A stretch of 64,000 bases of DNA from Ascidiella aspersa (taxonomy: Eukaryota). Under the pieces are notes generated by a model. It was not told the origin of the DNA and did no database searches. It worked only from the letters and a program-made list of their open reading frames with translations. The stretch covers positions 10,106,001-10,170,000 of the forward strand of contig OZ004607.1 of the NCBI GenBank assembly GCA_963924565.1. The letters are read 5' to 3'. Numbering within the stretch: the first letter of the stretch is position 1; every line of letters starts with the position of its first letter. Positions 1-64,000 of the stretch are shown here, in pieces. The position numbers were made by a program, and so were the translations under genes.

Positions 1-95
1 TTCATCCCCATGGCCTAGTTAGTGGAGATTTTTGGTTTAATTAAAAAGCTTAGTTCATCCCCATGGCCTAGTTAGTGGAGATTTTTGGTTTAATT
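1..95. repeat. Direct repeat, 42-bp identical core, 53-bp period
   Basis: TTCATCCCCATGGCCTAGTTAGTGGAGATTTTTGGTTTAATT at 1 and 54. Confidence 0.9.
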
Positions 96-223
96 TATAA
101 CACAAAAACTTAATGAAATCCATTTTTCAATTCTATTTCCTTAATTTCATGTCCCCATATTTTTATTTCAAATATATCAGACATCGCAACTAACATTTCC
201 GCTTTCCGCCATATTTTTTTTAG

Positions 224-394
224 GTTAGTTCGCACTTCATGCCTCACGTGACGTCATCGGACCCCGTCGACCTTGAATCGGAGCTGGCGCAGTACGCCCC
301 CGAGTGTTCGAGCCTGTCGTTACGTCACGAGCTGGAGTACACGTCACTGGCTAGAAGCCAGAATGACGTCAGCGGCGGGTGCGCATCGCAGCAG
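224..394 (+). CDS. CCHC gene exon 1 in window (VSSHFMPHVTSSDPVDLESELAQ...GGCASQQ)
   Basis: TTTTTTTTAG acceptor, 171-nt open frame, CAG|GTAAAT donor. Confidence 0.75.
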
Positions 395-3300
395 GTAAAT
401 TTGTAAATGTTGTGTTCTTGGCATGATCCAAGTAGTTTTATATTTGATCATAAGTCAAAATTAAGGTTTCTTCTGGGGTTTCAAGCAGTTACATTGCCAC
501 TATTTTGTTGTTGGCATGATACAAGTCGTTTTACATTTAACCAAAAGTCAAAATTAAATAGTTTTATTATGGGGTTTCGAGCAGTTGCATTGCCACCGCT
601 TTGTTTTTTACATTGTTGGAGTTTAAACAAACAGAAGTCAATATTAAATTGCTTTGAATCTGGGTTTTGATCTGGACCACGCGGGGTCAGTTAAACCTCA
701 ATTTGTAGTTTTAATTCTGAATTCAGAGACCATTTTTGTGACTTTCTGGACGTCTTTTCGAATCATGAATAAAGGGGATACATTTGTTGAGAGCCAATGG
801 TAGGGGGTTATCATACATAATAGTTAGGGCATCACTAGTTGAAATAGTTTCCCCCTCAATTTTAATATATTTTTTTCGGCCCATTTAGTTTTTTCTCTGG
901 TTGTAGCCAGTTGACTAGAATATTGCACAGAATTCTTTGGGTATTTTTTATTTCATTTGAAATTACAGAATCAATTAACATATCATTTTCTTGCCTTAAA
1001 ATTGCTGGACAGACTGACAACTGTGTATTTGTCCAAAAACACTTTTAACCTGTGTGTCCTAACCGTTGCTCAGTACAACTTCACCCAAACTCAGTTAGTC
1101 ACGTGTGGACGTTAACCCTCGATCACCGTCTCAATATTTTTTTTCAGGAAGAAGGGGGGCAGCTAAGCGTTAACGCGTGCCAATTTCAAATGCCCCCTCA
1201 CCCCCACGACTTCACCCGTTTTCCGGATCCCCTTGCAATGCAGGCTTTGAACCAAAACGCCCCAATGATCCGTCCTATCACCGTATCCACAAGCGCCGCG
1301 CCTTCGCATCCAGACCCAGGCGTCTGCGGCAATTTCGGCTCTCATTTCCCGCAGACTGGTCCGAGCGACCCGGTCTGCGGCAATTTCGTTCCCAATTTCC
1401 CGCCGACCTGCTTGGGCGACTCGGCCTGGGCGCCGCCGGTCAGCGAGGCGGAACGGCAGGCGGTCGAACGGCGTACGCTGCGTTATCTCACGCTCATTCT
1501 GTTCGGCGAGGATTCGCGCGAGTTTATCAACTCGGAAATGTAAGTTGTTTTTTATGTTTTTAATTAAACCTCATTGACAAGAGTTTAGTGCTGGCTGCAG
1601 TTTTTCTTTTATGGAATTATAAACCAGTGGGCCTGTTGCTGTTCCTATCGAATATTAGTGTTTAAAATTTAAAAAACACTTCAATTTTTTGCTGTTTAAT
1701 AATGGTTTGTTTAGCAACGTTTATACAACGTTACCTACACGGGTTGTGATACTTTACCCTTTTTATTATCACAGTATTTATGCTCAAACTGCAATTTCTA
1801 AGGAATTATAACTTATTGAAAAATTGTCCTTATTATCTCATTTTTACGAAAAAGTAGCGTAACACTAAGTAAAAACAGACTTGCCAATCTTAGTTACGAC
1901 ATCTGTAATTGTTTGGTACTACAGTTCTGCTTTCTATTTAATTTGCATTACATAACATTTTGATAAACATTAAACTGTTTGTATGATTATTCACATTTGG
2001 AATGTCCGATAATATCGGATCGGAACCGATACCCGTTGCCAGGGGTTAGTATCGGTACTCGTCCGATTCTAGGGTGGCACCAGAGCCGATCTCGATACCA
2101 AATTATTTTGTGCATTTTAGCCATGTTTTGCGATCCAATGCAGAACTTTGTATTTAAAAAATAAAAAAGAGAAAATGTTACGTTAAAAATCGAATATATA
2201 TAGGCTTCATAATTAAAAGCAAGTTTCTGCCCGATACCCTGAAGGCCTAAACCAAAAGCATTACCATTGCACTGATCAATTTAATTAATTTTGCCTATTT
2301 GACCAAACTAATGACGTCATTTGGTATCGGATCGAATCGCGATACTTTTTTGCCCAATATATCGGTTATCGGTATCACAATAAAACAGTAAGTTTCGGTG
2401 TCTTTGAGATGTCATTTCAACATTTATTTTTTATGCATAAATTATAACTTTCAGCATTCAGGAACCTCCAAACGCAGTGAAGAAGGCTTGGTTAGAGGTG
2501 ATTCACCAGCAGCAGACTTTGTGGTCGCTAGTGCCCAGGCAGCTCTACCAGCACTGCTTGCAATCCGAGGCAAGTCCGTGTTAATTTTTTCCTGGCCAGG
2601 CGTGTATTCATTTTTTCACCAATTAGAAAGGTAAAGGAAGCCACACAAATGTAGCCCGCCAAGGAATATGCGTACATTTATAGCAGGAGTTAATTGCACC
2701 GGCCCGCGGCCGATTTTCTTAATGAAGATGAAGTACAGTTAAAATGCAGTACAGTTTCAATTCCAAACTTAATTTTTATGACATTTTGAACTGCACGATA
2801 TTTTTTAAGGTTCAGGTCAATTTTTGTTGAATAGGTATTTATATGTTTTTGTTTAACGATATTAATTAAGGTAATAAGTTTGTCACAAAATTTTATATCC
2901 GGCCCGCCATCTTAAATGCGTACAGTTATCCGGTTTTGGCCGCGACCCATAGGTTGAGAAACACTGCCTTCGACGAACAAAGGGTTTTTGTCAATTCGGT
3001 TTAATCATAAACAAACAGAAGTCTTTATATGTTATAATTACATATACTTATACCACATTAACATGTGTAACTTAATTCGAGTAAATATAAAACAACAATG
3101 TTAAATAAAACAAGTAAATGTAATAAATAAACACATTAGCATATTAAGCAAAATGTAACTGAACGACCAACAAACTATAGTACAAAGGTTAGGGCTCCTG
3201 ACTGCTTGAAGCGCAAACACAAAGTGAAGGACGAGCTAATATTTAAATCACATGAGCCCAACACATGAACTAAATCGCATGAGAGATAGGAAAACTTAAA

Positions 3301-6300
3301 CAATTTAGATAACTTAACAGTTTTAATTATAAAAAACTATAAAATAAAGTGGCATGTATCACATAACCCAAACTTGACGGTTCACAGATGCAGCGCCTGT
3401 CAGGTTTGCGCGATGAGTTTATGCGCTTTGGCGTTCCCTTCAACATGTATCAGCTGCAAGCCAGGCTGGGATCACAACTGCCCGTCTACCTACACCACTA
3501 CCCCGAACTAAAGGTGTTGTTTTTATTCTCGTGGCAATTTATCTGTAACTTGCACCTAATATGTTAGAGCCTAACTTTTTAAAGCGCCGTGCTTGCATGT
3601 CAAATAATAAATATGACTGATGTTCGTATTTTCATAGTTTTCTAAAACTTCAAATGTGCATAAGGATATACTTTGTCCAAGCAATGAATGTTTGCAAGTT
3701 TTCTATTTGTCTTTTGCCTGCAAGAGAAAACCAATCCACCGTCCGTTAATCGATTCCGGTTCAATTTTTTCATAAGAAATCACGATTTAATTGCTTCATT
3801 TCGTAGTTCAACAACACCAAGTCTTTGAATTTAAGTCCTTTAATAAAACACTGCTTTAACCTATACAATTAAGTTCTATTGCCCACAGGCTGTGCTCGAG
3901 TTGGTGATTAACACTCCTCCGGGGAAATTCCCTCCACGTCACGTGATCGCAAACAACGACACCTTGCGGATTTCGGTCCCGGTTACACCACCTACGTCTT
4001 CAGATCAGGTGCGTGTGTTTAAGATATTCTTCGAGTCTTATGTTTGTGTTGTGTTTTGTTCTAAATATATTTAATGGTGTTCAACCGCGATGTTGTTTCT
4101 GAAGTTCTATTGAAATGTATTTGAATTTTTTTCTCTTTGTGTAGTCATTTTAGTAAAACTGTTTGTGCAACCGTAGATGCAATAATAAATGTTTAAATAA
4201 GCACAGCTGATGTGTGTTGTTCACTTTCGTTTATTGTGCCATTACAGTAAACCACTAAGTAAAAATGTAAATCCCTCCTTGCTTGCTTGCCTTACGCGTA
4301 ACATTTATTAAACCTAGAAATTTTATATTAAGAAGGCTGTTCTTATAATAACGTGTGAATAAAAGTTGTATGTCAACGTTAAACACCCGAATGGCATTTT
4401 ACTCTTCAGACGGAAAATTCCAAAATAAGCGAATGGAGAGCTCTACAAGGTCGTGAACAAAACCAACATCCGAGTTCGTACGAGCAAAGTAACTGCCTAA
4501 GTACAGGTACTTTCACCGTAGACCCCTAAAGCGTATGGTAAAAGTGATTTTTTTATTATTTTAATTCTCATGCCAAAATTTTCAGAAAAAATGATTTACT
4601 TCAATTCTGAACTCATTAAATCGTCTTCTTTAATTGCTATATTTTAGCATTTTAGAAATGCACTTTACTTGATTAGGCCTATGTTGGAAAAACAATGTTA
4701 TCAGTTGGTCTGAGAATTTTTAATGCCCTTATTCGAGAAAAAATATCTAATGCTTGTAAACTCTATACTTACAGGTGGTTTGATATTTAAAAAACAGCAG
4801 TGATAATTTTTTTTAAGAAATGTAAAAAATAAATTGCGACAGAGTGTTTGAAACTTAGTTAAAGCTGAAGTATAAAGAAAAGAATTTAAAACGATGAAAT
4901 TAAAAATATAAAGATAGTCTTCATAACTGAGTGTCTTGATAACTCCTGGGTAAGCGAACTAGCGAACTTGTTGTTTTAATAAAAAAAAAAAAACATAAAA
5001 GTCCCAGCAAATGTGACACCAGTAACGTCGGAATCCGGACCAGCACAGTCAACAGACCGCCACTCTCCCGCCTCTCTTCCCGAGTTTCGAGAAGTTTCGA
5101 ATCTAACGACACCGAAGAAAACCAGCTCGTCGCTAAATGGTTCGTTACATGAAGTATGAATAACATAAAATCTTCTGTTGTTGAACCTTTGATTAACACA
5201 GAGGCATGTTGTAAAATAATATGTCTTTGGACGTTTATGAAGTGTTCCCTCTAAATCAGGGTCCATCAAGCTTTTTCATAAAAGAACGGACAACTGTAAG
5301 GCCTGACCAGCGCTTACCGAATAATTATAATGATTGACGATCGCCAGCCGGATATTAGATTTTGCATCAAATTTATTACTTTGAAAATTTTCAAACGAAG
5401 AAGATATAAACAACCATGCAACAAAAACTGTAGTTATAAGCCTTAATAAATTGTCGAACAGTTTAAAACTTAAAATTTTAACTATACTTCATCTTCATTA
5501 AAGAAATATCCCAGGATGTTAGAATTAACTCTGCGGGCCGGATCTGGCCCGTAGTTTAGTGACCCTGTTATAATTGAACGATTATAGGTATAATTCGTGT
5601 GCGTTGCATTTGTCTGGTTTCGTTTATCTTTTTAAATGGTATACCAGGCAGTTATATACCAATTTTCAAAAAATCTTTCTTCTTAAAATGTCAATAAGCT
5701 AGATGAAGGCTTCTTGATGTAACGGTACATAATTATGATCTTCCATAAGTAGCAAAAAATATATTTTTTTTACTAGACTTAAAAATACGACCGAACAGCG
5801 AACGCTCTTGTTTTACATTAGTTGTTGAATAATAATGTTATTATTTTGTTGCTTAAAGAGGATCTATGCCTGTTCCAACAATGCCAGTTATTTTGATTAG
5901 TTTAAATAAGGTGTCCTGTTCCAAAATCGCCGTGTTAAGCTCTTATGTGTGCTTTTTCTTTATTCGTTTGTTTGTATTGGGTACAAGGTTTTGTTACAGC
6001 GATCACCCGATTATTACGTCACAGGTGACGCGGTCGGTGCGACCTCTTACCCGGGGACTCTCAGCTCGGGGGAAGGCCCCATCAAGCTGCTTGAACGGCC
6101 CAAAGGTAAGCTGAGTTTTTCATAAAAAAACAGAGCCATTACACGGTAGGTTTATCAAGATTTGACGAAAGCACGGCGAAATGGGAATTGATAGCTTTTA
6201 TTTGCAAATTTTCCACTTTCATTTTGCAAATTTTCCACAATTCTTTCTGGTCTAGTTCGTTTTTTTACTGTTGCTTTATTTAACTTTTGGTCTCTTAGTC

Positions 6301-8906
6301 ATAACAACGAATTCAAATTGCTAATATTTTGTCGAAACGACTTTTCACGCATGTGTGTGGATTTTATAGTCTAGCGAAGCACTTTTTTTTTCATTTACAT
6401 GCCTATGAGACTAAATTTTAATTTAAACCAAATTGATTAGGAATAAATAAATGTAATTCTAGTTGGTACTATTGTTTAATTTGAAGTGTTATGAATTCGT
6501 TAATTCTAATTTTAATCTAATTTCGAAAAAAATGGAATGCCTAAATTTTAATTCTTATTTAAATTTTGAAAGCTAAAATAAATATAGTTGTCTGGACATT
6601 ACTTAACTAGTTTATTAGCGCAAAATTATTTCCGTCTTACTGAGGTTTTGCAAATTTCTTACACAATAAGTGTTCCCTTGAAAGTGATAAAATGCGTTTT
6701 TTACGTTTTAAACCGCTTGTATGGCAGAAGCGCCAGTTGCTCCGCCCGCCCAAGAACAGGAGAGCGATTGGCTGGAGGACGAAGAAGAGTTTGATATTCG
6801 GAGCCCCTCTCCTGGATCTGAGCACTCCTCAACAACATCCGGACACGCAAGGTGATGCGCGGCCAAATAAATCACTCTGATTCTAAAAAATTAAATGTAG
6901 AAAGATCGAACGACAATGCACTGAATCGCGTTGTATAAATTATGCGTCCATACTTGTGTTTAGTTAAATTGTGCCAGAGCGGCGGAGCCGAAGTCAGACT
7001 CGGCAATCTGGACTTGACTTTAATTTCGGTCGGAGTTGGATTCACGGATGGGAGTCGAGCTGTTTTAAACCAGGTTGCGAGTCAATTAAAAATAACCCGA
7101 TAAGGACTTCGGACAAAAAAATTACCCGACGGAGTCCAACTTTGCCCAAATGTGCGATTTTGTAGAGTCCCGAGTCCGCCCCCAACTCTACACTGTGTAC
7201 AGCCTGTATTTCACCCAATTACGTAACTAAAATAAGGTGGATATTCAGCAATCCACTCATAGAGGTCTCATACACTTCACCCGCCCGCTACACGTGGTTG
7301 TCGAATATTCAATCTAATGTTATTTGATGTTTAGAATTTACAGTTTGCGGCCTTATCAGTTCCGAAATTTAGTACTGCGCACGTCAGACCCGGGACTCGG
7401 GTCGTCTTACTTCAGTCCCGAGTCTAGCAAGCAAACCGACTCACTCAAATTCCGAGTCCACAACCGCAGCCCTGTTTAACCGAATTCGCAGGCCTGAACT
7501 TTGCTAATTAATAGAAAAAGGCGAATCTAACTACCTTAAAGGTGGATAAATATTTGTTGTGCTTAATGCTGTAATCTGTTTTTTCTTACAAAAAGCTATG
7601 TCGACCGCGTTTTTACAGCTTATCAGTCGCAAATCTTAGATTACGAATTAATTAATTGCCAGTGAATTTATTCTAGATTGCTTGTGACTTTTTTTTTCGT
7701 TCTGTAATTTTTTTCTCGAAAACGTACCATGCCAACTTTATTGTAAAACCAAAATTTTAGGCGTTTAAAATTAATGTAAGCTAAACTTCACATGCCAAAG
7801 TGTTTTAATCCCGCCAACCTCAGTTTAATTTGCAACTGTCGTTAGATCATCGAGGGATCGCATGTCAACAGCAAGTTGCTACAGATGCGGAAATCGCGGC
7901 CACAAGATGTCGTCCTGTCCACAGTCCGAAGGACAAAACAGGCGCAGACCAAACTCGGGAAGGCAAGTCTTAGTTTCTACGGTTATTAGAACCAACCAAA
8001 TCCTCTACCTTCTATTGTTAAGTACCGATACGACCGCTTGGTATCTGATAACAGCTCCAATCCGATTTGTTTGTCATTTTATTTTTTTTAAAACCGGGGA
8101 TGTCTGATACTTGACATTTTATTCCGATATCAATAATTTCGATCCGATACTAAATGACGTCATTGCTATGCTTGAGCAATCAAAAGCTCATTTTCCAGTT
8201 CATTAAGCCACAAATTCATTTAGCGTTAAAAAGTCTAGTTACCTCCAATTGTTAACCTACATTTTTTTTAAATATTCACCTCTCGAGGTAGAAATCGCTG
8301 CGTTAGATCCCAAATCAAGTCTGAAATCCCTTTATTGATTTGGTATCGGACCGGCAGCGGTACCCCTAGTATTGTACGAGTACAAATAGTATTACTTGGC
8401 ATACAATATTGCCGTACGTTTCTATTTATTATAGCTACGGATGCCCGATACTTCATTTTTTATTCCGATACTGATACCCGATATTTTTCACTCAAATAAC
8501 TTCATTACTTACTATGTTGAAGCAATCTAAACAGACAACGTTTTAACGTTAGAAGGTATTTTCCAAGTTACCAGGCGTTAAGAATTCTATTTTCATTCTT
8601 TTGTTCTACAAACAAATTTTAGATGGATCCACCGTTAAAGGTACGCTTTGATGGATCGCAAATAATGGCCGAATTCTTAAATCATTTAGGTTTTATATCT
8701 ATATGCACTACAGCGATACTACCCGCGTATGGTACGAGTACCGTTACTCTAACACTTGGCATCGGGTATCGACCCCGATCCGATATTTTCGGTCATCCCT
8801 TAATTATTTTTTCTTTACTGGAACAATGTTCAGAAATTCGCGAGGCGGCAACAGCAGAAGAAACAGCGGATGGGAGTCTGACCGCGATCGTCGCAACAGG
8901 CGTTAA
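224..8906 (+). CDS. Uncharacterised CCHC zinc-knuckle protein; join(224..394,1148..1539,2455..2569,3388..3513,3889..4008,4410..4506,5008..5153,6000..6105,6728..6851,7846..7962,8834..8906); 5' end may lie upstream of the window, first in-frame ATG at 239
   Basis: Eleven GC-richer segments bounded by AG and GT/GC splice sites join with consistent phases (0,2,0,0,0,1,0,1,2,2) into one 1587-nt open frame ending in TAA at 8904-8906; contains CX2CX4HX4C (CYRCGNRGHKMSSC). Confidence 0.8.
411..670. repeat. Degenerate tandem repeat, ~93-bp unit, ~2.5 copies, intronic
   Basis: TTGGCATGAT.CAAGT...AAGTCAAAATTAA...TGGGGTTTC.AGCAGTT.CATTGCCAC recurs; this explains spurious ORF 407..670. Confidence 0.85.
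1148..1539 (+). CDS. CCHC gene exon 2 (EEGGQLSVNACQFQMP...REFINSE)
   Basis: TTTTTTCAG acceptor, GC-rich open frame within ORF 1052..1543, AT|GTAAGT donor. Confidence 0.88.
1997..2405 (+). mobile_element. MITE family A (TAGGGATG-type termini, many CCGATAC/GTATCGG subrepeats; hAT-like), degenerate
   Basis: Visible similarity to 26799..27181 and, in reverse, to 8096..8801, 20690..20748 and 54359..54460. Confidence 0.7.
2455..2569 (+). CDS. CCHC gene exon 3 (IIQEPPNAVKKAWLEVIH...HCLQSE)
   Basis: TTTCAG acceptor in matching phase 2; GAG|GCAAGT donor (alternative in-phase GAG|GTGATT after 2497). Confidence 0.78.
2690..2966 (-). mobile_element. hAT/Charlie-type MITE remnants
   Basis: Ends GGTTGAGAAACACTG; internal TTAATGAAGATGAAGTACAGTTAAAA is the reverse complement of a segment shared with the copies at 5257 and 14588. 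Confidence 0.6.
3388..3513 (+). CDS. CCHC gene exon 4 (MQRLSGLRDEFMRFG...HYPELK)
   Basis: TTCACAG acceptor, 126-nt open frame, AAG|GT donor. Confidence 0.82.
3889..4008 (+). CDS. CCHC gene exon 5 (AVLELVINTPPGKFPP...SSDQ)
   Basis: CCCACAG acceptor, 120 nt, CAG|GTGCGT donor. Confidence 0.85.
4410..4506 (+). CDS. CCHC gene exon 6 (TENSKISEWRALQG...CLST)
   Basis: CTCTTCAG acceptor, open in phase 0, CAG|GTACTT donor. Confidence 0.72.
5008..5153 (+). CDS. CCHC gene exon 7 (S/T/P-rich linker)
   Basis: CCCAG acceptor (in-frame alternative AAAG| 6 nt upstream), open frame, GAA|GTATGA donor in the phase required by exon 8. Confidence 0.68.
5257..5567 (+). mobile_element. hAT/Charlie-type MITE
   Basis: CAGGGTC...GACCCTG termini, GCGGGCCGGATCTGGCCCG subterminal motif, degenerate 8-bp TSD (CTCTAAAT/TTATAATT). 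Confidence 0.75.
6000..6105 (+). CDS. CCHC gene exon 8 (RSPDYYVTG...PIKLLERPK)
   Basis: TTACAG acceptor, AAG|GTAAGC donor. Confidence 0.8.
6728..6851 (+). CDS. CCHC gene exon 9 (EAPVAPPAQEQESDWLEDEEEF...GHAR)
   Basis: GGCAG acceptor in phase 1, acidic low-complexity peptide, AAG|GTGATG donor. Confidence 0.8.
6975..7474 (+). mobile_element. MITE family C (CAGGGCTGCGGAGTC-type termini, GGAGTC/GACTCC subrepeats)
   Basis: CAGAGCGGCGGAG...CCGCAGCCCTG termini; related pieces at ~39368, ~42660-42830 (reverse) and ~62455. Confidence 0.7.
7846..7962 (+). CDS. CCHC gene exon 10, zinc knuckle at 7877..7918
   Basis: GTTAG acceptor in phase 2; SCYRCGNRGHKMSSCP; AAG|GCAAGT donor. Confidence 0.85.
8096..8801 (-). 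mobile_element. Two adjacent family-A MITE copies (~8096-8410 and 8436-8801) in the last intron
   Basis: GGGATG.C.GATACTT...ATTCCGATA occurs twice; ends CCGATATTTTCGGTCATCCCT. Confidence 0.7.
8834..8906 (+). CDS. CCHC gene last coding exon (RNSRGGNSRRNSGWESDRDRRNRR*)
   Basis: TTCAG acceptor in phase 2, R/G/S-rich peptide, TAA followed by a T-rich UTR-like tract. Confidence 0.75.
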
Positions 8907-9523
8907 AAGCGGCAAAACTGGACAAAAAATAAACCAAATCTTTGCTCGTGTGCCCTAAACACTTTACTGCCATCCTTTGAAGCTGCGTTGCTGTTTTTGT
9001 TTTTCTTTGTTCTTTCGTTGTTGGTAGTTTACCATGTTGTTGTCTGCGGTTCGTTTCTGTAAGTTTTAGTTGGCCGAAGCCTTTCTTTCGTTCTGTTGAC
9101 TTCGTATTTTCCGCCCCCACTTAATATTGTGCACCACGTTTCGTTTTCAAATTCAACACAATCTTGTCGCTGGTCAACAGTAATTTGTTCTTTAATTGTG
9201 TTTTTTAAAGTTCAGTTTTGCATTTGTTTGCTGTATGCTTGAAGCTTGTGTTATTTCACGACTGTTTTTTTTTTCTTTACAAAATATAGTGACCTTCACT
9301 AAAATATCGGTTTGTGGCCTTTTTCTATAATTGTAAACGTAATATCGAACGAAAAATTATGACAAAAGCCATTATGACACGTTTAATTTGAATTTTTTCA
9401 AACACTGTTTTTTTCGTTTGTTTTTGGTGTTTCTTTTACCACTTCTTTGTTTTTACGTTTCTTTCGTTTTTGGTGTTCCATTTCTTAAATGCACCCTGAG
9501 TTATTTTTGGATTTCGTCTGCCG

Positions 9524-9529
9524 AATAAA
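9524..9529 (+). terminator. Probable polyadenylation signal AATAAA of the CCHC gene (a proximal AATAAA also at 8928)
   Basis: AATAAA closes the ~600-nt T/G-rich tract after the stop codon. Confidence 0.45.
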
Positions 9530-10389
9530 TGTCACGTACTGAAGTTGAGTGTAAAGCATCTTTCATTTGCAAGTTCTGCCATATTAGTCTTTGTATTAAA
9601 CATTGTTTAAGGGTAAATTGTAATTTCACTATTTTTTCATAACCCTGTCCACCAGACAAGGTGTCTTAAACATGATCTGAAATTCTCGCACTAAGCGCCG
9701 ATTTTAGTGCTTTCTAAATAATCTATTTCAGAAAACCTTGGCTCAGGTAAGACGGTTTATTAATGTCTCGTCGAATATTTTTCATCTAACACTTGTTTTC
9801 TTGTTTTTTATTAGGTTTAAAAGAGCCGGAAAAACTGATGTGAAAAGGAAAAAAAGCACTTTTATTCACCGCCCTTTCTGTCTTTCCTGTTAAATTAACA
9901 GTGGGATTCGTCCAGTGAAATTTCGGATTAAACCTGTCGACACTTTGGGCAAGCTTGGAAGGCATTGAAAGGTAATATATATGTTTTATTTAGTTTCGTT
10001 ACATCCACTAACATTATCGAGCAAAATTGATTTACCGAACCGATTTCTCGATAACCCTAGATTTGCTTTTAACAGTATATGTCCATATTCTGCAGGGGTT
10101 TGTTTTGTTTAACTTTTCATAGTAAAACGCCATAATATTGAATGTTTAATTTTGTTTAATAAGGTAACAATTTAAGTTTAATTTGCCTTAATGCTAAAAG
10201 AGAAAGCAAACCTAATTCAAAATGACATAGTTTCGCATTTGCAATGTTGTGTTTAGTGAGGTGTGTGACAAGCACAGCAGCTAGTTCACATTAGGTTTGT
10301 GATGTTTGTTTAACAAAATTTGTATTGTTTAACAAAAAAATGGTCAAAGCTGAATATAAGTGAATATACTGTTGCTGCCAGGCATTATA

Positions 10390-10485
10390 TCAATTATAAA
10401 GAGGGTTTTTCTGACAAAAAAACAAAAAAACAAAAAACGTCGGCACAGAATAAATATTTGTCAGAAGAACCCGCTTTATAATTGA
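10390..10485. repeat. Inverted repeat, 29-bp arms with 2 mismatches, 38-nt A-rich loop
   Basis: TCAATTATAAAGAGGGTTTTTCTGACAAA / TTTGTCAGAAGAACCCGCTTTATAATTGA. Confidence 0.85.
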
Positions 10486-20529: not shown

Positions 20530-23199
20530 CCCCCCATTTGAAGTCATTGTCGTCGTTCATATTTTACATATTCACTTTGTCATTTTAGGCTTGTTGTTCG
20601 TTTGGCGCTTGAAAAATTGGTTTTAATTCAATTAAAAAAAATATCATTCTTTCAAAATAAAAAACACCGATTTTGTTTAGACGTATTAGACGAGATCCGA
20701 TACTACCACTTGGCATCGGGTATCCAATCCGATATTATCGGACATCCTGTGTGACATTTTACGACGTTTTCGTTTTAAATACCAAGGTTTGGTTATAAAC
20801 TTTAGAACCTGAAGTTTAAAAGGTATTTGGTTCGCATCAAGCCTTTTATAATATAGGAAATAAGTTCAAGCAGAATCACAGCTTGGACGGATTGCAAAAT
20901 TTTAAAGGACCATAATTTTGCCAGACATTTCCATAGCGGTTTTGGATTGTACAAACCGTATTCAAATTAAAAACATCATACATAAGTCCTACTAGCTTTT
21001 TGAGAAGAATTAAGCCTGTGGTACCTCAGGGCGAAATCTTATTTGTTCGCTTTTCGACTACCTTTGCGTCTCTCGTAAACGCGGCTGCGCAGATGTTGAT
21101 GTTGACCCATCCTAAGTGCAGTTTTAATTCGTATTCCCAGCTTCCAACTGGCCAGAATTACGCGGCCACTTAAAGGTAGCCGCCTCTTCTTTTCAGCAAT
21201 CTATTTTAAAGTTTTTGTTTAAATTGCTTTCCAGGTGTTGAAGTTATACACTATGGCGTACATGCTTGTACAGTATTAGAAATCAGATGATAAGTCAGAC
21301 TCTATGGTGATGCAACAAAAATATAGCATTTTGTTTCACATTTTTTTTAATTTTCCTCACACGAAATTAAAAACATTAACAGACACCTTAGCATAAAAAA
21401 CAAGGTAAAAATACGCATGTGTTCTCGCAGTGAAAGTTTTATATTGAACAAGTCGCTGTTCGCAAATGCAGCCAAAACGAGCGATTTTGCTCGGGATGAA
21501 GCAAGATTGGCGTTATTCTTTAACAAAAATTTCACAAACTTTGTACGAAAAGGCGCGGACTGCTTTACGGCACAATTTTAAAATCGACCAAGACATTGAA
21601 AAGGGTGCACAATTATGAATACGAACTTTTCACAGCCCAGCGATTAGCAAACGAAAGGTCTACCTTCGCCGCAGCAAAAGTTTGACCAGACACACTTGTC
21701 CGTCTCATTAAATTGAGCTTAGGTTGTTGCGGGCCAATCGAGATTTGATCGAGTGGCGAACAGAGGTCTTGAGTTCAGTTCTCAAGTGTTGTTCCACTTG
21801 TTCGTATCTTCAGGTCGAAGCGAAAATTTCATATCAGGCAGTCTGAAATCGAGCGGATGTCTTAATAATTAGTTTCGCGGATGTCTAAAATGTTTTATGC
21901 CTTGGTACCATAATGGTTGGTGGTTTTAGTTAGAATTAGAATGAAAATCAAAGCTCATACAGAAGTTGGTAGCATATTTCGAGCGCTTTTTATAATTTAT
22001 TTGAAACCTTTTTTACCTACTTCTACGTGGGTTTTCATATTCGTTTAATACATGCCACCTACTTCTGTTGGGGCTTCGATACGTTCATTATACTGCTTAT
22101 TAATAATGGAAGTATCTTTCGAGATTTCGGTCTGCCAAAAATGAATTTGTTAATATTAACATTCAAGCAGGCTGCTATTGAATGAATCGAATAAAATGGT
22201 AAATGGGTAAAAATTTAAAACTAATTGCCTGGGGCTTTTCGGACTTTTCTCAAATATGTAGCCAGATTATTAGTAAAATAGCATTTGTGAGTCAATGTCC
22301 TCCCCGCGTTGGCAAGGCGGCCATAAATGGAATTGTATTTCCGAATTGTTATTGTTTTAGCGTCGCCTTTGGGAGTCTGTGTATCTTGCGACATTTGGCG
22401 ATAATTGACAGCCTGGCAGTATAAGGTGTTGTTGTGACACTTGTGGCCGACGTTAAGGCTGCTATGGTGCTTTGCTTGTTTTTCGCCATCTCTAATGATG
22501 TGTCTGGTTTTGGTATTTTATGTGTACGATTAGAAACAGTTGAGGAATATTCAAAATAGCAAATTCCTCAAGACATATAGTATGTAGATGTGCTTCACTG
22601 AAACTTACACGTCTATGATACGCACTAATTAGGCCATTTAAATCAGCAAAACGTACGAGTTGTAAAAGTCCTTCTGGTTAAGTAAAATCGGAAATATTTT
22701 CTTTCTCTTTTTTGTTAATTTTTTAATGCTTAACTTCTGCCCGAATTTACTTTCGCACCGAGGACAAATACGAATATGTACGAAACTACAAAACTGAACC
22801 TACTTACAGTTGTCGCAATTCAATGTCACAGTTCGGCCATCATGTTTACATCTCTACCCTCTCGTTATCTCACCACGTTCAACCCGCAACCTCATCAATC
22901 TACCGATGCCCGTGCGCGTTCTGTCTTAACGAAATATCTGTCGGGTTTGGCGCAGTCATTCAACCAGGGTTCGTCTCGGTCTCAAAGGTCTGCAGACCTC
23001 GGTCGGTCAGCCACTTCTAACAGCTTTAGTGGTTCGCGCCGACTTGCAAAATAGCTCTGCTCAGATGCTTGGTACGGAGAAAGGGCAGTTTATGCTGTGC
23101 GAGCTGTAGGTGCAGTTTCTCTGTGCTTTGTTGTTGTGTATAGTTTCTCTATGTATGGTGCGTAGATAGCCTGCTGAGTTTAAAGTTTGTTGTTTATAC

Positions 23200-23508
23200 C
23201 AGTTTTTTCAGCCTATGGGTCGCGACCCAAAAGTTGGAGGCCGTTTGACTTTGTTGTGTCGCCGTCTGTAGTAGTTCACATGGCTAGGTGTATTTAAGAT
23301 TTGATATGAACACGATTTCTCCAAAATTTTAGAAAACTGTGGGAAAAATACTTAGACTTAGCTAATATTAAAGTTTTGAATTATTTCGAGCTTTTTTATT
23401 AGTGTTTTGCTCAGTTACGGCTTACAACAAGTTAATTGAAAAGAATTGTGTCGCTTTTATACTTACGCTTAGCATTTAAGTTACCGGAAAAAAAGTTGAG
23501 AAACACTG
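23200..23508 (+). mobile_element. hAT/Charlie-type MITE
   Basis: CAGTTTTTTCAGCC...GTTGAGAAACACTG termini; 6/8 TSD GTTTATAC/GGTTAGAC; reverse copy at ~50543-50820. Confidence 0.75.
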
Positions 23509-26500
23509 GGTTAGACAAAACAGAAAGTAAAAGGAAGTTGTATTTTGCGTGTTTTCGGTCATTGCGAAAATGTGAATCCAGCAAAAGAAGCGATTAAAGG
23601 CCACTGCTACACCTTTCAATCAGAATCCCTAAAACCTGAAGTCAGCAAAAGTAGACCTTTTTATGGCCACGTTAACCTTATGGTTGAGTCAGGTTATGTG
23701 TGCTTTATTCGGGATAGTTTTAGCGACCAACGTATCGCTAGAGTAATCCAATTACAGCATAACCTGAATAAGTTCACCGAAAAAAACAAGTGTACCGCAA
23801 AATTTAAAACAATTTGTTAAATGAGTATTTTCCGCGATTTAAATTGTGAAACTGGTGCGATTGACATTTTCCAAATGTAAAAAAAAGCACATTCTCCAAG
23901 TAACGTTTGTTGCAATATTGGTTGAAAACCATGTTCGAACCAGGAAGTTACCAATGTGCTGCACGAGGAAAAAAATGTAAAAGTCACCAGTTATAATTTA
24001 CAAAGGCATTGTCTAGCAGCGAGGTATAGATATTGGTCCTTTTTAAAAATCTTTCTTCCTGTGTTTTAACCAAATTTAGAAATACCGACAAGTGCAGCGC
24101 GTGATAATAAAGCTGTTGTTTTTCTGCTGTTTCAACTTCACTCCCAGTAGTTACCCGACTTCGAGGAAAATAACAATCTCGCTTCCGGAAAATCGAGCTT
24201 CCAAATATTAACGACCAATGCCGTGTACACGCCTTTATTATATTGCCTGTAATACCGGCATTTATTATAGTTGTTGCGTAAAATCGGTCTGTTTTTTTGC
24301 TCTACCAATTTTCGTTCGTGTAACTTATTTGCTATTTTTTTGAGCGACATGAATTTAAAGCTAGTGTCATAATAAAAACGCGAACACCCGTTTCGTTAAA
24401 TAGGTGTTTTGCGTACAACTTATTTGGACGCGAATGAAAACTTAGAAAACTACTTATATTAAAGTTTATCTTTTTTCTATCGAGGCAAAGCAGTAGTCAG
24501 CTTTAAACTCTATGCTTGAATTTCATCCGCTTTCGTCAACGAATGATAGCGTTAAGTATCTCCGAAAAGGGCTAGAAACGCGACTGTGGGATTATATGGT
24601 TGTATATATGTTTCGAAGCAACGAATTTTCTCCTTCAATAGATTACGTTTATAATAATCCAAGCTACACAGTCGGATCTTTTTGTATCAGACAGTGATAA
24701 AGCGATAGTCAGGCAGTGATAATTAGTGAATCTTTCTTTTCTGTATCAGATCAATCTGTAAATTAAGTATAGCAATTTTCGAGTCAATATTTTTTTTCCG
24801 AGAACGACGATCTGTAGTAATAAGTGATATTTGAAAACCGTTGTTGCTTTATAAATTTAGCTGTAAGGTTTTACCAGTTTCTTACCAATGATAGGCCAGT
24901 TATGTTACAAACGCCATGTAGAGCATTGTGAATACAAAAATAGTACGTATAATGTTAACTAACAAACGGTTGTCCTACATCCTAGCGCTCATTTCCGCCT
25001 AGGAAATATGTCGCAATCATACACAGCCGTAATAAGCTCAGTTCGCCTAATTATCACGGGTTACGTTTACGGCGAATTGTCCAAGCGCGATTCACCGAAA
25101 AAGAGATTGTTTTCGCCTGATTTTTCAGGCTTCCCACGCGCGACATGCCTAGACCCAAACAGAGTCACCTACCGCGAGAAATTCGCGAGAGATTCGTACT
25201 TGGTGAGTGTGTATAATGCCTGACATCACCAAAAACAGCAACGGCATACCGCCGAGGCAAATGCCTGATCGCTGGTCACTCGTGTTCCCGGCCGAGCGTT
25301 TAAGGAATTCCTTAGCAGCAGTTCTGAAATAATGCCGGCCGGCGGAATGCCGTACTCTTGTCCTTGTGAGTCATCCGCCTCAACGCGTAGTGTTTCCACC
25401 ACGGCCCAAGGAACATCGCGGTTTTGTAAACAAGCTTGTATCCGTGGAAAGAAACTGTGACTTTTAACTATTAAGACCGCTTCTTGAGTGGCTCTCAAGG
25501 CTTAGGGAAAGTACTGCGGGTTGCAAATAGAGCTTGTATCATGACCTTAAATTTTTTGAGTGAAATTTGAAAATTTGGCAAGGCTATGTGATCTCCTCTT
25601 TTTGCGATTTTGTATTTTTTTTAAAACAATTTCCATCTAGAATTTAACTTTTTATGGAGTAACCAAATTTTTATTGCGCAACCAGGTAACAATTTCAAAT
25701 TAGTTTAGGCCAGAATTCTGACAATTCTAAGCAACAAAGATTTTGAGGAATAAGGAAGACGATTTTTTTCAATACTCTGGCTCGTTTAGTCGTTCTAAGT
25801 TTTTAGTCAATTGTTTTACTTTTGTACAGTTTGGGGTCTTGGCCAGTTTAAGGGAGAATATACATTTCTTTTAAAAGTCATCTTAAAACGTCGAGGTTGA
25901 CTCTTCAACCATATCAGTTGGCAGGACTGAGCTATAGAATATGGTAATTGCACGCTTAAGTTTTTCGGCAAATATAGTTTTGCATTCTAAACCGGGTTAT
26001 TTTGAGCCTTTTCTCCGGTTTGTTGCCAATGCAAGGCGGAAATATAGACTTTGAATTTTGGCGGGGGGTCATTTTCTAAGGATTAAACCTACTTCGGTGG
26101 TCCCTTAAAATAGGATTTTTGGCACACTTTCAAGGGATCAGCGGTGGATGTTTAGTCGCAATCGAAAAAAGGCACAATCTTCCAGGCAAAATTTTAACCT
26201 TTTATTGCAACCTGATTAAGATATAAAACTAATTATTCACGAAATAAAACATGTAGCCCTTTACAAATAAATGACTACTGTTGGGTTCGAATTGTGCACA
26301 TGACATTAAAATTAGGACTTATCCTAATCCGAAATCATAATATGTTATTTTTTTATATCTAGACGCCAAATGGCAACATTATTTTCGTAATTGGATTGAA
26401 ATATAATGTTTAGGTGTCGCGTTATTACATTCGTTGTTCTCATTTTGTTTTTCGCTTCCCAAAATATGGAATTCTTTACACTTGTTTAATTAACGTTAAA

Positions 26501-26798
26501 TATGAACTGTTAGACAAGTTTCTGCCTGTTTAACATCTCAATCCACAAGCTAGTGTGTTTTATTTGTAGATAAGAAAAATTCCGATTGAGCCGCGGTTAT
26601 TTAAAGATTGCCAGGCCCCGCAAAATTTTGCCGATGCTTTTATGCACGCCGCATTTGTCATCGTATACGCCTTGTTCCAACGTTTATTTTAAGTTGTGAT
26701 TTAAGCCAGTTGGTGCGGTGACGTAATGATTTCGCGAGAACTACAACAAATGCGCTAAATCATGTTTAAAAAGTTTCATTGCGTTTAGCGGTTCGTAG

Positions 26799-27181
26799 TA
26801 GGGATGCCCGTTAATATCGCATAGGAGCCGATACTTGATGCTCATTTGTACTCGTTCGATACTAGGGTGGTATCGGTGCCGATCCGATTCCAAATTCACA
26901 TTTGAGTCATGGTTTGCGATCCAACGCAGCGATTCAGTCTTGAAAGGTAAGTTTATCAAAAAAATTGCTAACAGCTGGAGTAGTAGTAAACTCCTTAACG
27001 CTATAGCAAATTTTGGCCAAATTCCATTTTTTTAAGTCCTTCAAGGTTACAATTTTACATATATTGCTGGTTTGAGCATAGTAATGGAGTCGTTTGGTAA
27101 CTTTTGGTAACAGATTGGGTCGTTATACTTTTTGTCAAATATCGGTTATCGAAATAAAATACCAAGCACCGGACAGCACTA
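26799..27181 (+). mobile_element. MITE family A, full-length degenerate copy
   Basis: TAGGGATGCCCG...CGGACAGCACTA termini; internal similarity to 1997..2405. Confidence 0.7.
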
Positions 27182-27448
27182 CTTTCATTAGCGATAAAAT
27201 CAATCGAATAAGGTGGACTTTTGATATTTTCACGATCCTTGGTTTAAACGAAGCGAAAAAAAACAACAATCAGCTTCCAACAGTCGCGTGAAATCAGAAA
27301 TCCAGCCAAACGGCTTTGCAAAAAAAAAAACACCAACAGCAACAGCAGCACTTGCACGGTTTGGCGCTTTTCAAAGCACGAATCTTGTTGGGCGACTTAC
27401 GCCCGACTTGGCTAATGGTCTGTTGTCGGGCGCTCGGCCCATTGTGGC

Positions 27449-27602
27449 ATTGGACACGGTTCCTAAAATAACAAAACCCCTGGAGTCCGTAACTGTTGGG
27501 GACTCACTGGGCGGGAAGGAATATTCAAAGGCGATTTAACTAACACGGTTGCGGTTCCCTTGGCTTTATATAAGGTTTTGGCCTATTTTGAGAGGCTTCA
27601 GT
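27449..27602 (+). promoter_or_regulatory. Candidate Pol II core promoter (reverse CCAAT, GC box, TATA, Inr)
   Basis: ATTGG at 27449, GGGCGG at 27509, TATATAAG at 27567, TCAGT with its A at 27600 (33 bp after the TATA start). Confidence 0.4.
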
Positions 27603-29264
27603 GTATTGACGTTGAAAGTCGTGAAGCATATAAAGATTATTTTACAAGGTTCGCTCTATTTTGATATCGGGTTTAAAATATTGTTTACCATTGGCTGTAT
27701 AGGTTAACGTAGTCGCTGAAGCCCCGGTTTATTTAGGCGTGAAAGAATTGTCGAACACTAACGAAAACGTGTACCTTTAGAATAAATAGTTTTGCTATAT
27801 TTTCTTACATTTTGACATTAAAATGTGCCATTTCTTCAAAACGCTCTTCGACTGTTATCCATGGTGTATGTCGGGATATCCATATTGAGCAACGGCACCC
27901 ATAGCTAATAATGAAATGCTCTTAAAGTTTTGCAGCTTTGTCAGAAAGAGGGTTAAGTCAGAAAGGGGTTATCTCTTTACAGAAATCCCAGGCCATTTGA
28001 ACAGCTTTCCGATTAGAAATAAAAACAGCGACAATTTTAAGAGTTATTTTATTTGACTGTTCAATATTTCACTCCAAAAATGTCGTATTTCAAACTTAAT
28101 GCTTGTTTTAAACTTGTGCGCAAGTGGGCAGGTTGCATTTTTCCTGCAAATACAGCGGGCAAAAAAATTGCAGTCGTGGCATATTGCGTTGGACATTATC
28201 AGAAATCTACGTTGAACCTGTCCTTGACAGTAATTCTAGGCTAACTCGGCTTAAGGATAGCGCCTCACATTCGAAAGAGTATCATACCGATGCCGGATTT
28301 TCTCCTTGCGTCGGATTACGCTTATCTGCGAAGCATTTTACGGGTCTTCCGATCGCCGACGATAACTTTGGAACACTTAATAAAATATATAATCGAACAT
28401 TGTAGCATAATGGTTGTAGGATTTAGTAACGTACTAAGAAGTATTAAAGCCCATACCGAAGTAATTATCACTTTGAACGTTTCGAATATCTCTATATTTC
28501 AACAAATGAACAGTATCTAATTTTTCTATAATATTGTTGTAGTATTACGACCAATGACATAATAAAACCTAATACGCAGTAATTCTTACGCCGGAATAGG
28601 ATTTTGGTGCCGCTGTTAGGGGTTAGATATGGGTAATGGGTGGGGTTAGAATTGGGGTAAGGTTGAATTTGTTGATTTAGTAAATTATGAAGTTAAGGGG
28701 GGGCGGATGCAACGTTCTTAGATTTTTTCTAGCGTTAAGCTCTTATTTCGACTGTATTAGCTATTAGTCCCATTTTCCTCCTACTCCAAACTGTGATTTA
28801 TTCTGTCGTAGATGTTTTTCTGATTTCAGTCGTATTGTTGTAATCCAATAACTTACTGTTATTTTGCACAAGGTCAACGACCGTTTGCGCAAAGAAAAAT
28901 CGGGCCGCTGCTGTTTTATGGCCGTTCTTGGTCTCATCCAAAACAAAAACAACAACAGCCCGAGATCGCCCGCCCGGGCGGCCATTACGTAATAAGCGTC
29001 GTCGAACGAGATCAAAAGAGAGCTGCGGCAAATCGGTATTGTGCTTAACTGCCCGCCCTCCGCTGCTTTGAGCGACTCGACTCGAATTTCATCGGCTGAA
29101 TGGGATTTTCGCTCACGCCTTTTAGCGACAGGCTGACTAACTTGGTTGGCGTTTTGCTCTTACCTTAACTTTATAAGAACTCGCGGTTTATTTCCCACGC
29201 GTTCGCCCCTTCAAACCGAATGTTGCGCCAGAAGTTACTTATTTTTTGTGCTGAGTTCGATTCG

Positions 29265-29635
29265 TAAGCTTTTAGCTGCAGTGCAGTCTTTTAAAGTCGC
29301 CGTGCTTTTGACGTCAGCATGTGTTTTGACGTCATTATTAGTTTTTGATGTCACCAGACAAGACGTCTGCAGAACTAGCGTTCTATGCGGTGTTTGGGAA
29401 TGCAAGCTTTCAGTTGCAGTGGAGAGTTTATGACGTCGCCGTGTTTTCTGTCGTCAGCATTCATTTGTGACGTAACCAATTTATACTTATGTCATTATAA
29501 GTTTTTGATGTCACCTGACAACGCGTTTGCACAAGTACAAGTAGCGTTATTTGCGGCGTTTGATAATTCAAAGCTTTCGGTTGCAGTGGAGATTTTTTTG
29601 ACGTCATCGTGCAATTATGACGTCACCAGAATTTT
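29265..29635. repeat. Degenerate tandem repeat (~140-165 bp) carrying a CRE (TGACGTCA) cluster
   Basis: AAGCTTT..G.TGCAGTG.AG at 29267, 29404 and 29571; perfect TGACGTCA at 29309, 29327, 29599 and 29618. Confidence 0.85.
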
Positions 29636-30928
29636 TGTAAACTCATACTTTCTCTCTGAGGTTACTGGGTCGAGATGGTTGCAGCGTTACAACGCAATTT
29701 CAGCTGATGGACTCGTGTATCGTGTTTCTGTCGCTAATGCGCTGAAAATGCAATTTGGGCAGCGAACCCGGACGGGATTTGATATACTTAATGATTGTGT
29801 ATCGATCTTTCGCGAAGCGCAGCCCATGTGTTGTGATGAGCTAAGCAGCGACGCTCAATACATTTATATTCTATGATGCTCTGTGCATGTCCTGCGTAGT
29901 GTTTTCGCCGGATCTTATTTTGAGTTATTACGTTGGAAGGCCGTGATACAGAGACCAGGTGCATTTCAGTGGCTAACCATTCGTTCTGTGTCCACGTTTG
30001 TAATACACTTTCCTTTGTGTTCAAGGTGGCGTTAGTTGACGCCTTAAAATAAAATCAGTAATAAGCAAACTGTCACTTTGAAGGAGAAACTTCATCGATT
30101 TTGTTCAATCAGTGAAGTTTATCGCCCAAATTTGTCTGCAACAGTTCGATTTTGAGAAAGGTAAGTCCTGTATCTGTGTCTATGGCCCCCTTAAAACGAA
30201 ACCAAATTTGTTTACGTAGCATATTTGGCAGGCTATGGCGTTTTAAAAGTATAGGTTCAATAACTTATTAGTGTCGTTTTTCATCCCCGGCGCGAATTGG
30301 CGAAAAAAAGTCGGGAAAAAAATGCAGAGTTTTAAGTAGAATATAAAATAAAAATCCTGTTTGCTGCAAGCCTGTGTAGTTTCTGTTGCGAAAAGGCTCG
30401 GCGAAAATTCAAAACAAGCACAAGTGTACAATGTCGTTTTAAACGATTCTGTTTTTGCAAAGCTAGTGTTTTTCTACGTTCGATAGAAAAAGCTAAATTG
30501 GTCCTGCGCCAGAGTGTGAAAAAACCCTCCGCGTTTCGAAACTTATCTGAAACAAACAACGCAGTGAAAGCGGGACGCGAAGCGTTAAGGAGAAAATATA
30601 CGCAGAAAACCACAGCCTTGCTACGTGGCCGTCACCTGCAATTAATCAGCAAGAGCTGACCAACAGCGAATGGAACAAACTCGTCAACTAAGAGCTATAC
30701 AGCTTTCAGTGCGAAACGACTGCCCCGGAGGCCATATTGGCAAACCTGCCAGATACAAGCGAAGATGTACGGCTTGTAATTGTTACACGGCGCCCGCGAC
30801 CGTTCGTGTTGTCAGATACGCGCAAAAGGCAGTAAACATGAGAGGTCTGGCTTCTCTAGAGGGATTTTACATTGGCGCTCTTACGGCCGTTTTGGCTCTG
30901 AAGGCCTGCGACGCTTTGTACTCCATTC

Positions 30929-31620
30929 TTTAGCGATCTGTTAGATTTGTGAAAACACGATTTTTAGATTTGTAAAAACAAGCGAACTTCGACGTGTAAG
31001 CCTATTGTTTTAGTCAGTGTCATTTTGTTAACTTCATTTCGCCAGTCAGTTTCTTTCTTATACTTAGAGCAATCGAGGTCTGTATTTTAATGGAGTATCA
31101 CCATAAAACTTATTGGTTGGTTTTAAGTGTACAGTTTGACTAAAACAAATTTTAGTACAACTTCGACATGTAAGTTGCACTCTCTTGTTTAGCGAACTGT
31201 TAGATTTGTATGAACAAATTTCGACGTGGAAAGGCTATTTTGTTCAGTCAGTGTCATTTTGTTACTTTTACTTTCTTCACAATGAGCAATGCGAGTCTGT
31301 AGATATGCAGTACTAACTATCGTATGGATTATTATTTTCCGGCTATATGATAAAGCTTAAATTGGTTCTTTAAATATACAGTAGGACGAAAACAAATTTC
31401 AGTAGAACTTTGACATTTAAGATTTTTTTAAGTGAAAGTTAAGTTGGCAATTTGGTTATCACAACAAACAGTTTTTGTAGTTGTAACAGGCAATGTAATT
31501 ATAATTTTATCAATGGAGTATTATCAGACAGTATATTGCTTGTTCAACTATTGTTGGACGTAGAAAACCTAATTTTGCGGAAACTTTAACACGTAAACTT
31601 TAACACCCTTTTTTAGACTC
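30929..31620. repeat. Degenerate tandem repeat, ~255-bp unit, two copies plus a decayed third
   Basis: TTTAGCGA.CTGTTAGATTTGT...TTCGACGTG...AGTCAGTGTCATTTTGTTA...AAAACAAATTT.AGTA.AACTT.GACAT repeated. Confidence 0.8.
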
Positions 31621-34600
31621 TTTCGGTCAAGATGTTAATTTTCGTATCAACGCATACAGTGATGGGAGTTTGTAGTTGGGCAGGGGATAGTACATGCGTT
31701 TGGATTATAGTTGTATGGATGATGTAGGACAGCAGAGCTTATTCGTTGTATATATTGTAGTAAGACGATGAAAACTTAGTAAATACAGATAGCAATTGTT
31801 TTGGACAAACAGTTGTAGACATTTTTCTCTAACATATTTAACGAATAGTTTAAATGAAAGTGCCATATGACGTTTTGATTGGTGATTCAGCATTAACGTC
31901 TTTATGTAGATTACACGAATTAACTAAAGTATTTTTAAATAAACATCGCAGTAGAAGTAAATAGTTTCATGAAAACAGTCAATAAATCAAAAAAAAACGG
32001 GTCAGTCAATTATCCGAAGCGAAACGAAGACAAATAAATGCTAAAAGACATTTTTCTAAATCTGTTCAGAATATATATCTCTTGTTTTACTGAATTTGGT
32101 ATCGACTAGCGTTTTTCGGATAACGATTTTTTACATCACGGCAACAAAGTTTACGTGGATAATGTGCCAAAAAGGTGAAGCACGTTTTTAAAATAAACGT
32201 TGCTGTAAATTTTATCAGTGTCAAAAGAAAAGTTTCTTTAGAAAGTAAAGTTATCCTGAAAACAAATCGGTCAAAAAACTTCGACTATGGCGAGTCTGTT
32301 ATCGAAAGCAAACTGACCCAAGCAGTTCGGTCCTAATGCTGGTCGTTAAATCCAATAATTACCGCCCATTGGTAGGTATCTAAGTTATCACGAGTTCTGA
32401 TCATGATTCGCGCAAGTTCCCGCTTTGTCCTTTCTTCACCGGGGGTCAACAAAGTGGTCCAAGAAAAGTTTCACTTGTTTGAACAGAGGGTCCTTTAAAA
32501 AAGCGGCCGCCTGTGCGGGTTTAGGCACAAAAGCTTACCGGAGGCGAATATCACCATTGCCCGGTTCCCGGGTTAACGTGTAACCAGCTTGCCCAATAAA
32601 ACGCCCTTCGCAAAAAAACACTCGTTTTATGACGTTTCGGTGGTACACTGGTGACTGTTCTAGTGGTCTGAGGGCAGATTTGAGAAAGGCGCTTCTTTTT
32701 ACCGCCAGTTGACAGCGTTCAAGTGTTAAAGAGTGCATAGTCAGGCGCCGGACGACGATTTTGTATCTAGAAACTCAAGTTGAAGTGTTGACGCGACAAA
32801 ATACATAGACGTCGCTGTAATAGATCAAACGAGATATAATGTAAAACAGTGAAAGGTTGCATTTCTGTTATTCTGTTCGGAAATAAGTTGTTTTTATTAC
32901 ATAAGCGCTTTTATTGTGTACTTAAAAAGTGTGTTTTGAAATCAAGTTATAATACCCAAGAGGGGTAATTCTGGCGTTTTTAATGTGACTCAAACAAAGT
33001 TTTTTTTCTACTAACATTATTAAAAATTGCGGAACCACTCTCTTAAATGTTCTCAGATGTAACCTAACCTATTTTAGGAGCTAAAACCCAGCGTACAACT
33101 GTCGAGGAGTAACGTTTCAGTTTAGTGATATTTTTATTGAATTTGTTTAAAATAAATGTGATGTGGTTTTACCATATAGTTCCGTCATTTTTTATCAAGA
33201 ATGTGAATCAAATACTCGTTCCTCTAGACTGACAATTTTCAGGCTAAATAATTTACCTACATGGCTAAAAACTTGTCCCAACTGCTTAACTTCTAAACGT
33301 CGTAGAACAAAAAGCTTTTTCGGTATAATCGAAAATTGGATTAAAACTAAAATTTGGACACATCGCAAATTAACAATTTCGATTAGAATGAGGGTTAGCA
33401 GCAAATTACTCTAGTTTATCAAATTGGTAATCCGGAATTATTGTGTTGTCCTAAAATCCCATTACTTCCGCTTGTTCTGTAAACTGTCCCGAGTGCTGTC
33501 TTTCATTAATATCGCCCGGCCCAGGTATTTTCGTGTTCTATTGAGCGCTAGTCGCGTAAATTCAACCCGTTCCGTCAATTACGCGACTTGCTATGGTCGC
33601 ACACACCCCTGGGCGAGGATTTCAAGCACTCGACTGTTTGTTTCGGCTGTCCACGCGTCATACACATAGCGAGAGGTGGCCTTACCCGGCTTAAACTGAT
33701 TAATTGGGACTCTAGTACTTGCTTAAGTATTGTGTGAATGACAATTCGATGCTGGCTCTGTTAGTTTGTGGGTGATTTTAACCCCTCTTCGATTTGTTGA
33801 ATTGCAGTGACAGGGAATAAAGTTTTAGGTTCTGTACGTTATTAACATTATTACTTAGACTGAATCTGCAGCCTATAAATTGTAGAGAAAGTATTTGTAC
33901 CATGTTAAGTTACCAATCAGGCGTTTAGTTAACAATATTAGCCGAAATATTTGATTGCTGTAATTTACCTGAATAGTTAACATTCGGCTAAAAAAACGTT
34001 TAAAATTAAAAACTTTTTTACCTTGTCTAGTTTAAAAACTTTTCTAGTCTAGTGTTTGTTTCCAGTTAAGACGAATCTATGTTTATTCTTCGGCTAAACA
34101 AAGCTTTTTTTCCAAAGCTAATAAAGGTCCTATTCTGGTCCCAGGAGCCCCTTTCTATTTTCCACAAACATCGTTTTATTTGTTACTGGTCATTTCTTAA
34201 CTGATTGGAACCGCGATATGGGAAGTTTTGTTGGTTATCATAAATCGCTCACTGATTCGTCAACCACAATGGCGAATCGGTATAATCGTGTGATGATTCT
34301 TAACGATGACATTGTTATTTAGTAATTGTTTCGAGCATTTACCAACGCACCACCAAATAGTGAATCATCCGAGCCTTATCTGATAAAAAACGTTTCGGCC
34401 AAATCTCTCGCTTTTTGGCGGAAAGTTTTACGAAGCGACGAAAGAGCGAGGCAAGAAGGCATCGTGTCTCGATCCGCCTCACTGACCCTGCTTAGCTCAG
34501 CTGACAACTTTCGCGGTCGTGTTCAACCGAGCGTGAAGCTTTCTGCCGCGGTCCCGAAGTTATTAGCGATCTTCGTCGAGGCGTTGCGAAAAAGTACTAA

Positions 34601-35745
34601 TCGCTTTGTAGCGTATATGGCTTACTTATAGCAGGTTCGACCGTTTAAACGGAATCGGTCCTTAGGGAAAAGTCGTAGCGTCGAAAAAGGTGTAAAGATG
34701 AGACTCGAAGCGTCTTTGAGTAACGGTGTTTCAGCTTTGAGTTACAGCTCAAAAACAGATGATAAGAGTCATAGCCGAAAAGACGGCTTAACGAGAGTTG
34801 TAGCCATAGAAAATGTTGTTTTATTGAAGGGTAACTGCCCTAAATTCTAAAATTTTAATACATTTTTCGAGTTTGTTAATCGAATATAACAACAGGAGAT
34901 TATGTGAATATTACTTGTATTCCTATCTTTTGAAAAGTACTGTTCAATTTATCTATAGGTGCTGATTGTCGAACGGCGTCGCATTTCTTGTGTGACATTT
35001 CGGTTATACTACTTTTTAAATGGACAGTAGGTATACCCTAAATTGTACAAAAGCGCCCTTAACAACCACAGTCCACAGCGTATAACTAATCACCTGTTTA
35101 CAGGGTAACTCTTTAGGGCGCGCGCCCGCAGCCCCTTGATCAAAAGGCGGTAATCTCGTTAGCTGCGGTACAGCTTTCATTCTAACCCCCTATACACAGT
35201 CAACAGAAGCCCGTAAACCGGCGGCACACGGGCTGCAAAAACAAAGCGAAACAAAAAGCTCCATTTGTCTTCCGCAGGTTCTTATTGCAAAAAGACGAAA
35301 GCCGAAGCATCGTCGGATAGGTCTTTCTGCCTTGTCTTGAAATTTGCGCCAAGGCAGAGGGATACGACGAGCGGCGATCGACGCCTTGCTACCGTAAACA
35401 GATTACTCGCTAGCTGCTCTGCGTCTGGTGTTTTTGGCTCGGCTGAAGCTACAACTAATCCCGCTCGACTTGCGCGAGCGTTTTCGGAACGAGCAAAGCG
35501 AGAGCCGGTGACAGCACACAAACTGAACGAGGCCTCCGCGTCAAGCCGCGATAATCGTATCTTTCTCGGACCTTTTAGCGGCTGTAGCGGCCTTGGAAGC
35601 GTTTTATAATACCCGCGACCATGTCGAACTGACCGGCCGCGATTTTTGTATATTTACACGCTATTTTGTGTATTCGCGCGGCCTCCGGAGTACATTGCCT
35701 TCCACAAAGAATCTTCGCTGAAGTATCGACGGATTTCGACTGAAA

Positions 35746-35863
35746 ATGGGGCCAGCGAGAACGAAGGTCGGTGTCTGTACGATCGTGCTACTTCTCACTT
35801 CTTGTCAAGTATTTGCGATGCTTCCCAAGGATCAGAAGCCAACCAAGCGATACACCGAGAACG
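35746..35863 (+). CDS. sema6: Semaphorin exon 1: signal peptide (MGPARTKVGVCTIVLLLTSCQVFAMLPKDQKPTKRYTEN)
   Basis: AAAATGG start context, hydrophobic signal sequence, LPKD..P resembling SEMA6 FPED..P, ACG|GTGAGT donor in phase 1. Confidence 0.85.
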
Positions 35864-38800
35864 GTGAGTTTCTAGTTAAAGCGAAAGTAAACTCCGACTT
35901 GAGTTTGGGTTCTTCTAAAATGACTTACGACTCTTACTTAGGTTATTTGTGAGCTAAAGACAGCTGCCTAAATCAAGTCCTAGTCCCTGTCTTTAAATGT
36001 AAAGACAAGTAAATTTTGACGTCACCCGAGTCCTTCTTTTACGATTTTCATTCCTGTTTGGATTGCGTAAACTGTATTCCCAAATAATTAACGAGTCTAA
36101 AAGTTTTTTTTTTATGAAAAGAAAACGTCAGAATGATTGGAGGCAAAGTTTTCCTGAAGTCCTAAATGGCTTACGTCAAAAAAGCCATTTGTCTTGCTTT
36201 GGACATTTTTAGACTAGATTTAACCCAAGTAAACACCCTGTTACCTCTATGTATAGGTAAAGAAACTGAAAAATTCGAACTGTCACTTTAATTAATTGCC
36301 TAACTAAAGTTTCTCGTACTATAATCAGTATCCTTTTAGTAGGGTGCCTGAATTTAATAACCCAAGCTTAGGCAAGATTGGACGTGCTTTGTTGTCTGGC
36401 CAATGTCCGACGAAAAGCGTGTCCAGTGTTGACTGTGTTGCTGTACTTACACACAAGTCCGAGCCTGTCTACTTGCCTTAAGTTCTCCGGTAACATACGA
36501 TATGTTTGTATTTCATCGGATACATGACTTGATCATTAAAGCGCCCGATAAGGGCCACGACTACGTTGGTCGAACTTGGGGTACTACGCCTTAAGGCTAA
36601 TCGGCGTTACTGGCACGATTCAATTTATCGTGTTTTGTGATAGCATTTGTAGTTGAAGTGCATCGCAACTTGTCATGCACTTTGTGATTTTTGGTAAAGT
36701 TTCTAAAACAAGCATGGTCCTGAAATTTGTAAAGCTAGTTTTTTTTACTGCGTATTACCATGCACACCAATTCCTGCATTGCTCGCGGCTGTTTATAAGT
36801 CGGTGTTTCTAACATAATTTCACACTCTCGGCATACAAGGTTTTTATTAATGCCTTATAATCAGTAAAATCCAATGAAAATTAGCGCGCCAGGTAAAATA
36901 TTTTACCAGTAAATCTATTTGGGAGTTTTTTTTATCTGACCCAGTTTTATAACCCCTACTAAGCTGCGTAAAACGAAGCCCAGCAGAAAACGCCTAACAC
37001 ATAACAAAATTAAAAAGAACGTTGCACACAAAGGTTATGGTAAATTCTCCTACCATTTTCCCATTAGTACGCAGTAAACCAATTAATCAATCAGTGATAA
37101 AAACGTGAATATATATAGAGTAACAGTTAAATATTAAAAACAATTATTTGCTTTTAAGAAATTGCTATATCTTATTTCTAAGTAAAATACCGGCAAAAAT
37201 ATCGATACCGATATACCGGTAGGAGTTAAATATCGGCCTCTGTGTTTCTCTCTAGTGAAAAGGCAAAGTCCATCTTTAAAAGGCCTGTATTTTGCTCAAC
37301 CTAGCAAACGCAGCTATTAAGTCAGGCTCGTATTAACCGAATTAATCAACAGGCGAATTACACACTGTTCCGTTTGTCCGTCCGCCTAATTTTAAGGTGC
37401 CGTCCCGGTCCTAATTGCAGCATCAGCAATATAACTGCGCCGCTCAGTCGATATATTTCGCCGCAATTAGGCACGATTATATTCTTATGTACGGCTCGGC
37501 GCTGTTATTTGCCCGTCGGAGCTACGCCCAGTGATTGGAGTTCAGAAAAATTAGGTGCTTCGGTAGTTCGATGGTTGCTTATGATACACAATATGTGTTC
37601 TGTTCATTCTTAAGGCCAACCTACAAATGAGAAGAACGGCACACATTTCAATTGTACGTCGGTAACATTGGAAGGTTTGCCGAAATCAGTCGACTTTTTT
37701 AAATTTACGTGTAAAACACAAAAGGATATGTTTTAGTGAAATGTCCTAAATACCCATTGCTTTAAATATTTTTTGTTCTATCTTTGGACTTTGCTTCGTG
37801 TCGCCTGTACGTCAAATTTTTTTGTGTTAGCAATATTTTATTTCCGTGTTTGTGTTGATTCATTTGAGTTTTAAAGCTCTTCCTTTATATATTCTACCTG
37901 CGTAAACCCCGAGGATTGTAACTTTGGATAATAACACCCATAAAAAACAGTTTTTGACAACGGGAATATTTTTTTTCCGTTGAGCGCCCTTTTTTCTCCG
38001 TCTTAAATTACCCAGGCCTGCTTTATTTTGAATCGCTCCTAAAATAGCGCCGTGCAAATTTAGCACGCTCAAGAGCTTCTCTTTGCAGCCGACACAGGTG
38101 TGACTTTACTTAACGGACCCTTAATTATCGCCATTGAATATCCCAAAGCAGGTTCAAAACGCACACTTGGTGTATTGACTTGAACCTATGGCGTTTGTCA
38201 TTGGTCGTTTTGAATCGGGACTTCAACACGGTTTAGGTGGGCTTTAAAGCGTCGGCTCAGTAACGATTTCCTGTTGGGGCAAATTAAGTGCTGGTAATTT
38301 GCGAGCAATCAAGCTGACGTGTGCACCTGTTTCGCCCCTGATTGACAAGGTTAAGGTGCTCGCTGCCACCTACAACGCTGTGTTTTAATGGCTGTTTAAT
38401 CGGCAACGGTTTTGATTTCTATATGGTTTAGCCACGAAGTTTTTTTGTTTGTTTTTTTACCGTTTTGCACACATTTCGAAAATAATTCTTAGTGTAATAT
38501 GTAAATATACATAATGTTAAAAAGTTTTTAAAAGACGTTTATAGATCTAAGAGTCTGGACTGAATATTACGTCCAGTTAAGAATATTGTATGACTTTGGA
38601 ATAAATGTATTATAGCCCATACAGAAATATATGTCGCGTTTTGCGAACGTTTAAAAGAAGCTGTATTCATCATTTTTAACATGATGTTAAAAAAGTAAAA
38701 AAATTGTACCTATTTATTATTGGCTTTGATTTTTATTCTACGTCTAACTGCAACCTTCAGCCTTTAAACTCCCAAACATTTAAGCATTATATGAGCCAAT

Positions 38801-41800
38801 TGTGGACATGCTCTAAAATTTACCCAAGCCAAGTTAAAATGTTATTTTCTTGTCCATTTATAATCGCGAAGACCCGAGGCTGTTTAACTTAAGACAACGT
38901 GCAAGCTGCGAGAAAAACAAGTCGAGATTTTGTTTTCGATCACTGATTTATCGAACCTTGTTTGTCGCTTTTGAGGCTAAACCACGCGAACGTGTCGCGG
39001 TCTGCAGACGCAAGCCTAAAGCGACATGCAACCGAGGATTTGTGCTGTTTTTTGACCTCAGCATCTCGGCTTACCGCGGGGCAAGTCTGCCTTTAGGCTT
39101 GTGCAAAAATCAACACCGGTCTTCAACTAGAGCACTGATTCTTAAACATTGTTTTCCTTGAGAGGGATAGCGAAGTGTGCCGCAAAACCTTGCAAAACAA
39201 CCTCGTGTTATTACAAACAAGCATGTCACTAACTTGCGACTTTTGAGTGCCCACTACACTTAATGCACACTGCAGTTTTGAAAAAATATTAAATGGACAC
39301 TGTAATATTGAAAACGACACTACAATATTATTGAATGGACTGGACACTGCCTTTAAGCTAAATTACCACGGCTGCGGAGTCGTTTAAAAGTAACCTGTGT
39401 TCGACTCCAGAGTCCGACTCTGGTCAAAATTTGAACCCTAAACTTACTCGAGTTCCGAGTCCTAAATCCAACTCCAGCAAAATTAACCGACATTTACCCG
39501 TACCTTACCGTCAATCGATCAATCACGTGTTTTGTGAAAAGAACGTCAAACATTTATTTTGTAAAAAATATAAAAGCATGGCCCGTTATGTAGTGGTCCG
39601 TATTTAAACGAGGTTTTAGGGGTTATGATATAGGTTGCCGTGTAGTGAGGCTATTTGACTCTGTTTGTAGAAGAGTGCCGCGCATTTTCTTAACGCGCCA
39701 AAGCCTAAAAACTACCAAAAACTTAACTTGAGCAAATCAGGCCTCGAACTTTGGTGCATGAACCCTCCTGGGATGCCAGGGGCTGGCAGTTTAAAAATCA
39801 AGTGCCCGTCAAAACCACAATAAACCGCACGCCAGCTGTGGCGGTTGACAGTTGCCACGTTGTGTTGTCACCTCGTCACTTCGCCATTGTCAATAAATTA
39901 GAGGCGACCTGCCAACGACCCCAAATTCAACTTAGCTCTATTGTCTAGACTCGGACTTCTTTTAAAGCTGCATTCATCCAATTTTGTCAAATGGAATTAG
40001 AGAATTTAAGACTCCCCACCTGTCCTAAGGAATTTGGGCCCGTTTGTTTGACTGGAATGTGCGTTTTTGAGTTAGGTTTGATCTAATAGCCAGAAAAGTT
40101 CTAAAAGCTCACGGAAGTTGCCGAAAACCACACGCGCACTTAATGATTTCGACCTTTTTTGTCTGACTTGACTTTGCGTTTTGGTTTTCACGGGTTTAAG
40201 GGCGGCTGGTTGAATTTTGTGCATAAACCCGGCTGTGTGCGACTTTTTAGCTTCGCAATAAGGTTTGCCTGTAATTTGACCTGGATTAAAATATGTTTAA
40301 TTGGGCGAGACACATCTCGATAAAAATTTATATTTCGCTCATGTTTTTGTGATGGCATCCTAATAAAATTGCACGTTTTTAACTATTTTGTTTTGCTGAC
40401 TGTCTTTGCACCTATTTTCGAAAATGACATTGGGCAATTTTGCAACAGCATTGTTACTTAGTCGATGAATGGGCTAAGCTGAAAATCGATTCTGCGGCAA
40501 ACATGAACTGACATTGCTTATTTTGTTCTATTTTATTTTTGTTTTGTTTAACTATAGATTTCTGCGTAATCTGGACATTTTTTTTTCGGTTGATCAATTT
40601 CGTTCACATATTGCTGAAAATAAAACGAAAATGCCCGAGGTATTATCACTCAGATGGATTGCCTTGCAATTATTCGAATCACCGTTTAAGAATACATAAG
40701 GCTAGTTTGTGCCTCGTCTAACAAAAAATATCCCTTTATCAATTTTTGATTCGCCTTTCTGTTATTAAGGAGGAAAAACGCCATTTTTGTGAGAAAGCCT
40801 CTATTGTCGTCGAATGTGTTTATCCTTGTGCGCGTGCGACCGGCGTTTCGTGATAATTGCGGCGATATTATCGCGTTATACGCCGCTTATCGTTACACGC
40901 CGGAATTCGAGCCATCGCACACCGAACACTGGTGAGATTCATCGTCCTTTATAATATAATAGCCGGAAGAATCTGTACGCTCGTACATTATTCGTGTACT
41001 CGCGTAGTTTTGCATTGCACGAATAGAAGGCTTCGTTTCGAAATCTCTAACAGTATGTTTGTGTGTTTTGCGGTTTGGTTACTGAGAAACCTAGTGCGGA
41101 AAAACCTTAAGTAAAATCAACCGTCGTGAGACTTTGATTCACGCGATACCATATCACAAGTAAAACGGGAATAAATGACGTTAAAGAGAATGGTTATATG
41201 CTATCGTTTTAATACTTCGTTTCTTTTTATGGTGCATTCAAATATCAGTGGAAATTAAGTATATCGTTTCCTAATAACACCGATTATTTTTATTACAAAC
41301 ATTTTACTAAAGATGACAGAAGTAACAATCGCAATTGCCTAAATATGCGTATAGGGTCAAGTCAATATTTACGCCACAATTCTGCTTTAAACTTACTGAA
41401 CCCATTCTTCTGTAGTTACGGTTCTAGATTTTACAAACAAAGGCATGTTTTGTAACAAAAAATACAAAAAATACGGTAAAAATTTACTGTTTTGAAAAAC
41501 AGAATTCGCCCAATAAATAAACAGCTTTGCTTTCTAAGTTAATAAACCATTTTACGGACGTCGCGGAAATTTTACATAACGACCTGGAGTCATTTAAGAC
41601 GCACAACCCCTTATTCGTTTGATTTTACCGCCATTCGAAAGAAAACCTGCTTGTTACGTCACACTGTGGAGTGCCATCACCCCCGGGGGACTCGCGTTAA
41701 AAGCGGTGACGCAACAAGACACGGTTTATTACGTCACAACCGTCACAAGAATCGCGAAGCTTAATCCCACAGCGGTGGCTGCTAGTCAGGACGCGAACCT

Positions 41801-44800
41801 GTAAACTGCGGTCGCTTATAAATACAAATATTCAGCGGCATTAAAGCCCTTTTACGAAGAACTGAACAGAGGAATCTTTACGTTTTATTGCGTACTTATA
41901 TCGACAACTTCGCAGCTTTTGGACAGTACATTTGGATTGGTAATTGTTAGGCTTTTTACTGTTAATGATCCCTTGGTAGATTTAAATTATCCGTGCGAAA
42001 AACATCTAAAAATTGTGACTTGATATAAGCAACTGAAAAAAAAAACACAACAATTACCCAACAAAAATGCGTTGGAATACCAATTTAAAAATGTAAATAA
42101 TTGTAAAGTTTCTATTTTTAGCACCTCATATGGTTGTTAAAATTTACCCACAAAAAACTTTAAATTACGTCTTTGGGGGAAATTAGTGACATAGTTCAAT
42201 CATTTATTAGTTTTTTATGCTGGATTCGCTTGTCTAGAAGTTAATCCAGATGTTTTATTGTGCTGCGGTCCTCACAGCTGTGTGGTACCTTTTATCGCGG
42301 TTTGCCGCATTCTCTTAATTGCTGCTTGTCAAAAAGGTCTTAACCTGAAACGTGACGTTTATGTTGTATTTACACAAGTTCTCCACATGGCGTGCGTTTT
42401 CGATTAAAGAATGTCCGAGGTGTGCTTGAGCGAATTTAAGGACGTGGATTTGATTTGCGTTGGTGTTTTTGCGAAGCCACGAAAATCTAACCACCAATCG
42501 TGTTTTGCGTTAAAAGTAAAACTCACTATTGCGAAAATCAGTGCTGCGGAAGACGACGTTCGCTTGCGCAGTTGCAAGTAAGAAAATGTTAAGGCCGCAC
42601 ACTGTAAATCGTAAAGTTGGAATAACATAGAATGGAATGTTGTTCACCCAGATATAGCTACACCCTCATGAGTGAATGAATTAGTGTATATATCCCACCC
42701 TATTTTCGTTGTAAATGGGTGGGACACAGGCTGTAGTGTAGAGTATGACTCGACATTAATTTCTGGTTCTGTTGTATTCTGTAGTCGGACTCGAATTGTT
42801 TTAAGTTGACTTAGCCGGCCTGGGGAAAAAAGTACAATTTAACTGTTTTCCGGATCACTATAAGCATCAACTCAGATAAGCCAGACGGCTGTAAGTGTTC
42901 GAATATATTTTATGTCAAAAAGTCAGCAGGATATTTTGCCACAAATATTAGGCAACAAACAAAGCATTTGAGATACAAAACGCCGTAACTGGCCTACGAA
43001 GGCCGTCAAATCTTTATTTTGCACAAAGGAGATCTCTAGATTAGCATCCAAAAACCTTTCTTTTTTTAACTTTTCTCCCCTCGCCTCCTTGTCTACAAAT
43101 AAACGCTTCCTCGGGGACCTATGCAATTGACCTAAACGAAAAAAAAGTGCCGCAGTTCGCCAAACCGTACTTGCCCATTTGTTTTCAAACAAGCTGCACG
43201 CGAAGCTCCAAATATAGAACCTCAAAAACAGCTGATGTTAGTTTGCGGAGCCTGGGTCACGGTTCGCCGCACCCCGTCACCACAACAGCGTCACCCGTGC
43301 GTTACCGGGCACCCGTCGCTGAAAACATCGACTCCATAACAATTGTCCGCCGTTAGACAAAATAGCGAGTAAACAAGTCATTTTTTACGTGACTTACGTC
43401 CCAGTAAAGTCATTTGTATAATAGGTTGAGTCCAAGTCGAACCATTTTTAACAATTTATATTCACATCCCCTAGGTCTTTACTTATTCAACTTAAATATC
43501 AGTCTAACCTATAGCTATAGTATTTCCAGGTCAAGTTGTAAGCATCAAAGTCCAAAGTTGTAAAATAAAATAAGTGACGAACTCACTCAATCTCAGACAA
43601 TATTTCACGTGGTAAACCATCCAAATAAAACAAATAGCATGCAACATGCAGAGCGAAAAATGTACATTTTCAAATTTTACAAAAATGTTCTGAAGTAAAA
43701 GACTTGATTTTAGTTGTTTAAAAACAGTGACAAACGTGGACTCCAATCAAGTCATCAACCAACACTTTACAACACTAAAAACTGTTTCTAAGCCGTTTCC
43801 CAAATTCAATTGAGTCCATGTCAAGTCAATTATACAAGAGACTTGAATCGAGTCCATTAGTTTACAAACATTGACTCATTACACTCTGAAAAATAGAGTT
43901 TTTTGTTGCCCCCTGGATACGTGCTAAGCGTCACAGAAGCAAGTCAAGGTATAATATGTCTTCTGCATCGTGTTGTTAGTGACGAGTTACTCTCAACCGC
44001 ACGGAAGCTGCAAGTTGATCCCCTCCAGAAAACCTTGTGACGCTTTTTGCGGTTCCCCAGGCTTTCTAGTGACGTTTTCCTGGTGCCTGTTTCCAGGCCC
44101 GACACTATTTCCAGAAGTTTTTTCTAATACGTTATTTTTTTACCTGTAAAAGAAAATTTCACCCTTTCTGTCAAATGGCTATATTACAAAGTGATTTTCA
44201 AACTTATTATTATAAGTTCATCAAAATATTTTTTGGGACAATTGTTTCGAAGTCCTATTTTGGTACACACTAGCGGTTTAATTTTGATTTGGAAAGTGAG
44301 TTTATAAAAACGCTACAAATCACGCGGTCGACGTTTTATTGGGCTCTTTATTTGTTCAGCCGTTGTTTTTCCTCAGGATTGGAGAACTAACAATAATATT
44401 ATTTGTTTTAAGACGCGGGCCTATATTGAACTGCCAGTTGAAATTAGTTTTATAGCACAAGATTTTCGGAACTAGTCGCACCCCATGCGGCGTAACTGTT
44501 ATTTCTTTTTGTTTTTTTATAAAGATTTTCGTTTCTTAAACGTTTGCTGTTTATTTTCTGAGTACCCAATTAGACTTGAAAAACGCGAAAAAACAGTCAA
44601 TTTTCTCGATTCGTTATGGCTTCCCTGTGAAGCCGAACCCCTTCTGTTGGGGCAAGTTTATGTGCCTTGGCTTTTCGGGTCACTTAATTTTTGGAAGGCG
44701 TGCCGACTCTTGTCGTCTTGTGTTTCCTGCGGCTTTCTTGCCGTTCCTTTTTCGCTCACACGTCTTGCCTTGGTTGACGTTTGTTTGCTAAAATTCACCC

Positions 44801-47800
44801 AAAATTGTTTTACGATTTCGTTTTGTCTTTGACAATTTTTAAAAGAGTCTTTTTTAACTTTTTACCTTAATCGTTTTTTGTGTTTGTTTGTTAACTTTGC
44901 GAAAGTTGTCAGAAATAGGTTTACTAAACTTGTCGTTGGCGTATTCATACTTCTCGTTGTTGATGTTTTATGGGGTGTTTTTTTCTGATTTTTTTGCTAT
45001 AATCATTTCAACAAGGTATCCTTGGCCTTTGCCGGTTATGTATTCAAGTTATTCTTCACCAATCTATGTGCTCAGATATCACCAAAGCAAACAAAACTAA
45101 GCCGCGAGAAACAAAATAGGTTATATTTTTTTACATTAAAAGCGATTGTAGTTTGTCATTTGGTTACCCGTTTATCAAATGCACCGTCCATGGTTAATTC
45201 GCGCAAAACGCATAGCAAGAATTTCTATGTTTGACATTCTACTTTCTAAAGAGCTTTTAAAAAATCGTTTTCTCTATTTTGGCATCCAGTTCACCCAAGG
45301 GAAAATAAAATCAATAACCGAGCCAAAAAGCATCCGGTTGGTATTTTACGATCAAGGCCTAGCCAAGGCTACGAGACACACCAGACCGGGACCTACAAAA
45401 TGCGAAGTTGATAATAAAGCATAGAGTAGTGATTTGACATTTCTCACTGCCAAGAAGTTTGACAATCAACATCAAACAGTTCCTAAGAGAAAATAAATCG
45501 TGATACCCTTATTGCTTCCATACCGTCCTTATTTATAAGATGTGTCCTTGTTTTCAATGACTACATGGAAATATTGTTATTTTATCTATGAAATGTTATT
45601 ACGTCCATATTTAGTCCAATCTTTACAAAAGTAATAATAGTAAATACAAACTATTTTCTATTATCCTCTTTTTATAGGATTGTTTGCAATGAAAATCATA
45701 TTTTTTCAGTCGTCCTTAACTTGAGGGCAGTGATAAACCCTGACTAGACCATAGAAACTAGAACACTTCTCAAAAACCCCGTTTCGAATCGTTTTTTTTT
45801 TCTTAAACCCCAAAATCGGGTCGCTAGTCTCAAGGCTCGAGTTCCACTCCAAATCTCAAGCGAAGATCTCGAGCCGATCAGCCGCCGAAAGACGGGATTA
45901 GCCGCTCCAAAGCCGCAGCAGTTGACCCGACGTAAGGGTTGGCGACCCTACTGGTGCGTCACGGGTCGGTGTTTCGCTTCTCGGCCTGGCAAACTTTCCC
46001 TCCGCGATTTTCTTTTCCAGCATATAGCAAGCGCTTGTTTTTTTGCTTTGTAGCCTTGTATATAAGTATGTGGGCACGTAAAATGTTAAGTAATTAAATT
46101 ACGTTTTTCCATAGTGCGCTGGAGACCCTCCTATTTTTTCCATCGACAGCATTTAGCAAGCGCTTGTTACTGTGTTCCGGAATAAAAATTAAAACACGCG
46201 AACACGTGCAATTTTGAGGAAATTGTATAGTTTTTATAAGGTAGTGCTGTTTTGGTGCATTGCAATCTGGTGAAAGATCTGTGCGACTATTATTGGTTTG
46301 ATTTTTTGATGTTTCACGCGGTTTTCACTAGTTTCCTTTTTCTGTTTTAGAAAATCAGTGTCAAAAGAACTAGGTTTTTCTTTCAGTCAATAGAGTACAG
46401 TTCTGCCAATTAAACAGTTGTGCCAATTAAAAATTACAGTTGTGCCAATTAAAAAGAAAATTCAAATTCAATTTTTTTAAGTCCTCAATTTTCCTTAGTT
46501 TCGCGTTTCGGGTCAATTTCAACAGCTACCACTTTACTTATATCGCACAACAAGCATTTCCCAACCTGTAAACAAACTCTCACCGAAAGTTCAGTAACAA
46601 ACATGTTCGAAGTCCACGTAGAATCGTTCCTTGAGAGTTAATACGCACGTGCTTGTACGACAAGCAGCAGCCGATAAAACGAGCCCCTCGGTTTAAGTTA
46701 CACTACCGCTGTTGCTGGTAAATCGAAACCGCCAGCCGTTGTTCTTGGCGAGTAGCGGAGCGGCGCCTTTGTGATTTCAGCACCTGTCGCTGGAAAGGGG
46801 CTGCAGCATAAGCTGGTTTCTGCATCGTGCTGCTACTGTATTTAGACTTGTTGTGTTACGCTGTTGATGTCGCGTTGTGCTTATTTCGGGAGCTGCCATT
46901 GTTTTGCGATCAACGTGAAGAACCGAGTTGGTCCAACCAACACCCACACTCATTCGTTTTTAGACGGGCTTTACACATTTTTTCCAGCTTGTTTAGCACA
47001 CGGCATTGTTGTGATGACTTAATTCGATGACTTGACATAAGTGCACTTTTTCTATTTTGTTATTGACTTTTTTCTCAAAATCGGACGAGTTTGCCAATTT
47101 TAAAGGTTTATCGTTGTACTTTTAGTGATGTGACTTTTCTAATTTAGTGATTTGACCCAAGTTGACTTGCTATAATGATGACTTGACTTGGCCAACTTAT
47201 GAATTGGACTATTGCACCGTGCTTCTACTGCTGCATTAGACTTGCGGTGTTACGCTGTTATTATGTTGCGTTGTTCGTATTTTAAAAGCTGCCATTTTAC
47301 TGTTTCGCAGCTTGTTTCACCACATAACCTTTACTCAATATATTTTTTGTTTAGACTGTTTTCTCTAAATATTTTTGCATCTTGTTTTAGTTCATCGACT
47401 ATACTTTTTTGTGGCGATTATCCCCCAAATTTTTTGTGGCGATTTCCCCAACAATTGCTCCTCTTTTGAGTCTAAGAAACTTAAAATCGCTGAAGGCTTT
47501 TTTTGCTTGGAAACGGTCGTTTAGTCTTTGGCGGGTGTGCAGCGATGCGTGCAATGCTGCAATAGCACAAAAGTGTGCCGCTTTTTTTCAGTTGCTCTTA
47601 TCTTGTGCGCCCTTTCCTCCTTATAGTGTCGTAAACAATAAATTTCAAAAAGACCCAGTTAAGTCCTTTGAAATAATAGGTAAAGTCCAAGTCAAATGAT
47701 TTGAAAAACATATGAAGTCCTAGTTAAGATATTTTTGTCAAAAGACTCAAGTCAATTAAATTCACGTAAAAACAATGACTTCAGTGCTCTTAAGTCAAGT

Positions 47801-50800
47801 CACGGTCATGTCATTGACCTAGGTCATTACAACACTGCCCTCTAGGCAATATCGTGTTACGATTAAAGAAATAGATCAAAACAAAGCATAAGCATGTATT
47901 TGAAATGTTCACAAAGTATTTACTATTTTTAGTTATTATTATTTTTTTTTTGTATACCAAGCGCGACACCCTCTACCAGTTAACATACAACTCATAGCAA
48001 TTCATTTATGCAACATTCGTACAACGACCAACTGTTAATAACGTAACTCATGATAGAATAGAGTTGCGCTACGATTAATACACGTATTTGTCTCACTAAG
48101 TACCCCTTGCGATTTTTACCTAAAATTACCGTATTTTTTTCCTTTCAGATACGATGGGATACCCGGTTTTTCGAGGGGAAAGCGGACCGGATGGCACCCC
48201 TCTCCAGTATGTCCAAGGAATGACCAAAGTCGACGATACTTACGTTGTAACAGCAAGGTAAGTTCCTGAAAACATTTGCCTCACTGGCGAAAGTTAATTT
48301 AACCTTTTTCGGCGTTGAAAAAGTCCGTTTAAATGTTGTTTTGTTTTGTCAGTTTTGAAGTAATGCTGCTGTTAATGTTGCGATTTTGGGGCCTTTTACC
48401 CTTCATGACATCGTTAGTGTGTTTCGTGTTTATGGTGTTTTGTTTTGCAGGAAAGTTAGTTTTATCATTGTACTCAGCAACGCATACTTTTTCAGTCTCT
48501 TTTAGTTCATTGTCGAGTTTTGCGGTCATCGGTGTCAACCCTTTGTCCTTCTTACTTGGTTGATGTCGCGTTATCACATCTTCAATCCTACTTTGTACAT
48601 GTTATGTATTACGTTATAATAACTGAGACCAACCAACGGATGGCCGTAGGTCCACGCGCTTGCGTTTGACCTTTGAGCGCCCGCGCAAGGTCACGCCAGT
48701 CACAATTACAAGCAGCAGATGTCCGCTTCTAACCGCTGTTGTCGCTGCTGTTGCTGCTGTTGCTTTTTAAGAGCTGGTGCTCACACAACTCACGTAACAC
48801 AGTACGGAACCTGGGGAATCAAGCTTTAATCTGCTCAACTAGTGGCCTACGTGTAACTTAAGTCAGGGGTTGTTATACTGGCGTCCGCGAACCCCTTGAG
48901 GGTACGTTGACTAGTTTTAGGGGTTATAGAAGGCCTAAGGAAAATAGTTTATAATATTTTTTAAATGGAGGAACTTTTTTTATTTTTTGAATAATAGTTT
49001 AATTAAAAACAACACTTTTTGGTTCTTTTCTTTTTAATGTATTCAGACTTTTCACATTTTTTCGGACCAAAACAGCAGATTTCTTAAATATTTTTATTGT
49101 GTGACGTTAACTCCAAAAATTATCGCTGACCCTGGTCCATGCGAACCAAAAACATTTATCAGAGGTTCGCGTTTAAAAAAGTTCAAAAACCCTGACTTAA
49201 GTTCGAACGCTCGTTTTTCTGTTTTTCTCGACTCGTCCCCGTGAGACAATCGGCTCGTGTGACGTATAATATGATTGTGACGTACGTAAACAGATCTAAG
49301 TTTTAACAAAGCAAATCCAGCTTAATAGATTGCTTCTGCTTCAAAGCTCTTAATTTATTCACTGCAGACAGATTCGAGCAGCCACTTCGAAATATAGATG
49401 CCAGATACAATGTCTTCGTACTGACACTAGTCCCATACTAGAATGATTTTAATACCAACTCCATACCAACTAATATTGGTGTTACTACCGTGGTTAGCAA
49501 TTCAATACGATTTCTACCGCCAGACATTAATAAGTTTTACAACTGAAGGAAAAACAATTTTATAGTAACCTCATACTATGATCATAATACATGGCTTACA
49601 TGACGACTTGTTTTCGTGCAAGGATAAATAGCAATGTCTCTGCCACAGAGTCTAATAAGCAATGCCCTGTAAATATTTTAACGTTTTATTTTCGAAACCT
49701 AAATTAGTGAAATACGATATGTAGTGACAAAAAGTGCTGCCCTTTCACTTTTGATTCAGAATTTTAACCATGTAAGTCAGTAATACTCAAACTGTGTGCC
49801 GCGGCACACTAGTGTGCCTCGAGAGATTGTCAAGTGTTGCGAAACTTTTCGTAAATTTTAAAAATATGTTATTTGTGTTGCAAATAAGCATGCACGCAAG
49901 CACTTTGGATAAGCACTATTCATTAGAAATTAATAATATTGAGACATTTAGATATATAGCTTGTCGTACGTTCAGGCTGATTGTAAGATTACTCTATTGT
50001 TATTCTGTTAAAAGTTTGCCGCGAAATATTTAAGATTATGTTAGTGTGCCGCAAGCTAGAAAAATTCGAGAACCACTGATGCGGGTCGAACAGGTCAAAG
50101 GGCGTGGACAAACGCAAACGCCAGTTTCCAAATGGACCGCGGCATGTTGGCGCCTGGCAATGGTTATTATCATAGAATTGTCCCCGAACTAGTTCGACTA
50201 TCTTGGCTAGGTTCCATGTTGTTACTTCGGGCGCAAACGCGACGTTTCGAATTTCGCTCATTTGCTTTTCCTCTGTCGGCTTGACTTTTGTGACTCCCAC
50301 TTGGTTGTCCAAGTCTCTCGGGGATTTTCCGTTATTGATTATTTATTATTATTTTTCTTGCTGTGGAAACGAGACCTTGCGATTTTATGGCGTGGGAAAC
50401 GGTGAGACTGAAAATGTCGTGTGTAAATATTCGAACCGAAATTAGAAACGCTCTTTAGGGAATCTCGCCAAATGACACATCGTAGTACCATAGTAGCAAG
50501 TCAAGTTTCATGGTTGTTTAAAACCATTTACCTTCGTTCTATAGCTGTGTTTCTCAACATGTTTTCTTGGCGACCCTATTTTCTTCAGTGAACTTTTTGT
50601 AAGCAAACCAAACATAAAGACATTGGCACTGGGAAGTTCAAATTTGATGAATATCAGACAGGTCTTCGCACTGCTTTCACATTTTTTCTAAATTTTTGAA
50701 GAAATTGCTCTGCACCGATATCAATACATCTAACTATGTTAAATTCTGCAGTCGGCGACCCAACCAAATTAAACATCGGTCCAATTTTGTGTAGCTATCC

Positions 50801-53800
50801 ATATGTTAAGATATACTATTCTATTGGCATGCGTAAAACACTATCCACGATATGTTTTGTTTGGGATTCCCAATTGATAATAATCCAAGTCCCATCGAAC
50901 CGTTCAGAGTGGTTCTTAAATTGCCGGATGGCCGAATACGAGAGAGTGAAGGGTCCTACATGGGCCTATACGTCAGAGCCCATCGTACTAATCGGACAAC
51001 GGCTAAGTACGACTTATTGCTTTTGTAGAGTGTAGGTATAGTTTCATTGCGTCTAACCGCGCCCAGGTTTGGCCCAGATCGGCAGATTTAATATCTATTG
51101 CCTTTTAAAAACTGCGCTCACCCCTAATTTGACAATTAATGCGAGAAAATATAATACCATTCAAAACACTAAACGCAATATTAGCTTTGAAATAATAATA
51201 ATTTAATCGGTGCATCGCGGATTCCCTGTTTTTGCTTTGTTTTTCAAAAAAATGTGAGTCCTACCTGCCCCTAAACCAGTATTTTTTAGAGCAAAAAATT
51301 CATTAAAGTGAAGAAAAGCTTTGCTTAATGTTAGTTTCCTATTGATTTTTATAATTTTACACGGATCCTTTTTAATACTTTTGCATCCATGTTTTTTTAT
51401 AATATTTCTGAACAAGTTAAAATAGTCCGCACCGTAATTTGTTTTAAAGTTGAGAAGCACTGTTCTAAACCAAAAGGTGGACTTTATAAGATTTTCCTAT
51501 TTTTGTGTACAATCTCTAACGTGATTTTATATGATATTTGGTATTGTATTCCCTTTTTTAATTATTATTATTTGTTCATTTAAGCAAAATATGAATCACA
51601 TTCGGTGAACTATAACCTCAAAAACATGTTTTGTACTTGGTCGTAATTTGATCCCAAGCTTGTATACAGAAAAAAAGATGAAATGGAATCATTTGTTGTA
51701 AGTATACGCCCCCCGTTACCACCCTGACACAACTCGAGGCGACTGGAGTTTGCTCAGGGGTGTGTGCTCCCAATTGAAAACCTCTTGTAAGTGATCGTAT
51801 GTTGACATTTGTTATTGCTCCGTGTCGTGTTGTTGGGTTTGACTGACGCAGCGACGATTTCAATTCGGGTCGAGTTGGTTTGATTTGGATATGGATGACG
51901 CTTGTTTAGATGTTGGTCTTGCCCCTTGAGTAATTCAAGGTCGCGGGAATCTAGTTCGTTGGGATGTTATGGTTTAAGTTTGTGGTTAAACTTGTAACAG
52001 ATTTAGGCAGTATTTATCTGAATGTTTAAGAATTTAATTTTTATGTTTAATACTAATATAGATTTTTCAAAAACTGTTTCTTACTAACATTTATTTGGAC
52101 GGCCCCTATATGTTTAATGCAGGGATGAGCAAACTTAAATGGGCCAAAAAGTTTATTTTTAAAATGGGTCAAAAAGTTGTTCAGTTATTTTCTCGAAGTT
52201 TTCTAAAAACTGGTATCTTGGAAAAAATTCAATGTTGAATTAGCTAAACCTTGACCTTCGTAATCGAAGCAACCCAACCCCCCAGCCTCCGCCCCGCAAA
52301 AAAAATCGCGTCAGATTTAGTGAAAAGTTGAACTATCACGCACGCCCGTTTACGTTCAGCGGACCGAGGCCCGTAACGCGTGTAAACACGATTAGTAGCA
52401 ATCGCTCGACGTTCATTGTTGTGGGGATATGCCCTGTCACCCACTGCCCCACCCCACATTGATCCGGGACTTGATCGACGCGACCAAACCTCGTTTTTGA
52501 CATTTGCAAATCAAAACTGCGATTCTTCGTGACTAGATATTTAGTTTTTTCTTATTTTTCTTATTTCTTTCTTATCCCTAACTTTGCTATGTATATGAAT
52601 TTCACGAAAGACAAATGTCTGATCTTTTTTTAACTTGGGTTTTTATACGTCGAGTTTCATTGTTTAGATATGAAGTGTTGTCGTTTTTTACAAAATTAGT
52701 TAATATTTCGCAATTTAGCGATCGCTGGACAGTACAAAATGCGAAAATTATTCTTTTTAATTTTTTAAAAGAAATTCTCGCAGTCAAACAAAGTTTGTTC
52801 ATATTGATAATGACGAAAAGATATGCCTAAGTAAATGGCACTCAAAGTTCCTTAACAGAAAAATAATTTTTACTAGCGTTATGCAAAACGGATGTAGTTT
52901 TGGAGATAGCTTGAAAACAGTCAATTTTGGTGAAAATGCTTAAAAACTCACACTGGCACAACGCTCACAACGCTATAGTGTTTCTCTCAACACCACGCAC
53001 GGCTTAATCAACCTTAATTGTGGTCGTTAAAACCTCGACAGGGCAAACACAACAGTGTCCGACTCCCCCCCTATATTCCCGTTTATTCCCCCCCCCCCCC
53101 CCCCCCCCCAAAAGCGATCGGTTTCTTTGGGCAGCGCGCCTGGCTGCTAATGATACGTGAAGCAGCGGCTATTACAGTTGGTCGGCCGTTTTAAAAGTCT
53201 CCACTTTTTAGCCTAGCCGTTGAGCGGCGTTCAGTTTTTGTCTGCGCGAGATTGACCGATAAAGCCCTGTTTGAAAAGTCTCCGGTTACAAACCTGACTG
53301 GTGCCTCTGTTTCTTTGTCTGCGCTGCTGCTAAGGCTTTGCTGGCTGCAAAACGCTTAATTTATGATAAAGTGTTTTTTTAGTACTTTAAACGCTTTCGC
53401 TTTATTGGGGCGGGTAGTTTTATCTACACCAGTCACGACTGTCAGATAAATTTTAAACTTTTGTGTCTAAAGACGGTCTTTTTGTGAGATTTCTTTAGAA
53501 ATGCATTTCACCAAAAAGGCATATTTTGGCTTTAATAAATTAAGAAACGAAACAACGCAAACATAAAAAACTGATTAGTAACAAGTATTACGAAAGTAAA
53601 AACTACAGCGGAACTAACACTATATTTGGGCAGGACGACTTGTAAAAGTTAGAAATTACAATTTCAATTATATTTGCATCTTTTGTTCTTTACCGTCGCT
53701 TTGCTAAATGCGGGCGGGAATTTTCTTTTTTAACAGATACAGTAAGCGGGTTGAATAGCGAAAGCACTAATCACCTTTTATTTTCCCGATTTACGAATTT

Positions 53801-56800
53801 TTGGCGTTTATCAATTACGCCGCCTCTTTATTAATAGTTGCGCTGTGACTCATAAAAGCAGCAGTTCTCCTTCAAAATTAGCGGACCCGCAGTAAACGCC
53901 CAACACTTTATTAAGGCTATTTTTTTCGGCAAAAAAGTCTTTGACCCCCTCGTTTTTCCAGCTGATTGACCCCGGGCGCAGATGAAAAGGCTGGCCCAGT
54001 GGGGGCGTAATCCGATCAGCGCTGACCCCCATGTGGGCCCAGTAGCCCCAACTGAGCTTGCGTTGACCCGCTTTTGTTCCCCGGATTTTCACGTGACCCC
54101 GTTTTGTGGTCGATAAACACCTTGCCTGTTGTATAGTTGTGGTCCACGTACACATGGCTTTGAGTAGATGGGCTTTCGGATGCTATAGTATGGGCGGTTC
54201 GTTATTGTCAAGATGTCAACGCTCTGTTATTGTTGATGCTAAAGTGGTACTTCCTGAGCGCTAGATGAATATTGCCGTTGTAAATAGGATTGTTGCTGCC
54301 CACATGGATGCTAGTTAAAATGTTTTTTGTAACGAGCCTCAGTATGTAAACCTGACACTAGGGATGCTCGATACTTGACATTTTATTCGGTTCCCGATAC
54401 CCGATATTTTGGACCAAAAGAATCGAGATCCGATCTGATACCAAATAACTTCGTCACTTTGCTTAAACAGGGAAATAGGTGAAATTGAAATGTCCAAAGG
54501 TATTTTTGTGGTTATTAGGCGGGTTAGGAAATTTAGCAAGAAGCTAGTTGGTGAAATGGTGTAATTTTACAATTTATATTTTTATTGTTTACCATAATAT
54601 AATCTAGATTTGAACGCCAAATAATAAAAAGTAGTTTAAGATTTCGTAATGTTTACGATTTAGAGTTATGTTTTGGGCGAATTTATCAGTCATTGTATAT
54701 CGTTTTTCTTGTCATCTTTGTCTCGTTTTTCTTTCTTGTTTTTTTGGAGGGGTAATCAAACTCAATTAGGTTCTCCAAAAGGGTAACGACACTTAAAAGG
54801 TTAAGAACCTCTGGCCTAATGTCTGGTTACCTGTCATCGCCCACAGATTTGATTGCTTTGTGACGAAACACTATAAGAGGTGTAGCGTCACGCTCGAGCG
54901 ACCACGGTCAGACGCCTACTCCGATGATGGAATAAGCCCGACTTGCTTTCCCCAATCGTGACTCCCGGTTTGGGGTTTCCTTTGCTTGGCTTTGGGGTTA
55001 TTCTGGGTCGCCTGATTGCGGGTTTCGCATAAGGCCATTAAAAACCACGTTTAGCTTTTAGCTTGGTGTAGTCGTTTTCCTGTTTGGCCTTTTTTGTTGT
55101 TGTAAAGTTTGACGTTTCGCTTGCTTACTGGCGCTGTATGAGAATTTCCTGTTGCTATTTTTTGGCAAATTTTAACCTTTTGGTTGCCTAGTTCTCAGTG
55201 TTATAATGACTCGACTGAACTGCACTCAAGTCGCTGCTTACGAATATCTTGACGCTTGATTGCGAGTTATACTCAAAACCAGTAAAAACCTCGTTATCTT
55301 TTTTCTCAGCCCAGTTGCTTTCCTGTTTCGCTTTTTCTTTTGTGTGAAGTTTGACTTACCTACAATGACTCTAGATAATAAAGTTTCGTCGCTGCATTTT
55401 TTTGCAATTTTTTGATTCTCACAACCCAGTCAAGGCAGTCATGCTCATTAACAAGTTGTTGTTTTTAAACTTGTGATATTTTTGGTTGCCTATTGGCGCT
55501 CAAAAAGCATTTGTTTTTGCTGTGCTTCGGCAAATTTTGACATTTTGGTTGACGAGTGGCGCTACTCAATAATGTCATGTTGCTATTTTATCTTAATTTT
55601 AACTTTTTGTTGCCTAGTTATTAGTGCTGTTAATGCCCTGACTTTAGTGAGCTACTTAAAGTCATTGCAACACTGTGTATATGATCGAAGTTTGGGTAAT
55701 ATAAAAACTGGATCGTCGCAGACTTTTGCAGTAAAACTTTCCTGGGATCAGGTCGTGCTGTTGTTGTTTTTTGGCCCGGGCGAAAAGTCAGACGCCGCAT
55801 CCTATCTTGTCTCGAAAATGTTGCGATTAAAGCATACGCCCGGACAATGCCCGGATAAAGCGATTTGCGCCGCAGCTTTGGCTTGTACGCTCTTGCAGCG
55901 CTTCATAAACACTGCTGGATTTATTTAGTCAGTGTCAGATGCTGCACAATTTATTATTCGCCCAAAACTGTGTAAAGAAGAAAAAATAAACTTTATTCGG
56001 TAACAGCAATGTGAAGTTCTTGTATAACAGCGCGATAGAGTGTAAGCACTTAAATAAGACTTAAAATCTATCTTTATTGTTCAACTTCTGCCTTTTATGT
56101 AAGTCAATGATAAAACTTAGCTTAATAAATTAAAAAAAAGTTATTCTATTTAAAATTTAAAACAAAATACATAGCTCTGAGTCAGAAATCGTCTCATAAA
56201 CATAATTGGTGTGAATCAGTTTAAGCCTAACCGTATTTTCTATTTATTTTTCAGGGACAACTTGTTCGTAATGGATCCAGGCTCAGATCCAAACGCAGCG
56301 GGAGACATCAACAGTAAACAGGTTCGTTTGTGACCCTTCTGTTAAACCTAACCTAAGTACAAGATATTTGGCCACAACTCTTCCAGTACTTTTGACTACT
56401 TTAACTTCTGTGCACTGGTTGATCAATCGAAATGTTATTATGAAAAATACGATAATTGGGTCAAACTGAGCAAATTTTACCAAAAAGGACCTAAAGAAAA
56501 CTCATAAGTCGAGACATTTGTCTGAAATACTTAAGTCAAGTCAAGTAATTTTACCCAAAATACTTCAAATCAAGTCACTTGAAAACAACAGTGTTATTAA
56601 AACACTTAGCCGTGTCCAAGGCATACCGCCATTTGCCAGAAAGAACAGACTGCTGAGTAGAAGGAAATAGGCACTTTATAGACCCTTACAACCAATAGGA
56701 TAAGATTACTAAAATATCCTAACAGTATTCCCTAAAATATCCCAACACTATTTCCGCCTTTTATTGCCTCAATAGTTTTGTCGCTGAATCTAGTTTTAGA

Positions 56801-59800
56801 CTATAGGTTGTAAGGGTCAATAAAGCGCCTATTTCCTCCTAATCAGCTGTCGGCTCTTCTGGCAATGGCGGCGAGTCCATGCAATCCATTTATGGTAAAA
56901 AGAATCTGATTTGAAACCGGAATTCTGACCTAAAATGTCGTCCAACTGAGATTCGCTTTCCCGAAAACTTTGTCGAAGCGCGAACACAATCGAATTCGCA
57001 CATGAGAGGCGTTCGATTCGTTTTCCTTTGTGGGCAAATACTGCGTAAGCTAGAGAAATGTCGGAATAAAAAAGTCATGCGTTTGCTACAAAACACTTTG
57101 AGCAAGATAATTATTCTCCATTTACCCCTGGTGCTTGACTATGGCGGTTTTGTGTCAGGGGTCTCTTTTGAGATAAACGTTTCTATACTCTTGTCGGTAG
57201 GTATAGGAGATGATATGCAAACGTGAGCCCGATTCGTGTGCCTACGTAATACCAAGTGCAAAGTCCGACGTACAAACTAAACAATACGCACCAGGCATGT
57301 TTATGAAATCCGGGCTACTGCAGCTTCCTCGTGCGTGTGATACTGTCGACGATGTCGTTTTAAGTAACCCGGGCTGTACAGACACGAAATCTGCGGTTAG
57401 TTATCAAATTTTCTTCACCTAGGTCCTAAGGCGAAAACGCTCAACTGCTGCCAAAAAGCGGCTGGGACGATTTACATACAAATACTGTTTTTTTAGAATA
57501 ATATCGTGTCGTGCGTATCAAACCCTTTAGCCGGTTTACCATTTTCCGACCAGCTTTTTAGTTTGACCTTTTTATGAAGTTTTTATGAAGTTGGGTGCAA
57601 ATTTATGAAGTTGGGTGAAAAAAGGGGACTGACGGCTTTTAAATGTCGTGTAAGCCACCTAAGGGCTTATACAAATGTCAAAAAAGTTTTGGAAACAGTC
57701 GCAAAAACCAGACCCATTCGGTTAAAAAGAGGCAAATTCAAGTACTTTTGTTTGAAAACTGGAGCCATGCCGTTGAGATAGCGGTCATTGGACTGGCGCA
57801 GTAAATAAAAAAAACCTTTTAAAATCCTGCTTGGCGCTTTCAGCTTATGTAATCTGGCCTATATGGCGGAAACAGGACCGAATATACAAAACACATACAG
57901 ACACGCGCACATAACCTCCTCGTTTATTTACGTGTTTTGCCCAGAACAACGGGCTATTCGTTACAGCGAATCGCTCAGCTCAAAAGCCGTATCTGCCAAA
58001 AAAGAAAGAATCGGCCCGGTTCAAAACGCCCTAGGCGCTCAAGGCATGTTAGGCTAATTGCGACCTAGAAACGCCGATTTAGGCTCGCTGCAATTAATTT
58101 TGCGGAATAGCCAGCCATCATGCGCTTAACTTCAATAGGCTTCTGTGCTCGAGTCCGCAAATTGCCAGTCTTCTGCTTGTTGTGGCTCTTCGCAGAGAAG
58201 CCGGCGGTTTTTTTAGTTGGACACTTGACTTGAAATGCCGAATGCAGCTGGCCGACATTTTAAGCTTGCCTTTTTGCCGGTTTAATTTCGATTTCTATAG
58301 GTGCCCTGACACGTTAAAATGCGCGAAATTTTGCTGCAGAATTAACGTGAGCGCTTTTAAATGCCGCTAACTCAATTGCGTCTTTGCCACTGAAGTTACT
58401 TGAAACGTCCTTTTGGTAACTGCCGATGTTAACTAAATAAAAGCAAAAAATACAAGAAAAAAGTTATCTTGTGAATTCCTGCTGGTTTATCTAAAGATGA
58501 TTTTTTAAATACCTTTTTGACAACAAAGTGGTAAAATATTCACTGTTTAAGGTTCAAAGGCACCAAATTACGATCCAATATTATCAGATATCCCTGGTTT
58601 ATATAGCAATAAAATATACATTATTGGACAACCCTAACAATTTTTATCACGTGTAGGTGATTCACTGGCCCTCGGACAAGGCTGACATCGACTTATGCCA
58701 CAACAAGGGAAAGTCGGAGCTCCAGTGCCACAACTACGTGAAGATCTTTGAGCCGCTCACCAGAGCCGACCACACGGCGATCGCTTGCGGAACGAACTCG
58801 TTCAAAGCGCAGTGCAAGTACTTTAAGGTAGGGCGATTTAAAATATTAGGAGCCACGATGTTGTTTCATCTATTTGTGGAAAGCTTGAATGATTTCGGCT
58901 TACTTTTTTATTTTGTGTTCGGGGAAGCACCTAAAACGGAAGCGTTGTCAAACGAAAAACAATCCAATGCGACAGAAAATATTCGATGTTTGTGTTTTTT
59001 ATTAAAAAAATTATGCAAAAATATATAAGAAAAAATAATCATCCCGAAAAACGAAGACTTTTTTTGGTCTTACTAAAACATTTCTTTAATTATTAAAAAT
59101 AAATAAAAAAGATCAATTTTGTGTATGTGTGTTCTTTTTAGGAGATCCAAAGTTTATCTTTGCCATAAATGATTGCTTATTTTCTGTGTGTTTATAGTGA
59201 AAACAATTGGGTTCCTATAGGAGTCGTTCTTATAAGTTATTAAAATTACATCACTTTTAGCTAAATTGTTTATATCCATGCTTTTAATTGCGTGTTTTTA
59301 TAATGTTATTTACCATTAGTAGAACTTTTCTATACCCAGACCGAGACTCAGACATGACTTACTCATTTCACGTTAAAACAAATACTTTAAAAAAAAACCT
59401 ATTCTGATAAATAAAACGTTGTAGCCTGAATAGGCGTTGTCATGGAAAGTTGTACAGAACACGACTGTATTCGGTTATATAATATTAGTAAATAAAACAC
59501 AGTCCAGCCTAAATTCAATAGAATATTATTCCATGAATCGCCTTGATCTTTGTTTAATTTATATACTTACAGCCTAAACCAGTCTAGACATTGAAAGCTG
59601 TAAACTATTAAGTACGTTAATAAATCACAAGTCAGGGAATCGTTTAATTCGCTATTTATTTTCTTTGCGGTTGTTCGCTTCATAAAAAAAATTCACGGTT
59701 TCCTTTCTCGACTTGAGCAGAAGCTGGCCAACGATGACTGGGAGATGACTCCATCGCAGACCAAGATTGGGAGCACGGCTTGCTCGTTCGATCCAGATGT

Positions 59801-62314
59801 ACAAGTGGCTTGCACAGTTGCAGGTAAAATCACACTTGCAAACCCAGTTATATAAGCTTTACTTTTAAGTCCGTATAATAAGTAGGGTTTGGTTTCGGTT
59901 TGAATATACTTTTGGTGTCGCTTTTATTTACCGTGATTATGGAACTTTTTATAACTCGTGTAGAAGTGTACTTCAAAAAAAAAATTATAGCCTCAGCGAT
60001 AAAATATTTCCAACAAAAAAACTTTTCGCGTTGTTTCAAAGTTGTTGGAATTATGTTGTTTTTATGAAATTAAAAACTAGTCTCAATCATTAGTTCATAT
60101 TTATTTGTACTATTAATTATTGCCTAAAAATAAACGAAATTGGTCGGGTTTTTTAAAAATAGGTTAAACGTTGCATGTTTTTAGTCAATCTAAAGTAAGG
60201 TAAAAAACCAAAGGCACAAAAGGGACGATTTATTCGGTTACGCCCGAAAACGCAAAACGCCGCGCTGCTTCGCGACTGATTCGAGCTAATTGCTTTGCGC
60301 TGTTGAGGCCAAACAACTGGCGCCCTGAAGCGCACTCGAGCAAGAGCGCTAAGCCGAAAATCACGGATTCGCCGAGGGCCGTAAGCGATCGGGCTGGATT
60401 TGTTCCACCAACGGCAAATTGCAGCGTTGCCCTGAGGGCCTCATTTCTAGCACGCGATGCTGTCGCATTTGTCGCACATTGAGGAACTTTTGAGGGACCA
60501 GTATTATGGGCCAGTTTACATGATTGGTCAAGAAAGCGACTCTTGAATTACGCTTCGTCCTTAACTCTAGATGATTTATAGCTTATATGCTGTTAAAATG
60601 TAATTTTCAACTTGCCAAAGGTTTAAATAAAGGGGCAGGTCTTAAACTGTATAATAATTTTCAAGTGTACATGGAAATTTGTAAAGCTATCGGTGTTTAT
60701 GAAATCCCTTTATCTCTTAACCCCAATGCCTTACAAACTGCTGAAACAATGACTTCAACAGGCCATTAGTTTTAAAGGGGTATTACTTTAAACTGAAAGC
60801 TTTTATCAGTGAAAAAGAAAAAACAACTGGCCTTTCTTCAATCGTTTTTGTTTTTCCCTTACCACAGCCATAAATGAAATAGTTCCGATGTAGACTGTCC
60901 CTAAAATCGAAAAAGATTGCGACTTTTTGATCTAACTATTCACTAGTCATACTCCACGTCCTGAAACATTATGATAGCATGGTTTTAAACTGTTGGTACG
61001 AGGGGTATTGGCCTCGATTGTTTATCCATTGATATCAATATATTTAAAAATATATAAAACACTTCTAAGTAAAAATAGCATCGTTTAAACAATTGTTCAA
61101 TAAATGCTAGTTATTATATAACTTCCGTACTGGCTGTGCTAATTTTTTGAGGTCTAACGACAACATCCATTTAATATGCTCCGGGCAATAATAATACCAA
61201 TAGAAAGTAGAAATGCGTTTTCAGGTAATCAAGTTTGCGTCGTCTTATAGGATATACTTATTTGTGATTGCTGTAATTTTGAAACACTGGTTAAGGCTCC
61301 ATGACGCCTGAGATTCATACTTTCAGCCGATATCGCGAATCGTTTACAGTAAATTGCGCTACCGTCTCGCCTAAAAAAATTGGATAAACGAGATGTAATT
61401 TGAAGAAAATTTGACTTGTGTAGCGCTGCTGTAAGTTGCCAGGTGCGATATACATCGGACAAAAGCTTTAGTCTGTAGATAAATCAACTTGTTTGAAACC
61501 TCAATTATCGCGCCAACAGGGTAAAAAGTCGAAGGTGGTGATATAGAAACTTATTTGTTGTCTTTGCGGTCACGTATCCGGTGTTGTTTGATATTAGGTC
61601 TGTGCCAATTGATGTACATTAAATGTTTGTCAGCCAAATAGTCGTATTTTTCGCTTTAAATATTTACTGCGGAAATCGCCACCACTAACATACAGCGATT
61701 GACTCCGAAAATGCTGTCACCCCTCATGAAAACTTAAAAATAAGACAGTCACACAAAACTTAAAAATAAGACAGTAACTTAAAAAAAAAAGTCCGATCAC
61801 ATTTTTTTTTCAATACGAATTGAAAATTAACAAAATAGATAAAATAAAAACCCTTAACATATTACGTTTACCATATTGATAGGCGAAAATTTCATTTAAC
61901 TGTATTTTTACTAGTACCTTTACTATTTCTTTGACAAAACATGTTCCCCTGCCAGCTAAAGAAAGTGAATATGTATAACCAAACATGACTGAGATACGGC
62001 GTATCAAAAATTATTTTACCGAAACGCAGTTCCAGACCTTCCGTCTTACTTTTACCACTGCTTATAATACAAACGGTCATCGGTTTTATGCTTTTATCAA
62101 ATTTGTTTTCGGAAGTCCTTTACTACCCAGTATTAGTTGCTAACATCAGTCCAATAACTTTACATTGTAGATGGCAACCTGTATACCGGCACAGTTACAG
62201 GCTTCAACAGTCTGGACGCCCGACTGACCAGATCTCCGGTCATTGTGAACGGCAGCCAGCCTGGACAGCGCGACAAGTACTTGACCAACGACCGAGACCA
62301 AACCTGGCTCAACA
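35746..62314 (+). CDS. sema6: Semaphorin-6-like protein, 5' part; join(35746..35863,48149..48257,56255..56321,58657..58827,59721..59823,62171..>62314); continues beyond the window
   Basis: Signal peptide followed by Sema-domain motifs collinear with vertebrate SEMA6 as I recall it: YPVF.G, V(T/A)ARD, W.S..AD.D.C..KGK...CHN.(V/I)K, CGTN.F...C, C..D, DG.LY..TVT.F...DA, WL. All introns are GT-AG with consistent phases 1,2,0,0,1,1. Confidence 0.9.
48149..48257 (+). CDS. sema6: Semaphorin exon 2 (DTMGYPVFRGESGPDG...YVVTAR)
   Basis: Polypyrimidine tract + CAG, YPVFxG motif, AAG|GTAAGT. Confidence 0.92.
48864..49194 (+). mobile_element. hAT-family MITE with a perfect 8-bp target-site duplication
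   Basis: ACTTAAGT-CAGGGGTTGTT...AAAAACCCTG-ACTTAAGT. Confidence 0.88.
49778..50078 (+). mobile_element. hAT/Charlie-type MITE
   Basis: CAGTAATACTCAAACTGTGTGCCGCGGCACAC...GTGTGCCGC...TTCGAGAACCACTG; degenerate TSD ATGTAAGT/ATGCGGGT. Confidence 0.75.
53088..53109. repeat. C22 homopolymer (a G16 run also lies at 19389..19404)
   Basis: Directly visible. Confidence 0.95.
56255..56321 (+). CDS. sema6: Semaphorin exon 3 (RDNLFVMDPGSDPNAAGDINSKQ)
   Basis: TTTTTCAG acceptor completes ARD; CAG|GTTCGT phase-0 donor. Confidence 0.88.
56626..56871. mobile_element. Foldback-type MITE with ~70-bp imperfect inverted arms
   Basis: CCGCCATTTGCCAGA...GGAAATAGGCACTTTATAGACCCTTACAACC is mirrored by GGTTGTAAGGGTCAATAAAGCGCCTATTTCC...TCTGGCAATGGCGG. 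Confidence 0.8.
58657..58827 (+). CDS. sema6: Semaphorin exon 4 (VIHWPSDKADIDLCHNKGK...CHNYVK...CGTNSFKAQCKYFK)
   Basis: Hallmark Sema-domain cysteine motifs; TAG acceptor, AAG|GTAGGG donor. Confidence 0.96.
59721..59823 (+). CDS. sema6: Semaphorin exon 5 (KLANDDWEMTPSQTKIGSTACSFDPDVQVACTVA)
   Basis: G...CSFDP corresponds to the G..RCP(Y/F)D motif; CAG|GTAAAA phase-1 donor. Confidence 0.9.
62171..62314 (+). CDS. sema6: Semaphorin exon 6 (DGNLYTGTVTGFNSLDARLTRS...DQTWLN)
   Basis: DGxLYxxTVTxF and WLN motifs; TGTAG acceptor, ACA|GTAAGT donor. Confidence 0.94.
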
Positions 62315-63552
62315 GTAAGTTGTTGTGCTTATTGTAGTAAGTCCGTTTTATGCCCATTTTCATACTTTTATATGTGGGGTAGCGTTGTGCCATTGTTTTT
62401 CGGGCATCCTATCATCTAAAATGACGTTACTTATCGAAATTGAAGGATTTTAAACAGGGCGTCGGAGTCGTACTCGGAACTCGACGGAGTTGATTTATTT
62501 CGCTGGAGTCGTACTCGGGACTCCAGTATAATGACTACCTGTGTTCCAAACCTTGAGTGCGCATGCGCAGTACCACATTTCTAAACTAACAAGACCGCAA
62601 ACTGCAGTTGTAAAGATGGAATAACATATGCTGGAATATTAGCGATAATAATGAAATACTGCAATACTCGTACCAAATCATATTTTCCTTGGGTATAGGA
62701 CTTGTAGACTCTTCCAAACCATGGGCTACCAGTCGACTGTTGCATAGGGATTGCTCCAAGTTAGCGAAGCCCATCCTAAGTTTGATCCCTTAATGCCCGT
62801 GCCAACTTTGTATAGCTTTTCGTTTTTCTCTGTTTCCTTTCGCCAGAATCTATTGTGATACAGAGCCGAAAATATTGCCTTTTCGAAAATTGCCGTTGTG
62901 ACGAGATTTCGCGGTTTGGCGGAAAATTGCTAAAACCGGTTAAACTGCGCTGCGCTACCCACTGAGCTGCAATCCTTTCTGTGATTATTTCGCGATGCTG
63001 GCAGTCCAGTGGTCTCCAAATAATTGGAGCTTGCTGGCGAATAAATAAACCCCACCTAACAATTGACGTCATTTCTAAAAAAAAGCTTGCGATTTTTTTG
63101 CAAAACACTGTAGTGCGGTCATATGGTGGGTTTAGCGCCGCTTTGATAGGTACAACAAGCCGTTAAATAAATAAATTTTATTACATAATAACACTTTATG
63201 CCAATGGATTTCGTTTGCCTTGGATGGGACAGATTAGTTGGTCAATTAAAAAGCAACCATCTTCTTTTTTGACAAAGATTCATTTCCTCACTTGTTAGGT
63301 TAAAACCAGAGGTGGCTGTGTTTTTAAATAAATTGTCCTAAGATGGAAATTTGCACACAACTTGAAAACAAACGCTTTTCGAAGTTGCCACACAAATTTA
63401 GCAATGTGTGACTATGCTAGAGTATCAAATAAACGTGAAGCTTTGAATCATTTCAATTTAGGCTTGCGGTTGAAAAAATAATGAAGCCAAAACTGGTGGT
63501 TATTATCGTGCGATGGTTTTATTTAATATTTGTTTTAACATAGGTTTTAGAG

Positions 63553-63972
63553 CAGGGGTCGGCAACCTACGGCCCGCGGGCCGGATCCGGCCCGCCGATA
63601 AAATTCATCCGGCCCGCCGCCTCTTTGATAAATTAGAAACGAGTCCATTTCAAATACTTTTTGACTATTTTAACTACGTAAGGGCGAAAAATTTTCGCGC
63701 TTCGCGCGAATGATCCTTCTCCATTCGGTTTGTTTACGTTTTGACGCTGTCTTTTCAAATATAGATTAGCGCTTCTTTTCAAATATAGATTAGCGCTTCA
63801 ACGGAAAACGTATTCACAAATATTGGACATATATTTTTTAGCATTTTTTTATTTTTTATTGTCGGCAATGTAGGCTAATGAAAACTTGCAAGAAATGGCG
63901 TTATACCAAAATAAAATCGCGCTCGCTTCGCTCGCCAGGTGTGCCCGGACTTTGAAAGGTTGACACACACTC
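63553..63972 (+). mobile_element. hAT/Charlie-type MITE containing a perfect 24-bp tandem duplication (63751..63798)
   Basis: CAGGGGTCGGCAACCTACGGCCCGCGGGCCGGATCCGGCCCGCC start; decayed right end GGTTGACACACACTC; both flanks fit nnnTAGAn. Confidence 0.8.
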
Positions 63973-64000
63973 AACTAGATTAACTATTGTTATTGCGTTT

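Follow-up and report, generated by a model that had tools for sequence, protein, structure and literature searches.

Proteins of the RNF17/Qin architecture combine a RING finger, two B-boxes, and extended Tudor domains. The TRIM-NHL proteins Brat and LIN-41 regulate RNA, and ZCCHC14/GLS-1, Vasa/GLH, and CNBP are marked by a SAM or DEAD-box domain or by tandem knuckles. Ascidian eggs have long served as a classic model of localized maternal mRNAs, and to our knowledge few proteins that hold or switch these mRNAs are known. The PAM2 proteins (Tob, PAN3, eRF3, Paip2, and Ataxin-2) carry a motif defined by a hydrophobic residue at position 3, N or S at 4, P, V, or T at 5, A at 7, and F at 10 (PMC2854688).

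We analyzed a gene that lies partly within a 64,000-nucleotide stretch of Ascidiella aspersa DNA (the window). Its product resembles RNF17/TDRD4 and Drosophila Qin/Kumo in its type-1 B-box, the predicted coiled coil that comes next, and a possible Tudor-like domain, but it lacks the RING, the second B-box, and a detectable Tudor array, and has instead a PAM2-like motif, a helical core, and a CCHC knuckle. No series of extended Tudor domains was found; what remains of the protein is low-complexity sequence or helical core. A separate gene of this genome (C6:13039431 onward) does have the RNF17/Qin architecture, with a RING, two B-boxes, and Tudor. The N-terminal B-box and coiled coil, together with a C terminus that is likely to bind RNA, recall the TRIM/RBCC proteins, but there is no RING, the one B-box carries an insertion, and Pfam detects no NHL, filamin, or SPRY domain. 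The gene shares with the PAM2 proteins (PMC2854688) the pattern L3-S4-V5-x-A7-x-x-F10 in a disordered linker, but has Pro at position 13 rather than 12, falls below Pfam detection, and has no other domain in common with them. The CX2CX4HX4C knuckle near a basic C terminus is reminiscent of ZCCHC14/GLS-1, Vasa/GLH, and CNBP, but Pfam searches of 25 of the 27 exons and of the orthologue found no SAM domain, DEAD-box, or repeated knuckles.

Extent, transcription, and relatives of the gene

The first-pass annotation described an 11-exon gene of about 525 residues. Splicing of the 11 window exons does yield a stop-free frame of 523 aa plus a stop, with AG at every acceptor and GT (eight) or GC (two) at the donors, and within this part of the gene GC content is 56% in exons and 34% in introns. 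The 11 exons are not a whole gene, however, because an in-frame splice acceptor lies at base 224, from which the frame is open into an ATG at 239, and because a search upstream of the window, as the annotation had suggested, found 16 further in-phase exons 0.4–15.5 kb away (G000:C1:10090500-10105604). It is the annotation's alternative, in which these exons make up the 3' part of a longer gene, that holds in form: the full model has 27 exons and encodes 1,221 aa in an in-phase AG/GT chain without stops. On this model, the window exons are the last 11 of 27 in a larger single-copy gene. The order along the predicted protein is B-box-1-like finger, predicted coiled coil, a domain at aa 250–510, acidic linker, PAM2-like motif, helical core, CCHC knuckle, and Arg-rich tail. 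The features within the window, all on the plus strand, are as follows.

1–223, plus: end of intron 16, where the gene enters the window; exons 1–16 (aa 1–698) lie outside it, as judged from the in-phase chain and collinearity with a Phallusia protein
224–394, plus: exon 17 of 27, first in the window, internal, phase 0/0; bin depth 1.83 in RNA reads
1148–1539, plus: exon 18, with the PAM2-like motif, a Pro-rich linker, and the start of the helical core; placed by splice frame, orthologue alignment, and RNA coverage
1163–1195, plus: PAM2-like motif LSVNACQFQMP (orthologue LSANASQFQMP), 9 of 11 residues identical
1463–3912, plus: conserved helical core, aa 861–974, exons 18–21; 54% identity over aa 855–975
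2455–2569, plus: exon 19, GC donor; joint to 3388 in 3 reads
3388–3513, plus: exon 20, 60% identical to the orthologue; reads and orthologue alignment
3889–4008, plus: exon 21; both joints supported by reads
4410–4506, plus: exon 22, S/T-rich linker; both joints supported by reads
5023–5153, plus: exon 23, with RHSPASLPE at 5058–5084 (9 of 9 in the orthologue); acceptor set by 4 reads
6000–6105, plus: exon 24, with IKLLERP at 6081–6101; alternative acceptor at 6025; placed by splice frame
6728–6851, plus: exon 25, with acidic-aromatic DWLEDEEEF at 6766–6792, 8 of 9 identical in the orthologue
7846–7962, plus: exon 26, GC donor, with the CX2CX4HX4C knuckle at 7877–7918; PF00098 match
8834–8906, plus: coding part of exon 27, Arg/Gly/Ser-rich tail and TAA stop; placed by splice frame
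8907–9600, plus: 3' UTR; poly(A) hexamer candidates at 9524 and 9595; same-strand read depth to the 9201–9600 bin

The joint 5153>6000 has an in-frame alternative, 5139>6025, and the reads and the orthologue fit either.

Transcription was assessed in one RNA run, chosen by its species label, of which about 6% was read and 248 reads were placed. The 3' half of the gene is transcribed. Reads cover the window exon bins, and their first mates lie on the minus strand, the layout that most stranded libraries give for plus-strand RNA; same-strand depth extends through the 9201–9600 bin and is zero at 9601–10000. The mapping of RNA reads bore out the proposed exons and four of the ten window joints, namely 2569>3388 (3 reads), 3513>3889 (3), 4008>4410 (6), and 4506>5023 (4), but the other six did not reach the threshold of 3 reads in this run.

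The 27-exon model aligns collinearly, from Met1 to the C terminus, with a Phallusia mammillata protein of 1,159 aa (UniRef100_A0A6F9DH94, CAB3262557.1). This protein is named "uncharacterized LOC100180335," a number that was presumably taken over from a Ciona gene. Across the alignment, 411 of 1255 columns are identical (33%), with higher values for the B-box region (55%) and the core (54%), and the 10 matches that the Phallusia protein has in the A. aspersa genome all lie at this single locus and in the right order. As judged from the alignment, it is a full-length orthologue, and the sole true relative found. Because it has no assigned function, it confirms the gene and leaves it unexplained.

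Other searches brought no further relative to light. A word-index search with exon 18 gave none among 144 candidates, and those with orthologue residues 815–965 and 1–112 returned the orthologue alone (1 of 60 and 1 of 32 candidates). Queried with the 42-aa exon 20, phmmer returned seven matches, six of which were dropped as summed repeat matches: three are tandem repeats by sequence (two of them Toxoplasma hypothetical proteins), and the other three were dropped on stretch counts alone. Two metagenome scans gave 235 and 162 pattern matches and no confirmed relative, the ESM Atlas gave no usable match to two short exons, and PDB sequence searches gave nothing below E 0.4. The gene is thus known so far in ascidians only, a restriction that is unproven because the homologue searches were insensitive. 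A literature search that extended to neither subscription papers nor supplements found nothing on LOC100180335 (Ciona KH/KY identifiers also lying outside it), on some combinations of Qin/RNF17 with B-boxes, on B-box, Tudor, and zinc knuckle together in ascidians, on PAM2, B-box, and zinc knuckle together, or on postplasmic CCHC zinc-finger proteins. The first-pass annotation, which would have given up the gene's novelty for a full-length match to a well-characterized protein, called it its best candidate for an undescribed system. The match found is to an uncharacterized protein, and the description is overstated, as it concerns a single uncharacterized protein with an orthologue that UniRef and nr already list. 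The domain combination is undescribed; it is not a new system.

Conserved elements of the C-terminal half

The motifs listed in the first-pass annotation are all present. The knuckle exceeds the Pfam cut-off (PF00098, 22.6 bits versus 20.8), and the orthologue has the same pattern. The last 63 residues include 17 R, 12 S, and 7 G. AF2 models the core as all-helical (pLDDT 49.7), and searches of Pfam, PDB sequences, and folds gave no match to it. We considered whether the core and knuckle derive from a capsid (Gag) and dropped the idea: the gene has 26 introns, 195 aa separate the two elements, and no capsid appears in the fold-search output.

The SUZ core is of the IxILKRP type, and IKLLERP had been compared to it. 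This likeness did not hold up, as IKLLERP is absent in register from the Phallusia protein and there is no Pfam SUZ match. The pattern occurs in the window protein only, and in 1.1% of 5000 shuffles; IILKR of the orthologue aligns about 30 residues before it.

Three islands with at least 9 identities in 11 columns stand out from 523 linker columns of 25% identity: the PAM2-like motif, RHSPASLPE, and DW[LI]EDEEEF. None of 2000 column shuffles reached three islands, by a statistic that ignores alignment optimization and compares two sequences only. The first-pass annotation proposed a link to poly(A)-binding protein (PABP), for which there is indirect support as well as evidence against. The motif is kept in the orthologue amid linker of 26% identity, and L3, S4, V5, A7, and F10 fit the published positions, with A at position 5 in the orthologue; but Met occupies position 12 and Pro position 13 in both species, Gln stands at position 9, and Pfam PAM2 (PF07145) gives no match. 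Pro at 12 is usual and not invariant, and Ala at position 5 causes a 5-fold loss of affinity in Paip2 (PMC2854688). A PAM2-type pattern, written after the motif had been seen, occurred in 0.16% and 0.24% of 5000 linker shuffles. MLLE domains are encoded in this genome. Sequence fit and conservation suggest that this putative PAM2 motif likely docks on PABP.

The B-box-1-like finger, coiled coil, and domain at aa 250–510

The finger at aa 10–61 has its eight ligands (C10, C13, C22, C25, C45, C48, H53, and H61) in register and in B-box-1 spacing, which on sequence makes it a type-1 B-box. Against a profile built from 10 B-boxes of this genome it scored 17.6 bits, a value reached by none of 2000 shuffles, and the orthologue scored 7.5 bits (7 of 2000). 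Pfam zf-B_box matched exon 2 at E 0.049, below the Pfam cut-offs, and a Pfam scan of the orthologue at E up to 1 gave no B-box or knuckle match. The single B-box carries an insertion of 9–12 residues. There is no RING: both proteins start about 10 residues ahead of the B-box, and Pfam detects none. A coiled coil, as in TRIM/RBCC proteins, is predicted to follow the B-box at about aa 105–245. In the AF2 model of the orthologue, long helices span aa 105–214 (block pLDDT 44–74), the sole part mostly above pLDDT 55.

Upstream exons also encode a further domain at about aa 250–510 and an acidic linker. The first-pass annotation had suggested that the larger gene might encode, for example, a Tudor or LOTUS protein, and neither identity gained significance by any of four methods each. 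Tudor (PF00567) has 36 matches in the genome, none of them at this locus, and none in the orthologue; hmmsearch for Tudor was negative. One hhalign run placed 76 columns in extended-Tudor register, and in the hhalign tests of Tudor 14 of 60 and 43 of 100 shuffles did at least as well. A glocal Tudor profile gave z 1.4 (17 of 200 shuffles as high), compared with z 9.4–33.6 for 19 of 19 real Tudor domains. The extended-Tudor motif order fits by eye, and in that register the aromatic cage positions are mostly non-aromatic. AF2 gave pLDDT of about 30 at aa 250–480 of the orthologue. LOTUS/OST-HTH (PF12872) has eight genome matches, none at this locus, and a five-sequence LOTUS profile, applied to the helical core, gave z 0.5 (57 of 200 shuffles as high), in a test that is weak because leave-one-out controls ranged from z 1.7 to 12. 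The N-terminal half consists of a B-box-1-like finger, a predicted coil, and a further domain.

Possible functions of the protein

We tentatively favor, at a little short of even confidence, a RING-less, dimeric, cytoplasmic mRNP scaffold of TRIM/Qin-like type, a reading drawn from sequence and from analogy. As in TRIM and Qin proteins, the B-box and coiled coil would bring two copies of the protein together; the PAM2-like motif would bind PABP at its MLLE domain; single-stranded RNA would be held by the knuckle and Arg-rich tail; and the two further folded domains and the acidic W/F motif may bring in partners that govern translation or what becomes of the poly(A) tail. By analogy one may guess at a role in the granules of oocytes or germ plasm. 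If the scaffold reading is true, a conserved single-copy gene whose product joins a dimerizing B-box and coil to a PABP-docking motif and an RNA-binding knuckle would lend itself directly to knockout; if the RNA role fails, this is one more lineage-restricted uncharacterized gene. The domains at aa 250–510 and 861–974 may be new families.

The gene could instead be a degenerate RNF17/Qin paralogue of the nuage/piRNA pathway, which has kept B-box 1, the coil, and one extended Tudor domain, now eroded (aa 250–480), but has lost its RING and gained an RNA-binding tail. We consider this unlikely, though a serious rival. The order of B-box 1, coil, and a domain with the motif order and the 76-column hhalign register of an extended Tudor is consistent with it, as is the 33% identity between the ascidian orthologues, which fits a fast-evolving gene. 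Aligned with B-box 1 of the RING/B-box/Tudor gene on C6, the B-box scores 52 (1 of 1000 shuffles) and that of the orthologue 35 (41 of 1000), but this similarity is generic to type-1 B-boxes, the Tudor tests are not significant, and in the by-eye register most cage positions are non-aromatic.

Two further readings appear improbable. One would combine the above in an ascidian-born germ-plasm scaffold, in which a RING-less Qin-like N terminus (B-box, coil, and cage-less Tudor fold) has joined a PABP-docking motif, a new helical domain family, and a knuckle, and would physically tie the nuage/piRNA machinery to the control of poly(A) tails on maternal mRNAs. The other is an adaptor of TRIM-like type, lacking a RING, in ubiquitin or innate-immune signaling, whose core would be a death-fold-like interaction module and whose knuckle would bind protein, as single zinc knuckles also do.

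Still less probable is a structural coiled-coil scaffold of centrosome, cilium, or cortex, without a role in mRNA, in which the motifs are incidental. Type-1 B-boxes are found in centrosomal and ciliary proteins too, and motif conservation is seen in two sequences only; but the orthologue keeps the PAM2-like motif as well as the knuckle and Arg-rich tail, while the linkers around them drift to about 26% identity.

That a stand-alone gene starts at the in-frame ATG at 239, apart from the upstream exons, is highly improbable even though the joints listed from RNA all lie inside the window, as the acceptor at 224 is strong, with the frame open into that ATG, and one Phallusia protein spans both halves collinearly.

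The 3' part of the gene and its transcription

The window spans G000:C1:10106001-10170000 of a eukaryotic assembly that comprises 308.6 Mb in 75 contigs. From the sequence, eleven exons of the gene were placed in the window.

Exons of the gene in the window
224-394, + strand, exon 17
1148-1539, + strand, exon 18
2455-2569, + strand, exon 19
3388-3513, + strand, exon 20
3889-4008, + strand, exon 21
4410-4506, + strand, exon 22
5023-5153, + strand, exon 23
6000-6105, + strand, exon 24
6728-6851, + strand, exon 25
7846-7962, + strand, exon 26
8834-8906, + strand, exon 27

When joined, these exons encode 523 residues followed by a stop codon, which bears out the in-frame splicing proposed in the first-pass annotation, and their GC content is 56%, compared with 34% in the introns of this part of the gene. 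Mapping roughly 6% of a single RNA-seq run that carries the assembly's species label to window bases 1-12000 gave 248 reads. Minus-strand first mates, which usually denote + strand RNA, covered the exon bins, and read depth stopped after the 9201-9600 bin. Four of the ten joints passed a threshold of three reads (with 3, 3, 6, and 4 reads), and the remaining six were absent from the list obtained with this fraction of the run. Two of the ten introns are of the GC-AG type, with donors at 2569 (read-supported) and 7962; the read-listed joints fix 2569 as a donor and 5023 as an acceptor.

Intronic repeat copies at about 2002-2349 and 8107-8487 were covered by reads in both orientations, with numerous loose ends and with joints on the opposite strand, and they probably represent a short inverted-repeat mobile element that is common in the genome. 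Low same-strand depth in the intronic bins 5601-6000 and 7201-7600 (0.71 and 0.79) could reflect pre-mRNA, repeats, or a minor exon. Two other features of the window were noted.

12192-13766, - strand, six genes for tRNA-Asp(GTC), arranged as two tandem groups with a spacing of about 190 bases
58657-59028, open frame with a stretch that, by eye, resembles a semaphorin

Extent of the gene and its ortholog

The eleven exons had been described as a gene or, alternatively, as the 3' half of a larger one, and it is the latter description that stands. Base 224 marks a splice acceptor, and the frame there is open. In the upstream DNA, 16 further predicted exons form an in-phase, stop-free chain whose ATG lies 15.5 kb ahead of the window; the resulting model has 27 exons and 1,221 aa, with the upstream joints predicted. 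The model has independent support. When 1.84 billion representatives were searched by phmmer with exon 20, seven matches were returned, one of which, the Phallusia mammillata "uncharacterized protein LOC100180335" (1,159 aa), covers the entire exon at 60%; the other six were summed repeat matches and were dismissed. The alignment of LOC100180335 with the 27-exon model runs from Met1 to the C-terminal residue, with identity at 411 of 1255 columns, and all ten of its matches in the genome lay at the locus of the gene, in order. The ordered matches and the full-length alignment therefore identify one single-copy gene, of which the window's exons, as modeled, form the 3' 43%; that two separate genes lie here is scarcely credible.

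The gene is real, and its ortholog is already in databases without an assigned function. Within freely accessible main texts, and apart from Ciona model identifiers, the literature yielded no paper on LOC100180335 or on the domain combination; what is new is a combination of domains not described before, two of them unassigned, and a candidate link to PABP that can be put to the test. Two sequences represent the family here (Ascidiella aspersa and Phallusia mammillata), and the homologue searches had low sensitivity; the family is therefore likely, though not proven, to be confined to ascidians.

An upstream intron (stretch L002, 2940-3210 and 5430-5510) contains a tRNA-like or SINE-like inverted pair and a third copy. 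The next gene upstream (L004, 6460-7641) encodes a terminal SH3 domain (Pfam SH3_9) and, by eye, resembles a PACSIN/syndapin C-terminus.

Short motifs and the zinc knuckle

The motifs named in the first-pass annotation were found in the sequence. The linkers are about 26% identical to those of the ortholog and contain three islands with at least nine identities in 11 columns (the PAM2-like LSVNACQFQMP, RHSPASLPE, and DWLEDEEEF); three such islands appeared in 0 of 2000 column shuffles, by a statistic that uses two sequences and ignores alignment optimization. Compared with the PAM2 definition given in PMC2854688, the PAM2-like motif fits at positions 3, 4, 5, 7, and 10, which include the invariant Ala and Phe. 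Position 12 is Met, with Pro shifted to 13, and the Phallusia ortholog has Ala at position 5. Pfam PAM2 did not match the motif. IKLLERP had been likened to a SUZ core; we rejected this reading because the ortholog does not conserve the motif in register and 1.1% of shuffles produce its pattern. The proposed zinc knuckle scores above the Pfam cut-off, and both species retain the knuckle and the Arg-rich tail.

Candidate function and related families

TRIM and Qin proteins serve as the model here, and by analogy the B-box and predicted coil of this product would likely form a dimer. In each arm, the knuckle and basic tail would contact single-stranded RNA and the PAM2-like motif would engage the MLLE domain of PABP, which is encoded in the genome; recruitment of effectors would fall to both unassigned domains together with the acidic W/F motif. 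On this analogy, we tentatively favor an mRNP scaffold. The product lacks a RING and so falls outside TRIM, and membership tests also place it outside RNF17/Qin, SUZ, and the ZCCHC14/Vasa/CNBP groups, although its mode of action may resemble that of an RNA-regulating TRIM.

As background on Tudor proteins, PMC6411831 reports an atypical Tudor domain whose aromatic cage is eroded, and it counts Qin/Kumo among piRNA factors. The genome carries the RNF17/Qin architecture in a separate C6 gene, which encodes several Tudor domains along with a RING and two B-boxes and is the likely RNF17/Qin ortholog, and it carries LOTUS+Tudor genes on contigs C9 and C3; the gene described here is distinct from all of these. 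As rivals to the mRNP scaffold, a degenerate Qin/RNF17 paralog of the piRNA pathway is unlikely, a signaling adaptor seems quite improbable, and a structural scaffold more doubtful still. The first two readings overlap in part.

Three near-identical MLLE exons (L045, L046, and L047; 87.3-87.5 bits) lie within 83 kb at G000:C3:38304852-38387806, which suggests duplicated PABP genes or assembly duplication. The RNF17/Qin-like gene lies in the stretch from L049 9431 to L051 (G000:C6:13039431-13054008) and is followed, by eye, by an RFC-like clamp-loader gene.
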